DNA of 64,000 bases, taken from Salinivirgaceae bacterium. GTDB lineage: Bacteria; Bacteroidota; Bacteroidia; Bacteroidales; SZUA-534. A program made the translations under genes and the position numbers. Of this stretch, positions 1 through 64,000 are shown piece by piece (positions within the stretch are counted from its first letter, which is position 1; the number at the start of each line of letters is the position of its first letter). The notes under the pieces are model-generated. The model did no database searches and was not told where the DNA came from. It saw nothing but the letters and a program-made list of their open reading frames with translations. The stretch covers positions 128,001-192,000 of the forward strand of contig JAKSOL010000001.1 of NCBI GenBank assembly GCA_024405635.1. Reading direction: 5' to 3'.

Positions 1-2500
1 TTGATAGTGGATTTAGAATTGCGCGTTCAATAAGTCGTTTTATTGGGCGAGCTCCGTAGTTAATGTCAAAACCTTGGTCGGCAATTGCGTCAATGGCTGT
101 GTTGTCGATTGTTATGTTAACACCTTGTGCAGCAAGTCGTTCTGATAGGTGATGCATTTGCAATTCTACAATTTTCTTTATGTCGGTTTTTAATAGTGGC
201 GAAAACATTATTATTTCGTCAATTCGGTTTAAAAACTCGGGTTTTACAGTGGCTTTTAGCATGTTTAGTGCTTTTTCTTGTGCCGATTCAATTACCATTT
301 GACGGTTGTTGTCGTTCATTTTTTCAAACTCTTGTTGTATTAGTTCCGAACCAATGTTTGACGTCATTATAATAATGGTGTTTTTAAAGTTCACTGTTCG
401 TCCTTTGTTGTCGGTTAGTCGTCCGTCGTCGAGCACTTGCAGTAGAATGTTGAAAACATCGGGGTGAGCTTTTTCAATTTCGTCGAGCAAAACAACTGAA
501 TATGGCTTGCGGCGAACGGCTTCGGTTAGTTGACCTCCTTCGTCGTAGCCTACATATCCCGGAGGTGCTCCTATTAGACGCGAAACGGAGTATCGTTCTT
601 GGTATTCCGACATGTCAATTCGTGTCATTTGAGTGTCGTCGTTGAACAGAAACCCTGCTAATGCTTTTGCTAGTTCGGTTTTTCCAACACCGGTTGTGCC
701 TAAAAAGATGAATGATCCAATGGGCTTGTTGGTGTCTTGTAGTCCGGCACGGCTACGGCGCACAGCATTTGATATTGCCGATATAGCCTCGTCTTGACCA
801 ATAACGCGTTTGTGAAGTTCTTGCTCAAGGTTAATTAGTTTTTCGCGTTCGGCTTGCATCATTTTCGAAACTGGAATGTGAGTCCATTTTGATACAACTT
901 CGGCAATGTCTTCTGGTGTAACAACCTCGCGAATCATGGCTTCGGTTTGTGTTTGCAGTTTGGCTTTTTGTTGTTCAATAATGTTTTCGCATTCTTTGAT
1001 TTTTCCATAGCGAATTTCGGCTACTTTGCTGTAGTCGCCGTTGCGCTCGGCTTGTTCGGCTTCAAGTTTTAGTTCTTCAATGCGTTTTTTATTGTTCTGA
1101 ATGTCGTCTAATACAGCTTTTTCGGCCTTCCATTTTGCTGTTTTTGCAGTCAACTCGGCATTTTTTTCGCTCAGTTCTTTGTTTATTGAGTTGAGTTTTG
1201 CCGAGTCGCCTTCGCGTTTTATGGCTTCTTTTTCAATCTCAAGTTGCATCACATCGCGTTGTAGTTCGTCAATGTCTTCGGGTACCGAGTTCATTTCCAT
1301 TCTTAGTTTTGATGCAGCTTCGTCAATAAGGTCTATGGCTTTGTCGGGAAGGAAACGATCTGATATATAGCGGTTTGATAGTTCAACGGCGGATATTAAA
1401 GCATCGTCAAGAATTTGCACTTTGTGGTGCATCTCGTAGCGCTCTTTCAGTCCTCGCAAAATTGATATTGAACTGCATGTGTCGGGTTCGTCAATTATTA
1501 CTTTTTGAAAACGGCGTTCAAGTGCTTTGTCTTTTTCAAAGTATTTTTGGTATTCGTCAAGTGTGGTGGCACCAATTGAACGCAGCTCGCCACGAGCAAG
1601 CGCGGGTTTTAAAATGTTGGCAGCGTCCATTGCTCCGTCGCCTTTTCCTGCTCCCACAAGCGTATGAATCTCGTCAATGAAAAGAATTATTTCACCGTTT
1701 GTGCTAATCACTTCGTTTACAACACTTTTCAATCGTTCTTCAAATTCGCCTTTGTATTTTGCGCCAGCCACAAGTGCGCCCATATCGAGCGAGTAAATTT
1801 TTTTGGTTTTCAAATTTTCGGGCACATCGTTTCGTACTATACGGTGAGCAATGCCTTCGGCTATTGCTGTTTTTCCGGTGCCGGGTTCGCCAATAAGAAT
1901 GGGGTTGTTTTTGGTGCGGCGACTAAGTATTTGCAAAATGCGTCGAATTTCGTCGTCGCGACCAATTACTGGATCGAGTTTGCCTTGGGCGGCTTGCTCG
2001 TTAAGGTTAATGGCATATTTGGCAAGCGACATGTAGTTGCTGTCAGCGTTCTCGCTGGTTACTTTTTGTCCTTTGGTTATTTCTAATATGCAGGTTTCAA
2101 CTGTTTTGGGGGTCAAACCTTGGTCGCGTAGCATTTTTCCAATTTGGCTGCGGTCGTCAACAATTGCTAGCCAAAGATGCTCAACCGACACAAATTGATC
2201 GCCTTTTTTGTTGGCTAATTGTTGTGCGTTTGCAAGAATTGCATTTGAGTCGTTTGATAAATATACATCGCCTCCTGAAACTTTTGGGTATGAGTAGTTT
2301 ATACTATCAATTATGCCATTAAGTGTTTGTTCTGAAATGTTGTGTTTTTGCAAAATGTAACGGCTTACGTCTTTCTCAACATCGAGCAAGGCTTTTAGTA
2401 TATGACCTGGCTCAATGGCTTGGTTTCCAGATGCATTAGCAATGTTTACTGCGTTTTGCAGAACTTCTTGCGTCTTAATTGTGAAATTGTTAGTGTTCAT
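1..2500 (-). CDS. clpB: ATP-dependent chaperone ClpB (3' end runs off the window)
   Basis: Manual translation from ATG at 2500: [17 protein letters not shown]..., [37 protein letters not shown] (Walker A 1), coiled-coil M domain, [14 protein letters not shown] (Walker A 2), [24 protein letters not shown] at the window edge. Absent from the ORF track because it is incomplete. Confidence 0.96.
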
Positions 2501-2559
2501 AGTGCTTATGATTTATGTGTGTTAATTATAAACAGTTTTTTTTATCGCTTTGTTGAATG

Positions 2560-2575
2560 GCAAATTGTAAGCCAA
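2560..2575 (-). promoter_or_regulatory. Putative sigma54 (-24/-12) promoter for clpB
   Basis: Minus strand reads TTGGCTTACAATTTGC = GG-N10-GC, 60 bp upstream of the clpB start. Confidence 0.55.
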
Positions 2576-2698
2576 GCCTTATGGTAAAATGGCTTTCTTT
2601 TTGTTTGCGTTTTGTAAATCGTTGTTAATTAGGCGATTGCATGTAATGTGGCAAATTGTTACATGCATGACAATTTTTCATAAATAATTGAAAAGTAA

Positions 2699-2724
2699 TG
2701 CCAAAATGACAAATTGGTCATTTT
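2699..2724. promoter_or_regulatory. Palindromic operator/enhancer candidate in the clpB-M23 divergent region
   Basis: AAAATGAC-AAATTG-GTCATTTT (2703-2724) has perfect 8-bp arms. Related TGNCA elements lie at about 2649 and 2668. Confidence 0.45.
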
Positions 2725-2829
2725 TATTAACGAGGTTAACCTATGTGTAAAGAGTGTTAATTTTCGATAAAAGTTTGCGTAGTAATAATATATAACTACA
2801 TTCGTGCCCAACAATACTGACAAAAATCA

Positions 2830-3783
2830 ATGAAAACTGCCTATTATTTCGATGAAGATTCGCTGCAAATGGTTGAGCGGCGTACTTCGTGGGTAAGCAG
2901 TGCGGTGCAAAAAGCAAAACCTTATTTTTGGGGGTCGCTTGTTGTTTCGGCACTAGCTTGGGGCGCAATGTCATTTGGTTTTTTGCCTTCAATTGGTAAT
3001 TCAAATCTCCAAACCGAGCAAATTGAAATTAAAGCAAAGTTGGATCAACTTAACAGCCGTTTTGCTGATGTTGAAGATTTCCTTTCGCTTGTTCAATACC
3101 GCGACGATAGTTGTTTTCGTGTGATTGCACAAAAACAACCTATTCCAATGTCGGTTCGTCAGCCTAACTTTGGTGGTATTAATAAATATGAGTCGCTTGA
3201 GAGTTTTCCTTTTGGCGATGATTTGGTTGATGCTAATAACCGCGCCGATTACCTTCAACGTAGATTGAATGTGCAATTGAGTTCGTATCGTTCAATGGAA
3301 AAGAATGCAAGTTTATACAACGATAGTTTGTTAGCCATGCCAGCTATTTCTCCAATGGCTCCACATCGTTTCAGAATATCATCATCGTTTGGAACTCGTA
3401 TTCACCCAATCTTACGTGCGCGTTTTCATCACGATGGTGTTGACTTTGCCGCAAAAGAAGGTACCGAAATCTTTGCAACTGGTAGCGGAGTTGTTACAAA
3501 GGTGATTCGTAGCAAATCGGGCTACGGAAATATGGTTGTTATTAATCACGGTTACGGATATACATCGCGTTATGCTCACTTGAGCAAAATTAAAGTTGCT
3601 GTTGGCGATACTGTTCAACGAGGAACTGTTATTGCATTGTGTGGCAATACCGGTTTGTCAACAGGTTCGCATCTTCATTACGAGGTGATTAGTAATGGCA
3701 CAAAGAAAGATCCTCAAGGATTTATGGCATTTGACTTGAACTCTACCGAGTTTAAGGAAATGCGTAATGCTTTTGCTGAATAA
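2830..3783 (+). CDS. M23 family metalloendopeptidase (peptidoglycan hydrolase)
   Basis: HDGVD (HxxxD), YAHL and HLHYEV zinc motifs, with an N-terminal TM helix and coiled coil. Confidence 0.92.
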   Translation: MKTAYYFDEDSLQMVERRTSWVSSAVQKAKPYFWGSLVVSALAWGAMSFGFLPSIGNSNLQTEQIEIKAKLDQLNSRFADVEDFLSLVQYRDDSCFRVIAQKQPIPMSVRQPNFGGINKYESLESFPFGDDLVDANNRADYLQRRLNVQLSSYRSMEKNASLYNDSLLAMPAISPMAPHRFRISSSFGTRIHPILRARFHHDGVDFAAKEGTEIFATGSGVVTKVIRSKSGYGNMVVINHGYGYTSRYAHLSKIKVAVGDTVQRGTVIALCGNTGLSTGSHLHYEVISNGTKKDPQGFMAFDLNSTEFKEMRNAFAE

Positions 3784-3999
3784 TATTTTTCTTTCTGTTT
3801 TTTTACTTTGAGGCAAATGGTTTAAACTTTGCTTTGTTTTATGCGCACAATTGTATTTGTTGTGCTAACAATCGGTTTTTTCTTCTTCAATAAGTAAAAA
3901 TTGAACATGCGGAATTGGTTGTTCTGCATCTTGTTCAATAAAAACTAACATTGGTGCAGGGCCATTATATTTCAGTCATAAATGAATGATGATGAGCAT

Positions 4000-6357
4000 T
4001 TATGGTTGTGAAGTTTGAAAAACGATTTTTACAGGAGCTAAACCGGGCGAAGTGGCTGATAGTGTAACAATGCCGCTTTGTCGTTTTGAGCGAAGAATAA
4101 CCGTTGTTTCTCCATTCCAAAGGCGGCGAGTGTTGCTAATGTATGGTTCTTCGCTTTGTATGTCGCCATTTGTTACGGCAACAATTTCAGCAGGGCCTTC
4201 AACGTTGAATGTTATTTGATTTCGGTAAGTTTGGTTTAGTCGGTCTTGGTTGTCAAGTGCCGATATGGTAATGTGTTGAAGGTCGTATCCATCGGCTTTC
4301 CAATTGTTATTGTCGTGTTGGGCAAATAGGTGAGTAGCTGATGTTGCTGTTTCAATTTTGTGGTAAGCAACCACCTTGCCGTTGGTGCGAGCAATGGCAA
4401 CAAGTGTTCCTTGCTCAAATGGTACTTTTTTCCATGCGGTGTGGTTTGCTATATGCGATATCGATCTGTCGTTTTGTTTTGTGCCAAGACTTTTGCCGTT
4501 TAAAATCAGTTCCATTTCGTCGGCATTGCTAATAACCCAAAGGTTAAGAGAGTCGCCTTGTCGAAAATTCCAATGGTCGAGTATGTTGGTTGTGCTAATT
4601 TGTTCGCCTGTCCATCTGCTGTTGTTGGTTATACTTGAAATGCAAATGTGAACAGTTGGCTCTTCAGGCATAAAGAACGATTTTAAAAGATATGCGCTTG
4701 GTTTTGGTTCCATGTTGATATAGAATGTGCCTTGTCCCCATTTTAAAGCTGGCCAATGGCTTGTCTCGCGCAAATAGTCGATTAGTCCCCAGTATGCAAT
4801 TCCAATATTTTTTTCTTTTTCAAAATCGATAAAACTTTGGCCTATCATTGCCACGTTTGCCTCGCTTAAGTAAAAATTCATCCAAGGGAAAAGGCGTTTA
4901 TCGTTGTTTGTGTATGCAAATCGGTAGTTATATGCCTGAATGTCGGTAATGTATGCCAAGTCCGATGGTAGAGAGTCGGTGTTTAAGTTGCGTCCGTGAG
5001 GGTGCATTGTGGCAGTGGTAGGGCGAGTGGTGTCGTATCGCTGAACTAGTGTGCGCATCAATTTATAAGGAGTTACGCCCCAGTCGGCAAAGGGGAGGTT
5101 GGGGGTTAATTGGTTTTCGTTGCCAAGGCTCCACATTATTACGCAAGGGTGGTTGCGGTCGCGTTTTATGAATTCAGAAACATTGCTTTGCCATAAGCTG
5201 TTCCAATCGCGGCGTCCGCCTGCATATTGCGTGAGCCATTTGTCGTAAAGTTCGTCAACTACTAAAATTCCGTATTGGTCGCAAAGGTTCAGAAATGTTT
5301 CGCTATATGGGTTGTGCGATGTGCGAATGTGGTTTACACCAAATTGTTTTAGCGTTTGTATGCGTTTTTCGTTGGCACGTTCGTAATCGGCAGCGCCAAG
5401 TGCGCCAAGTGTATGGTGGTTGGCCATGCCTTTTAGCAACACTTTTTTCCCGTTTAGCTTAAAGCCAAATTCTGGGCCATATTCAATGCTGCGTATGCCA
5501 AAAGTGCTTGTGGCAATGTCAATTATCGAATCTTTGGTAATTATTGCCGATTCAACGGTGTATAGTTTTGGCGAGTCGAGGTCCCACAATTCGGGATTAT
5601 TTATGCTAATGCTGTCAATTCGATATTCAAATGTGTTGGCTATTTGCTTTAATGATACAGTGTTTTTCGATACTGCTTTTCCTTCGGGATTGCGAACTAT
5701 GGTTTGAACGTAGATTGGTTCTTTTGATTTTGGGCGACTTATTTCAGCATTGATAATAACAGTGGCTTGTTTGTCGCTAACGTTAGGTGTGATTATTTGC
5801 AAGGGGTGGCGCTCAAAGTAAGTGGTGCGGTTTGTAACTATTAGTTTAACGTTTCTTGTTAATCCACCGCCAGTGTGCCAGCGCGAGTTTTCGGGGTTTT
5901 GCAAGTTGGCTTTCACTGCAATTATGTTTGGTCCGTTCCAGTTTACGTGGTCGGTTATGTCAACTTCAAATCCAAGGTAACCATAGTCGGTGCTGCCAAC
6001 GTGTTCACCGTTTAAATAAACATCGCCAACGTACATAATGCTTTCAAAATCAAGCAATAGGCGCTTGCCTTTCCATTCGTTGCGCAAGTTTAGTTGGCGA
6101 CGGTACCAACCTATGCCGCTTTTTACCAATCCTGCCGAAATGTTGTTGGGTTGCTTTGGGTACGATGGGTGGGCTATTTGAAAGTCGTGTGGAACATTTA
6201 TTATGCGCCAATCGGAGTCGTTTAATTCTACCGATTCGGCATTGTTTAAATCGCCAAAATGAAATTTCCAACTAAAATTGAGGTCATATACTTCGCGCGA
6301 TGTTGCTATGTTGTTGAATAGTAATAGAGTAGCGAGTATTGCAAAAAGCCTTTTCAT
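4000..6357 (-). CDS. Glycoside hydrolase family 2 (beta-galactosidase-like), secreted
   Basis: Signal peptide MKRLFAILATLLL (ATG 6357 preferred), NHIRTSHNP, RDRNHPCVIMWSLGNE acid/base motif, C-terminal Ig-like domains. Confidence 0.9.
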   Translation of the reverse strand: MKRLFAILATLLLFNNIATSREVYDLNFSWKFHFGDLNNAESVELNDSDWRIINVPHDFQIAHPSYPKQPNNISAGLVKSGIGWYRRQLNLRNEWKGKRLLLDFESIMYVGDVYLNGEHVGSTDYGYLGFEVDITDHVNWNGPNIIAVKANLQNPENSRWHTGGGLTRNVKLIVTNRTTYFERHPLQIITPNVSDKQATVIINAEISRPKSKEPIYVQTIVRNPEGKAVSKNTVSLKQIANTFEYRIDSISINNPELWDLDSPKLYTVESAIITKDSIIDIATSTFGIRSIEYGPEFGFKLNGKKVLLKGMANHHTLGALGAADYERANEKRIQTLKQFGVNHIRTSHNPYSETFLNLCDQYGILVVDELYDKWLTQYAGGRRDWNSLWQSNVSEFIKRDRNHPCVIMWSLGNENQLTPNLPFADWGVTPYKLMRTLVQRYDTTRPTTATMHPHGRNLNTDSLPSDLAYITDIQAYNYRFAYTNNDKRLFPWMNFYLSEANVAMIGQSFIDFEKEKNIGIAYWGLIDYLRETSHWPALKWGQGTFYINMEPKPSAYLLKSFFMPEEPTVHICISSITNNSRWTGEQISTTNILDHWNFRQGDSLNLWVISNADEMELILNGKSLGTKQNDRSISHIANHTAWKKVPFEQGTLVAIARTNGKVVAYHKIETATSATHLFAQHDNNNWKADGYDLQHITISALDNQDRLNQTYRNQITFNVEGPAEIVAVTNGDIQSEEPYISNTRRLWNGETTVILRSKRQSGIVTLSATSPGLAPVKIVFQTSQP

Positions 6358-6440
6358 TTGTTTATTCAAGTTTTTTTTGTTGTGGCGCAAATATAAGGCT
6401 TGGTTGCTAATGGTTTTGTTTGGGCTGTTTAAAACCGAAT

Positions 6441-6482
6441 AAAAAAAACGGCAGCACTCGTGTTTTGAATGCTGCCGATTTT
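6441..6482 (-). terminator. Intrinsic terminator after the acyl-CoA ligase
   Basis: CGGCAGCA...TGCTGCCG stem flanked by A8 (U-tract on minus strand). Confidence 0.7.
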
Positions 6483-6509
6483 AGTCTTAATTCAAGTTTT
6501 GGTACTGAA

Positions 6510-8165
6510 TTATATTTGATAGATAAAGCGTTTGATGCTCTTTTTAGGAGTTTTTTCAAACTCTTCGTTGTAAATCTTAACACCAGCAATTTGGCTGAAG
6601 TTTGGAAGATCTTTGTTTAGTTGGAACACCAATTGCTCAATTGTAGTTTTAATGTCGTTGTCGTGAATACCTTGTTGAGTAAGTGCTTCAAAATCAGGAT
6701 AAATCAAGGCGTAAAGTTTTCCATCTTTTTCAGCAACAATCGATTCGGTAACATAGAACAAGTTGTTGATGCGATCCTCAATCTCTTCGGGGTAAATGTT
6801 TTGTCCGCTAGGACCAAGAATCATATTCTTGCTACGACCTTTGATAAATACGTTGCCATCTTTGTCCATAAGGGCAAGGTCGCCAGTGTGGCCCCAACCT
6901 TCAGAGTCAATGAATTGTTTTGTAGCTGCTTCGTTTTTGTAGTAGCCAATCATCATATTGGTACCGCGTGCAAGAATTTCGCCTGGAATATTCTCTGGGT
7001 CGCTTGAGTCGATTTTAATTTCCATGCGTTCAACAGGGCGGCCGCACGAACCTTTTGCAAAGGTGCTCCAATCGGAGAATGTTAAAATTGGCGCAAACTC
7101 GGTCATGCCGTAACCTACGGTGTATTCAAACTTAATTTTCTTCAAAAAGTCTTCAATACCTTGGTTTAGTGGAGCACCACCAATAATAACCTCTTTAAAA
7201 TTGCCACCCAAAGCCTCGCGTACTTTTGAGCGTATATTGCTGTAAATCTTATCGTTAATTACAGGAATGTTTAGCATAAAGTTGATAATTGGACGCTCGA
7301 TTTGTGGGAATACTTTCTTGCGGATAATCTTTTCAAGAATAAGTGGAACCGAGATGATAAGGTCTGGTTTAACTTCAGCAAATGCATCGGTAATGATTTT
7401 TGGCGATGGGGTACGAGTTAAGAAATAAATGTGAGTACCAACACCAAATCCATAAAGGAACTCAAATGCTAAACCGTACATGTGTGCCATTGGTAGAATT
7501 GACACTAACTTTTGTCCGCTCTCGCTGCCAATTGCGTTTACTGCAAATACATAGTTTGAATATAGCGTGCGGAATGGAAGCATAACGCCCTTTGATGCGC
7601 TTGTTGTTCCCGATGTGTAGTTGATTAGTGCAAGATCTTCCCAGTTTTCGGCTGCAAGACTAAAGTCGTTTGGTAGGAACTTGTGTGGGAAACGTTGTGC
7701 AAACATCAAGTTTAGGTTGTTGCGCGCATAGGTTAGTTTTTCGTTGCGCGATACGCGGATTTCATAATCTTCCATGCGTATAATGCCTAATAAATCAGGC
7801 ATTGAAGCTTCATCTAGTCCGCTCCAAACATTGTCGCCAACAAATAGCAAGCGCGACTCGCTATGGTTAACAATGTGATGAATGTTATCGGGTTTGAATT
7901 CGCTCAAAATAGGTACGGCAACTGCTCCATACGACAATGTTGCCAAAAAGGCTATGCCCCAAGCCGATGAGTTGCGGCTACATAGTGCAATGCGGTCGCC
8001 TTTTTCTATACCGCACTCTTCAAACAAAATGTGAAGTTTCACAATTTGGCGAGCAACATCGCGGTATGTGTTGGTTGTTCCTTGATAATCGGTAAGTGAA
8101 GGTTTACCCCAATTGTCTCGAATGGTTTTTTCGAAGACGGTCATGAGGTTGCTATTCATTTCCAT
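6510..8165 (-). CDS. Long-chain fatty-acid--CoA ligase (AMP-binding family)
   Basis: YTSGTTSASKG P-loop, GYGMTE, TGDL, and GRSKNMILGPSGQNIYPEEIE motifs. Confidence 0.92.
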   Translation of the reverse strand: MEMNSNLMTVFEKTIRDNWGKPSLTDYQGTTNTYRDVARQIVKLHILFEECGIEKGDRIALCSRNSSAWGIAFLATLSYGAVAVPILSEFKPDNIHHIVNHSESRLLFVGDNVWSGLDEASMPDLLGIIRMEDYEIRVSRNEKLTYARNNLNLMFAQRFPHKFLPNDFSLAAENWEDLALINYTSGTTSASKGVMLPFRTLYSNYVFAVNAIGSESGQKLVSILPMAHMYGLAFEFLYGFGVGTHIYFLTRTPSPKIITDAFAEVKPDLIISVPLILEKIIRKKVFPQIERPIINFMLNIPVINDKIYSNIRSKVREALGGNFKEVIIGGAPLNQGIEDFLKKIKFEYTVGYGMTEFAPILTFSDWSTFAKGSCGRPVERMEIKIDSSDPENIPGEILARGTNMMIGYYKNEAATKQFIDSEGWGHTGDLALMDKDGNVFIKGRSKNMILGPSGQNIYPEEIEDRINNLFYVTESIVAEKDGKLYALIYPDFEALTQQGIHDNDIKTTIEQLVFQLNKDLPNFSQIAGVKIYNEEFEKTPKKSIKRFIYQI

Positions 8166-8419
8166 GTTAATTAGTTTTTTAGTGTTACGAGATTGTTTTA
8201 TGCAACTATTGTTCCAAAATCAATCGATGGATTGATGGCGAATGTTAAAAGTGCATGCTTTGGGGTGGGTGAATGTTGTAAGTTGTTGTTAATTAGTATG
8301 TTGATGCGTTAGGGGGAGATGATAAAAAACGTTTTGTCGCTCTTTTTTTTGTTTGCTGAATTTGTTTTGATGTGTGCAGTTAAACCACGATACAAACACA
8401 ATTTCCCATATTAACGCCC

Positions 8420-8599
8420 GTAGAGACGCGGCATGCCACGTCTCATTGTATTTTTTTTGGGGGAGATGGCGTGTGCCATTTCTGTGTTTGGTGAAAATCC
8501 GTTGGTATTTGGAGACGCCGCGTGCGACGTCTCTACAAACGCAACATGCCACATCTCATTGTATTGGTTTTTGGGAGATGGCGTGTGTAACGTTTTTAC
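8420..8599. repeat. Cluster of GTAG-type REP-like palindromes (about 5 copies, two well preserved)
   Basis: GTAGAGACGCGGCATGCCACGTCTC (8420-8444) and the inverted GAGACGCCGCGTGCGACGTCTCTAC (8512-8536), plus degenerate copies. A unit of about 49 bp repeats at 8426-8474 and 8539-8587. Confidence 0.75.
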
Positions 8600-8606
8600 A
8601 GGAAAC

Positions 8607-8641
8607 AAAAAAAGGCATTGCCGTGAGTTGACAATGCCTTT
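8607..8641 (-). terminator. Intrinsic terminator of paralog A
   Basis: AAAGGCATTG-N11-CAATGCCTTT preceded by an A-run, 24 bp past the stop codon. Confidence 0.75.
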
Positions 8642-8664
8642 GTATGGTTGCGGTTTACGTTATT

Positions 8665-11600
8665 CTATTGTTCGCAAACTGGGCGCACAGAGTAACCGTA
8701 GCATCGATATTCTCTGTTAATTTTTAAATCATTCATCTCTATAACCAAGTACGTCGCTTCAAATGCGCTGTAGCCTATTGAACGTGACCCATAGATGCCG
8801 CAAGTGGTGTATTTGGCTGTTTTTCTTATGCAGCCTGCTATAGGAAGAAAAATATGCTTATCATCAATAGTGTATTCGGTCGTTGATTTTTCGCTGCTTT
8901 TTAAAACCCTTTTGCCCATGTCGGCAGAGTCCTTCGCCTTATAGACAATATATCCATTAACTTTTTTGCCGTTGTATGATTCGGTAAATTCCCAATAGCA
9001 GGTGTTGTAGAGTTCCTCCAGTTGATCGTATGTCGGCATTTTCCAATTGCCGCCCCATGTCTGCACGGCTACATCATCGTCATCGTCAAGTTCTTTCTTA
9101 TCGTCAATAATTGAGCCATAACGGTCGTTATACTTGGTTAGAGTGTTATAGGTACCTTCACTCCATTTGTATGTGCTCCAGTCGTATCCAACCGAATAGC
9201 CATCTTTCCATGTCGGTTCGTCTGTGTTGCCGCCTGCTGAATAGTGAGTCTCAGTCTCACCCCATGCGTAGTAGTCGCCAAATTCTTCGGGGGTGTTAGC
9301 TCCTATGTTAGTGGTTGCCCAAAGGGTGCCGCTTGGCAGTTCAAGGTCAACATATTCAGGCTCTTTTATGGTTGTAAACTCAAAAGTTTTGCTTTTTAAT
9401 GTGATGTTGTTGTAATCAATTTGGGTGTAGTATTGGTATTTAGTCTCTGGGGTTAAGTCAGTTAAAACAAATACAAAGTTTGAGTCGTTAAGCTCTTGTG
9501 TTTGCCAATCTTCTGACGATGTTTTGTAGTATATTGAATATTTGGCACCATCGAGACTTGTAGTTTCAAGTTTTATGCGTGCTTGGTTGAAACCAACAGA
9601 TGCTGAACTTGTTTGCGGGATATTAATAACTGGGCGCACAGAGAACCCAGCGCTGCGATCGTAGTCGGATAAACTCACGTTGCTCGCGCTGAAGTCCAAG
9701 TAGTACGCGGCGTCGGATTCGTCCGCGCTGAGCGAACGCGACCAGTAGCAGCCGTTGTAGGCATGGAGATTCATATCCCAATAGCCAGCGACAGGAAGGA
9801 AAATAAAGTTGTCGTTCACGCGGCTCTTTACCTTATAGCCATAGACATCGTTTATTGATGTCCATTCCCAGTCGCACTCATTACGGAGTTCGTCCTGCTG
9901 TGTCTTGGTAGGCATCTTCCACGCTCCGCCCCATGCCTGTGCAGCTGCGTCGTCAGCATCTTCGAACTCGGTTTTGTTGTCAACAGTACCGTATGAACTG
10001 CTTGTGCAATATTTGGTCATTGTTGATGACGAATCATAGTACCACTTGTATGTGCTCCAGTTGTACTCACTTTTTGCTTCAGTTTCGCCCCAAGCAAAAA
10101 AGTTGCCTGCATCTTCGGGATTAAATGCTCCAACGTTGGTTGTTGCCCAAAGAGTGCCGCTTGGTAGTCCAAGGTCAATATACTCAGGTTCATTTGTGGT
10201 TGTGAATTTTAATGTGTCGCTGGTGTATGTGCGGTTGCGGTAATTAACTTGGGTGTAGTATTGGTACTCAGTGTTGCTGGTTAAGTCAGTCAAAACAAAT
10301 ACAAAGTTTGTGTCGTTAAGCTCTTGTGTTTGCCAATTTTCTAACGATTCTGTTTTGTAGTATATTGAATATTTGGCACCGTTGAGACTTGTAGTTTCAA
10401 GTTTAACGCGGGCTTGGTTGTAACCAATGGTTACAGTGCTTGTTTGCGGAATACTAATTTCTTTGTACTGAACTGGGCGAACAAACATGGGCACTGTATC
10501 AACTTCGCTAATTAAAATTTTGTACTGCCAATTTTCTTCTTTGGCAGTTTTCCTGAAGGTTAGATATTTGCGAGAATTGGTTTTTTCGTCAATTGTCGAT
10601 GTCCAATAGTTGCCGTAATAGAAATTGTTTTCGTAAGTGAATTTATCTGCGCGGAAGTAAATAGAATTGCCTTCGTATCCCTCAATTTTGCTAGTTACTT
10701 TATATCCTAACGTGGTGTGATAATCTGGGGTGTAGCTAATTAATTCCCATTCACAATATTTTTCGTTAAATAAATCTGCAAAATCTTCTGCGCTAGGCAA
10801 ACTCCAGTTTTCGTTCAATTCTTTTGATAGATATTCATTTCCTTCTTCGTAATTGTTGTCGGCGCCAATGTTGGTGGTTGCCCAAAGTGTGCCGCTTGGT
10901 AGTCCAAGGTCAACATATTCAATTTTAGGATTACGATTAACCTTCACTTTATACTCAACAACATCGCAAGTGTCGTATCGTTGAGTGTCTCCAGTGCCGC
11001 TGTATATAACTGGCTGAATTACAATAGTTACCGAGTCGTCTTTGTCGGCATATTGTTTTATGCTCGATTGATAGTCAATTGACAATGTGGCATTTTTTTC
11101 GCTTTGTTCAGTACCATAAATTGATAATGCACTGTCGTCTTCAATAAGAGTAATTTCAGAAATGGCATCTTCGTATAGTCGTGTTTGTTTAATTTTTACT
11201 GATGCTGAAACTAATGCCAATGCCTCATCTCCATCGTTAAGTGCGGTTATTTTTTGCGAAGGAACAAGTTCAAAACGCAGACCAATTATACCAGTGTTAA
11301 CTCCTTCTTCATTGTTCCAACTTTCCAATAGCTTTAAGTTTGGATTTTCGGGAATACCTAAAACTCCAACCTCTCCGGTTTCGGTTACAACCTTTTCGGT
11401 AGCAACCACTTCTTCAACAGTAAAAGTAACGCTGTCGGTGCTAACAACCATAAGTTGCACTTGAGGTTCGTCAACCTTGGCAATTGCAAAAGTAGCATTG
11501 TCGTTTAGGTAAATGCGGGTGCTGTCGGCCGAAAGGGTAAAGTAGTCGCGTTCGCTGGTTGTGTTTTTAGCGCCGCTGCGTCCACGTACAGCAAAAGCCG

Positions 11601-12465
11601 ATTTTGCAGCTTTTGACTCGTCGGTGTTAACGTAAATAACTGTGCCGGTAGCATCAATTTTAAAAGTTACGTTTGATTTAGCGCCGCTGCGTCCGCGCAC
11701 TGCAAAGGCCGATTTTGCAGCTTTTGAGTCTTCGTCGTCAATGTAAACAACGGTGCCGTTGGCATCAACCACAAAACTATCGTCGCCACCTTTAGCGCCG
11801 CTGCGTCCACGCACTGCAAAGGCCGATTTTGCGGCTTTCGATTCGTCGTCGTTAACATAAACGGTTGTACCATCGCTGTTTACAACCAAAATATCTTCGG
11901 TGCTTTTAGCTCCGCTACGTCCGCGAACAGCAAAAGCCGATTTTGCAGCTTTTGAGTCGTTGGCGTCAATGTAAACAGTTGCGCCGTTTTCGGTAATTTC
12001 AAACACAACATCGCCGTTTGCGTTAACCACGCTGAATATTGAACCGGTTGTGTTGCCGTCGGCTTGTATGGCTTTTGGGTATTGTGCAGCGTACAAAGCG
12101 TAAGGAACGGCATTTAGTTTGTTGGTTATCATTGCGCCAAAGTTTGACCCGTTTTTCAAATCGAACTCAAGGCCAATGTTTAAGTTCATTTTGCTCCAAG
12201 GTATAGCGTCAAAACTGCCTGCAAGAGCATTGCCCATGCCAACATTTAGCGAAACGTGACCAAAGGAGTTGGTTTTAACCGATTGCAGTTCTTTGTAGCA
12301 AACCGAATCGTTTGCCAAAATGCTGATGCGCACTGCAACTTGTTGGTTGCTTACAACAGCTTGGTTAGCATCGCGCACAACTGCTTGATATACAAAACTT
12401 TTTTGAGCAAAAGAGTGGCTTAAAACACCGCAAAGCATTAGAGCCAGCAAAAGGATTTTTTTCAT
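8665..12465 (-). CDS. Secreted modular surface protein, paralog A: conserved N-domain, 4x SKAAKSAFAVRGRSGAK repeats, 3 tip domains (DUF1566/Fib_succ_major-like), 2 FN3-like spacers
   Basis: SPI-type signal peptide, N-domain YQAVVRD...AVPYALYA, three Y(V/I)DL(G/E)LPSGTLWATTN...VRPV domains separated by two similar spacers of about 90 aa. The fold assignment is inference from motifs. Confidence 0.8.
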   Translation of the reverse strand: MKKILLLALMLCGVLSHSFAQKSFVYQAVVRDANQAVVSNQQVAVRISILANDSVCYKELQSVKTNSFGHVSLNVGMGNALAGSFDAIPWSKMNLNIGLEFDLKNGSNFGAMITNKLNAVPYALYAAQYPKAIQADGNTTGSIFSVVNANGDVVFEITENGATVYIDANDSKAAKSAFAVRGRSGAKSTEDILVVNSDGTTVYVNDDESKAAKSAFAVRGRSGAKGGDDSFVVDANGTVVYIDDEDSKAAKSAFAVRGRSGAKSNVTFKIDATGTVIYVNTDESKAAKSAFAVRGRSGAKNTTSERDYFTLSADSTRIYLNDNATFAIAKVDEPQVQLMVVSTDSVTFTVEEVVATEKVVTETGEVGVLGIPENPNLKLLESWNNEEGVNTGIIGLRFELVPSQKITALNDGDEALALVSASVKIKQTRLYEDAISEITLIEDDSALSIYGTEQSEKNATLSIDYQSSIKQYADKDDSVTIVIQPVIYSGTGDTQRYDTCDVVEYKVKVNRNPKIEYVDLGLPSGTLWATTNIGADNNYEEGNEYLSKELNENWSLPSAEDFADLFNEKYCEWELISYTPDYHTTLGYKVTSKIEGYEGNSIYFRADKFTYENNFYYGNYWTSTIDEKTNSRKYLTFRKTAKEENWQYKILISEVDTVPMFVRPVQYKEISIPQTSTVTIGYNQARVKLETTSLNGAKYSIYYKTESLENWQTQELNDTNFVFVLTDLTSNTEYQYYTQVNYRNRTYTSDTLKFTTTNEPEYIDLGLPSGTLWATTNVGAFNPEDAGNFFAWGETEAKSEYNWSTYKWYYDSSSTMTKYCTSSSYGTVDNKTEFEDADDAAAQAWGGAWKMPTKTQQDELRNECDWEWTSINDVYGYKVKSRVNDNFIFLPVAGYWDMNLHAYNGCYWSRSLSADESDAAYYLDFSASNVSLSDYDRSAGFSVRPVINIPQTSSASVGFNQARIKLETTSLDGAKYSIYYKTSSEDWQTQELNDSNFVFVLTDLTPETKYQYYTQIDYNNITLKSKTFEFTTIKEPEYVDLELPSGTLWATTNIGANTPEEFGDYYAWGETETHYSAGGNTDEPTWKDGYSVGYDWSTYKWSEGTYNTLTKYNDRYGSIIDDKKELDDDDDVAVQTWGGNWKMPTYDQLEELYNTCYWEFTESYNGKKVNGYIVYKAKDSADMGKRVLKSSEKSTTEYTIDDKHIFLPIAGCIRKTAKYTTCGIYGSRSIGYSAFEATYLVIEMNDLKINREYRCYGYSVRPVCEQ
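11566..11959 (-). repeat. Four coding repeats (SKAAKSAFAVRGRSGAK), period 111-114 bp; same array at 16288-16681
   Basis: On the plus strand TTTAGCNCCGCT units begin at 11566, 11677, 11791 and 11905. Confidence 0.9.
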
Positions 12466-12547
12466 TTTATATAGTACTTATAAATGCGGCCCAAAGTTAA
12501 TTCAATTATTAGAATTGAGGATTGAAAATATGACTTATGTCAATGAA
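11615..12547. repeat. Direct repeat copy 1 (about 933 bp, identical to 16337-17269 by eye)
   Basis: Offset is 4722 bp. Main-frame and alternative-frame ORF translations are identical. Nearest mismatches are at 11614/16336 and 12548/17270. Confidence 0.9.
12492..12499 (-). promoter_or_regulatory. Bacteroidetes -7 box (TAACTTTG) for paralog A; identical copy at 17214-17221
   Basis: Matches TAnnTTTG, 27 bp upstream of the ATG. A TGAC-N4-GTCA palindrome lies at 12531-12542. Confidence 0.65.
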
Positions 12548-12607
12548 ATTTTTTGTGTTTTACACACAATGAAGTGGAGCCTTAGGCACCAAGTGAGGTT
12601 TAGACAT

Positions 12608-12658
12608 AAAAAATCCCAATTCCTAAAAAGCCGAGAGGCAATAAGGTAATTGGGATTT
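12608..12658 (-). terminator. Intrinsic terminator of thiC
   Basis: AAATCCCAATT...AATTGGGATTT stem with an A-run on the distal side. Confidence 0.7.
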
Positions 12659-12680
12659 GTGGGAAAAATGTAACAAGCCG

Positions 12681-14408
<1,728 letters not shown>

Positions 14409-14454
14409 TTATTTCAAAATGTCGTTTGTAGCATGCACTTTTATTTGTGCGGTT

Positions 14455-14462
14455 CAAAGGTA
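14455..14462 (-). promoter_or_regulatory. Putative -7 box (TACCTTTG) for thiC
   Basis: TAnnTTTG match about 70 bp upstream of the thiC ATG. The -33 element is weak. Confidence 0.5.
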
Positions 14463-14614
14463 ATTCGTTCGGTTGATTTATAGTTGCATTTTATTCACGT
14501 TTAGCAAACATGCGGTGTTAAATTATGGTTTGAGACGTGTTTTATGTTGTGTAATAGCTTGTTTGTGTCGATAACAAATGCCTTTGATATTTGTTTTTAA
14601 TTGTTAGCAAAACT

Positions 14615-14644
14615 AAAAAGCGAGACTTGTTGGCCTCGCTTTTT
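14615..14644 (-). terminator. Intrinsic terminator of paralog B
   Basis: AAAAAGCGAG-N10-CTCGCTTTTT, symmetric. Confidence 0.8.
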
Positions 14645-14673
14645 GTATTATTAACTGACTTGGTTATTATTTA

Positions 14674-17187
14674 CTAATGAACCCCTGCATTTAAATCCTC
14701 TGATGGAATTGGTGGGGTTAGAGAATGTATTTTAACTGGGCGAATTGGAATTCCGTATTTGCGATTAATGTGGTCGTTTTTAATTTCAGATTGCTCGAGG
14801 TATATTACTTTAGCATAATCTGAATAGCTTACAGATAGAGAATTTAACCAATAATAGTTGTTGTAACTTGCGATTTCTGTGTTAACGAAGTAATGTGCAG
14901 CGGGAAGGAAAATATGGGAATCACTTAAGCCGTATTCACCTGTTGGGTTAATCACCGAGTTACTATTTACTATTTTGCCTTTGTCGCTATCGTCTTTTGT
15001 TTGATAAACGATGAATCCTGATGTGTTTGTGTTGTTGTAATCGTTTGTCCACTCAAAATAGCAATTTCTAAGGAGCTCATTGAATTGTTCGTTTGTTGGC
15101 ATTTGCCAGCCGTCTCCCCATATTTGTGCGGCTGCGTCGTCTTCTTTTTCTAGTACAATTATGCTATCGCCAATAAAATTATTGTTTGAATCATACCATA
15201 TACCGTTATACTGGCCGTCTGCTGCCTGGTATTTATTCACGAAATTCCATTCAGATTTACCATCCTGCATGTGCTTATAGGTACTCCAAGAGTAGTTTTC
15301 TTTGGCTTCAGTTTCGCCCCAAGCAAAATAGTCGCCTGCATCTTCGGGATTTAATGCTCCAACGTTGGTTGTTGCCCAAAGAGTGCCGCTTGGTAGTCCA
15401 AAGTCAACATACTCAGGTTCATTAGTGGTTGTGAATTCTAATGTGTCGCTTTTAAATGTGCGGTTGCGGTATTCAATTTGGGTGTAGTATTTGTATTTAG
15501 TGTTGCTGGTTAAGTTAGTTAAAACAAATACAAAGTTTTCGTTTCCAAGTCCTTTTGATTGCCAATCTTCTGACGATGCAGCTTTGTAGTGTATTGAGTA
15601 TTCTGCGTCATTCAAACTTGAAGTTTCAAGTTTTATGCGAACTTGGTTGTATCCATTAGTTATTGTGCTTGTCTGCTTTATTCCTGCTTTACCATTAATC
15701 TTCAATTTGTATTCTATGCTTTGACAATCATAATTTTCGGCATCAGTAACACCAATACTTAATATTGGATGTATTAAAAGAGAAATATTTTCTTCTTCGT
15801 CAACATATTGCCCCGCGTATTCAATGTTATAACCAAAACTTAGCGTTGCTTGATTTCTGTTTGGGTCTAAATATGATGTTGTGTAATAAATAAAATTACT
15901 ATTTGTAGTGCTATCGGGCATTATTACAATGTTACAGTTGATATTTGCACTAATATTGTTTAGTGTAGGCACTTTTTGACAAGGAATGTAGTTGAATGTA
16001 ATGCAAACCTGTTTTTGGTTTACATCTAGACTATCAATTTCAATAGAGCTAATTGTAAAAGTAGGGTCTTTAGCAAGTCCAATAATTTCAACTTCTCCAG
16101 TTTCGGTTGCAATGTTTTCGGTAACAACCACTTCTTCAACAGTAAAGGTTACGCTATCGGTGCTTACGGCCATAAGTTGCACTTGAGGTTCGTCAACCTT
16201 GGCAATTGCAAAAGTGGCATCGTCGTTCAGGTAAATGCGGGTGCTATCGGCCGAAAGGGTAAAGTAGTCGCGTTCGTTGGTTGTGTTTTTAGCACCGCTG
16301 CGACCACGTACCGCAAAAGCCGATTTTGCAGCTTTCGACTCGTCGGTGTTAACGTAAATAACTGTGCCGGTAGCATCAATTTTAAAAGTTACGTTTGATT
16401 TAGCGCCGCTGCGTCCGCGCACTGCAAAGGCCGATTTTGCAGCTTTTGAGTCTTCGTCGTCAATGTAAACAACGGTGCCGTTGGCATCAACCACAAAACT
16501 ATCGTCGCCACCTTTAGCGCCGCTGCGTCCACGCACTGCAAAGGCCGATTTTGCGGCTTTCGATTCGTCGTCGTTAACATAAACGGTTGTACCATCGCTG
16601 TTTACAACCAAAATATCTTCGGTGCTTTTAGCTCCGCTACGTCCGCGAACAGCAAAAGCCGATTTTGCAGCTTTTGAGTCGTTGGCGTCAATGTAAACAG
16701 TTGCGCCGTTTTCGGTAATTTCAAACACAACATCGCCGTTTGCGTTAACCACGCTGAATATTGAACCGGTTGTGTTGCCGTCGGCTTGTATGGCTTTTGG
16801 GTATTGTGCAGCGTACAAAGCGTAAGGAACGGCATTTAGTTTGTTGGTTATCATTGCGCCAAAGTTTGACCCGTTTTTCAAATCGAACTCAAGGCCAATG
16901 TTTAAGTTCATTTTGCTCCAAGGTATAGCGTCAAAACTGCCTGCAAGAGCATTGCCCATGCCAACATTTAGCGAAACGTGACCAAAGGAGTTGGTTTTAA
17001 CCGATTGCAGTTCTTTGTAGCAAACCGAATCGTTTGCCAAAATGCTGATGCGCACTGCAACTTGTTGGTTGCTTACAACAGCTTGGTTAGCATCGCGCAC
17101 AACTGCTTGATATACAAAACTTTTTTGAGCAAAAGAGTGGCTTAAAACACCGCAAAGCATTAGAGCCAGCAAAAGGATTTTTTTCAT
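14674..17187 (-). CDS. Secreted modular surface protein, paralog B: same N-half as A, one FN3-like spacer, one tip domain
   Basis: First about 300 aa identical to 8665..12465, near-identical to about aa 365, then divergent. Contains YVDFGLPSGTLWATTNVGA...GIPIRPV. Confidence 0.8.
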   Translation of the reverse strand: MKKILLLALMLCGVLSHSFAQKSFVYQAVVRDANQAVVSNQQVAVRISILANDSVCYKELQSVKTNSFGHVSLNVGMGNALAGSFDAIPWSKMNLNIGLEFDLKNGSNFGAMITNKLNAVPYALYAAQYPKAIQADGNTTGSIFSVVNANGDVVFEITENGATVYIDANDSKAAKSAFAVRGRSGAKSTEDILVVNSDGTTVYVNDDESKAAKSAFAVRGRSGAKGGDDSFVVDANGTVVYIDDEDSKAAKSAFAVRGRSGAKSNVTFKIDATGTVIYVNTDESKAAKSAFAVRGRSGAKNTTNERDYFTLSADSTRIYLNDDATFAIAKVDEPQVQLMAVSTDSVTFTVEEVVVTENIATETGEVEIIGLAKDPTFTISSIEIDSLDVNQKQVCITFNYIPCQKVPTLNNISANINCNIVIMPDSTTNSNFIYYTTSYLDPNRNQATLSFGYNIEYAGQYVDEEENISLLIHPILSIGVTDAENYDCQSIEYKLKINGKAGIKQTSTITNGYNQVRIKLETSSLNDAEYSIHYKAASSEDWQSKGLGNENFVFVLTNLTSNTKYKYYTQIEYRNRTFKSDTLEFTTTNEPEYVDFGLPSGTLWATTNVGALNPEDAGDYFAWGETEAKENYSWSTYKHMQDGKSEWNFVNKYQAADGQYNGIWYDSNNNFIGDSIIVLEKEDDAAAQIWGDGWQMPTNEQFNELLRNCYFEWTNDYNNTNTSGFIVYQTKDDSDKGKIVNSNSVINPTGEYGLSDSHIFLPAAHYFVNTEIASYNNYYWLNSLSVSYSDYAKVIYLEQSEIKNDHINRKYGIPIRPVKIHSLTPPIPSEDLNAGVH

Positions 17188-17269
17188 TTTATATAGTACT
17201 TATAAATGCGGCCCAAAGTTAATTCAATTATTAGAATTGAGGATTGAAAATATGACTTATGTCAATGAA
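16337..17269. repeat. Direct repeat copy 2 (identical to 11615-12547 by eye)
   Basis: Includes the promoter, signal peptide and most of the repeat array. Confidence 0.9.
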
Positions 17270-17490
17270 TTTTTTTGTTATTAGATGCTTGCTTTTTTTT
17301 TAGTGGAGAATTTTGGGGTTTCTTTTGGGATAAACTAAAACTGTTATCGGCAATGTGCAGATATTCATGTTGTTAGGATAAACTGAAAGAGATAGTGTTT
17401 GAGGCGAGACAGACTTTTTTTTGAACATCTAAAAATGAGCAAGCATTGTCTGTTTAGTAAAGTAGCTAGGGTAGGGCCCATAAATAGCAA

Positions 17491-17523
17491 AACCCCCACT
17501 TAAACAATGATAAGTGGAGGTTT
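17491..17523 (-). terminator. Hairpin/terminator downstream of tRNA-Arg
   Basis: AACCCCCACTTA...TAAGTGGAGGTT stem next to an A-run. Confidence 0.6.
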
Positions 17524-17534
17524 AGAAAGTTTAG

Positions 17535-17608
17535 TGACCCCGGCGGGATTCAAACCCACAACCTTTTGATCCGTAGTCAAATGCTCTATTCAGTTGAGCT
17601 ACGGGGCC
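17535..17608 (-). tRNA. tRNA-Arg (anticodon ACG), CCA not encoded
   Basis: GGCCCCGTAGCTCAACTGAATAGAGCATTTGACT-ACG-GATCAAAAGGTTGTGGGTTTGAATCCCGCCGGGGTCA folds into a cloverleaf. Confidence 0.95.
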
Positions 17609-17705
17609 GAAACCGTTTGCAAAAGTAGTGTTTTTTCTTTACCACAATCACTTTACGGCAATTTTTTTTAAAATAATTTAAGTTATATATATAACTGCTT
17701 TATAA

Positions 17706-18593
17706 TCAGCAATTTATTTTCGCTCTCAAGCTATTGATTTTTTCAAATAAAGAGTCGCTTACAGGGGCTAAAGGCAAACGAACTTCGTTTTTTATCATTC
17801 CCATTTGAGTTAAATAGGCTTTTGCACCCGATGGACTGCCCTCGGCAAACAAGGTGTCTATAATGTCAAGGTATTGGTAGTGTATTGCTTTTGACTCTTC
17901 AAATTTTCCGTCAAGAGCTAAATGTACGACCTTGCTAAAGGCTGCTGGATATACGTTTTGTAAAACAGAAATTACACCATCAAATCCACAAGCTATAAGA
18001 GGAAGAGTAAGTGCATCGTCGCCCGATATGATTAGAAAGTCTTTTGGACGGCGAGCAGCAATTGCCATGCCTTGAGCTACATTGCCCGAAGCTTCTTTTA
18101 TGCCAATAATGTTTTTGCATTCGTTAGCAAGGCGAATAACTACGTCAACTGAAATGTTTATGCCTGTTCGCCCAGGTACATTATATAGAAGAATTGGTTT
18201 GCTTGTGCCGTTTGCTAGTGTTTTAAAGTGTTGATATACACCATTTTGGTTTGGCTTGTTATAGAAAGGTGCAACTGATAAAAATGCATCTATTCCATCA
18301 ACCTTTTCAAATTCTTGCATCATTTTTAGCACGTCGGCGGTGTTGTTTCCTCCGCAACCTACAACCAAAGGCACTCGTTTGTTGATTTTCTTGATAATGA
18401 AATCCAACAATTCATTTTTTTCTTGTGCCGACATTGTGGCAGGTTCGCCTGTGGTTCCAAGAGCTACAATGTAGTCGGTGCCGTTGTCAATTTGAAAATC
18501 AATTAGGTTGCTCAACGCATTGTAATCAATGCTGCCATCGGTATTGAAAGGGGTGATGAGCGCCACACCGACGCCCTTTAATCTATTTGTCAT
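17706..18593 (-). CDS. dapA: 4-hydroxy-tetrahydrodipicolinate synthase
   Basis: ALITPF, GTTGE, LYNVPGRTG, IGIKEASG (Schiff-base Lys) and SGDD. Confidence 0.96.
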   Translation of the reverse strand: MTNRLKGVGVALITPFNTDGSIDYNALSNLIDFQIDNGTDYIVALGTTGEPATMSAQEKNELLDFIIKKINKRVPLVVGCGGNNTADVLKMMQEFEKVDGIDAFLSVAPFYNKPNQNGVYQHFKTLANGTSKPILLYNVPGRTGINISVDVVIRLANECKNIIGIKEASGNVAQGMAIAARRPKDFLIISGDDALTLPLIACGFDGVISVLQNVYPAAFSKVVHLALDGKFEESKAIHYQYLDIIDTLFAEGSPSGAKAYLTQMGMIKNEVRLPLAPVSDSLFEKINSLRAKINC

Positions 18594-18599
18594 AGTTTG

Positions 18600-19136
18600 T
18601 TAGTTAAGTTGCTGTAAGTAAAGTGTTATTTGTTCAATATAGTACTCGGCCGGTTGTTCGCTTGGTATGCTAAGCATAATGTCGAAAGGCGAAACATCGG
18701 CATATCGGCCTATTTTGAGTTTTGCTTGTGATGCTTGAATTAACTTTTGCATAGGGTAGTACTCTGATGCGTTTATGTCAATAAGCAAGTCGAATGTTGA
18801 GTTTTCAAATTGTTTGGCTTCTGTGGTGTTTGGGTGCAACAAAAAGTCTAATTCCTTATCTGATATCAATTTTATTGACGAATCAGCAAACTCATCAGGT
18901 AGTTTTTTTGCAGGAACATATCCAAGTATGTTCACATTTGCACCATACGCTTTCAGTTTTGTTATTGCCGAATCAAACGAGTGCAGTTCTTGTCGCGAAT
19001 TGGCAGCTAGAGTGATGCCTATAGTTTTAGCGTTTTGCAACGAGCAAATGGTGATAGCACGATTGCTATTGTTGCTTTTTGCAAACAATTTGCTCAATGT
19101 GAGCCGTATAAAACTATATTTTCTCTGCATCTTCAA
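18600..19136 (-). CDS. Conserved Bacteroidetes protein (DUF6913-like) upstream of dapA
   Basis: FDLLIDI and ASQAKLKIG motifs; sits between secA and dapA with no gap. Confidence 0.65.
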   Translation of the reverse strand: MKMQRKYSFIRLTLSKLFAKSNNSNRAITICSLQNAKTIGITLAANSRQELHSFDSAITKLKAYGANVNILGYVPAKKLPDEFADSSIKLISDKELDFLLHPNTTEAKQFENSTFDLLIDINASEYYPMQKLIQASQAKLKIGRYADVSPFDIMLSIPSEQPAEYYIEQITLYLQQLN

Positions 19137-22100
19137 TTATTCAGGCATGTTGATGCCGTGACATTGTTTAAATTTTTTGCCGCTTCCGCATGGACAAGGG
19201 TCATTTCGTCCAATTTTCTTTTCAATTCTTATAGGTTGAGCCTTGCGTTCCTCTGGTTTTTGAGGTTGACCATGTTCGGTGCGACCAGTGTTGAATCGGC
19301 TCATGTCGAGTTTCTTTTGTTGCTCGGCTTGGCGTACTTGTTCTGGGTCTTGTTGAGGCAAGTTGCCTTTCATGATTATTGAAACAAGGTCTTGGTTTAT
19401 TTTCTCAACCATTGCTTTGAACAAGTTGAACGATTCGAATTTGTATATCAAAAGTGGATCTTTTTGCTCGTAGGTTGCGTTTTGAACCGATTGTTTCAAG
19501 TCGTCCATTTCGCGCAAGTGTTCGCGCCAAGCATCGTCAATGGTAAGAAGGCTAATGCTTTTTTCGATTGAAGTCATCAACTCGCGACCTTGCGATTCGT
19601 ATGCGTTTTTAAGATTGGTTACAATGTTATAAACTTTGTGGCCATCGGTAATTGGAATTACAATGTTTGTGTAAACCTGTCCTTGTCGCTCGTAAACGTC
19701 TTTTATTACTGGATAAACGCGTGCACAGATGTTGTCTGCCTTGCGTTTGTATGCGTCAATGGCAGCGCGATAAAGTAGGTCGGTTAGTACCTCTGGTTTT
19801 TCGTGCAAGAAAGTTTCTTGGTCAAATGGCGTTTCAATTGAAAGGGTACGAATGTTTGCTATTTGTAGGCCTTCATAATCAACAGCGTCTTTATAGTCAA
19901 GAATTTGCGATTCGCACACATCGTAAATGTTGTTTACAATGTCAACTTGAAGACGTTCGCCAAACAAAGCGTGGCGGCGACGTTTGTAAATAACCTCACG
20001 TTGGTTGTTCATAACGTCGTCATATTCCAACAATCGTTTACGTATGCCAAAGTTGTTTTCTTCAACCTTCTTTTGGGCACGTTCAATTGATTTTGAAATC
20101 ATGCTGTGTTGAATAACCTCGCCTTCTTCAATTCCCATTTTGTCCATAAGGGCAGCAATGCGGTCAGAGCCGAATAGGCGCATTAGGTTGTCTTCAAGCG
20201 AAACAAAGAATTGTGAAGATCCTGGGTCTCCTTGACGACCTGCACGACCACGTAACTGGCGGTCAACGCGGCGCGATTCGTGACGTTCGGTTCCTAGAAT
20301 AGCCAAACCTCCTGCGGCTTTAACTTCTGGTGTAAGTTTAATGTCGGTACCACGACCTGCCATGTTTGTTGCAATGGTAACCGTTCCTGCTTTACCTGCC
20401 TCGGCTACAATTTCGGCCTCGCGTTGGTGTTGCTTAGCATTTAGCACATTATGTTTTATGCCTCGCATTTTAAGCATTCGGCTCAAAAGTTCTGATATTT
20501 CAACTGATGTTGTACCAACCAAAACCGGGCGACCTTCGCCAATAAGTTTTTCAACTTCGGCAATTACGGCATTGTACTTTTCGCGAGCAGTTTTGTAAAC
20601 TAAATCTTCGTAGTCGTTGCGTTGTACTGGTTTGTTTGTTGGAATAACCACAACGTCAAGTTTGTATATGTTCCAAAACTCGCCAGCTTCTGTTTCGGCA
20701 GTACCAGTCATACCTGCAAGTTTTTTGTACATGCGGAAGTAATTCTGCAATGTAATGGTTGCAAAGGTTTGTGTGGCTGCTTCAATTTTTACATTCTCTT
20801 TTGCTTCAAGAGCTTGGTGTAGTCCATCGGAATATCGACGACCTTCCATAATACGACCAGTTTGCTCGTCCACAATTTTTACTTGGTTATCAACAACCAC
20901 GTATTCCACATCGCGCTCAAACATTGCGTATGCTTTAAGCAATTGGTTAATAGTGTGAACTCGTTCCGATTTTATTGAGTAGTCTTGTAGCAGTTGGTCT
21001 TTTTTCTGCAGTTTTTCTTCGGCTGAAAGTTGTGTTTGCTTTTCAAGTTCAGCTATTTCAGTGCCAATATCGGGTAGTACAAATAGCGAGTGGTCGGCGG
21101 TGTCTTTTGATATAAGGTCAATACCTTTATCGGTTAGTTCAATTGCATTTTGCTTTTCTTCAATAACAAAGTAAAGTTCATCGGTAGCTATATGCATGTT
21201 CTTGTTGTTGTCTTGCATATAGAAGTTTTCGGTTTTTTGCAAAAGAACTTTTACACCTTGTTCGCTCAAGTATTTAATAAGAGGTTTGTGCTTAGGCAGA
21301 CCTTTGTATGCGCGTAAAAGCATTAAACCGCCTTCGTCTTCTTTTCCTTCGGCTATAAGTTTTTTAGCGTCGGTTAAGAATTTGGTAATTAATTCACGTT
21401 GAGCTACATATAGTTTTTGAACTTGAGGTTTTAGTTCGTCAAACAATTGGTTGTCGCCTTTTGGTACAGGACCTGATATAATAAGTGGTGTACGAGCATC
21501 GTCAATCAAAACGGAGTCAACCTCATCAACAATGGCAAAGTTGTGGCGGCGTTGAACAAGGTCGTCGGGGCTGATGGCCATGTTGTCGCGAAGGTAGTCA
21601 AAGCCAAATTCGTTGTTTGTACCAAAGGTAACGTCGGCTTGGTAGGCTTTGCGGCGAGCTTCAGAGTTTGGTTGGTGCTTGTCGATGCAGTCAACCGATA
21701 GTCCATGAAATTCATAAAGGGTTCCCATCCATTCGGCATCACGTTTTGCAAGGTAGTCGTTAACAGTTACAACGTGAACTCCACGATGAGTAAGAGCATT
21801 AAGGAAAACAGGCAGGGTAGCTACCAATGTTTTACCTTCACCAGTTGCCATTTCGGCAATTTTGCCATGGTGTAGGGTAACACCGCCAATCAACTGCACA
21901 TCGTAGTGCATCATGTCCCATTTTACCATTGATCCGCCAGCGTTCCACTCGTTGTGCCAATAAGCTTTGTCGCCTTCAATTTCAACACTGTCGCGGTGTG
22001 CTGCAATATTGCGGTCAAAATCGGTTGCAGTAACTTCCACCTTTTCGTTTTCTTTAAAACGACGGGCAGTATCTTTCATGATAGCGAATGCTCGAGGAAG

Positions 22101-22421
22101 AATTTCGTCAAGAACAGCGGCTATTTTTTCGTCAATTTGCTCTTCGAGTTTGTCTATTTGATTATACAAATCCTCTTTTTTCTCCATATCGGTTTCGGCC
22201 GCTATGGTGCTACGCAAATCGGCAATTTTTGCATTTTCGTCTTTTATGCTGTCTTGTATAATTTGTTGTAGTTCAATGCTTTGAGCTCGCAATTGGTCGT
22301 TGGTCAATGTTGCGAGTTTTGCAAACTCAACTTTTGTTTTCTCTACAAAAGGAGTAACTTCCTTAATGTCGCGGTCCGATTTGTTTCCAAATAACTTGGT
22401 TAATATGCTTGCTAATCCCAT
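19137..22421 (-). CDS. secA: Preprotein translocase ATPase SecA
   Basis: [42 protein letters not shown] and the C-terminal [19 protein letters not shown]. Confidence 0.99.
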
Positions 22422-22681
22422 AATTAATTGTGTATCAGTGCTTTTATGTTAGTAAAAAGTGCGCAAATACGCATTTTCATTAGTTGCGCAAAAATATACG
22501 TTTTTTCAAGTTTTAAGAATTTATGATACAATAATTACAATAGCGTTTTTTGTTGCTTTTTAAAAGCGATTAAGTGGGATGAGATTGTTATAAATTGATA
22601 TTGAGCACGACCGTTAAAACAAAGGTTTTACTCAAGCCGTTTATTTTCTATATTGGCACGTTTTTTCAAAATTACAGTATT

Positions 22682-25600
22682 ATGAATCTAAAGAAACTGC
22701 TGTTGGCGTCGTTTGTACTTGTTAGCCAATTGTTTACATATAATGCCGTTGCTCAAAAAACAAAAGGTTATTTGGAGATTCGCGGCTCGGTAAAAATTGA
22801 AGTGCAGAATTTTGCCGTCTCAAAAGTAAAGGTGTTTGTTGATGGTAATCTTGAGAAGATATACGATGCCGATGCTCAAGGTAAGTTTCAGTTTAATGTT
22901 GATTTGAATAAGCAGATAGTGCTTGAAATAGTTCGACAAGGCTATTATGGCAAAAAACTAGAATTTAATACTCACGTTCCTGTAGAAGATGTTGGTATTT
23001 GGAGCTACAAATTCAGTGTTGAGTTGTTGCCTGTTGTTGATGGTTTTGATGCTTCGTTGTTTAACAAACCAATGGGCAAGATTAAATACATTGAGCAAGT
23101 TGGCGATTTTGATTATGATGCAGCTTATACCCAAGAGATGCAGAAACAAATCAAACTGCTAATGAAAGACTATGAGCGTAAACGTAAAGAAACTTATGAC
23201 CGAATATTGGCTCAAGCTGACTCTGAATTTGGGCAAGCAAACTACGACGAAGCTATTGAACTTTACGACCGCGCAATTTCAATCGATCCTTATGACCAAT
23301 ATCCCGATGAGCAAGTGCGCATCATCAAAAAGATTTTAGCTAAAAACCAAAACAACGAGGCTAACTACAAGAAAAACATTGAGTTGGCCGATAACGCATT
23401 TGGAACAACGCAATACACTACAGCAGGAAATTACTACAAACGTGCGCTTAACTATAAAGATGCACAATATCCAAAAGACCAATTGATAAAAATTGACCAA
23501 ATACTTGCCGATCAAGCAAATAGTTCGGCAGCTTTGGCAGCAAAAGAAAAAGCGTATAGCGATGCTATTGCAGCTGCTGACAAAAAATTTGGAACAAAAG
23601 AATATGATGCAGCTTTGGCAAAATACCAAGAAGCTTTGGGCATTAAACCCGATGAGCAATATCCCAAAGATCGCATCTCAGAATTACAAAACTTAATTGC
23701 TCAACGCAACAAAAATGCAGCCGACAAAGAGGCTATTGAAAAAGCATATAAAGAGGCTATTGCTGCTGCTGATAATCAGTTTAATACTAAAAAATACGAA
23801 GATGCACGAGCTAATTATGTAAAGGCTAAAGAGATAAAACCTTCGGAATCGTATCCAGGCAAACGCATCAGCGAGATTGATAATTTGCTTGCAGCAAACA
23901 AAAGTGCCGACGAAAAATACAATCGCTTTGTTGGTTTGGCCGATGCTGCATTCAATAAACAAGACTACTCTTCAGCAAAGAGCAATTACAATCAGGCTTT
24001 GAGTTTGAAACCTAATGAGAAATACCCAAAAGACAGAATTGCCGAAATTGATAAAAAACTAGCCGATGCAGCAACTCAAAAACGCAACTACGATGCTGCT
24101 CTTGCTAAGGCTGATGCAGCTTATCGTCAGCAAAAACTTGAGGAGGCAAAAACTTCGTATCAAGATGCGCTGAATATTTATCCTGACGAGGAATACCCAC
24201 AAAAACGCATAAACGAGATAAACAAAAAGTTGCTTGCACAAAAAAGTGCAGCCGACAAAAAGACAGCCGAAGAACGAGCATACGCTCAAGCTGTTCGAAA
24301 AGGCGACAGTTTGTTTAACTTGTCAATGTATAAAGAGTCGAAAAACGCATACAACCAAGCACTTGCTGTAAAATCGGGCGAGAGTTACCCAAAAGGTAAG
24401 ATTGCCGAAATAGATAAATTAGTTGCCGAACTTGCTGAACTCGACCGCAAATACACCAACTATATATCATTTGCTGATAATCAGTATGCTGAGGGTAAGT
24501 ATGAGGATGCAAAAGGAAACTACACAGCGGCATCAAAACTTAAACCAAGCGAGCAGTATCCAAAAGACAAAATAGCCGAACTTAATAAACTTATTGCCGA
24601 TGCAGCTGCTGAACGTGCTAAGAAAGAAAAAGCAGACAATCAATACAGTGCATTTATTGCACAAGCTGATGCTAAATTCAAGCAAAAGGATTATGAGGCA
24701 GCAAAACCATTGTACCAAAATGCACTTGGTGTTAAACCTGCCGATCAATATGCAACAAGCCGCATTAGTCTAATTGACGATTACATTGCCGAAGCTGCAC
24801 AAAAGAAAGCTGCAGCCGAAAAACAACTTGCTGACTACAAAGCTAAAGTTGCCGAAGCCGACAAGGCATTTGCTGGTAAAAAGTACGAAAATGCAATTGA
24901 CCTTTACACTTCGGCAAAAGCAATAAAAGCTGACGAAAAATACCCCGATTCGCAAATTGCACTTATTAATAAAACAATTAAGGAGGACCAAGCTCGTTTA
25001 GATGCCGCCTATAATAATGCAATAAAACAAGGCTCCGATTTGTTGACACAAAAGAAATACGAAGAGGCTCGTGGTCAGTTTGTGCAGGCTAAATCGTTGA
25101 AACCTAACGAATTGCTGCCTCAAAATAAAATAACAGAAATTGATAACATTATATCTCAACTTGAGCGTCAAAAGGCTGAAGCAGAACGAACTTTGGCAGC
25201 ATACCGCGCAAAAGTTGCCGATGCCGACAAGGCATTCTCTGCCAAAGACTACATTGATGCAACACGTTTGTACAAAGAGGCCAAAACAATCAAGTCCGAC
25301 GAAACCTATCCCGATGACCAGATAGCTAAAATAAATGCAAACATCAAGGCTGAAAAAGACAAACTTGATGCTGATTATGCAAATGCAATCAAACGAGGTG
25401 ATGAGTTTATTGCGTCAAAAGATTATGACCAAGCTAAAATTGAGTTTAATCAAGCTAAGACACTTAAACCAAACGAACCATTGCCACAACGTAAACTTAC
25501 TGAAATAGAATCGTTAATTGTTCAAGCTAATGCTGAGCGCGCTAAAAATGCTCAACTTGAAAATGAATACAAAGCAGCAATTGCAAACGCCGACAAAGCA

Positions 25601-26041
25601 TTTAAAGCTAAAGATTATCCAACAGCAATTGGTCATTACAAGGTTGCTAAATCTAAAAAGCCAACCGAAACTTATCCTACAAACCAAATTGCACTTTGTG
25701 AGCAACGTATAAAAGACGAAAAAACAGCACAAGCAGCCGAGGCTGAACGCAAACGTCAAGAGCAACTTGCAACCGCACAAAAATCGTTTGCAGGAAAAGA
25801 ATTTGATTACTCTGGTGAGAAACGTAGCGATGCATTTATCAACGACCTTGCAAAACAATATCCCGAAGGTATAACCACAGAGAACTACGAAAAACCAAAC
25901 AAAAAGATTAAACGTGTAATTGTAAACCATAACGGCATTGCTCGCGAGTACATTGAAGTTGTATATAGTTACGGTAAATACTACTTCCGTAATGGACAAT
26001 CAATATCAAGCAATGTGTTCTACAAAGAAACACGCGAATAG
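22682..26041 (+). CDS. Large exported TPR-like/helical repeat protein (14 repeats)
   Basis: Signal peptide MNLKKLLLASF (ATG 22682 preferred). Fourteen units of roughly 55-70 aa, Y..AI..AD..F..K.Y..A...Y..A..IKP.E.YP, with non-repeat N- and C-domains. Confidence 0.8.
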   Translation: MNLKKLLLASFVLVSQLFTYNAVAQKTKGYLEIRGSVKIEVQNFAVSKVKVFVDGNLEKIYDADAQGKFQFNVDLNKQIVLEIVRQGYYGKKLEFNTHVPVEDVGIWSYKFSVELLPVVDGFDASLFNKPMGKIKYIEQVGDFDYDAAYTQEMQKQIKLLMKDYERKRKETYDRILAQADSEFGQANYDEAIELYDRAISIDPYDQYPDEQVRIIKKILAKNQNNEANYKKNIELADNAFGTTQYTTAGNYYKRALNYKDAQYPKDQLIKIDQILADQANSSAALAAKEKAYSDAIAAADKKFGTKEYDAALAKYQEALGIKPDEQYPKDRISELQNLIAQRNKNAADKEAIEKAYKEAIAAADNQFNTKKYEDARANYVKAKEIKPSESYPGKRISEIDNLLAANKSADEKYNRFVGLADAAFNKQDYSSAKSNYNQALSLKPNEKYPKDRIAEIDKKLADAATQKRNYDAALAKADAAYRQQKLEEAKTSYQDALNIYPDEEYPQKRINEINKKLLAQKSAADKKTAEERAYAQAVRKGDSLFNLSMYKESKNAYNQALAVKSGESYPKGKIAEIDKLVAELAELDRKYTNYISFADNQYAEGKYEDAKGNYTAASKLKPSEQYPKDKIAELNKLIADAAAERAKKEKADNQYSAFIAQADAKFKQKDYEAAKPLYQNALGVKPADQYATSRISLIDDYIAEAAQKKAAAEKQLADYKAKVAEADKAFAGKKYENAIDLYTSAKAIKADEKYPDSQIALINKTIKEDQARLDAAYNNAIKQGSDLLTQKKYEEARGQFVQAKSLKPNELLPQNKITEIDNIISQLERQKAEAERTLAAYRAKVADADKAFSAKDYIDATRLYKEAKTIKSDETYPDDQIAKINANIKAEKDKLDADYANAIKRGDEFIASKDYDQAKIEFNQAKTLKPNEPLPQRKLTEIESLIVQANAERAKNAQLENEYKAAIANADKAFKAKDYPTAIGHYKVAKSKKPTETYPTNQIALCEQRIKDEKTAQAAEAERKRQEQLATAQKSFAGKEFDYSGEKRSDAFINDLAKQYPEGITTENYEKPNKKIKRVIVNHNGIAREYIEVVYSYGKYYFRNGQSISSNVFYKETRE

Positions 26042-26063
26042 AAAACCATTAAACAATTGAAAT

Positions 26064-26975
26064 ATGAAAAAATCAGCACTATTCTTATTGTTGGCAGCAA
26101 CCATAACAATCATAGGTTGCAAACGCGAAACTGTTAACATTGAGGCTTTTGAGGGAAACGAGTGGTATAGCGATTCTATACTTGTAATACGAAACGACTC
26201 GTCTGTTTCATTTTCTGAATACGATTCAGTGTATGAGCAGTTAGTATCGCCCAAAGCGTTGCCATTACAACTAACCGACTCAACTATGATTTTTTCTCGT
26301 TACGAAGTTGCCGGTTCGTACGATTCTGTTCGTAAATTCCATCCATCGGGATGCGTACTTGTGACCGATACAGTTAAGTACGATATTAAGTACATAAACA
26401 AACGCCCAAAGCTAATTATCTACATCGATCCATTCCCAGTCATCTTGTCGTCGCGCAACCGCATTAATGTTGAGGAGACAAATAACTTTAATCCAGTTAA
26501 GTTTGAAATCTCAAACTTCTCAATTGGTGACCAAATTGACCGATCATTGCTTAAAACATTGGGAGTTTACAACTATGCAAACTATACCATTGAAGATTGT
26601 GAATACATAAACGATAAAAACATAAGTTTTAAGATTATTGGCTACAACAACATCTTTTCAATTGAACGCCGAAAAATTGAAGACTACCGCGTGAAAGATA
26701 TCATGAAAGTGGTTACTAGTAAGTTGAACAACGCTCCAGGTTATAGCCCTATGCGCCAATGGAGCGAAGATAGCGACTACGAGTACGAGTTTTATCGTTG
26801 GGAAACAAATGGCGTTCGTATCGATTTGTCGCGAAGCCACTATATTGGAAACGACTCGTATAAAACATTGCTTAACAACAGAAACTGGAATTTGTCATAC
26901 GATGACGTTGTTTTGCAAGCTATTTTAGTTGAAACATATAAAAATGGTAATCCAACATCAAGCATCATCAATTAA
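26064..26975 (+). CDS. Hypothetical lipoprotein
   Basis: MKKSALFLLLAATITIIGC lipobox; operonic spacing. Confidence 0.7.
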   Translation: MKKSALFLLLAATITIIGCKRETVNIEAFEGNEWYSDSILVIRNDSSVSFSEYDSVYEQLVSPKALPLQLTDSTMIFSRYEVAGSYDSVRKFHPSGCVLVTDTVKYDIKYINKRPKLIIYIDPFPVILSSRNRINVEETNNFNPVKFEISNFSIGDQIDRSLLKTLGVYNYANYTIEDCEYINDKNISFKIIGYNNIFSIERRKIEDYRVKDIMKVVTSKLNNAPGYSPMRQWSEDSDYEYEFYRWETNGVRIDLSRSHYIGNDSYKTLLNNRNWNLSYDDVVLQAILVETYKNGNPTSSIIN

Positions 26976-26987
26976 CCAAAGAATAAT

Positions 26988-27551
26988 ATGGGATTAAGAA
27001 AAACTTTTGCCAAAATCGTAATAAAAGTATTTGGTTGGCACCACGAAGGACAAGTTCCATACGACGACAAGTTTGTAATCATTGCAATGCCACATACTAG
27101 TATGATGGATTTTGTGATGGGACTTGTAACATTTTGGAGTAAAGATATTTATCCATATGTGTTCATAAAAAAAGAACTATTCTTTTTTCCTATGGGGTTG
27201 TTGCTAAAAGCATTGGGTGCACGCCCGTTGAATCGAAAAGGCGCAACCGGAATGATTGAACAAGTGCTTGATTGTTTTAATAAAGAAGAAAAATTTTGCA
27301 TCTGCATTACACCTGAGGGAACCCGAAAACGTACAACAAAAATCAAACGCGGCTTTTATTTTATCGCCACACAAGCAAATGTGCCAATTTATATGGGAGT
27401 GCTCGATTATGGTAAAAAATCGTTGTCGTACGGCGAACGTTTTGTTCCAACAGGTGACGAAGAAAAAGACTTTGAATACATTCGTAAATATTATAAAGCA
27501 GCAAATCCTGTTGCTCGCCACCCAGAACAATTCTGTGCCGATTTTAAATAA
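26988..27551 (+). CDS. 1-acyl-sn-glycerol-3-phosphate acyltransferase family protein
   Basis: PHTSMMD (HX4D) and TPEGTR motifs. Confidence 0.9.
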   Translation: MGLRKTFAKIVIKVFGWHHEGQVPYDDKFVIIAMPHTSMMDFVMGLVTFWSKDIYPYVFIKKELFFFPMGLLLKALGARPLNRKGATGMIEQVLDCFNKEEKFCICITPEGTRKRTTKIKRGFYFIATQANVPIYMGVLDYGKKSLSYGERFVPTGDEEKDFEYIRKYYKAANPVARHPEQFCADFK

Positions 27552-28339
27552 TGGAAACTTTACAAGTTTCGGTTATTCAGCCCAACACCCATTGGCTTGA
27601 TGTTAGTGCAAACTTGCATCAACTATCCGTTTTGTTTGCCGAAAGCGATTTGTGCAATTCAGATTTGATTGTATTACCAGAAATGTTTGCAACAGGTTTT
27701 GTTACCAATGTAACTAACCTCAAATGCGCTGACAAACAAATAATTGAATGGATGGTTGCAACGGCAAGTAATTTTAACGTTGCAATAATGGGTAGCGTTT
27801 TAGTTTGCATTGACGGCAAATACTATAATCGACTATTGTTAGTTGACTCAAACGGTAGCATTCAACATTACGATAAGCATCATCTTTTTGGTATTGGCGG
27901 CGAGAGTCGGTTCCTTTCGCAAGGAACAAGCCGTGTAATTTTTAACCTAAACCAATGGAGAATAATGCCCGTTGTTTGCTACGATTTGCGTTTCCCTGTT
28001 TGGCTACGCAATAAATCTGATTACGATTTGCTTATTTGCGTGGCAAATTGGCCAGAAACTCGCATAAATGCTTTTAAAATTTTGATGCAAGCTAGGGCCA
28101 TAGAAAACCAATGCTATTCAATTGGAGTAAACCGAATAAATACTGATGGAAACGGACTAAAATATAATGGGCAAAGTATGGTAGTTGACTATAAAGGAGA
28201 TGTGTTATGTGAATGTGGGACAAACTTTTGTATAAAAACAACAACACTGTCATATGGCGAACTACAAGTCTATCGCAGCCAATTCCCAGTTGGTACAGAT
28301 GCCGATGATTTTGAAATAAAAATCAAGAACCATAATTAG
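27551..28339 (+). CDS. Nitrilase-family amidohydrolase (YafV/omega-amidase-like)
   Basis: LPEMFATGF, YDKHHLF and VCYDLRFPVW give the Glu-Lys-Cys triad. Confidence 0.9.
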   Translation: METLQVSVIQPNTHWLDVSANLHQLSVLFAESDLCNSDLIVLPEMFATGFVTNVTNLKCADKQIIEWMVATASNFNVAIMGSVLVCIDGKYYNRLLLVDSNGSIQHYDKHHLFGIGGESRFLSQGTSRVIFNLNQWRIMPVVCYDLRFPVWLRNKSDYDLLICVANWPETRINAFKILMQARAIENQCYSIGVNRINTDGNGLKYNGQSMVVDYKGDVLCECGTNFCIKTTTLSYGELQVYRSQFPVGTDADDFEIKIKNHN

Positions 28340-28400
28340 GCTGATTCTTTTCTCCTTTTTTCGCTTTTTTTTTATTACTTGCAAGTAAAATAAAAGGTTT

Positions 28401-29300
28401 ATGAAAACTACATTAAAATGCTTGTTTGCCATTACCGCATCATTGTTGATGGTAGGATGCCAACAATCAAACAAATCTAATTCAATAAAAAACGCCTTCG
28501 ATATTGCTATTGATACCACAGCAAATCAAACAATCAAAGTAGGAAACTCGCTATTCAGCTTACCTTCGCCTTACCAACTATCTATACTGATAAAAAAATC
28601 TGGTGTTGGTTTTAACGAAGATTACTTAAATCCAGCTAGCAACTATCAACGCTATACAACCATATACAGCAAAGCAGTGAATCTTGGTGTTTATGGTTGC
28701 GACATGGCGTACATCAACATTTACGACCAAGTGCCACTAATTGCATCTCGTTTCTCAATAGTAAAGATGATTGCCGAAGAGTTGGAACTAACATCAATCT
28801 TTAGCAAAGAAATGATTGATCGTATTGAAACAAACGCTTCAAACAAAGACTCGTTGCTGATAATAATGTCAGGCACATATAGCGATGTAGATGCATTTTT
28901 AAAAAACAACCAACGTCAACGCGAAGGCTCGTTAGTTCTTGCTGGCGGGTGGGTTGAGGCAATGTATATTTTGTCGCAAATGGCATACAAAACAAACAAT
29001 GCCGATTTGATTGACAGATTGGCCGAAAGCCGACAACCACTCGAGAACTTGATTAAAATACTTTCGCCATACATTCACGACGAAGGCTGCCGTCCTCTTG
29101 AGAACTTGGTATCTGATTTGGTTGAATTGGCAAATGAATTTGATATGATAGATTCAGAGTTTGAATTTGTTGAACCAGAAACCAAAGCCAATGAGCATTT
29201 GACAATTGTTCGTTCGCGTAATAAAATGGTAGTTCAACCTGAAGTACTGAAAAGCATTGTGGATAAATTGAGCGAAATTCGCGCAAAATTGATTGAATAA
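28401..29300 (+). CDS. Hypothetical helical lipoprotein
   Basis: LMVGC lipobox; motifs LPSPY, AVNLGVYGCDMAY and GGWVEAMY. Confidence 0.75.
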   Translation: MKTTLKCLFAITASLLMVGCQQSNKSNSIKNAFDIAIDTTANQTIKVGNSLFSLPSPYQLSILIKKSGVGFNEDYLNPASNYQRYTTIYSKAVNLGVYGCDMAYINIYDQVPLIASRFSIVKMIAEELELTSIFSKEMIDRIETNASNKDSLLIIMSGTYSDVDAFLKNNQRQREGSLVLAGGWVEAMYILSQMAYKTNNADLIDRLAESRQPLENLIKILSPYIHDEGCRPLENLVSDLVELANEFDMIDSEFEFVEPETKANEHLTIVRSRNKMVVQPEVLKSIVDKLSEIRAKLIE

Positions 29301-29311
29301 AATTTGAGCAA

Positions 29312-29737
29312 ATGAAAAAACTACTTACAATATCATTGGTAATAATAGCCATGGTGTCGGGCTACAACGCATCGGCACAAATGGGCATCGATTCAATCAG
29401 AATATCGTGTAATGAAATAATGTCGGACCAATATGTGCCAGACGGTCAAAACTATTATTCGTTTATTAGCACTGGTGAGGTTGCCGAATTCTATTCAACA
29501 TTCTACGGAAACACAACCTATCGCATTGTAGGATTGCTTGGTAACGACGAGGGAAAACTTATTATATCGGTTTACGATCAAGAGCGAAACCTTTTGTTCT
29601 CAAACAAAGATTTTGAAAACATTGCATATTGGAACTTTCAGTTTGAAAATACGCTTGACTGTATAATTGAAGCTGAAATTGACTCGTTTGACGAAATGTC
29701 GGGCGTTGCAGTGCTGATGATAGGCTTTGAAAAGTAG
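29312..29737 (+). CDS. Small exported hypothetical protein
   Basis: Signal peptide ending ASA-Q; beta-rich; 11 bp after the previous gene and 5 bp before the next. Confidence 0.75.
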   Translation: MKKLLTISLVIIAMVSGYNASAQMGIDSIRISCNEIMSDQYVPDGQNYYSFISTGEVAEFYSTFYGNTTYRIVGLLGNDEGKLIISVYDQERNLLFSNKDFENIAYWNFQFENTLDCIIEAEIDSFDEMSGVAVLMIGFEK

Positions 29738-29742
29738 CAACA

Positions 29743-32700
29743 ATGAGAGATAAGGTTCTAAATGCGTTGATGCAATTGTTTGCGATAATTGTCGGACCTA
29801 GGTACGACAATCGCAAAGGCCGTAGCATTGTAGAGTCGTTCTTATATCAGCAAACTAACGATGGGGCTGTTCCTCAGTATCTTGAACTGTTTGCTGGCTT
29901 TTATGCACATTATCAGAAAAAATTAAATAACTCTGACAGCAATAAGGAGAAAAACTTGTCGCTGAATTCAGTTAAGGTTATTAAAATATGTACGCAGATA
30001 AACGGAGAACTTAACATCCGGCAAAAAACAATTGTGCTGGTAAAAATTCTTGAGTTTATCAACGTTGGCGACGAGGTTATGAGCCAAGAACTTGAATTTG
30101 CGCGTCTTGTTGCCGACATTTTCATGTTCACCGAAGAGAGTTTTTATTCAATCAAAGACTATGTTTTTTCTAAAGATGAGTTGCCAGTTTCGCCACAACT
30201 ATTGCTAATTGATGGTCAAAAGGCAACAACTCATCCCGATATTAGACATTGCTATCACGAAGGGCTTGAGGCCGAATTGTGGGTATATTACTTCAAACCT
30301 TCAAACATGTACCTAATTCGCAAGTTTGGCGAAGAAGATGTACTAATAAACGGACAAATTCTGCCAGAAGGTAGCGTGTTTGTTATTAGTCACGGTGCAT
30401 CATTGCGCAACTCACGCATAAAACCAATATACTATTCTGACATTGTAAACATTTACATGTCGGTTGAGAGTGGCAAACGAATTCAGTTTGTTGCAAAGGA
30501 TGTTGAGTATGAATTTAAAGGCGGCGTTAAGGGTCTTAATCCAATAAACATTTGCGAAAACTCGGGTACATTAGTTGGAATAATGGGCTCAAGCGGTTCA
30601 GGAAAAACCACATTGCTCAATGTTCTTAACGGTAATTCAGCGCCAAGCAAAGGCGTGGTTGCAATTAATGGCATCGACATCTTTGCCGAAAAAGAAAAAA
30701 TTGAAGGTATTATTGGCTATGTGTCGCAAGACGATTTGTTAATTGAAGAACTTACAGTTTTTCAAAACCTTTACTTTAGCGCAAAGCTATGTTTTAACGA
30801 CGTAAGCGAAAACCAATTGCGAGGCATGGTAAGCCGTGTGCTTAAAAGCGTTGGCTTGTTTGAAATCCGCGATTTGGTTGTGGGTAGCCCGTTGAATAAG
30901 AAAATTAGTGGCGGTCAACGTAAACGACTAAACATTGCACTTGAACTTATTCGCGAACCTGCAATTTTGTTCCTCGATGAGCCAACCTCTGGTCTATCAT
31001 CGCGCGACTCTGAAAATATTATGGACCTTTTGAAGAATCTGACCTTAAAAGGGAAATTGGTGTTTGTTGTTATTCACCAACCATCATCGGTCATCTTCAA
31101 AATGTTTGATAAACTTTATATACTTGACCGAGGCGGATACCTTATTTATAATGGGAACCCAGTAGAATCAATTGTTTATTTCAAAAATAAGGTAAGCCAA
31201 TCAAGTTGGAACGATAGCGAATGCCCAGTTTGTGGAAATGTTAATCCCGAACAAATATTCAACATCGTAGAATCGCAAGTGCTTGATGAATATGGTAACG
31301 TAACATCGAGCCGCCGAAAAGATCCAGAGATATGGTATAATTATTACCTAGAAGAACAAAAGGAACTACCTCCTGTTGAGGTGATGAAAATGCCGCTCCC
31401 TGAAACAACACAAAATAAACCTGGGCCTATTAAGCAGTTTTCGGTGTTTGTAATGCGCGATGTGCTTACTAAAATAAGTAACAAGCAATACTTATTCATT
31501 AATATTCTTGAGGCACCAATTTTGGCTTTCTTGTTGTCGTTCTTAATACGCTATTTTGTTGACAACGGCGGAGAGAAATACTATTTATTTAACAACCCCA
31601 ACTTACCAGTGTACATATTCATGTCGGTAATTGTGGCCATTTTTATAGGCTTGTCGGTAAGTGCAGAGGAGATAATAAAGGACCAAAAGATACTAAAACG
31701 CGAAAAGTTCCTTAACCTCAGTCGCGATAGCTATCTTTTTTCAAAACTTGCCATTTTGCTAACAATATCAGCAGTACAAGCCTTTTTGTTTGTTGTTATA
31801 GGCAATACAATTCTTGGTATTAGTGGCATGCTGTTCCATTATTGGTTTGCTTTGTTTTCGGCATGGTTCTTTGCTAGTGTAATGGGGCTTATTATTTCCG
31901 ATAGTTTTGACACAGTGGTTACTATCTACATTTTAATACCATTTTTAGTCATCCCACAACTGATATTCAGTGGCATTATAGTACCTTTTGATAAACTAAA
32001 TCCAACTATATCGTCGCCAAATAAAATACCATGGTATGGCGAAATTATTGCAGCTCGATGGGTATATGAGGGCTTGGCCGTATATCAGTTTAAAGAAAAT
32101 GCCTACGAACGCGATTTCTTTGAATACGATAAAGTGCTAAGCCAATGCGATTACAAGAAAAACTATTGGCTCAAAACAATCGAAAACAAAGTTGCTTATT
32201 GTCGTCGGAATTATAACGATCCTCATTGTCAAGTAAAAGTGAGTAGGGAGATGGAAGTTATTAGAAACGAAATGAACGATGTTGCCGATTTGGTAAACTA
32301 TTTTGGTTTCTCAAGTTTGGATAAACTATACCCCGCATTACTTAACGAACTTGTATTTGAAGACTTACTTGACGTTCTTTCTAAAATTAAGAGTTTCTAT
32401 ACACGGCAATATAATCATGTAAATTCGCAACGCGATGTAGCTATAAGTTCAAAGCAGCAAACTCCTTATGAGCGCGAAATGTTTTTGCAACTTAAGCGCA
32501 ACTGCGCAAACGAAAACCTTGAAGCTTTTGTGAGAAATTCAACTTCGTTTGTTCGCATTGTTGAACAAGACGGACATCTGTATCAAAAGTGCGATCCTAT
32601 TTTTATGGACTCAAAGCACTCGTTTATTAAAGCACATTTTTACGCACCTGCTAAAAACCTGTTAGGAGCACCTTTTTCAACCTATTGGGTTAATATGCTT

Positions 32701-32796
32701 GTATTGTGGTGCTTTACATTAGTGCAATTCTTTGTGCTTAAATTTAGATTGTTGCGAAAACTAATTGATGCAATTCCTTCAAAAGTGCATGCGTAA
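29743..32796 (+). CDS. ABCG-type (NBD-before-TMD) ABC exporter with N-terminal TerB-like/FHA-like extension
   Basis: GSSGSGKTT, ISGGQRKR, LFLDEPTSGL and VIHQP (ABCG-type H-loop), then ABC2-type TM helices and a large extracytoplasmic loop. The extension domain calls are inference. Confidence 0.85.
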   Translation: MRDKVLNALMQLFAIIVGPRYDNRKGRSIVESFLYQQTNDGAVPQYLELFAGFYAHYQKKLNNSDSNKEKNLSLNSVKVIKICTQINGELNIRQKTIVLVKILEFINVGDEVMSQELEFARLVADIFMFTEESFYSIKDYVFSKDELPVSPQLLLIDGQKATTHPDIRHCYHEGLEAELWVYYFKPSNMYLIRKFGEEDVLINGQILPEGSVFVISHGASLRNSRIKPIYYSDIVNIYMSVESGKRIQFVAKDVEYEFKGGVKGLNPINICENSGTLVGIMGSSGSGKTTLLNVLNGNSAPSKGVVAINGIDIFAEKEKIEGIIGYVSQDDLLIEELTVFQNLYFSAKLCFNDVSENQLRGMVSRVLKSVGLFEIRDLVVGSPLNKKISGGQRKRLNIALELIREPAILFLDEPTSGLSSRDSENIMDLLKNLTLKGKLVFVVIHQPSSVIFKMFDKLYILDRGGYLIYNGNPVESIVYFKNKVSQSSWNDSECPVCGNVNPEQIFNIVESQVLDEYGNVTSSRRKDPEIWYNYYLEEQKELPPVEVMKMPLPETTQNKPGPIKQFSVFVMRDVLTKISNKQYLFINILEAPILAFLLSFLIRYFVDNGGEKYYLFNNPNLPVYIFMSVIVAIFIGLSVSAEEIIKDQKILKREKFLNLSRDSYLFSKLAILLTISAVQAFLFVVIGNTILGISGMLFHYWFALFSAWFFASVMGLIISDSFDTVVTIYILIPFLVIPQLIFSGIIVPFDKLNPTISSPNKIPWYGEIIAARWVYEGLAVYQFKENAYERDFFEYDKVLSQCDYKKNYWLKTIENKVAYCRRNYNDPHCQVKVSREMEVIRNEMNDVADLVNYFGFSSLDKLYPALLNELVFEDLLDVLSKIKSFYTRQYNHVNSQRDVAISSKQQTPYEREMFLQLKRNCANENLEAFVRNSTSFVRIVEQDGHLYQKCDPIFMDSKHSFIKAHFYAPAKNLLGAPFSTYWVNMLVLWCFTLVQFFVLKFRLLRKLIDAIPSKVHA

Positions 32797-32922
32797 CAAT
32801 TTGCAATGTTGATTTTTGTCAAAAATTAACATTGCCTATTAAACTAGAATCTGACGTTTTATTTATTGTCAACATAATACAATTTATATGAGCAATTCTT
32901 ATATTGCATCATTAAACTTTTT

Positions 32923-33525
32923 ATGGATAGAAGTACAATTAGAATATTGTTGGGCGCTGCCTATTTTGTAGTTGCAGGTTTGGGGTTGATGTTCACAACA
33001 ACCTATACCGACCACTGCGAAATATTCTACTACACATGCTTTAGCAATATGTTTGGCATGATAATGATGACAATTGAATTGTGGCACGAACTCAATAGAA
33101 AAAAGCCATCGTTTTTTGTTGACCAAATGAATGTAAGCGTAGTGGTGATGGTTGTGATGTCGGCTTTAGCTTATGGTTTAATAATCTCAAAATATTCTTC
33201 AGTTGAATTTTGGAGCAATCCAACCGATATACTTTTGCATGTAATAGCGCCCGCCATAACAGTATTATTTGTGTTGTTAAGTGAGAACCGACAAGTTTCG
33301 TTTAAAACACTCAAGTACGTATTTTGGCCATCGGTAGTATATTTAGTCATATTATTATTGCGTTACATTATTGTAGGCGACGGTTGGCGTCCATATAAAT
33401 TCTTTCACTTTGAGCAACCTTGGATGATAGTCCTTTGGATAATAGTGTTTGCAATTGTATTTCTGCAACTTACACTAATGGTTATTTGGTTGCACTATGT
33501 TCGTTACGGAAAAAAGCAACGTTAA
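32923..33525 (+). CDS. Multi-pass membrane protein (Pr6Pr/FAR-17a-like)
   Basis: About 6 hydrophobic segments; YYTCFSN, LLHVIAP and PYKFF motifs. Confidence 0.65.
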   Translation: MDRSTIRILLGAAYFVVAGLGLMFTTTYTDHCEIFYYTCFSNMFGMIMMTIELWHELNRKKPSFFVDQMNVSVVVMVVMSALAYGLIISKYSSVEFWSNPTDILLHVIAPAITVLFVLLSENRQVSFKTLKYVFWPSVVYLVILLLRYIIVGDGWRPYKFFHFEQPWMIVLWIIVFAIVFLQLTLMVIWLHYVRYGKKQR

Positions 33526-33665
33526 AGTTGTGTTAATGTACTCTGTTTTTAGAGTATACAACTTTATGTTGAATATATTTGCATCAACAAATTCATGTCA
33601 CACTAATTAATAGGAGGAACTGCTTATAGAAAAATAATTACTCTGAACCTTAAAAAGTAGTAGTT

Positions 33666-34244
33666 ATGGAACGTCATAATCTTGCTGATTATGAGTTAAT
33701 CAAGCAGTACATTAGTGGTGATTCACAATGCCTTGAGGCATTAATTAATCGTCATAAAAATAAAGTTTATTCGTACATAGTAATGAATGTGCGAGATAGA
33801 GAATTGGCCGAAGATTTGTTTCAAGACACCTTTATAAAGGTTGTTAGGTCAATTGATAGCGGAACTTATACCGATGATGGTAAGTTTTTGCCGTGGGTTA
33901 TGCGCATAGCACATAACTTGGTAATAGATTATTACCGCAGAGCTAAACATATGCCAACAATAAGTACCGATGCACAAGAGTATAATCCAATTGATTTGAT
34001 GGGCGCTCGCGAAAGTTCGGCCGAAGACAAATTGGTAAGACGGCAACAAATAGCTGAACTAAAGCAATACATTCGACAGTTGCCATCGGAACAACGCGAC
34101 GTGGTGCTTTATCGTTGCGAGTACGATATGAGTTTTAAAGAAATAGCAGAATACACGGGAGTGAGCATAAATACCGCACTAGGTCGTATGCGCTATGCAA
34201 TAATCAACCTTAGAAAAATGATGAAGGTTGCAGTTGAGTTGTAA
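33666..34244 (+). CDS. ECF-type RNA polymerase sigma factor
   Basis: AEDLFQDTFIK, WVMRIAHNLVIDYYR (region 2) and SFKEIAEYTGVSINTALGRMRYA (region 4). Confidence 0.93.
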   Translation: MERHNLADYELIKQYISGDSQCLEALINRHKNKVYSYIVMNVRDRELAEDLFQDTFIKVVRSIDSGTYTDDGKFLPWVMRIAHNLVIDYYRRAKHMPTISTDAQEYNPIDLMGARESSAEDKLVRRQQIAELKQYIRQLPSEQRDVVLYRCEYDMSFKEIAEYTGVSINTALGRMRYAIINLRKMMKVAVEL

Positions 34245-34352
34245 AAATTATTGTTTAGATATTTTGTGTATATACTTCAACTGAACAGTTATTGGCACGC
34301 GGCGGTTGCGAAAAGCCTTGAGAGGGTAGCAAGAAACCATTATTTAGACAAA

Positions 34353-34659
34353 ATGAAACTAGAAAATATTAACAATATTGATGATTAGCAGTGTGTTAGG
34401 TGCTTTTTCATCATGTAAAGAAGATGAACAGTCTGTTCCTTTTAGAGTTGCTTTTCCTCCTAAATATTCTGTAGACATGGAAGGAGACAATAAGGGTAAG
34501 GTTTCAAGAAAAGAATCTTTTACAATTAATAGAATTGTGGATGGCAAAGAGAATGGGAAAGTTGCTGATGTAGTAGTTAACCAAACTGTAAAAAATGTAA
34601 TTCTTGTTAAACTAAAAACGGAGAACTTGATAGTTCTCCGTTTTTGCTTAATACTTTAA
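34353..34659 (+). pseudogene. Probable frameshifted/truncated lipoprotein remnant
   Basis: ATG 34353 closes after 11 codons. The +1 frame encodes KILTILMISSVLGAFSSC-KEDE (lipobox) and then runs through the neighbour's terminator. Confidence 0.4.
34614..34645. terminator. Bidirectional intrinsic terminator
   Basis: AAAAACGGAGAACT-TGAT-AGTTCTCCGTTTTT, perfect 14-bp stem. Confidence 0.85.
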
Positions 34660-35030
34660 AAAGGAAGGTCGTTTTCGGGTTGTGGTAAATCAGAAGTAGG
34701 CATTGGAGTTGGTTCGGTTGAAGGATTCCATGCGCTTGCATTGTTTTGAGCTTGAGCACCTGCTCGTTCAATCTTCCAAGGGCGTAGCGATGTGTACCAT
34801 TTGTCTTGATACTCGCGCGAGTTAACATCAAAGCTAACCTTAATTTCATCGCCAATTTGGAAGTTGTTTATGTTCACTTTGTCGCCCCAAATGGAGAAAC
34901 AAACATTGGTAGGGTATTGTCCTGCTATTTCAATAACAAAATCTTGGCGAAACCAATTTGTGCCGTTTTTGCCTTGACCAGTTGCCGCTGGCAAAATTTT
35001 TGTTAGTTTGCCTTCAAGTTCTAGTGTCAT
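34656..35030 (-). CDS. DUF3127 family protein (OB-fold, SSB-like acidic tail)
   Basis: YPTNVCFSIWGDK, SREYQDKWYT and the C-terminal NDLPF. Confidence 0.88.
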   Translation of the reverse strand: MTLELEGKLTKILPAATGQGKNGTNWFRQDFVIEIAGQYPTNVCFSIWGDKVNINNFQIGDEIKVSFDVNSREYQDKWYTSLRPWKIERAGAQAQNNASAWNPSTEPTPMPTSDLPQPENDLPF

Positions 35031-35118
35031 AATGTTTTGATTTATAAATATTTAATAATTTATTGCAATTGCGTTGCTTGTGGTTGAAAGGTATGCAGAA
35101 ATATGATTGTTAAAAAAC

Positions 35119-35150
35119 AAAAAATCCCGGCAGTATTCTGTCGGGATTTT
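35119..35150 (-). terminator. Intrinsic terminator of pfp
   Basis: AAAATCCCGGCAG...CTGTCGGGATTTT. Confidence 0.75.
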
Positions 35151-35176
35151 GTATTTTAAACTTTATTGGTGTTTAG

Positions 35177-36823
35177 TTATTCACCTTTTTCAAGTTTAAG
35201 AGTTTTTGTTGGTTGGTCGCAAACCTCGGTTGGACCGAAGTATTGGATAGGACCAGGATAAACAAACGCAGTTTCGATTGCCCACTCGTCGCGTTTTGAA
35301 GCAAAGTATTTGAATGGACCACCGTCAAGTTTAACCAAAGCTTTTTGGATAACTGGTTTCATTTTACCATTGCGTTTTTCCATGTTCATCATTGCGGTGA
35401 TTGGAATACCACCAGCTAACCATTGGTCAGCTGGTTTGGTTGTGTTGCGAATGCTTGACATGTAGCCAGTTTTGCCGCTACCAATCAACATTGATGCATT
35501 GTAGCCAAGTGAGTAGCAGTAGTCAGCATCAAAGTTTGAAGGAGCTGCGCAACGACCTTCGTAACCAAAGAAGTGGTGTTGTGTAGCAAATTTGCCAACA
35601 AACTTGCCATCTTTCTTCCATTCAGCAAGTTTTTTAGCAACCATGTCGGCCAAAAGTTGCTCAGTTTCAATAAGCGATACTTGTACGTTTCCGTGTGGGT
35701 CGCGTTCAAGAGCTAATTGGCGAGACACGCCAGTTGGAAGGCTTTTGAAAATTGCAGCGTTTTCTGCTGAAAGTTTTGAAACAACGTAGTCAATTTTTTT
35801 GTCGTCGGCAATGGTGTCAAACTCAGCTTGGTTAGCAGCCAACATGTCGTTAAGTTCAGCAATAAGTTTTTTGATTGCAGGAATGAACTCAATCAAACCT
35901 TCTGGAACCAAAACAATACCAAAGTTCAAGCCTTTTGCTGCGCGGTTTGCAACAGCTTGTGCAATGTAGGTTACAATGTCGTCAAGCGATTGGTTTTTAG
36001 CTTCAACTTCTTCACCAACGATGGTGATGTTTGGTTGTGTTTGCAATGCGCACTCAAGAGTAACGTGGCTTGCTGAGCGGCCCATCAATTTAATGAAGTG
36101 CCAGTATTTTTTAGCTGAGTTAGCATCGCGCTCAATGTTACCAATTACTTCAGAGTAAACTTTTGTAGCGGTATCAAAACCAAACGATGTTTCAATCATT
36201 TCGTTTTTCAAGTCACCGTCAATTGTTTTTGGGCAGCCAATTACTTGAACACCAGCTTTTTTAGCTAAGTAGTATTCGGCCAAAACGCAAGCGTTGGTAT
36301 TTGAGTCGTCACCACCGATAATTACGATAGCGTTGATGTTCAACTTTTTGCAAATTTCAAGGCCTTTGTCAAATTGCTCAACTTCTTCAAGTTTGGTACG
36401 ACCTGAACCGATGATGTCAAAACCACCAGTATTGCGGTATTCGTCAACAATTTCAGCGGTCAATTCTACGTATTTGTGATCAACCAAGCCTGAAGGGCCG
36501 CCCAAGAAACCATATAGTTTGCTGTTTGGGTTAATTTTTTTCAAGCCATCAAACAAACCTGAGATTACGTTGTGACCACCAGGAGCTTGACCACCTGAAA
36601 GGATAACACCAACGTTTACTGCTGGCATATTAACTTTTTCAGCTGAAGCCTCAAATGTTACCATTGGCATTCCGTAGGTGTTTGGGAATAGGTTTTTGAT
36701 GTCGTTTTGGTCGGCAACTGATTGAGTATCAGCTCCGTTTTTCAAAACTACATTACCTTTCAAAGCAGCTGGCAATTTTGGCTCGTAGGCTGCTCTTGCA
36801 ATTTGTAGTGAACTTTTTTTCAT
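35177..36823 (-). CDS. pfp: Pyrophosphate-dependent phosphofructokinase
   Basis: [15 protein letters not shown] (PPi-specific Asp), PKTIDGD and LMGRSASH. Confidence 0.96.
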
Positions 36824-36956
36824 CTTATTTTTATTTAAAAGTGTTCAGTTTTTAGCGATTACAAAAGTAATTTTTTTGGAAGAATTAGCGCGTTGTGCAT
36901 GTCATAAGATATAAGCTGTTTTTCACAATGTGTTAAGCAGGTTTGCTTGGTTTGCA

Positions 36957-37715
36957 TTATATCAGAATGAGTTTTTGTGAAGGCTCGTGGCGGTATGTTG
37001 GAAGAACTTGAAATTGATCAAATTCGGCAAAAGCGGCTAGGGCTTTATCTATGGTATTGTTTTCGGCTGAAATGTGCGACAAAAATAGGTACCGTAATTT
37101 GTTTGTAGCGTTATTTCGCACAAAATCAGATGATTGTGTGTTTGAAAGATGCCCGCGGTGTGATGCAACTCGGTGTTTTAAGAATGCTGGGTAGGGTCCT
37201 TTCCAAAGCATTTCTTCGTCGTAATTTGATTCAAGAAATGCAGCGTTGCATAATGCGAAGTGGGTTGCAAGCGGTTGTTCGGCAATGCCAATGTCGGTCA
37301 TTACGCCAATGTTCATTCCGTTTATTTCAATGCGAAAACTACAAGGGCATGAAGCATCGTGACTTTTACTGAATGGATAAACTATCATGCTACCAATGTT
37401 GACTTCGGTGTCGTTTTCAAAAAACGAAACAATGTCGGGGCGGCGGTTTTTAAGAGTGTTGTTGAAAGTTTTTTTGTTGAAGAAAATTGGCCATTGCATT
37501 TTTTTGCAAGCAGCGTGGGCGCCTTGTACATGGTCGCAGTGCTCGTGTGTTATAAAAACTGCTCTCACTTTGTTTAGGTCAATGCAAGCTTTTTCGGCAC
37601 GTTCTTTAAGTGTGTTGAAATGAATGCCAAGGTCAATAAGAATGGCATCGTTCTCATTACCAATATAGTAGCAGTTTCCGTTGCTGCCTGATGCTAAAGC
37701 ACAAATTTCAACCAT
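36957..37715 (-). CDS. MBL-fold metallohydrolase (YycJ/WalJ-like)
   Basis: ASGSNGN, THEHCDH, SHDA, ESNYD, GHLSN and SHIS; ATG 37715 preferred. Confidence 0.9.
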   Translation of the reverse strand: MVEICALASGSNGNCYYIGNENDAILIDLGIHFNTLKERAEKACIDLNKVRAVFITHEHCDHVQGAHAACKKMQWPIFFNKKTFNNTLKNRRPDIVSFFENDTEVNIGSMIVYPFSKSHDASCPCSFRIEINGMNIGVMTDIGIAEQPLATHFALCNAAFLESNYDEEMLWKGPYPAFLKHRVASHRGHLSNTQSSDFVRNNATNKLRYLFLSHISAENNTIDKALAAFAEFDQFQVLPTYRHEPSQKLILI

Positions 37716-37728
37716 AGTGTGTGTTTGT

Positions 37729-39033
37729 TTACCAAAGCCAACCAATGTTTATGTAAAGGCCGTCGGTGCCGTCGCGTTTGTCAAGTGCTCGGCCATAGTC
37801 GATGGCAACTATAAAGTTGTTGTTGAATCCAATGTGCAGACCAATTCCAGCTGTGGTGTGCAGTTTTTCGCGGTCCGATTCAAATCCTGCCAATTTTATT
37901 TCTCGTTTTTTGTAGCACTGGGTTATTTGGCCTGCATCGGCAAAGGCAGAGGCTGCAAGGTATAAGTCTTGTCCTTTTATTTGGGTTACTAAAAATTTGT
38001 ATCGAGTTTCAATGTTTGCAATTGCGTAGCCGCAGCCAACTACTTTGTTGCGTAGCATGCCTCGCATGTTTTTGTTGGCGCCAAGTGCGTTGTACATGCA
38101 AGTTGCATCGTAATGAAATGGAAGCATATAAAACGGCATTTTACCGCCCAATAAAGTGTAGGCCGATGCTCGGTAGGTAAATACCAACCGTTGGTTTTGT
38201 GTGGCAAAGTATTGGCGCACAGTTGTTAACAACGATACGTAACTGCTAGTTCCTTTTGAAAATGAAGGTGCCCCGATTAAATAAAGTTCGTTCCACATAC
38301 CTTTTGTGGGAAAAGCTTCAACGTTGCGAGTGTCGTATATCACACCTGCTTGAAATTGATGAGTTTGGCCTCCGTCTTTTTCATTTTGACTTATGATTCC
38401 TGCATCAACATATTTTAGAAACAAGTTGGTTTGACAGGTTGCGGTTGGTAGGGTGTCGTTGGCATACTTGCCCTTGTTTAGTTTTTTTGTGTCGGGTGCT
38501 GCAATTTTTTGGTTGGTAAAAATGTAACCAGCATACCAATAAACAGGTGAACTGCCTATTTTGTTTCGCAAATTGGTCATCACTTGTAGCATTTTGCGCT
38601 CGTTGCGGTAGAATGCTCTGCTTATGTATAGCTCGTTGTCGTTGCTTTCAAAGTCGGAATTATAATAAGCTTGGTAGCCGTTAAATCCGTAAAAATTCAG
38701 AAGTTTTTCGGTTAGATAGTTGATGTCAACAAAAAAGCGAATGTTGCTGCCAATCAGCTTTTTGTCATCATAAATAAAGTGGTTTATGCCACTACCTTTA
38801 GTGGTGCGCGACATTTCGAGGTAAACCGACTTGGTATAGTCGGGCGAAAAAGAACCATCGCCGTAGTCGTAAATGTTACATAAAGCCCCGTATTTAAAAC
38901 CTTCGTCGGCATTGAAGGCAATGGCAGGCAAGGCTCCTCCAAATTGCCAACCAGTGCGTACCTTGTCGGCAGTTTGCGATGATGCGCAAGTTGTAATAAG
39001 TGTTATTGCGAGAGTAGTTAGTAATCGTTGCAT
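37729..39033 (-). CDS. Omp85/BamA-TamA family outer-membrane beta-barrel without POTRA domains
   Basis: Signal peptide, amphipathic strands, MRGML (VRGY-like loop) and terminal YINIGWLW. Confidence 0.75.
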   Translation of the reverse strand: MQRLLTTLAITLITTCASSQTADKVRTGWQFGGALPAIAFNADEGFKYGALCNIYDYGDGSFSPDYTKSVYLEMSRTTKGSGINHFIYDDKKLIGSNIRFFVDINYLTEKLLNFYGFNGYQAYYNSDFESNDNELYISRAFYRNERKMLQVMTNLRNKIGSSPVYWYAGYIFTNQKIAAPDTKKLNKGKYANDTLPTATCQTNLFLKYVDAGIISQNEKDGGQTHQFQAGVIYDTRNVEAFPTKGMWNELYLIGAPSFSKGTSSYVSLLTTVRQYFATQNQRLVFTYRASAYTLLGGKMPFYMLPFHYDATCMYNALGANKNMRGMLRNKVVGCGYAIANIETRYKFLVTQIKGQDLYLAASAFADAGQITQCYKKREIKLAGFESDREKLHTTAGIGLHIGFNNNFIVAIDYGRALDKRDGTDGLYINIGWLW

Positions 39034-39043
39034 GACGAGTTGA

Positions 39044-40573
39044 CTATTGCGGTCTGTTATTTAATTTGCTGTGTTTGCGACCGTAACCAAAGTAAATTAT
39101 AAAGCCGACTAACATCCAAATAATCAAACGAATCCATGTTGCTTTGGTCAAAAATAACATTTGCCCAAAACAAATAACGATACCTAAAATTGGAATTGCA
39201 GGAACCCAAGGAACGCGGAAAGGACGAGGAGCATCAGGCTCGGTTTTACGAAGAATGAGAACACCACCGCAAACTATGCAGAATGCAAGCAATGTGCCCA
39301 CTGATATAAGTTCGCTTAACATTCCAATGGAGAATGTTCCTGCAATGATAGCTGCCAATATGCATATTACAATTGTGCTTACGTATGGGGTTTTAAACCT
39401 ATGATGAACTCGGCTTAAAATAGGTGGCAACAATCCGTCTTTTGACATGGTGAAGAAGATGCGAGGTTGAGCCATGAGCATTACCAAAGCGCCAGAAGTG
39501 ATGCCGGCAACGGCTGCCAATTTAATTACAGGTCGTAGCCAAAACATTTTTTCGCCCATAGCATCAACAGCTACTGCAATTGGGTCGGCAACGTTCAAAA
39601 AACGGTAGCTAACAATGCCAGTAAGAACCATAGCCACAAGAATATACAGCACCGTTGCTACTCCTAACGAACCTAAAATACCCACTGGTAAATCTCGACT
39701 AGGTTGACGTGTTTCTTGAGCTGCAGTTGAAACAGCATCAAAACCAATATAGGCAAAGAATATAACAGCAGCACCACGAAATATGCCCGACCAACCATAT
39801 TCGCCAAATGAACCAGTATTTTCGGGGATAAAAGGTTGCCAGTTTTCTACCTTGATGAATGCAAATCCCACAATGGCAAACAACAATATTGCCGAAACTT
39901 TTACAATAACCATTGCGGCATTAAATGTTGCCGATTCGCGAACTCCAATAATCAACATAACCATAAGTATGGTTATAATTGCTACAGCAGGAAGGTTGAC
40001 GATAGCTGTTGTTTGTTCAAATGTATTTATGTCAAGCCCTTGACTTGCAATTAAATCCTCAATGCTTGGAGTGAGTTCGCGCCAACCCTCAACAGGCAAG
40101 TGAATAAGGTGAGTTCCTGTTGATGCGGTTAGTGCAGCTGGAATATCAATTCCAAAATCGTGCAAAAAACTAACCATGTATCCCGACCAACCAACGGAAA
40201 TTGCTGAGCCTGCAAACAAATATTCAAGAGTGATGTCCCAACCAATAATCCACGCAACAAGTTCGCCCAAAGTGGCATAGGCGTATGTGTATGCGCTACC
40301 CGAAATTGGGATCATTGATGCAAATTCGGCATAACACAAACCAGCAAAAGCACAAGCTATTCCACTGATTATGAACGATAAAAGAATGGCGGGGCCAGAA
40401 TACATGGCGGCAACCTGTCCACTTAAAACAAAAATTCCAGCACCAACAATGGCACCCACACCCAACATTACAAGATTTCGTCCAGTTAGTACACGTCGCA
40501 ATTCGCCTTGCCCGTTGCCGTGCACATCGCTAATTAACTGGTCAATAGGTTTTCGTCTGAATAGATTATTCAC
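39044..40573 (-). CDS. APC-family amino acid permease
   Basis: GVGAIVGAGIF, GSAYTY, FFAYIGFDAVSTAAQE; 12 or more TM segments. Confidence 0.93.
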   Translation of the reverse strand: MNNLFRRKPIDQLISDVHGNGQGELRRVLTGRNLVMLGVGAIVGAGIFVLSGQVAAMYSGPAILLSFIISGIACAFAGLCYAEFASMIPISGSAYTYAYATLGELVAWIIGWDITLEYLFAGSAISVGWSGYMVSFLHDFGIDIPAALTASTGTHLIHLPVEGWRELTPSIEDLIASQGLDINTFEQTTAIVNLPAVAIITILMVMLIIGVRESATFNAAMVIVKVSAILLFAIVGFAFIKVENWQPFIPENTGSFGEYGWSGIFRGAAVIFFAYIGFDAVSTAAQETRQPSRDLPVGILGSLGVATVLYILVAMVLTGIVSYRFLNVADPIAVAVDAMGEKMFWLRPVIKLAAVAGITSGALVMLMAQPRIFFTMSKDGLLPPILSRVHHRFKTPYVSTIVICILAAIIAGTFSIGMLSELISVGTLLAFCIVCGGVLILRKTEPDAPRPFRVPWVPAIPILGIVICFGQMLFLTKATWIRLIIWMLVGFIIYFGYGRKHSKLNNRPQ

Positions 40574-40694
40574 GTTTTTGATAATTTTTTGCCAAAGGTA
40601 AGATTAGTTAAAGAAGTTGAAAATTGGCCAAGGCTTAAAGTTTATTTTTACGTTCTAAAAAGTAGCAACTAAGCACTTGTTTTAAACTTGACAA

Positions 40695-41315
40695 ATGAAC
40701 ACAGAACTAGTAAAGTATATTCAGCAGAAAATTTTGCCGCAATATGCCAACTATGATGCAGCACACAATTTGTTGCACATTTCAACTGTTATTGATCAAA
40801 GTATGCAAATGTCTCAACACTATAATGTTGATGTCGATATGGTTTATACCATTGCGGCATATCACGATTTGGGGCAGTGCAAGGGGCGAGAATTACACCA
40901 TATATATTCGGCCCAAATGCTGCTTTCTGATACTGAATTACTGCGTTGGTTTACTTTACAACAAATGCAAACCATGGCCGAAGCGATTGAAGATCATAGG
41001 GCATCGAGCAAAAATGCGCCGCGTAGTGTGTATGGAGTTATTGTGGCTGAGGCCGACCGTTTTATTGAATCGGAAACAATAATCCGTCGTACAATTCAAT
41101 ATGGCTTGGCAAATTATCCACAACTCAATAAGACAGGGCATTATGAGCGTATGTTACATCATTTGCACGAAAAGTATGCTGAAGGTGGATATTTGAAATT
41201 ACTGTCGCCATACTCGCCAAATGCTGTGCGGTTGCAACAACTTCGACAAATAATAGCCAATGAGCAACAACTGCAAATTTTGTTTGACAAAATATGGGAC
41301 GAAGAAACAAAGTAA
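40695..41315 (+). CDS. HD-domain phosphohydrolase
   Basis: AHNLLH, AAYHDLG, EDHRAS and AEADR. Confidence 0.88.
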   Translation: MNTELVKYIQQKILPQYANYDAAHNLLHISTVIDQSMQMSQHYNVDVDMVYTIAAYHDLGQCKGRELHHIYSAQMLLSDTELLRWFTLQQMQTMAEAIEDHRASSKNAPRSVYGVIVAEADRFIESETIIRRTIQYGLANYPQLNKTGHYERMLHHLHEKYAEGGYLKLLSPYSPNAVRLQQLRQIIANEQQLQILFDKIWDEETK

Positions 41316-41323
41316 TACAAGGC

Positions 41324-41950
41324 TTATAATGCCATGTGGATTATCTTTTTGGTTTCGAAAAAAGGTTCGTCAAAGTAACTTGATATAGGTTCAATAGTTG
41401 CTGTGCGTTTGGTTGCAGCAATTTCATCGTCAAAGTCGCCACCTTTTAAATATAAAATACCATTTGCAATCTGATTGTTTTGCTGACTTGATACGCAATG
41501 GCGAACCATGCGGTAAAAAGCATCAAAACGAGTTACTGCGCGGCTAACTACAAAGTCGTATTTGTCTTTAACTTGTTCAACTCTAATATGTTCGGCTTTA
41601 ACATTTGACAAACCAAGAGAGTTGGCTACAGCTTGAACTACAGATATTTTTTTGCCAATACTGTCAATTAAATGAAAATTGCATTCAGGAAACATAATGG
41701 CCAATGGAATGCCCGGAAAGCCACCACCAGTGCCAACATCAAGAATTTTGCTTTGAGGTGCAAATTGGGTAAATTTTGCCAAGGCCAGCGAGTGCAAAAC
41801 ATGATTGGTGTATAAATTGTCAATGTCTTTGCGCGAAATAACATTTATCTTTTCGTTCCACTCGGCATAAAGTGGTTGTAAATTTGCAAAGGCATGTAAC
41901 TGGTTATCAGTTAATTGTGGAAAGTACTTGCTTATCACTTCAACATTCAT
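41324..41950 (-). CDS. rsmG: 16S rRNA m7G527 methyltransferase
   Basis: WNEKINVISR, HVLHSL, DVGTGGGFPGIPLAI, VSRAV and LKGG. Confidence 0.96.
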   Translation of the reverse strand: MNVEVISKYFPQLTDNQLHAFANLQPLYAEWNEKINVISRKDIDNLYTNHVLHSLALAKFTQFAPQSKILDVGTGGGFPGIPLAIMFPECNFHLIDSIGKKISVVQAVANSLGLSNVKAEHIRVEQVKDKYDFVVSRAVTRFDAFYRMVRHCVSSQQNNQIANGILYLKGGDFDDEIAATKRTATIEPISSYFDEPFFETKKIIHMAL

Positions 41951-41962
41951 AATGTAGGCAGT

Positions 41963-42586
41963 CTATTGTAATTCGGGGTACTTTGCAATCATGGCATTAA
42001 GCATATCGCGAGCACGCGATAATTGTGCCTTTACTGTTCCAAGTGGAAGTTGCAGTTCTTCCGAAATTTCTTCGTACGATAGTTCTTGAAAATATCGCAG
42101 TTCAACCAATTGAGCGTATTTAGGTTTTAGTTTGCTAACCATTTCGCGCAAAGCACGTTTACGTTGTTCGCTCACCAATGTTTCTTCGGGAGTAAGCATA
42201 TCGCCAGCTACATTGGTTACTGGGTCTATGTTTTCGCCATCAATTTCGTCTTTATGAGGTTCGGCAATGTTAAGTTTGCGAACTTTTTGCCTACGTAAAT
42301 AGTCAATAGCATTGTTTGTTGCAATGCGGAACAACCATGTGCTAAATGCATATTCGGGCGAATAAAGATGAATATTACAAAAAGCTCGGCTAATCGACTC
42401 CATTGTCAAATCTTCGGCATCGGTCTCGTTGTGCACAAGTTTCAATGTCATAAAGTGAATGGTGTCTTTATATCGCGACATAAGTTTGGTAAAAGCAGTT
42501 TGGTCGCCACTTTGTGCTTGTTGAACAAGTACAAGGTCTCGGCGTGCCTTTTCCGATAGGTTGGGATTTACTTCCTGTTGCGACAT
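41963..42586 (-). CDS. ECF-type RNA polymerase sigma factor
   Basis: AFSTWLFRIATNNAIDYLR and LSYEEISEELQLPLGTVKAQLSRAR. Confidence 0.93.
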   Translation of the reverse strand: MSQQEVNPNLSEKARRDLVLVQQAQSGDQTAFTKLMSRYKDTIHFMTLKLVHNETDAEDLTMESISRAFCNIHLYSPEYAFSTWLFRIATNNAIDYLRRQKVRKLNIAEPHKDEIDGENIDPVTNVAGDMLTPEETLVSEQRKRALREMVSKLKPKYAQLVELRYFQELSYEEISEELQLPLGTVKAQLSRARDMLNAMIAKYPELQ

Positions 42587-43701
42587 TTGATTTGATAGTT
42601 TGAAAAACTAACTGCTGCGTAAAACAGCGGCATAATGAGGTCAAATATAGGAATAAAAAGCCAAAAACCTTTCTCGCCAAACTTGCGCATATTTATTTTA
42701 TACACAATCATTTGTATCAAAAAACGAACTCCAAAGCCTATCAATGCATATTCATACATTTGCAAAGGCCATATTAGAATTATGATTGAAGCATAAAAAA
42801 CAAATTTGCCAATTGAGTCAACTGCTAACAATATTTTTGAACCAAAACGATAGCGAGGCCATGTGGTTATGTGGCGGCTTTTTTGTTTAAACCAACCAAT
42901 AAATGTTTCTGGTTGATATGAAATGGTTTTGCTTTCTTTTGATGCTACAATTTTGGTGTTTTTGCGAGTGCCATGTTCGTTTACAAACAAATCGTCGTCG
43001 CCTGAAATAATGTTGTAGTGCGATTGAAAGCCCTTGCTGTTAAGAAATAGCGATTTGGTGTACGACATGTTTCGCCCAACTCCCATATAGGGGTGGCGAG
43101 TTCTGGCTAGCCCCAAATAATTCATTGCGATTGACAAAGTATCAAATCGAATAAGTTTATCAAGCAGCCCTTTGCAAGGCTTGTAGCCTCCGTATCCTAA
43201 CACAATTTCGGTGTTGTTTGTGTAGCTTGCTGCAACTTGTTTTAACCATTGGTTTGATGCAGGTTGGCAATCGGCATCAATAAAAACAATGTGCTCATAT
43301 TTTGCCGATTTTACACCAATTGTAATAGCCAATTTTTTTCCATGCATAAACTTGCGGTCGGGGTCAATGTTTGTGTGTCGCAGGTTTGTGTATCTGCGTT
43401 CCATTTCGGCCAACACAATTATGGTTTCGTCTTCAGAACAGTCGTTTACAACAATCACTTCAAATTCGTTGTAATCTTGCTCGCATACTATTGGGAGCAT
43501 TTCCTTAAGGTTGGCATCTTCATTTCGCGCGCAAATAACCACACTTAATGGCTGAAAATTTGCGCTATTGGTTTGAGGAGCGCGAGTTGCTGCCAAAAAA
43601 ATGTATCGTATAAATCGACCAAGTTGTTGTAGCAACGCCAATGTAAGTGCTGCTAAAACTGCAAGTTGAATAGGATTGAAGTAGGTTAAAAGATAATCCA
43701 C
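42568..43701 (-). CDS. GT2 family glycosyltransferase, membrane-bound
   Basis: SVVICARNE, VNDCSED, DADC, SGDDDL and QKSRH; GTG 43701 is the likely start. Confidence 0.88.
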   Translation of the reverse strand: MDYLLTYFNPIQLAVLAALTLALLQQLGRFIRYIFLAATRAPQTNSANFQPLSVVICARNEDANLKEMLPIVCEQDYNEFEVIVVNDCSEDETIIVLAEMERRYTNLRHTNIDPDRKFMHGKKLAITIGVKSAKYEHIVFIDADCQPASNQWLKQVAASYTNNTEIVLGYGGYKPCKGLLDKLIRFDTLSIAMNYLGLARTRHPYMGVGRNMSYTKSLFLNSKGFQSHYNIISGDDDLFVNEHGTRKNTKIVASKESKTISYQPETFIGWFKQKSRHITTWPRYRFGSKILLAVDSIGKFVFYASIIILIWPLQMYEYALIGFGVRFLIQMIVYKINMRKFGEKGFWLFIPIFDLIMPLFYAAVSFSNYQIKCRNRK

Positions 43702-43897
43702 GAGGTACTTATTTTTTATGTTGCGAATGTATGCGAAAAAATAAAAGTACACTATATAAATATTGTAGTGGTGTGCGTGTAAAAATGATGATATTTGACA
43801 TTTTGCACACATATAATGTACATTTAAGTAGAATTTTCTTTCAAAAAATGGAAAATAGTTGTGTGATTTTTAAACAACTGTTTTAATTTTGCAAACG

Positions 43898-43962
43898 CAA
43901 GTAGTTAGTAATTATTGTTAATAGTTAAGGGTTGGACGCCGTGAGGTTTCCAGCCCTTTTTT
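43898..43962 (+). ncRNA. Candidate orphan small RNA (about 65 nt)
   Basis: TAATTTTG -7 box at 43884-43891 with TTG about 22 bp upstream. It is followed by a short U/A/G-rich tract, the hairpin AAGGGTTGGA-CGCCGTGAGGTT-TCCAGCCCTT and a U-tract. No ORF. Confidence 0.5.
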
Positions 43963-44031
43963 ATTTTCTCGTATTTGAAAACATTGTTCATTACTTGTTG
44001 CCCGTAAATTGTGAGCAAAAAGCCTAAAGGT

Positions 44032-44039
44032 TAACTTTG
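44032..44039 (+). promoter_or_regulatory. -7 box (TAACTTTG) for prfB
   Basis: TAnnTTTG 23 bp upstream of ATG 44063, with TTGTG at 44009. Confidence 0.65.
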
Positions 44040-44062
44040 CCCACACTAAAGTATTTTCGAAA

Positions 44063-45176
44063 ATGGTTTTACCAGAACAACTAAAGGATATTGTAAGACG
44101 CTGTGAGGCGTTGAGGAGGCATCTTTGACATAGATGCTCGTAGAATTGAATTAGAAGAAGAAGAACAAAAAAGTCATGCACCCGACTTTTGGGACGACCC
44201 TAAAAAGGCCGAGTCGCAACTCAAAAAAATAAGCGGAATAAAATCGTGGATAACATCGTATGACGAGGTAAAAACCTTGACCGACGACTTGCAGGTTTTG
44301 ATTGACTTTTTTGAGGCTGGCGAAAGTACCGAGGCTGAGATAGACGAACACTATGCTCAAACTCTTGCAAAAATTGAAACCCTAGAGTCGCGTAACATGT
44401 TGCGTCGCGAAGAGGACCATTTAAGTGCCATAGTTAAGTTGAACGCTGGTGCAGGTGGAACCGAAAGTCAAGATTGGACCGAAATGCTGATGCGAATGTA
44501 TATTCGTTGGGGTGAAAAAAACGGCTACCGAGTTCGCGAAATGAACTACCAACCAGGCGACGACGCTGGAGTGAAGCAAGTTACACTTGAAATAGAAGGC
44601 GATTATGCGTATGGATATTTGAAAGGCGAAAACGGAGTTCACCGTTTGGTACGCATCTCTCCATTCAATGCTCAAGGCAAACGTCAAACTTCGTTTTCAT
44701 CGGTTTTTGTTACACCATCAATCGATGACGACATTGAAATTAACGTAAACACGTCGGCCATTACTTGGGACACATTCCGATCAAGCGGAGCTGGTGGCCA
44801 AAACGTTAACAAAGTTGAATCGGGCGTGCGTTTGCACTACAAATTCATCAATCCATTGACAAACGAAGAAGACGAAATTGTGATTGAAAACACCGAAACG
44901 CGCGACCAACCTAAAAACAAAGAGAACGCCATTCGATTGCTAAAATCACAACTTTATAATTTAGAACTTGAAAAACGCAGAGCCGAAACAGCGAAAATTG
45001 AGGCAGGAAAGAAAAAAATAGAGTGGGGCTCGCAAATAAGATCGTACGTACTGCATCCATATAAACTGATAAAAGATGTGCGCACAAACTACGAAACATC
45101 AAACGTGCAGGCAGTGCTCGATGGTGAGTTAAACGACTTTATTAAAGCCTATTTGATGGAATTTGGCGACGAATAG
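44063..45176 (+). CDS. prfB: Peptide chain release factor 2 with programmed +1 frameshift (join 44063-44125, 44127-45176)
   Basis: ATG 44063 leads to CTT TGA C at 44123-44129 with AGGAGG at 44114-44119. The +1 frame contains SPF and GAGGQ and ends WGSQIRSY. Confidence 0.97.
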
Positions 45177-45235
45177 AAAATGAGTCTTTCATATAAATTG
45201 TTACTTTTATGCGCTTTTTTTACACACCAATAAAT

Positions 45236-45700
45236 ATGAAAAACAAACAACATCTGATACTAGGTTTGGCAATAACTACAATAGTTTTACTGATGCCTTC
45301 ATTTGCATCGGCACAATGTGGTTTGGCCTTGAAAGATGAGGTGCTTAAAGAAATTGGACAATCAACTTATTTAAAAGATTTTCGTGTAAAACTAGAAAAC
45401 ACTCCAGCCCAAAAGAAAGCAGGAGGAAAAGAAACCTTTCAAATATTGTTAAACAAAGGAACACACTATCGTTTTAATGTTAAAGCCGACTCTAGTTTGA
45501 ACGACCAAGTAATACTCAAATTATACGATTTTACTAAAGACTATGGTAGCAACTACGACCAATCAGATGGTACATCGTATGAATTTTTTGATTTCTTCTG
45601 TGCAAAAACTCAAGTTTACTTCATATCAATCTCATTTGCCGAAGGGCAATTAGGTTGCGCAGCGGCAATTTTGTCGTATGTGCAGAAGTATGAGCAATAA
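45236..45700 (+). CDS. Small exported hypothetical protein (distant similarity to 29312..29737)
   Basis: Signal peptide ending ASA-Q; T.YR...LYD...SN...F.F pattern shared with 29312. Confidence 0.7.
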   Translation: MKNKQHLILGLAITTIVLLMPSFASAQCGLALKDEVLKEIGQSTYLKDFRVKLENTPAQKKAGGKETFQILLNKGTHYRFNVKADSSLNDQVILKLYDFTKDYGSNYDQSDGTSYEFFDFFCAKTQVYFISISFAEGQLGCAAAILSYVQKYEQ

Positions 45701-45711
45701 ATAGTTTGCAT

Positions 45712-45750
45712 AAAAAAAAGCCTTCGTTATTAAGTAACGAAGGCTTTTTT
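45712..45750. terminator. Intrinsic terminator
   Basis: AAAAAAGCCTTCGTTA-TTAAG-TAACGAAGGCTTTTTT. Confidence 0.85.
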
Positions 45751-45843
45751 GTTAAAAAATATGTCAAAAAGCAACTATTGACAATAGTTTTTACATACAT
45801 TTGAGCAAATGACATTCACTAATCATATTTAATAACATCCCTT

Positions 45844-48573
45844 ATGGATCAGAAAAAACGTGTTTACACCTTTGGAAACGGAAAAGCTGAAGGTAATGCC
45901 CAAATGCGCGAGCAATTGGGAGGTAAAGGCGCTAACTGCGCCGAAATGAACTTGATTGGAGTACCAGTGCCTCCTGGTTTCACCATTACAACCGATGTTT
46001 GTAACGAATATTATGAGGTTGGTCAAGACAAAATAATGCAAATCCTTGACAGCGATGTAAAAGCAGCTGTTAAGCATATTGAAAACTTGATGAACTGCAA
46101 GTTTGGCGACCCTCAAAACCCTTTGTTGGTAAGCGTTCGCTCTGGTGCACGTGCATCAATGCCAGGTATGATGGACACCATTCTTAACCTTGGTTTGAAC
46201 GACACAGTTGCCGAGGGTATGGTTAAAAAAACAAACAACCCACACTTTGTTTACGACTCGTATCGTCGTTTTGTACAAATGTATGGCGACGTTGTTCTTG
46301 GTCTTAAACCTGTTAACAAAGAAGATATTGACCCATTTGAGGCCATTATTGAAAAGGTGAAAAAAGAGCAAGGCGTAGTTCTTGACAAAGATCTTTCAGT
46401 TGAAAGTTTGAAGAAACTTGTTGAGTTGTTTAAAAAGGCGATTAAAGATCAAACTGGAAAAGATTTCCCAACCGATCCAATGGAGCAACTTTGGGGAGCC
46501 ATTTGCGCCGTGTTCCGTAGCTGGATGAACGAACGCGCCATTCTTTATCGTAAAATGGAAGGTATTCCTGATGAATGGGGAACAGCCGTATCGGTAATGG
46601 CAATGGTGTTTGGTAACATGGGCGAAACATCGGCAACCGGTGTTTGCTTTAGCCGTGATGCCGGAAATGGCGAAAACATTTTTAACGGTGAGTATTTGAT
46701 TAATGCTCAAGGCGAAGATGTTGTTGCTGGTATTCGTACTCCACAACAAATTACCAAAATAGGTTCGCAACGTTGGGCTGAGCGTGCAGGTATTAGCGAA
46801 GAAGAGCGTGTTGCTAAATATCCATCAATGGAAGAGGCAATGCCAGAGTTGTACAAACAACTTGACGATATTCAAACAAAACTTGAAAACCACTATCGCG
46901 ATATGCAAGATATGGAGTTTACCGTTCAAGAAGGCAAACTTTGGTTCTTGCAAACTCGTAATGGTAAACGTACAGGTACCGCAATGGTAAAAATTGCAAT
47001 GGACCTAGTTCGCGAAGGCTTAATTGACGAAAAAACCGCCATTATGCGTTGCGAACCACAAAAACTCGACGAGTTGCTTCACCCTGTGTTTGACAAAGCT
47101 GCATTGAAAGCAGCTAAAGTAATTACACAAGGTTTGCCAGCTTCGCCAGGTGCAGCGTGTGGTCAAATTGTATTCCACGCCGACGACGCACAAGCTTGGC
47201 ACGAAAACGGACATAAAGTAATTATGGTTCGTATTGAAACTAGCCCAGAGGACCTTGCTGGTATGAGCGCTGCTGAAGGTATTCTTACCGCACGCGGAGG
47301 TATGACTAGCCATGCTGCAGTTGTGGCTCGTGGTATGGGTAAATGCTGCGTTTCTGGTGCCGGTGCTATTAACGTAAACTACAAAACTAAAACCGTTGAA
47401 ATTGAAGGAGTAACCTATAAAGAGGGCGACTATCTTTCACTTAATGGTTCAACCGGTCAAGTTTATGCAGGCGAAATACCAACAAAGGCTGCAGAACTTT
47501 CGGGCGACTTTAAAGCTTTGATGGATTTGTGCGACAAATACACCAAACTACAAGTTCGTACCAATGCAGACACTCCACACGATGCTCAAGTTGCTCGTGC
47601 TTTTGGAGCAAAAGGTATTGGTTTGACTCGTACCGAGCACATGTTCTTCGACGACCAAAAAATTATTGCAATGCGCGAAATGATTCTAGCAAAAGATTCG
47701 GCTGGACGTGAAAAAGCATTGGCAAAATTGTTGCCTTACCAAAAATCCGATTTCAAAGGCATTCTTGAGGCAATGGACGGTTGCCCAGTTAACATCCGAT
47801 TGCTCGACCCACCATTGCATGAGTTTGTTCCTCACGATTTGAAAGGTCAAGAGGTTATGGCAAACGAAATGGGTATTTCGGTTGAGGATATCAAAAAACG
47901 TGTTGCATCGTTGGCAGAAAACAACCCAATGCTAGGACACCGTGGTTGCCGTTTGGGTATTACATTCCCAGAGATTACTGCAATGCAAACCCGTGCAATA
48001 CTTAGCGCAGCTTGCGAGTTGAAAAAAGAAGGCAAAAATCCAGTGCCAGAAATTATGGTTCCATTGGTAGGTATTCTTTACGAGTTGAAACAACAAAAAG
48101 AGATTATTAAGAAAACCGCTGCAGAAGTATTTGCAGAATATGGAATATCTCTTGAATTCGAAATTGGTACAATGATTGAGATTCCTCGTGCAGCATTGAC
48201 TGCCGACCGCATTGCAACCGAGGCTGAATACTTCTCGTTTGGTACTAACGACTTGACTCAAATGACCTTTGGCTACAGCCGCGACGATATTGCTTCGTTT
48301 GTTCCAGTTTATTTGGAAAAGAAAATTTTGAAAGCCGATCCATTTGCTGTGCTTGACCAAAATGGTGTGGGACAACTTATTGAGATGGCAGTAGAGAAAG
48401 GTCGTAACATTCGTCCAAACTTGCGTACAGGTATTTGCGGTGAGCACGGTGGCGAACCAAGTTCAGTTAAATTCTGCGCTCGCGTTGGAATGAACTACGC
48501 ATCTTGCTCGCCATTCCGTGTGCCAATTGCACGTTTGGCTGCTGCTCAAGCTGCTGTTGAAGACGCTGAATAG
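45844..48573 (+). CDS. ppdK: Pyruvate, phosphate dikinase
   Basis: GGKGAN, SVRSGARASMPGMMDT, GGMTSHAAVVARG (phospho-His) and GICGEHGG. Confidence 0.98.
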   Translation: MDQKKRVYTFGNGKAEGNAQMREQLGGKGANCAEMNLIGVPVPPGFTITTDVCNEYYEVGQDKIMQILDSDVKAAVKHIENLMNCKFGDPQNPLLVSVRSGARASMPGMMDTILNLGLNDTVAEGMVKKTNNPHFVYDSYRRFVQMYGDVVLGLKPVNKEDIDPFEAIIEKVKKEQGVVLDKDLSVESLKKLVELFKKAIKDQTGKDFPTDPMEQLWGAICAVFRSWMNERAILYRKMEGIPDEWGTAVSVMAMVFGNMGETSATGVCFSRDAGNGENIFNGEYLINAQGEDVVAGIRTPQQITKIGSQRWAERAGISEEERVAKYPSMEEAMPELYKQLDDIQTKLENHYRDMQDMEFTVQEGKLWFLQTRNGKRTGTAMVKIAMDLVREGLIDEKTAIMRCEPQKLDELLHPVFDKAALKAAKVITQGLPASPGAACGQIVFHADDAQAWHENGHKVIMVRIETSPEDLAGMSAAEGILTARGGMTSHAAVVARGMGKCCVSGAGAINVNYKTKTVEIEGVTYKEGDYLSLNGSTGQVYAGEIPTKAAELSGDFKALMDLCDKYTKLQVRTNADTPHDAQVARAFGAKGIGLTRTEHMFFDDQKIIAMREMILAKDSAGREKALAKLLPYQKSDFKGILEAMDGCPVNIRLLDPPLHEFVPHDLKGQEVMANEMGISVEDIKKRVASLAENNPMLGHRGCRLGITFPEITAMQTRAILSAACELKKEGKNPVPEIMVPLVGILYELKQQKEIIKKTAAEVFAEYGISLEFEIGTMIEIPRAALTADRIATEAEYFSFGTNDLTQMTFGYSRDDIASFVPVYLEKKILKADPFAVLDQNGVGQLIEMAVEKGRNIRPNLRTGICGEHGGEPSSVKFCARVGMNYASCSPFRVPIARLAAAQAAVEDAE

Positions 48574-48594
48574 CATTTTAAACTTCAGTATAAT

Positions 48595-48632
48595 AAAAGC
48601 TCCTTTGGCTCTTTGTCAAAGGGGCTTTTTTT
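48595..48632 (+). terminator. Intrinsic terminator of ppdK
   Basis: AAAAGCTCCTTTG...CAAAGGGGCTTTTTTT. Confidence 0.8.
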
Positions 48633-48658
48633 GTTTCTTTTACAAAAAATAGAGCAAT

Positions 48659-49471
48659 ATGAACGAGAAAGTAAAAATAATGATGCTTGCGTGTGTGTTG
48701 ATGTTTGCGCAAGGTGTTAAAGCTCAAAACCATGCGTTTGCATCGGGCGAAAACATAAAAATGACAATTAGTTACACGCTAGGCTTTATTGAAGTGCGTG
48801 CTGCCCAAGCCAACATAACAGCAAATTGTTGTATTTACGAGGGCCAAGATGCTATGAATTTGGAACTTGCGGGCAAAACAATAAAGGCATTTAAGGCTTT
48901 CAACATTCGCGATACCTTGCGCGCCAAGGTCGATCCCTTTACTCTAATGCCTAAATTTACTCAAGTTCAGTCGCACGAAGACGATTATTACGCATCGTAT
49001 CAAACAACCTATGGCACTACTGATGACGGTAAAAATTTTGCTCGTGTTAAGAAATACAAACGCGACGGTTTGCGCAAAGACACTACAATTTATTCCGATA
49101 AAATGTATCTTGACGTTATGTCCATTTTGTTTCAGTTGCGTAACGTCGATTTTAATAAACTGACAAAGAATCAGCGAACCCCAATGCCTGCCATTTTTCA
49201 AGACGATTTGTTTGACCTTTATTGGCGTTATGCAGGAAAGGAAAAAATTACAATACGCAAAGGCGAAACATACAATTGCGTTAAAGTGTGCCCGTGTTTT
49301 GTTGAGGGCACGTTGTTTGACAAAGGTGAGGTAATGACCATTTGGCTTACCGACGATAAAAATCACATGCCGGTTCTTATTGAATCGAAACTGAAAATTG
49401 GCAGCATACGAGTGGTTATGGAATCGGTAAAAGGCAATAAATATCCGTTTACATCGCGAGAAACTAATTAG
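48659..49471 (+). CDS. DUF3108 family exported protein
   Basis: Signal peptide; AFASGE, IRDT, and IWLTDDKNHMPV...IGSI pattern. Confidence 0.75.
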   Translation: MNEKVKIMMLACVLMFAQGVKAQNHAFASGENIKMTISYTLGFIEVRAAQANITANCCIYEGQDAMNLELAGKTIKAFKAFNIRDTLRAKVDPFTLMPKFTQVQSHEDDYYASYQTTYGTTDDGKNFARVKKYKRDGLRKDTTIYSDKMYLDVMSILFQLRNVDFNKLTKNQRTPMPAIFQDDLFDLYWRYAGKEKITIRKGETYNCVKVCPCFVEGTLFDKGEVMTIWLTDDKNHMPVLIESKLKIGSIRVVMESVKGNKYPFTSRETN

Positions 49472-49505
49472 TTGGGCTTGTGAGTATTGCCAAACAGCAT
49501 AGTTT

Positions 49506-52289
49506 ATGCGGTTAAGATTTTTAGTTGGAATAATTATTCTGCTTTTGTTGCCATGTGCTGTCGATGCTCAGTTTTACGATACTGGGCAAGAGCGTTTTAT
49601 GCGGCTAAACCAAATTAAAACAAACAACTTTCAAATTATATATTCAGCGGCGCACGATTCGGTGGGGCAGTTGTTTGCAAATTATCTAAACTCGGCAAGC
49701 CAACATGCTACACAAACGTTGAACATTTCTCCCAAAAGAATACCCATAACCTTACGTACAACAACCGCAATTGCAAATGGCGAAGTGGCATGGGCTCCGC
49801 GCCGAATGAATGTGTTTGTTGCTGCTCCAACGTCAACATATTCGCAACAATGGTTGCAACAATTGGCATTGCACGAGTATCGGCATGTGGTGCAAATAAG
49901 TAAAGTTGAAACCGGTAAGGTGCAATTCTTTCGTTGTCTGTTTGGCGAGCAGTTTACCGGATTGTTGTTGGGTTTGCACATTCCGTTTTGGTTTGTTGAG
50001 GGCGATGCCGTTGCTTACGAAACCGCCGCATCTGCAACTGGCCGCGGACGGTCGCCAAGGTTTACATCAAAGTTGGCGGCACAAGTTTCCAACAAGGGCA
50101 TTTATAGCTATCAAAAGGCAATGTTTGGTTCGTTTCGCGATTATGTTCCCGATAAATATTGTCTAGGTTATCAAATTGTTGCTGATGCACGAGCGCGTTA
50201 TGGAGAAAATGTTTGGCATGATGCTCTGCAGATGGTGGCCAATCACCCAATTAGTTTGCGGGCTTTTCAGCGCGGTATAAAATCAGTAACTGGACTAAAA
50301 GAAGACGAGTTATACCGCCAAAGTATGCAGCATTTGGCAATTCCAAATTGTGGCAACGTTGCTAAGCCAATTTCAACGCCACAAAGCAAAGAGTATCAAA
50401 GCTATGTTTCGCCAATGTTGAGCAATGGTAAAATAATCGCTTTGCAAAGTCAACTGTCTGATATTTCGGCATTTGTGCAAATCGATACTGCTACTCAAAC
50501 TAAAAAGCTGCTTACTTATATTGGAGCTACCGACAACATGCGATTCTCGCAAAGAGGTAATCTGCTTGTGTGGAATCAGTTTAGGTTTCGTCGTTGGGAC
50601 CACACCAATCACAGCCAAATTTGGCTATACAATATTGACAATGATAAAAAGTACATAGTAGCACGTAAAGGCAGGTATTATGGTTCGGTGTTGTCGCACG
50701 ATGCAACTCAAATAGCATCAATTCAATTGCTTGATAATCTGCAATATGCTATTACTATTTGTGACAAAACTGGCAATGGAAAAATTCAGTTGTCTGTACC
50801 TGATTTGCAACCAACCAATTTGGCTTGGACCGAGCAGGGTGAGCAAATCGCATTCATTGCAGTTGGAAATTCTGGCAAATCAATAAATGTTGTTGACATT
50901 GAAAGCAAAGCAGTTACATGCGTTGTCGATAGTATTCTTGACGATATTGATCACTTGCTTTGCTACAAAGGCCATTTGCTTTTTACTGGAACAATGAACG
51001 GAACGCCCGTTTGGTACAAAATGTCAATCAACGGATGTGATTTTCAAGTAGTTGCGCAAGGGCAATTTGAACTTGGAGCAGGTTCCGTTTGTGGCGATAC
51101 TCTTGTTTTTTCAACCTACACAGCCAATGGTTACAAACCTTGTTTGGTTAATTTAACACATTGCGATACAGTTAGTTGTGTACAATTTGCGGCAAACGAA
51201 ACTGAATTAACAAAAACCATTTCACCCCAAGAGGAACAAGTTAGTTTTAAGACTGATAGCGTTTTTGCCACAAAACCATATCGTAGGTTGGCGCATTTGT
51301 TCAACATTCACAGTTGGGGGCCAATTTCGGTTCGTGTTGATGATGAGCAGATTGGGCCGGGTGTGACATTTATGTCGCAAGATGCACTTTGTACTTCGTT
51401 TTTAACTGCTGGGTATCAACGATATATGGCCGACAAGGTTGACGATTTTTTTGTCGATTACGTATATAAAGGCTTTTTTCCGATAGTGGGAGTGCGCTAC
51501 GATTATATGATGAAACCAATGGCTGTGTCCGATAAAAAAGGTAATAATCATAACATTGATGCTAAACAAAATCAACTTGCTTGTAGGGTTGAGGTCCCTT
51601 TAGTGCTACATACTGGCGCGTATAATGTTGGGGCGCAGTTTTTAGCAGAATATCAATTTTTGAAAACTGATTTATCTGAAAATCAAATAATTAAGACGGG
51701 CATAAGTTCTATGCAAATTGCAAGGTATTCGGCTTTGTTTTATGCTCAACGCCGAATGTCGCACCGCGATTTGCAGCCTCGTTGGGGAGCGATGATGCAA
51801 AGTACGCTTATGCACAATTTGGCAAATAGGAGCAAATACCAACTATCGGCGCAATCTGTGTTTTATGCGCCTGGATTTGTGCGCAATCAAGGTTTAAAAC
51901 TTTATTTGGCGCACCAGTACGAAACGGGGGAGAATAGCTTTTTTATTAATCAAATTCGTTACCCAAATGGTTGCTTTGCTGTTAACAATACAACAATGTC
52001 AATCGTTCAACTTTCTTATGCTTTGCCCATTTGTTATCCCGACTTAAGCGTTGGCAAGTTGTTGTATGTTAAACGATTAGTGGCAGTTCCTTTTGTTGGG
52101 TATTGTGCTACAGAGTATCAACAAAAAACAAGTTGGATGGCGTCGGTTGGTAGCGATTTGACGTTTAATCTGCATGTTTATAGGTTCCCTGTGCCATTTG
52201 AGGTTGGAACGCGCGTGGCTTATAGGTTTGCCACAAACGATTATTATGTGGGACTACTATTCAGCATGAACTTATCGAGCCTTTTTTAG
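49506..52289 (+). CDS. Outer-membrane protein: zincin-like N-domain, TolB-like propeller, probable C-terminal beta-barrel
   Basis: HEYRH followed by WFVEGDAV, propeller-like repeats, amphipathic strands and a terminal Phe. Confidence 0.65.
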   Translation: MRLRFLVGIIILLLLPCAVDAQFYDTGQERFMRLNQIKTNNFQIIYSAAHDSVGQLFANYLNSASQHATQTLNISPKRIPITLRTTTAIANGEVAWAPRRMNVFVAAPTSTYSQQWLQQLALHEYRHVVQISKVETGKVQFFRCLFGEQFTGLLLGLHIPFWFVEGDAVAYETAASATGRGRSPRFTSKLAAQVSNKGIYSYQKAMFGSFRDYVPDKYCLGYQIVADARARYGENVWHDALQMVANHPISLRAFQRGIKSVTGLKEDELYRQSMQHLAIPNCGNVAKPISTPQSKEYQSYVSPMLSNGKIIALQSQLSDISAFVQIDTATQTKKLLTYIGATDNMRFSQRGNLLVWNQFRFRRWDHTNHSQIWLYNIDNDKKYIVARKGRYYGSVLSHDATQIASIQLLDNLQYAITICDKTGNGKIQLSVPDLQPTNLAWTEQGEQIAFIAVGNSGKSINVVDIESKAVTCVVDSILDDIDHLLCYKGHLLFTGTMNGTPVWYKMSINGCDFQVVAQGQFELGAGSVCGDTLVFSTYTANGYKPCLVNLTHCDTVSCVQFAANETELTKTISPQEEQVSFKTDSVFATKPYRRLAHLFNIHSWGPISVRVDDEQIGPGVTFMSQDALCTSFLTAGYQRYMADKVDDFFVDYVYKGFFPIVGVRYDYMMKPMAVSDKKGNNHNIDAKQNQLACRVEVPLVLHTGAYNVGAQFLAEYQFLKTDLSENQIIKTGISSMQIARYSALFYAQRRMSHRDLQPRWGAMMQSTLMHNLANRSKYQLSAQSVFYAPGFVRNQGLKLYLAHQYETGENSFFINQIRYPNGCFAVNNTTMSIVQLSYALPICYPDLSVGKLLYVKRLVAVPFVGYCATEYQQKTSWMASVGSDLTFNLHVYRFPVPFEVGTRVAYRFATNDYYVGLLFSMNLSSLF

Positions 52290-52310
52290 GAGAATAACTG
52301 ATAGTTGCAT

Positions 52311-52342
52311 AAAAAAAGCGGCAACCGTTTCCAGTTGCCGCT
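52311..52342 (-). terminator. Intrinsic terminator of nrdD
   Basis: A7-GCGGCAAC...GTTGCCGC. Confidence 0.75.
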
Positions 52343-52372
52343 AAGCTATGTGTGAGATTTAAATGAAGACGT

Positions 52373-54253
52373 TTATTCAACTGCTACAACGTTAGTTTTT
52401 ACTGAAGTTGCAGCAACATTTGTTTGTTGTTCAACGTTTGTATCGCAAAGAAGCGAGTCGCCACCATGCAATTTCGATTTGTGGTAAAAACGCAATTCGT
52501 GTTCGGTTTGGCGGGCTTTGCTAAAGTTTTTAACGCGTTTTAGGTATCCAATTACGCGAGTTCCGTAATCAATATCGGTTGAACCACATTTGCTGCATTT
52601 TTGCAAAGTGCGTTTGTCAATGTACATGCACTTAGGGTTGTTGCAAATGGTAATTTTAATGTTGAAACAGAAGTAGTTGCATCCAGCTTTAGCGGTAGCC
52701 TCAAGTAATCGAAGGAATCCTTCTTTGGTTGGCGCTTCTTCAAGATTAAGGTGAAGAGCCGAACCGCCATCAAGATATTTTACAATGTCGCGACCATGCA
52801 AACTAATTTTGTCAAGAATGTTAATGCTTTGGTCTTCAACTGGATAGAAGTACGAATTGTAACAATTGCGTGGCGAGAACAAACCAGACTCTTTGTCCCA
52901 TTTTGCGTTTTTAACACCAAGATTTTCGGCAGGAACAAATTCGGTGTTAAACATGTATCCGTATTCTTGTTTAGCCCATTTATTGGTGTCGTAAATCACT
53001 TTCAGGTGTTTTGCAACAAAGTCTTTGTATTCTTTTGTGTTTGCAGGTCTAATGCCTTGGCTTTCAGCAGCCTCAACCATGCCGTTAATGCCAAGAGTTA
53101 GGAATTGTTTGTCAAGTGTGATGAAACCTGCAGTGTAGGCGGGTAGCAATCCGTGATCTTTGTAATGTTCAATTAGTTTGCGATAGGCAACTTGATATTT
53201 GATAATTTTCTTAACCTCAGTTTCCAAATCGCGACCTTCTTGAATCAAGCGGTTAATGTTAAGTGTGATAACATTGATTGAACCAGTTGAAACGCCGCCA
53301 GCACCAAGCGAGTAGCTAAAAGTGTTGTCGGTAAACTCGTTGCGCAAACGGCAGCACGATGCAAGGCTATCGGCATTTTCCGATTGATAAATAAAAAACG
53401 AGTTGCCTTGGCTAAGTTCGTCGGCGCACATTTCGGCAAACTCTTGGTCAACAGGTTTTCCGTCGTTAACAAGCATGGCGGCAGTAACAACAGGGAAAGT
53501 AAGCACGGCTTTTGTGCGTTCTTTGTTGAACCATTTCATAAAGTGTACTTGCAACTTTTTTATGCTGTTCCAATCGGGTTGGGTAAAGTCGGGGAACATA
53601 AACTCGCCAAAAATGCTGTTGAAGTAAACCGAGTCGAAAATTGATATGTTCCAAAACACAGATTGGTAACCGCGAGCTGCTGCTGGTTGGTTTAGTGCAT
53701 AAACAACGTGTTGCAAGTGGTTGTCAATAATGTATCGGTTGGTTTCAAGATAGTTTACACCATAGTCTTTGCGAGCAAAATAGTCAAAGTACATTAAGAA
53801 CTCAACAGTGGCCAATGCTCCTGCAAATTGTGAGCTAACAGCAAATGCAAGGTTTACAAATTCGCCGCAAAAACTCTCTAAGTGGTTTGGTGGCAAACTT
53901 TCGCCGCTCAGTTTCAACAAACCATCAAGTAGGAAAGGATACATGCTTATTGAAACGCAATAAGGTTTCAGCGACGTTTCGTCGTGAACATAAATTTCGT
54001 GCGCTTCAATTTGGCGGACGTATTCTTTTGCCAAATCCTCGCCAAACAATTCGGTAATTTTTTGCGAAACCAAATATCGGTTCACTTGAATGTTAACGTC
54101 CTTGTTCAGTTCAGCTTCAAGTGTAGCAAGGTTTTTCGACGTAACATTGGCGTTCGAGTCGAGTTTCGAGCCAGTAGAAGCGTTTTCGGCCTCTATGTAA
54201 TCGTTTATGAACCTCGCTTTTGAATCAAGCTGTTCTTTTGTTAATCTCATCAT
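52373..54253 (-). CDS. nrdD: Anaerobic (class III) ribonucleoside-triphosphate reductase, no ATP cone
   Basis: IYVHD, SCCRL, EFVPAENL, zinc-binding Cys pairs and the RVIGYL glycyl-radical motif. Confidence 0.93.
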   Translation of the reverse strand: MMRLTKEQLDSKARFINDYIEAENASTGSKLDSNANVTSKNLATLEAELNKDVNIQVNRYLVSQKITELFGEDLAKEYVRQIEAHEIYVHDETSLKPYCVSISMYPFLLDGLLKLSGESLPPNHLESFCGEFVNLAFAVSSQFAGALATVEFLMYFDYFARKDYGVNYLETNRYIIDNHLQHVVYALNQPAAARGYQSVFWNISIFDSVYFNSIFGEFMFPDFTQPDWNSIKKLQVHFMKWFNKERTKAVLTFPVVTAAMLVNDGKPVDQEFAEMCADELSQGNSFFIYQSENADSLASCCRLRNEFTDNTFSYSLGAGGVSTGSINVITLNINRLIQEGRDLETEVKKIIKYQVAYRKLIEHYKDHGLLPAYTAGFITLDKQFLTLGINGMVEAAESQGIRPANTKEYKDFVAKHLKVIYDTNKWAKQEYGYMFNTEFVPAENLGVKNAKWDKESGLFSPRNCYNSYFYPVEDQSINILDKISLHGRDIVKYLDGGSALHLNLEEAPTKEGFLRLLEATAKAGCNYFCFNIKITICNNPKCMYIDKRTLQKCSKCGSTDIDYGTRVIGYLKRVKNFSKARQTEHELRFYHKSKLHGGDSLLCDTNVEQQTNVAATSVKTNVVAVE

Positions 54254-54256
54254 AGC

Positions 54257-54706
54257 TTATGTAGTTTTTAAGAATAAATGGTTCAGTATTGTGTTGCTTT
54301 TTACTTCTATAAAACGTTGGTTAGTTGTGGGGCTTTCCAGCCCGCCCAACTCTTTAATAAACGGACCGGTTTTTAGCCACGTAAGGTTTTGTGTTATTTG
54401 CTTATCCACTTGTTCAAGCCCAGTGTAAAGGCACGTTTCAAAACCCATTTCGGTTGCTGTTTTTAGTTTGTCGGTCAGTTCGGCTCCGCACCATTCTCCG
54501 CCCATAAACAAAACGCAGTTGGCGTAGCCTTTATATTTGTTTAAAATTTCAATGTATTTGTCGTTTGTCAGCAATAGGCCGTTCTCGTCCCACAAAAAGG
54601 GCGAATGGCAACCTTGGCATCGAATGGGGCAACCCGATATTGAAAAGCAAATGCTTATTTGACCGGGAACCTCTTGCAATACAATATCTATGTCTGAACA
54701 ATACAT
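54257..54706 (-). CDS. nrdG: Anaerobic RNR activating protein (radical SAM)
   Basis: CPIRCQGCHS (CxxxCxxC), MGGEW, KTGPF and TTNQRF; ATG 54706 preferred. Confidence 0.92.
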   Translation of the reverse strand: MYCSDIDIVLQEVPGQISICFSISGCPIRCQGCHSPFLWDENGLLLTNDKYIEILNKYKGYANCVLFMGGEWCGAELTDKLKTATEMGFETCLYTGLEQVDKQITQNLTWLKTGPFIKELGGLESPTTNQRFIEVKSNTILNHLFLKTT

Positions 54707-55223
54707 CTTTTTTTTTGTTAACTTTTGTTCATTGTTGGCACATAACAAGGGTTTGAATTTTGTTTTCAAACTCTTTTTTGCTTTCAATTTTTAAGGTTGT
54801 TGCCAACCGATTGTTTGTTTGGTGTGCCGATTATGAAACCAATCGTCTATCACAAAAATATCAATGTCAAACTGCTATTGAATTTATAAGCTCTATTGTT
54901 ATAAACGCATTATTAACAATATGTAAAATGCAGATAATCAGATTGTTGTAAATGCAACAACTTTTTTTTAACAAAGCGCAAAATCCTATTTTTCAGAGTG
55001 TTTAACCACTATGAATTTAGGTTATTAACAAAGTGTGTTTTGTGAATAAAAGTTCACTTTTTGAACTTTTTTTCTGTTCAAAATTGAATTTTAGAAATAA
55101 CGCAACGTCAATTTTTTTAATTGACTGAAAAATGTTGAATTGAAAAAGTGAGTTTCAATTTGAAAGAAAGAAGTGCTGCCTTTTTTTTGTTGAAACGTAA
55201 AAACAGAAGGTTCTTTTTGGAGC

Positions 55224-55256
55224 AAAAAAAAGCTGCACCCAAAATTGAGTGCAGCC
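55224..55256 (-). terminator. Intrinsic terminator of the DUF975 gene
   Basis: A-run followed by GCTGCAC...GTGCAGC. Confidence 0.65.
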
Positions 55257-55283
55257 TTGTGTATTAAGTTGAATAATAGTGTA

Positions 55284-55862
55284 TTACCCTTTAATTTTGT
55301 TGTAAAAATCAGCGCGAGCAGTGCACTCGTAAGGAATAAGCCACAAAAAGCCGATGCCACATGAAAGTAGGCACAAGATGATCCAACCAATGAAACTCAA
55401 ATCGAGTAGGAACAAGTCCATTTTGTGACCTCGCATCATTTCAATACTCTTGTCGATGCACTCGTTTGCTGACAACTCTGGGCAATCGTTAGCAATGTAA
55501 TATGTCATTGCGTATGCGTAACTTTTAATAATGCCAGGAATGAAAAGCAATAAGCACCAAAGAGCAGTGAAAAGTCCTATTAGCAATGAAACGCCTAACG
55601 AACGACCATAGTTACCAAATGCAATGTTGAATGTACGAGATACTGTGTCGTTTGCTGTTTTGTCTTTTGTCATTTGGTATAATGCTACGTACAAACCAAA
55701 TTGAACAGGTACTACTACCAAAAGAGTTACAATTGGTTGTAGTGGGCCTAAAATACTAGAACAAAGGCTGATAGCAGTAATTACTAATGTTGCTAAAACT
55801 GGTTGAGTCCAGTTGCCTTCCAATGTTGCAAGGGCGCTGTTTTTAATCTCTTGATTAGTCAT
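55284..55862 (-). CDS. DUF975 family membrane protein
   Basis: LLLFIPGIIKSYAYAM, SIEMMRGHKMDLFLLDLSFIGW and WLIPY. Confidence 0.9.
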   Translation of the reverse strand: MTNQEIKNSALATLEGNWTQPVLATLVITAISLCSSILGPLQPIVTLLVVVPVQFGLYVALYQMTKDKTANDTVSRTFNIAFGNYGRSLGVSLLIGLFTALWCLLLFIPGIIKSYAYAMTYYIANDCPELSANECIDKSIEMMRGHKMDLFLLDLSFIGWIILCLLSCGIGFLWLIPYECTARADFYNKIKG

Positions 55863-56014
55863 GATAAATTGATTTTTTAGTGTTATTTTAATTAATGTGT
55901 AAATATAGACGGTTAAAATAACGAAAGGTTACAGTTTTTGTGATTTTTTTTTTGAGAGAGTAAATAGCTACTGATATTATTTAAGAAATACTTTTGCTCA
56001 TCATTTTCAAAACA

Positions 56015-57316
56015 ATGGACTACAATCAGACAATAGAATTTCTTTTTTCGCAATTAAAAGAATTTCAAGTGGTTGGAGCATCGGCATATAAGTCGGGGCT
56101 CGAAAATTCAATTGACCTTGACAACTATTTTGGGCATCAGCACCGTTTGTTTAAAACCATACACGTGGCAGGTACAAACGGCAAAGGGTCAACATCGCAC
56201 TCAATAGCGTCGGTGTTGCAGCATGCTGGCTATAAAGTAGGGCTTTACACATCGCCACACTTGCGCGATTTTCGCGAGCGCATTAGGGTTAACGGAAAAA
56301 TGGTTGACAAGCAATTTGTGGTCGATTTTGTGGCTAATCACCAAAGTATTATCCAGCAAATTCGTCCTTCGTTTTTTGAGATGACTGTGTTCATGGCATT
56401 CAACTTTTTTGCTCAGCAAAAGGTTGATGTTGCTGTGATTGAGGTTGGTTTGGGTGGCCGACTCGACTCTACAAATGTTATAACTCCAGTGCTGTCGGTT
56501 ATTACCAACATTGCGTTTGACCATGTGCAGATTTTGGGCGACACTTTGCCTAAAATTGCTGCCGAAAAGGCTGGCATTATTAAGCCTGGAGTGCCTGTTG
56601 TGGTGAGCCAAACTCAAGCCGAAACGGCCGAAGTTTTTAAATCAAAAGCTGCCGAATGTGGTTCGCCAATTGTTTTTGCTGACCAAATTTGGAGTGTGCA
56701 AAATGCCGTGCATCAGCAAAATAGGTTAGTACTGTCGGTGGGTAAAAATGAAAAGATTGAGTATGCCGATTTGCAACTTGACCTTTGTGGCAATTATCAG
56801 AAAAAAAACATATTGGGAGTGCTTGCGGCCGTTGAGCAGATGCGCAGCCAATTTGTAATATCGGATAAAGCGGTGGAGCAAGGCTTGTTGTCGGTTGCAA
56901 AAACAACAGGATTGTGTGGCCGTTGGCAAACGCTGCAAACAAACCCAACAATGGTGTGCGATACTGGTCACAACGAGGACGGAATTCGACAAGTGGTGGC
57001 TCAATTGGCTGAGCAGCAATACACTACGTTGCGCATAGTGTTTGGCGTGGTGAGCGACAAAGATCATAGCCATGTGCTTAGTTTGTTGCCCAAAGAAGCT
57101 GTATATTATTTTACTCGCGCCAACATTCCTCGCGCATTGCCTCAAGACGAACTAGCGCAAAAGGCTGCAACGTTTGGTTTACAAGGCAGCACGTATCAAA
57201 CAGTAGCCGATGCCGTGGCTGCTGCGGTTGCCGATTCTCAACCTTCTGATTTTATTTATGTTGGAGGTAGCACATTTGTGGTTGCCGATATTCCCGATAC
57301 TTATTTTGAACTATAA
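56015..57316 (+). CDS. folC: Folylpolyglutamate synthase/dihydrofolate synthase
   Basis: HVAGTNGKGS, YTSPHL, EVGLGGRLDSTN and DTGHN. ATG 56015 is preferred because the TTG at 55994 lies inside a TACTTTTG -7 box. Confidence 0.95.
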   Translation: MDYNQTIEFLFSQLKEFQVVGASAYKSGLENSIDLDNYFGHQHRLFKTIHVAGTNGKGSTSHSIASVLQHAGYKVGLYTSPHLRDFRERIRVNGKMVDKQFVVDFVANHQSIIQQIRPSFFEMTVFMAFNFFAQQKVDVAVIEVGLGGRLDSTNVITPVLSVITNIAFDHVQILGDTLPKIAAEKAGIIKPGVPVVVSQTQAETAEVFKSKAAECGSPIVFADQIWSVQNAVHQQNRLVLSVGKNEKIEYADLQLDLCGNYQKKNILGVLAAVEQMRSQFVISDKAVEQGLLSVAKTTGLCGRWQTLQTNPTMVCDTGHNEDGIRQVVAQLAEQQYTTLRIVFGVVSDKDHSHVLSLLPKEAVYYFTRANIPRALPQDELAQKAATFGLQGSTYQTVADAVAAAVADSQPSDFIYVGGSTFVVADIPDTYFEL

Positions 57317-57319
57317 ACT

Positions 57320-57350
57320 AAAACAGCCCGACATTTTGCCGGGCTGTTTT
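57320..57350. terminator. Bidirectional terminator between convergent genes
   Basis: AAAACAGCCCG...CGGGCTGTTTT. Confidence 0.85.
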
Positions 57351-57377
57351 GTTGTTTGAGTTTTCTCTTAAACCGAA

Positions 57378-59969
57378 CTACATAAGGTTTCGAGCATTAA
57401 TGTTTCGTTTAAGGTGGTTGTTGTCGTAGTCGAGGGTAATGTTGCCTGTGGTTTTGTACAATTTAATTGAGTTGAGCGTTGAAAATGCGTTTTCGTTTTT
57501 CAGTTTTCCGCCCGACATAATGTCAATTTGAACATTACCGCTACCAAACACAGTAACTTTAATTTTGGCATTGTTGCTTATGGTAATGTCGCCAATTTCA
57601 ATATCAGTTCCGCTGTATGTTCTAATAGCAGCAATACGGTTGTCGTTGCAAAGGAACTCGGCATTGCTAAGGTTTTTGAAAGTTTCTTGACCGGTGGTGC
57701 AATTAGAATTTACTAATGTTTCAAAGGCCGATTTGCCGCTTAACGAACCTTGGGTGTTGTGAATTTGGTTGGCCAATTTAAGAGCAGGCAAAATTTCGGG
57801 CGCAGTGTAATCGTCGCTTGCACGGTTTGCGGCAAAAGCGCTACGTTGAGCTTCATAGCTTTTTGTTTCGATGCGCAATCCTGCCGAGGCGAGCAACGAT
57901 GCTGATAGGAATGCGGTTCCGTTTTCGTCAACCATAATGCCGTAGTTGTCGTTGTCTTCGGTTTCGGTGTAAGATCGAGTCCAAAGTTTTTTGCCGCGAT
58001 TGTCAAAACTTGCCACAAAAGCGCTACCCATGCTATCAATTTGAGCAATGTCGGCTTTGTTTATCCATTGAATTTGACCAACAGTTGAGCATTTGGCAAG
58101 AAAAATGTCGCCCTTGGCTCCGGCTTTAAGAACTTTTCCGTTTACTGCAATATCGCTGTTGAAAGCTCCAGAGAAATAGAAACTGTCGTCGGTGCCCATT
58201 ACAATATTGTAGGCAATGTCGTCGCCGTTACCACCAACTTTAAGCACAAATTCAATGTTAAAGTCAGCGCCAAATTTTGCAATAAAGACATCGCTGCTGT
58301 TTTGGTTCGATTTAAGTTTCCAACCAAAAAAGTTTACGTCGCCGTTAAAATAGCCGCAAATGTATGCGTTGCCTTTTTTGTCGAAGGTAATGTTGTTGTT
58401 GTTTGAACCTTGGTACAAACCATATTTGTTTGCAATGCGCCATAGGGTTTCGCTGCGTTTTGCAAGGCATTGGCGCGATTGTGTTTTAACCACAACGGCG
58501 CTCACGTTGGCATACTCGGGCATTGCGCAACCTACAGGAGCGTTAATGTAAGTTGGGTCGCATATTGTGTATTGTTCGCCGTTTATTAATATGTGATCGC
58601 CTGGCACTTGTTTGCTGAATTTTACAGCAGTTGCCATGTGTCCGGGGTAGTTAAGTCCCACAGTTTCAAGCCCAAGTAGTTGTTTTACCAAGTACGAGAA
58701 TAGTACCGAGCGGTCTTCGCAGTCTGAATAGTCGTAGTGAAAAAGTTCGTCGGCGAAGAAGAATTTTTCGTAACCAAATTGGTCGTCGTCGGTTTTGTAT
58801 TTAAACGCGGTTTGAACAAAGTGAAGTAGCAAGTTTGCAGCATCAACTTCGTCAAGATCTTTAATTGCCGAATGCAAAGCGTTGTAAAGCGATATTTGTG
58901 TGCAAGGGCTTATGGCGGCATCAAAGTAAACCTCAATGTTGCCTAATGGATATTGTTTGTAAAAGTCTATTAGGTTTTGGTTGTACTTTACATCAAACTC
59001 CATTTTTTCACCATCGTACTCAAAACTTACTTTTTTCGAAACCTCTTTTTCGCTTATGTTCATTGCTTTGTAAATGTTGAGGTCGAACAAAGTGTGAGCT
59101 TCGGTAAAATCTTTGTCGTAGGTATAAAGTTCGCTATCGTTACTATCAAATAGGTAGTAGCGAGTGTTGTTAAAGGTAAAGAATGGTTTCCCGTAAATGT
59201 TGTTTTTTGATGCCAACAAAAGGTGTAGCGCTTCGTCTTTATAAGCCACACGACAACGGTAGCCCGATTTGGTTAGCAAGAACCAAGTGAGCAATGTGCT
59301 GTTGTTTATTGATGCTGAAATTTGCTCGGCAGTGGCTTTGGTGAGCAAGTAATAGCCCCAGTCGTTAAGGTTTAGCTCGTTGCGAAGAGTGGTTAGTTGT
59401 TCAATTGTTGCTTGGTAATTGGTTCCACAAAGGCGAGTCCACTCGTTGCCAATGTTTTGTTCGTTAATTTTTGAAACTTTTGGCTCAATTTGTGAATCGA
59501 AGAACACACTAATGTTTGTGCCAAAAAACGACAATTCGGCTTGCTTGTTGGCGGCGGTATTGTTGGTTCGGCTGCTAGGGATAAGATGCGGCATTGAACC
59601 ACTTGATTCAATGGTTCTAACCTCGCGAATTTGCAGTTTTTGGGGTTCTTTTTTTTCGGTGTAGGTTGGAGTTTCCTTAGGTTTAGGTTTGCTGGGATTG
59701 TAACTCTCAACAAACGATTGGTAGCTTTTCCATTCGTCTTTCAAGAATTCGGCAAATTCATTTTCGGTTTGAGAAACAAAGGCATTGTATTCGGCTTGCA
59801 TTTGTTTAACCGATGTGTTGTGTTGTTGTGTGAATTGTTTTTGTTGGGCTTTTTCTTGTTTTATCCACTCGTCAAAGTCTTGCGCGTGGCTGTTGCAAAT
59901 GTTTGCTGCCAACATAACACCCAATGCTATTGTGTTTTTACAAATTCTATTCATTTCGATATAAGTCAA
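57378..59969 (-). CDS. Exported protein with transglutaminase-like (Cys-His-Asp) domain and beta-propeller-like repeats
   Basis: Signal peptide, N-terminal coiled coil, SDCEDRS, YPGHMATAV, CDPTY, then DKKGNAYICGYF/DVFIAKF/DIFLAK repeats. Confidence 0.7.
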   Translation of the reverse strand: MTYIEMNRICKNTIALGVMLAANICNSHAQDFDEWIKQEKAQQKQFTQQHNTSVKQMQAEYNAFVSQTENEFAEFLKDEWKSYQSFVESYNPSKPKPKETPTYTEKKEPQKLQIREVRTIESSGSMPHLIPSSRTNNTAANKQAELSFFGTNISVFFDSQIEPKVSKINEQNIGNEWTRLCGTNYQATIEQLTTLRNELNLNDWGYYLLTKATAEQISASINNSTLLTWFLLTKSGYRCRVAYKDEALHLLLASKNNIYGKPFFTFNNTRYYLFDSNDSELYTYDKDFTEAHTLFDLNIYKAMNISEKEVSKKVSFEYDGEKMEFDVKYNQNLIDFYKQYPLGNIEVYFDAAISPCTQISLYNALHSAIKDLDEVDAANLLLHFVQTAFKYKTDDDQFGYEKFFFADELFHYDYSDCEDRSVLFSYLVKQLLGLETVGLNYPGHMATAVKFSKQVPGDHILINGEQYTICDPTYINAPVGCAMPEYANVSAVVVKTQSRQCLAKRSETLWRIANKYGLYQGSNNNNITFDKKGNAYICGYFNGDVNFFGWKLKSNQNSSDVFIAKFGADFNIEFVLKVGGNGDDIAYNIVMGTDDSFYFSGAFNSDIAVNGKVLKAGAKGDIFLAKCSTVGQIQWINKADIAQIDSMGSAFVASFDNRGKKLWTRSYTETEDNDNYGIMVDENGTAFLSASLLASAGLRIETKSYEAQRSAFAANRASDDYTAPEILPALKLANQIHNTQGSLSGKSAFETLVNSNCTTGQETFKNLSNAEFLCNDNRIAAIRTYSGTDIEIGDITISNNAKIKVTVFGSGNVQIDIMSGGKLKNENAFSTLNSIKLYKTTGNITLDYDNNHLKRNINARNLM

Positions 59970-60115
59970 AATTTATGATTGATTCAACATTAGCATAGAC
60001 TGCTTTTTTATGCGTTTGGTTGCGCTTGGGTATAAATTTTTGTCTAAAAAAAAGATAAAGCTACTCAAGTGGGGGACTTAAGTAGCTAATTATCAGTATA
60101 GTTTTTTTTGTTTGA

Positions 60116-60580
60116 TTATTGGTTGTCGCTTGGTTGTTCGGCATCAAAGTTGTGCAAAATGCCAAAAATGTCAAGTATAGGCGATTCTTGTACTGAAGGT
60201 ATTTCAAAGTCGCTTATGGTGCCTTCAAAAGCTTTTTCAAGGTTTTCGTAAGCCTCTTTTACGTTGCTAGCTTGTACAAGCATGGTTGAGGCAGAACGGC
60301 GTTCAACGCCTTTTTCCTCGTCGAGCGAAACAAACACAGCTTTGCATTTGAACCAACGGTCGCCGCTCTCGTTAGGAATTATTTCGGCGTAACGCGCAGT
60401 TTTGATGCTCACTACACTAAACTCACCAAGCGAAGCATAACTCTCCAATTCTTTGGTAATGTTGGCTTCGGCTTCGGTGAACGACAGTGCATCTACCAAG
60501 TATTGTTCTGATGTTGTTTTTTGTGTGCCATCGGCGTTCACTTTCAAGTATTTAACCTTGCATTCGTACCATTTGCTCAT
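60116..60580 (-). CDS. DUF4494 family protein
   Basis: WYECKVKY, YLVDALSFTEAE, WFKCK and LVQA. Confidence 0.88.
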   Translation of the reverse strand: MSKWYECKVKYLKVNADGTQKTTSEQYLVDALSFTEAEANITKELESYASLGEFSVVSIKTARYAEIIPNESGDRWFKCKAVFVSLDEEKGVERRSASTMLVQASNVKEAYENLEKAFEGTISDFEIPSVQESPILDIFGILHNFDAEQPSDNQ

Positions 60581-60731
60581 AATAAGTATGTGTTTAAAAT
60601 TTAATGCTACTAAGATACGCTGATTATTAAATTGTGTCGAAAAATGGCTTGCATTGGCTGTGAATAGTTTTCAACATTGTGAAGTAGGAGAGGGCTACTT
60701 TGCAGTAAATCGTAATTTAATAGCTAAAAAT

Positions 60732-60750
60732 AGCGTGACAAAGCGTGACA
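60732..60750. promoter_or_regulatory. Tandem direct repeat AGCGTGACA x2 (10-bp period), candidate operator
   Basis: Lies about 60 bp upstream of the TACTTTTG -7 box (60810-60817) of the next gene. Confidence 0.45.
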
Positions 60751-60843
60751 TTTTACCTAAAAAACAGAATGTTCACATTATATCCTTGTCTTTATTATTC
60801 TTACAAACGTACTTTTGCATCGTCACCAAAAAAACGTTGAGTT

Positions 60844-61704
60844 ATGAAAAACAAAACTGTACTTATAACAAATGTTGCTACAGGCTTATGTCTTGCTGCT
60901 ACGCTTATTTTAATCATTTGGAAATATCCAACACTTCCTACATCTATTCCAACTCATTTTAGTTTAGATGGAGTGCCAAACGGATTCAGTAGCCGTAACA
61001 TTGTTTTTGTGTTTTGGGGAGTCAGCATGTTTTTCTATTTGTTGATGCTTTTTGTACAAAAAAAGCCCAAACTGATAAATTTAAGTCATCCTACCGACAA
61101 AAATGGCAACCCTTTAATGCTAACCGAAAGCCAAAGACAACGTTTTGTGCTTTTGAACATTGTAGTTGTTACATTGGCCATTAGCATTTCAGTTATTTTG
61201 CTTTGCTACCTAACACTTGCATTTAGCCAAATATACACTGCCAAACCGATTATTGCAGGACTATTGGTATTTGCTGACGTTTGTGTAATTATTGTTGGAT
61301 GCTATAAAACCGCAAAATTCAAATGCGGCGAGGACGACTACATTAAACAAAAACTTGAATTGAGCCATTCGTTGTTTCTTGAGAAAGTTGACAACGAAAT
61401 ACTTGAGCAACTACGCGTATTAAATGGTTTGGAGTACTTATCGGAGAGCAAGCGATTGCGCATTATAAACGATGTGAGAAGCACGCACAGCGAAGTGGTA
61501 GATTACCTACGAAAAGCAGCCCCGTCAATAAGCGACGACGACATTACATATTGCCTATTGTGCAATGTTGGACTAAACAATAATAGCATATCGGCATGCA
61601 TGGCATCTTCGGAAGAAGCGCTCAGAAAACGCAAGAGCCGCATACGGAAAAAGCTACCAGAATCGTTGGCAATGTGCCTATTTGACGATTGTAAAGGCAT
61701 ATAA
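60844..61704 (+). CDS. DUF1648 (SdpI-like) membrane domain fused to a C-terminal LuxR-like HTH
   Basis: LPTSIPTHFSLDGVPNG plus 4 TM helices; C-terminal ISDDDITYCLLC...NNSISACMASSEEALRKRKSRIRKKL. Confidence 0.7.
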   Translation: MKNKTVLITNVATGLCLAATLILIIWKYPTLPTSIPTHFSLDGVPNGFSSRNIVFVFWGVSMFFYLLMLFVQKKPKLINLSHPTDKNGNPLMLTESQRQRFVLLNIVVVTLAISISVILLCYLTLAFSQIYTAKPIIAGLLVFADVCVIIVGCYKTAKFKCGEDDYIKQKLELSHSLFLEKVDNEILEQLRVLNGLEYLSESKRLRIINDVRSTHSEVVDYLRKAAPSISDDDITYCLLCNVGLNNNSISACMASSEEALRKRKSRIRKKLPESLAMCLFDDCKGI

Positions 61705-61761
61705 AAAAGGCGGGGAGGAGGCCTTTTGTTTCGAACTTAAGAGAGTGGTTATGTTGTTAAT

Positions 61762-62823
61762 TTAAATATTGTTGTTGACAATAGATTCAATAAGCTCGTC
61801 CCACTGCGAGAAAATGGTGTTGCGGTCAAATCGGTGGCTTTCTTTTACTGCTCCTGACGAAAGTTTCTCCCTTAATTCGTAGTCATTTATCAGTAAGTTC
61901 ATTTTTTCAGAAAGGTCAGCCACATTGCCATCTTCAACAAGAATACCGCTAACACCATCGGTTATAATCTCTTTTGGGCCTGTGTAGCAGTTAAAGGCAA
62001 TGCATGCGCATCCTTGACTCATAGCTTCAAGTAAACTATTTGGGAACCCTTCGTATCTCGACGAAAGTACATAGATGCTTTTCTGTTTAAGAACAGATGC
62101 AACATCAGTGGATGAACCAAGAAATTCAACACGTTTAGCAATGCCGAGTTTTTCAATTTGACTTTTGATAGGCGATTTGCAAATTCGTCCTAAAATTTCA
62201 AGTTTCCAATCGGGATGATGGCTTTCTATTTTTGCCCAAGCATTTATTAAAAGATCAAACCCTTTTTGGTGCCATTTATGTTGTGACCCTATTGCAATAA
62301 TAGTTTTGCTCCTTTGTTTATAATCGTTAAATGAATCAAAGTTTTTGGGGTTATATATATATGTCTTGTTTTTGATTTTTGATTTACTGCATTCTTCTTG
62401 CGATACATAAACAACCTTGTCGGCAAATGGGTACAGCAATTTTCTGCAAATCACCTTCTTAAACGTTTTGTTGTGTTGTGTTGAATTGCGTTCAGATACT
62501 ATAATTTTCTTTCTTGTTAAAAGGTTGGTAATGATGGTGTCGCCATTCATTTCTACAAGGAACGACAATATTATGTCAGGATTTACCTCTTTTATTGTCC
62601 TATATATGTTCCTGTATTTTAGTATTCTATGCGCGCCTTTTATTTTACATTTTACAATGTTATCTATAACCTTTACTCTTGAGTCAATGGGGTAGGATTC
62701 GTCTTTTTGCGTCAATATAGCAACGTATGTATCATGCTTTTCGCAGAAATGGTTAAGAAGAATTGATGCAACACGTTCTGCTCCTCCGCCACCTAGACTA
62801 TGTATGAAAAATAGAATCTTCAT
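61762..62823 (-). CDS. GT4 family glycosyltransferase
   Basis: GGGGAERV, QKGFDLLI and SSRYEGFPNSLLEAM (EX7E). Confidence 0.92.
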   Translation of the reverse strand: MKILFFIHSLGGGGAERVASILLNHFCEKHDTYVAILTQKDESYPIDSRVKVIDNIVKCKIKGAHRILKYRNIYRTIKEVNPDIILSFLVEMNGDTIITNLLTRKKIIVSERNSTQHNKTFKKVICRKLLYPFADKVVYVSQEECSKSKIKNKTYIYNPKNFDSFNDYKQRSKTIIAIGSQHKWHQKGFDLLINAWAKIESHHPDWKLEILGRICKSPIKSQIEKLGIAKRVEFLGSSTDVASVLKQKSIYVLSSRYEGFPNSLLEAMSQGCACIAFNCYTGPKEIITDGVSGILVEDGNVADLSEKMNLLINDYELREKLSSGAVKESHRFDRNTIFSQWDELIESIVNNNI

Positions 62824-63080
62824 TTCCTACGTTTCTTTTTCCGCAAAACAAACAATAAATCTAATGTTCACGCAAAAAAAACTGCACATGTGTCCGTTTG
62901 TGGGCAATGGTTATTTATGCTTTGTTGTAAATTTCTCATAAACACACTTGTTTCTTGAAAATATGCTTTTATCAAAAAAAAGCAGATTTCTATTTGTTAT
63001 AGATTTATATTCACATTATGAAATGTGAGCAATTATTTTCGCATAAAACAAAGTAGAAGAAACAATAAAAATACAACATT

Positions 63081-64000
63081 ATGAAGAGACTATCATTTTT
63101 AGCAATCGCATGCTTTTTTGCAGTTTCATCTGCATTTGCAGCGTGGGACGGGTCAACTCAAACTGCATGGACAGTCGGTTCAGGTACAGAGGAAGATCCA
63201 TATCTGATTGAATCAGAAGAAAACCTAGCATCACTTGCAGCACAAGTAAATGCAGGACAAAGCTTCAGTGGCAAATACTTTAAACAAACAGCAGACCTTG
63301 ATTTGGGATGCGTTTTTGACGAAGCCGGAATAGTGGATACAGAAGCAAGTGAAAATTTTAGTTGGACTCCAATTGGAAACAAATCTGCATGTTTCTCTGG
63401 TATTTATGATGGCAATGGCTTTGTAATAAGCAACTTGTATTATAACAATATTGAGCAAGAGTATTGCGGATTGTTTGGAGGCATTAATAATGCTAAACTG
63501 AAGAATATAACATTGGTATCTGGTTTTGTGTTTGGATATCAATATGCAGGTGGTATTTGTGGTTATGCTAAAGGTTCGTCACTTGTAGATTGTTGCGCAA
63601 ACAATGCAACAGTTTACGGAAAAATGGAACGTAATGGTGGTGTTGTTGGATATATTGAAGGTACAACTCAAGTAAACAATTGCATTAACTATGGTTTTGT
63701 ATCAGCTTTTAACTTTTCAGGCGGTGTTGTTGGCTTCTGCAACAAAGCAACAACAACCGTAGCAAACTGTGTTAATGTTGGCCAAGTGTTTAGCATGCGA
63801 TGCACAGCTGGTAGCTTATATGGATATAACAAAGATTTTGGAGGCTCAGCAAGTAACAACTACTACGACAAACAAGTAAATCATTCAGAAGGTTGGACTT
63901 CGGTAACAAACATTATTGAGAAAAATGTTGATGTTGTTGGAAAAGTCGAGGGCAAATCAACAGCAGAAATGCTTGGCGATGGTTTGAAAGACGCTCTTGG
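63081..64000 (+). CDS. Secreted GLUG-motif/ZmpB-like surface protein (3' end runs off the window)
   Basis: Manual translation MKRLSFLAIACFFAVSSAFA-AWDGS...GSGTEEDPYLI...YFKQTADLDLG...WTPIG...FSGIYDGNG...GLFG...YAGGICG, open to the window end. Confidence 0.85.
   Translation, partial: MKRLSFLAIACFFAVSSAFAAWDGSTQTAWTVGSGTEEDPYLIESEENLASLAAQVNAGQSFSGKYFKQTADLDLGCVFDEAGIVDTEASENFSWTPIGNKSACFSGIYDGNGFVISNLYYNNIEQEYCGLFGGINNAKLKNITLVSGFVFGYQYAGGICGYAKGSSLVDCCANNATVYGKMERNGGVVGYIEGTTQVNNCINYGFVSAFNFSGGVVGFCNKATTTVANCVNVGQVFSMRCTAGSLYGYNKDFGGSASNNYYDKQVNHSEGWTSVTNIIEKNVDVVGKVEGKSTAEMLGDGLKDAL

Follow-up and report, generated by a model that had tools for sequence, protein, structure and literature searches.

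Among described systems, the mosaic adhesive trimer (MAT) fibres of Bdellovibrio bacteriovorus, which are chimeric, come closest to the two proteins analysed here (Caulton et al. 2024, PMC10769870). Its authors already propose "tip swapping", assign a C-type lectin fold to one MAT tip and list MATs from other bacteria in Supplementary Tables 3-4. A comparable architecture is known from the collagen-like protein Lcl of Legionella, a trimeric adhesin that is secreted and held at the surface; its N-terminal anchor is followed by a repetitive stalk and a glycan-binding head that contains DUF1566 and is C-type-lectin-like (PMC11162425).

The window analysed here is a stretch of 64,000 nucleotides from a Salinivirgaceae bacterium (contig JAKSOL010000001.1, positions 128,001 to 192,000). 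It contains two genes, A and B, which an earlier note had described as a pair of surface proteins assembled from interchangeable cassettes. A and B are probably secreted fibre adhesins of a Bacteroidales bacterium of ruminant-gut type. As paralogues within a branch of the MATs found in Bacteroidota, they would have originated by duplication and recombination without dedicated switching machinery.

Results

Organization of the locus

The features of the locus are compiled in Table 1. In A, a signal peptide and the N-domain are followed by the 38-aa repeats, a mid domain, tip1, an FN3 spacer, tip2, a further FN3 spacer and tip3. In B, the order is signal peptide, N-domain, 38-aa repeats, mid domain, FN3 spacer, tip and a tail of 19 aa. 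Judged from sequence, the signal peptides of both proteins are of the Sec type. Module alignments confirmed the tip count given previously, three in A and one in B. The description of the C-terminal halves as strings of spacer-tip units applies to tip2, tip3 and the tip of B; it does not apply to tip1, which comprises 155 aa and is not preceded by an FN3 spacer. With qualifications concerning tip1, the promoter and the proposed anchor at the tip ends, all of the earlier statements on the sequences of A and B hold.

Table 1. Coordinates of genes and modules in the window.
Feature	Position	Strand	Remarks
gene A	8665..12465	-	ORF, 1266 aa; flanks thiC with gene B
gene B	14674..17187	-	ORF, 837 aa; flanks thiC with gene A
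thiC	12681..14384	-	ThiC_Rad_SAM, E 4.7e-184; between A and B and between the direct repeats
shared 5' block, A copy	11367..12556	-	91 nt upstream plus codons 1-366
shared 5' block, B copy	16089..17278	-	DNA match to A copy
N-domain of A	12061..12405	-	aa 21-135; MAT-type, beta-rich
N-domain of B	16783-17127	-	equivalent of A N-domain
stalk of A	11431..12060	-	38-aa (114-nt) repeat in four copies, each ending ...SKAAKSAFAVRGRSGAK, and a degenerate fifth
stalk of B	16153-16782	-	equivalent of A stalk
mid domain of A	10921..11430	-	aa 346-515; GC3 0.265
mid domain of B	15682..16152	-	aa 346-502; GC3 0.223
tip1 of A	10456..10920	-	aa 516-670; short, divergent, without AWGET...DDAA stretch
FN3 spacer 1 of A	10186..10455	-	aa 671-760
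tip2 of A	9628..10185	-	aa 761-946; interior GC3 0.619
FN3 spacer 2 of A	9358..9627	-	aa 947-1036
tip3 of A	8668..9357	-	aa 1037-1266; in tip alignment
FN3 spacer of B	15418..15681	-	aa 503-590
tip of B	14734..15417	-	aa 591-818; alpha/beta domain, confident fold
terminator-like hairpin 3' of A	8611..8641	-	
terminator-like hairpin 3' of B	14615-14644		similar to hairpin after A

The surroundings have a housekeeping character; the 14 neighbouring proteins scanned include ClpB, GH2, thiC, dapA and SecA, and contain no recombinase or invertase. An Rfam search of positions 8000-18000 returned only a tRNA and no TPP riboswitch at gathering score. A sigma-70 scan, whose model does not cover Bacteroidota promoters, gave 22 sites versus 19.0 expected and is thus without information value.

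A and B are composed of segments of different age

The 5' blocks of A (12556-11367) and B (17278-16089) are 98.15% identical over 1190 bp, including 91 nt upstream of the ATG. One of the 22 differences lies at -82 and the other 21 at +852 to +1095; positions -81 to +851 are identical. The resulting tract of 932 identical bp is followed by 244 bp with a divergence of 8.6%. Under a uniform difference rate, the probability of an identical run of 932 nt is 2.8e-8. Across codons 1-345, dS is 0.043. The two genes thus share signal peptide, N-domain and repeats and then continue into distinct C-terminal halves, as had been claimed. The promoter, which had also been regarded as shared, is represented by 90 identical bases among the 91 upstream positions; a promoter as such was not identified.

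Further downstream, the spacer and the adjoining joint of A (10447-10072) match those of B (15676-15301) with 85.5% identity over 379 bp, an alignment that spans 10075-10220 and 15305-15450, and the two spacers of A (10458-10079 and 9627-9251) are 80% identical at the DNA level. Both similarities had been noticed before. The three FN3 spacers share 65-72% of their amino acids (dS 0.37-0.47, pS 0.29-0.35). For the joints, dS is 0.20 between B and tip2 of A, and 1.4-2.1 in the other two pairs. The mid domains of A and B are homologous (phmmer 61 bits), and a dS of 2.0 points to an old relationship. Synonymous sites are saturated in mid domains and tip interiors (pS 0.70-0.80; tip interiors 0.72-0.80). 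The earlier contrast between conserved joints and divergent tip interiors holds. Base composition varies as well: GC3 ranges from 0.22 to 0.62 across the modules, and tip2 (0.62) differs from the flanking FN3 spacers (0.33-0.42). Among tip interiors, GC is 0.37-0.52 and GC3 0.38-0.62, which bears out the contrast in composition reported earlier; windows of 150 codons in this genome have a mean GC3 of 0.392 (sd 0.074). The differences in dS and GC3 between segments demonstrate that recombination has acted over evolutionary time. A and B are therefore recombinational mosaics, as the earlier note had supposed.

The N-domain and the stalk link A and B to the MAT fibres

The NCBIfam model Bdello_MAT_N matches A and B with 24-26 bits (E 1e-5 to 2e-5; cut-off 60) and 22 of the 23 members of the N-half alignment, with a best E of 1.3e-12. 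These matches support homology to the N-domain of the Bdellovibrio MATs, at scores below the threshold for curated membership. NCBIfam gave no other family on A or B, hence no T9SS C-terminal domain, and Pfam gave none at gathering score. The N-domain is modelled as a beta-sandwich with a pLDDT of about 90; Foldseek returned nothing at E 0.001 or better for this model, and the best VIA match (Z 6.8) is a generic beta-sandwich.

The stalk repeats are visible as self-matches with a spacing of 114 nt and are supported by the family alignment. Neither the 38-aa repeat nor the mid domain corresponds to a named family; for the mid domains, Pfam yielded nothing above cut-offs, and the best Atlas score of the B mid domain was 0.79, without a family. 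As a monomer, the repeats are modelled with a pLDDT below 50. When three copies of B residues 21-345 were folded together, a score of 0.72 was obtained (0.72, 0.73 and 0.72 in the individual runs), and the best of three controls reached 0.00. Between runs, 93% or more of the contacts, which extend along residues 97-323, are the same, and the partner chains have a pLDDT of 79 or higher. Of the proteins used for calibration, 20 of 30 solved as one-chain pairs and 1 of 23 solved as single chains attained the mark, counts that are only a rough guide here because the stalk's own alignment and the use of three copies differ from the calibration. The stalk is thus predicted to form an intertwined homotrimer, although the score may reflect resemblance to solved trimeric fibres.

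The family is large. The same genome has nine ORFs with the N-domain and eight with the repeats. Thirteen family proteins of this genome were compared with Pfam: four contain Peptidase_S74, which is absent from A and B, one contains YadA_head and one Collagen. In other Bacteroidota genomes, 117 N-domain ORFs were found at 75 loci, 23 of which hold at least two such ORFs on one strand as tandem arrays. Among the 97 ORFs with a complete 3' end, 54 end in S74, 7 have a tip and 36 belong to neither group. A single scan confirmed at least 596 matching stretches in Bacteroidota. Taken together, the N-domain match, the paralogues with S74, collagen and YadA domains and the predicted trimer suggest that A and B are non-S74 members of the MAT superfamily in a Bacteroidota branch. 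By analogy to the MATs, they would be displayed on the cell surface.

FN3 spacers and tips

The model of the B spacer (AF2, pLDDT 85) matches FN3 domains in Foldseek at E 6e-6 and in VIA with a Z score of 13.1 (rmsd 2.1, 87 aligned positions, model residues 1-87). At the level of models, the FN3 fold of the spacers is thereby confirmed; all matches of FN3-like Pfam models to the spacers are below cut-offs. The A/B spacer was found neither elsewhere in this genome nor in the set of 82 hits nor in the 117 N-domain ORFs.

In the window, CGCCCAGTT (AACTGGGCG on the plus strand) occurs only at 8677, 9628, 10471 and 14734, which are the four tip ends encoding RPV. The earlier note had considered it a DNA anchor. 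All four tips do share this 9-mer; it is a weak anchor, since CGC, CCA and GTT are the commonest Arg, Pro and Val codons of the genome (0.40, 0.48 and 0.50). It also closes two of the six other tips of this genome in the tip alignment, and the C12 fragment has CGCCCTGTG.

Tip1 is 31-35% identical to the other tips. Tip2 is 59% identical to C36 and 55-61% identical to many stand-alone tips elsewhere, compared to 49% for tip3 and the tip of B. All four tips of A and B contain WATTN, where other tips have WATCN. On Lcl_C (PF07603, DUF1566), A reaches 18.4 bits in Pfam (cut-off 34.9), and B has no match to this family. PF07603 was found at E 0.01 or better in 1 of 30 tips, and precomputed assignments exist for 28 of the 82 hits. 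In the Atlas, the B tip has clusters of Lcl_C and DUF8237 as its neighbours (0.95), with some viral clusters nearby. Moreover, a match of the tip HMM (iE 7.7e-5) lies inside the Fib_succ_major domain (Pfam 97.7 bits) of a protein with N-domain and collagen. These weak but consistent similarities suggest a distant relationship of the tips to Lcl_C/DUF1566 and Fib_succ_major.

The B tip is modelled as an alpha/beta domain with pLDDT mostly at least 90. Comparison of the FN3-tip model with the PDB (Foldseek), VIA-wide and with BFVD returned only FN3 matches, and the tip profile matched no PDB sequence, Lcl-CTD included, below E 0.55. The term lectin-like accordingly rests on weak sequence links and the literature, as FN3 filled the structure lists. 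The tips may be C-type-lectin-like binders of ligands or glycans, and the earlier picture, in which an exported stalk is constant while the lectin-like heads at its distal end vary, is supported.

Search for donors and strain variation

The search for RVT_1 was negative for this genome (99.78% complete) and positive for 3 of 14 control genomes. A blastn search of the genome yielded no second copy of any tip end resembling a template repeat. At least six further genes of this genome carry tips. They are complete, have signal peptides of their own and are not silent cassettes; their DNA matches A and B with at most about 80% over no more than 190 nt, except for a joint of 45 nt at 91%. The 3' end of A and its downstream region are 75-79% identical to three stand-alone tip genes. 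As a donor of tip2, no protein with more than 61% identity was found among 8000 scored candidates of 102-326 aa. In the search of representatives, hits were ordered by the sum of their bits; proteins with several tips occupy the best 150 places (the last with 409 bits), which left no room for a single-tip relative at 60-95% identity.

Across strains, the comparison suggested previously gave a uniform picture: in contigs from four runs of two other studies, the tips of A and B are 99-100% identical (0-0.3% divergence) and are arranged in the same order wherever bridged, in contigs that break at conserved joints and drop rare variants. The junction of tip2 and FN3 spacer 1 of A is bridged by no listed contig piece, and of 30 bins, two in X2, two in X8 and seven in X9 are without contig cover. 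Runs X6 and X7, with small shares, were left out of this comparison. Loose contig ends lie at joints (9354 in X8, 10921 in X9, 15336 in X3), as is to be expected from the thousands of tips that share the joint motif (29,612 representatives). On its short side, every contig joint comprises 21-56 nt, and paralogues or the repeats account for all of these joints. Three joints were rejected as recombinants: 8647>10877 agrees with the C12 tip fragment, in which the joint is present and the downstream sequence resembles that of A; 10062>15292 has sides of 22 nt; and 16335>11566 falls within the shared repeats.

Discussion

Comparison with known systems

In A and B, as in the MATs, the signal peptide precedes a conserved N-domain that is beta-rich and about 115-130 aa long; the stalk is trimeric, which is only predicted for A and B, and variable C-terminal adhesive domains sit on a constant base; in both families, S74 and non-S74 members occur within one genome (PMC10769870). 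Unlike the MATs, A and B belong to a gut Bacteroidales bacterium rather than to a predator, and thus to another phylum. Their N-domain stays at 24-26 bits with a cut-off of 60, and their stalk consists of a 38-aa repeat that no library names. Each of their chains has a row of one to three heads behind FN3 spacers, whereas a MAT has one trimeric cap, and the vesicle and prey context described for MATs is not known for A and B. The earlier assessment of the pair as an undescribed system can hardly be maintained, because the N-domain is apparently homologous to that of MAT fibres and "tip swapping" is a proposal of the MAT paper (PMC10769870). A literature search, sparse in subscription journals, retrieved no paper describing a MAT-type family of Bacteroidota; the on-topic papers among those listed all concern Bdellovibrio, and a search for Peptidase_S74 together with Bacteroid- found only eCIS fibres.

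A and B resemble Lcl in having a repetitive stalk and a C-terminal head that is presumably lectin-like; Lcl differs by its collagen stalk, its amphipathic-helix anchor and its single trimeric head (PMC11162425). At the sequence level, the tips reach only 18 bits on Lcl_C, and their profile misses Lcl-CTD in the PDB. Strings of heads with Ig-like spacers, as in A, are common among Bacteroidota proteins with Lcl_C, DUF8237 or Fib_succ_major. The best 150 tip-matching representatives contain 3 to 13 matched stretches each, and further examples hold 3 to about 6 tips. Unlike A and B, such multi-copy head proteins have Big_2, Flg_new or other spacers, and most are devoid of the fibre N-half.

Alternative explanations

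A history of duplication and drift, in which one FN3-tip unit was copied, the tips diversified under selection and the FN3 spacers were conserved without later recombination, is rather unlikely. Some observations suit it: a single clade for the three FN3-linked tips is not rejected by AU tests (p 0.134 and, for the larger tree, 0.249), so the incongruence of module trees that the earlier note had proposed to look for is not significant; tip2 and tip3 are sisters in the first tree (94/82); and the four tips have the derived WATTN and the RPV codons in common. The shared WATTN and the non-significant AU tests fit a single origin of the tips followed by fast divergence. However, selection on the protein leaves the contrast in synonymous sites between FN3 spacers and tips (pS 0.29-0.35 versus 0.72-0.80) unexplained. 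The low dS of only one joint pair, the GC3 of tip2 relative to its flanking spacers and the abrupt end of the 932-bp identical tract also argue against it, as does the greater similarity of tip2 to stand-alone tips than to tip3 and the B tip. Furthermore, the larger tree, from which tip1, C33 and C16_451 were left out for their long branches, places tip2 apart from tip3 and the tip of B in a split with an SH-aLRT of 97%.

The opposite extreme is the dedicated system postulated earlier, namely programmed or frequent shuffling in which joints and 5' half anchor an exchange of heads and generate phase-like or antigenic variation. In Neisseria pilE/pilS and Borrelia vlsE, antigenic variation is brought about by gene conversion from silent cassettes. 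A and B are similar to these genes in combining constant and variable parts and in having conserved DNA that flanks variable cassettes; they are dissimilar in that promoterless silent cassettes and high-identity flanks on other tips are missing and no variation was seen among the sampled strains. Conserved blocks at module borders, direct repeats of 932 identical bp, which are long enough for RecA-type exchange, the six or more further tip genes, the resemblance of the A 3' end to three of them and the loose contig ends at joints all speak for such shuffling. We nevertheless consider it very unlikely: the locus lacks a recombinase or invertase in its vicinity and the genome a reverse transcriptase, the other tips belong to complete genes with limited DNA similarity, a close donor of tip2 was not found among the candidates scored, the same tips recur in runs of two other studies, and loose ends and short-sided contig joints have simpler explanations. 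A milder version, in which 5' half and FN3-joint blocks are working anchors, A, B and the six or more stand-alone genes still swap heads at a low rate, and thiC, being selectable, locks the pair so that it does not collapse, appears unlikely; if true, a MAT-type fibre family of a commensal would have an adhesin repertoire driven by recombination. Mutagenic retrohoming of lectin-type heads by a diversity-generating retroelement (DGR) has a practically negligible probability. DUF1566 and Fib_succ_major are a recognised class of DGR targets (PMC5758913), but neither RVT_1 nor a template-repeat-like copy of a tip end was detected in the genome. It is highly improbable, finally, that A and B are tail fibres of a prophage or tailocin and not cellular adhesins. 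One S74 paralogue does have matches among the PHROG families of tail spikes and tail fibres (best E 3e-37), and some viral Atlas clusters lie near the tip. Against this, no PHROG family matches A or B, a tblastn search of 50,697 phage records with the N-half found no match, the tip matches only six Lak megaphage records at 31-33% identity, and both proteins have a Sec signal peptide and housekeeping neighbours.

A model for the evolution of A and B

Ordinary processes, duplication and recombination, seem to have produced the patchwork of A and B, much as in the chimeric fibres of Bdellovibrio. According to the preferred reading, the Sec signal peptide would direct export, and the beta-rich N-domain would, by analogy to the MATs, be located at the cell surface. 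The 38-aa repeats would form the intertwined homotrimeric stalk, followed by a mid domain private to each protein and by FN3-spaced heads, of which a chain of B has one and a chain of A three. The pair would have arisen through a duplication around thiC. A recent tract of gene conversion or duplication would keep the 5' 0.93-1.19 kb alike, and an older one would have spread or homogenised the FN3 spacers together with the beginning of one tip. The interiors of the tips, like the mid domains, would represent old, separate lineages, tip2 having a foreign-looking composition. We infer that the heads bind ligands and that the recombination events took place in this order.

In this reading of A and B as MAT-type adhesins, the idea of chimeric MAT fibres extends from Bdellovibrio, so far the only bearer of the name, to gut and environmental Bacteroidota. 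A and B would be a clean natural example of how fibres gain heads, with a young, constant stalk, middle-aged FN3 spacers and old heads that differ in composition, all in one gene. If the heads bind glycans, A and B are candidate adhesins for feed particles, mucus or other microbes of a rumen-type gut.

Genes A and B share DNA blocks of unlike age and composition

The fibre genes A and B flank thiC, and the three appear to be separate transcription units, judging from the terminator-like hairpins 3' of A, of B and of tRNA-Arg. The genes around the pair are of the housekeeping type (ClpB, M23 peptidase, GH2, AMP-binding enzyme, dapA, DUF6913, SecA), and no recombinase or phage gene was found among the 14 neighbouring proteins scanned. 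The region upstream of thiC (14385-14673) contains no TPP riboswitch or other Rfam family at gathering score. A 16-nt inverted repeat with 88% complementarity (17285-17300 and 17431-17446) encloses 130 nt between tRNA-Arg and B's copy of the shared 5' block; being short and A/T-rich, it may be due to chance, and none of the joints listed from contigs of other studies changes strand there.

Features of the A/B locus
Feature	Position	Strand	Remark
Gene A	8665-12465	minus	ORF, 1266 aa
Gene B	14674-17187	minus	ORF, 837 aa
thiC	12681-14384		between A and B
Terminator-like hairpin	8641-8611		3' of A
Terminator-like hairpin	14644-14615		3' of B
tRNA-Arg	17534-17608		upstream of B; followed by a terminator-like hairpin
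Tip1 start	about 10877-10921		WATTN region
Tip2 start	about 10142-10186		WATTN region
Tip3 start	about 9314-9358		WATTN region
B tip start	about 15373-15417		WATTN region

The earlier note had described two genes with a common first half, diverged distal halves and joints conserved at the DNA level. The blastn matches bear this description out: the modular mosaic is real and its architecture was correctly named. The 5' block (A 12556-11367, B 17278-16089) is 98.15% identical over 1190 bp and includes 91 nt upstream of the start codon. One of its 22 differences is at position -82 and 21 are within +852 to +1095; the remaining run of 932 identical bp has a probability of 2.8e-8 if the difference rate is uniform. 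Past codon 366, no A/B alignment at the DNA level occurs before the FN3 spacers. The spacer region of B matches both of those in A (A 10447-10072 with B 15676-15301, 85.5%; A 9616-9251 with B 15676-15308, 77%), the two spacers within A (10458-10079 and 9627-9251) are 80% identical, and the 60-nt joint with which tip1 opens matches the other joints at 90%. All four tips end in the 9-mer CGCCCAGTT, which occurs in the window at those ends only and also terminates two of the six other tips of the same genome included in alignment A1; for each of R, P and V it uses the commonest codon (expected share 0.096).

A palindromic element of the GTAGAGACG...CGTCTC type occurs twice downstream of A (8414-8587), with a distance of 113 nt between the copies. 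The final bases of A and the adjoining DNA (8507-8692) resemble, at 75-79%, the 3' flanks of three stand-alone tip genes of the same genome, G000 (C23:176990-177179, C12:152150-152317, C16:6953-7047). Tip genes thus have a 3' flank in common besides the domain.

Nei-Gojobori estimates differ widely between segments. The value of dS is 0.043 for the 5' half (zero over codons 1-135) and 2.0 for the mid domains. The three FN3 pairs yielded dS values of 0.37-0.47 and dN values of 0.17-0.24. For the joint of B and tip2 of A dS is 0.20, for the other two joint pairs 1.4-2.1, and the tip interiors are all saturated (pS 0.72-0.80). Amino acid identities, which are 65-72% for FN3, 68-83% for joints and 36-43% for tip interiors, parallel these steps. 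GC3 ranges from 0.22-0.27 in the mid domains up to 0.62 in the tip2 interior (genome 5-95% range, 0.273-0.507). Such differences in age and composition inside one gene show that recombination has taken place. The 5' half would be the product of a very recent conversion or duplication and the FN3 blocks that of an older spread, while the heads would be old.

The constant half resembles MAT fibres

The only NCBIfam match of A and B is Bdello_MAT_N (24-26 bits; cut-off 60 bits), which was matched by 22 of the 23 members of an N-half alignment from the same genome and its relatives (best E 1.3e-12). MAT proteins are mosaic adhesive trimers of Bdellovibrio. According to PMC10769870, their signal peptide leads into a conserved, beta-rich N-domain (about 130 aa) that lacks PDB homologues, their stalks are trimeric, 13 members have a Peptidase_S74 (S74) end and 8 do not, and the tips vary, with a C-type lectin fold among them. 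The A/B family fits this account. As in MAT, the N-domain has no specific structural match: its model (pLDDT about 90) yielded a best VIA Z of 6.8, nothing specific, and no Foldseek match reached E 0.001.

The N-domain is found in 9 ORFs of the genome (2.66 Mb, 36 contigs) and the 38-aa repeats in 8; other ends of the N-half paralogues are Collagen, YadA_head and, in four, Peptidase_S74. A scan of species-representative genomes confirmed at least 596 stretches encoding relatives. Among the matches listed, the top ones belong to MAGs whose titles read Salinivirgaceae or Bacteroidales bacterium, and many of these come from ruminant foreguts. In the 75 loci kept, 23 of which have two or more N-domain ORFs on one strand, 97 of the 117 N-domain ORFs are 3'-complete; they terminate in S74 (54), a tip (7) or another end (36). 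Several fibre paralogues (G000 C14:2-2917, C13:3-2597, C3:42-956) reach contig ends within the 38-aa repeats, which makes the family one reason for the broken assembly; a single gene may be divided between C14 and C13.

As a monomer, the repeat stalk folds poorly (pLDDT under 50). A three-copy model of B residues 21-345 reached a score of 0.72 (runs 0.72, 0.73, 0.72; best of three controls 0.00), with pLDDT 79, at least 93% of contacts common to the runs and contacts along residues 97-323. In the calibration, from which this run departs by its custom alignment and three copies, 20 of the 30 proteins with structures solved as one-chain pairs reached the mark, as did 1 of the 23 solved as single chains. 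The model supports, but does not show, a homotrimeric stalk, and trimeric fibres of solved structure may have contributed to its score.

FN3 spacers carry heads of a very large family

The model of B's FN3 plus tip (pLDDT 85, pTM 0.75) begins with 88 residues that clearly form an FN3 (VIA Z 13.1, with 87 residues aligned at rmsd 2.1; E 6e-6 in Foldseek), and FN3 filled every hit list of the structure searches. Neither the FN3 spacer nor the mid domain was found outside A/B in the genome, the 82 tip-search hits or the 117 N-domain ORFs. At a threshold of E 0.001, the tip family comprises 29,612 representatives (clustered at 50% identity), 6,389 of which reach 1e-30; its top-scoring proteins have 3 to 13 tip copies each.

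By sequence, the tips appear weakly but consistently tied to Lcl_C, DUF8237 and Fib_succ_major. A matches Pfam Lcl_C at 18 bits, PF07603 is precomputed on 28 of the 82 tip-search hits, Atlas neighbours are Lcl_C and DUF8237, and the tip HMM matched within a domain that scores 97.7 bits as Fib_succ_major, in a protein with an N-domain and collagen besides. The DGR literature (PMC5758913) counts DUF1566 and Fib_succ_major among the C-type-lectin-type domains. In Legionella Lcl, according to PMC11162425, the DUF1566-bearing head is C-type-lectin-like, binds glycans and sits on a trimeric stalk. A marine Bacteroidetes MAG (L139:8776-11256) encodes an 827-aa protein in which an N-domain and collagen repeats are combined with a clear Fib_succ_major domain, a layout like that of Lcl on a MAT-type base. 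Other fusions of N-half and tip are P0004, P0006, P0036 and the seven tip-bearing ORFs in the 75 loci. In a sister genus, giant ORFs contain both (G018:C8, 4986 aa; G018:C25, 4860 aa; G009:C7, 4289 aa); all eight of its genomes were matched, with 6-47 matches each.

Origin of the heads and stability across strains

Tip2 and tip3 are sisters in a 30-row tree (94/82), and a split with 97% SH-aLRT parts them in a 47-row tree. Each tip interior is as near to the stand-alone tip of contig C36 (40-53%) as to the other interiors, or nearer, and many small stand-alone tips from elsewhere share 55-61% identity with tip2, versus only 49% for tip3 and the B tip. One clade for the three FN3-linked tips was not rejected by the AU test (p 0.134 and 0.249), and all four A/B tips share WATTN versus WATCN in nearly all others of the genome and its relatives; a conserved cysteine has been lost from the A/B heads. 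These results speak against separate origins of the tips, which tree topology does not prove.

For the cassette-shuffling system proposed in the earlier note, no machinery was found. No reverse transcriptase and no silent tip cassettes were found in the genome (99.78% complete), nor a recombinase next to the pair. The six other tip ORFs begin, by eye, with signal-peptide-like segments, and match A/B DNA in short stretches of 66-80%, except for a 45-nt joint at 91%. The stretch is present, whole or in part, in nine listed runs from five studies, one of these runs being a possible source of the stretch (gut runs are from animals, according to the records), and contigs of four runs from two other studies, compared with the window, have the same tips. 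In run X3, one contig (8467-10153) spans tip3, FN3 and tip2 with 2 differences in 1687 nt, and another (10605-12546) extends from tip1 to the 5' end in one piece; X2 differs at 3 of 905 nt (9011-9915), and X8 at 0 of 963 nt across the B tip and its FN3 (14728-15690). These contigs stop at conserved joints and drop rare variants, tip2 to FN3-1 is spanned by no listed piece, and loose ends at joints are indistinguishable from paralogues. Programmed shuffling has no positive evidence in its favour and is improbable, but at low frequency it may occur. thiC differs at 34 of 1836 nt in X3, and at 12 of 655 nt plus 17 of 847 nt in X2, about 1.8-2.0% versus 0-0.3% in the tip-coding parts (8467-10153, 14561-15690); the tips of these strains are thus not hypervariable. 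The contrast could arise from a mixture of strains in the thiC contigs, or a sweep may recently have passed through the fibre genes. The shared 5' block stands alone in X2 as a contig of 1137 nt (11411-12547) with a depth of 12.5 compared to 4-7 for its neighbours; rough as per-contig depth is, this is expected for the collapse of two near-identical copies, and the duplication is probably present in the X2 strain too.

On the most likely reading, A and B form a non-S74 pair within a MAT-like fibre family of Bacteroidota; their FN3-spaced heads would be of the Lcl_C/Fib_succ_major type, and duplication and homologous recombination would have shaped the pair.
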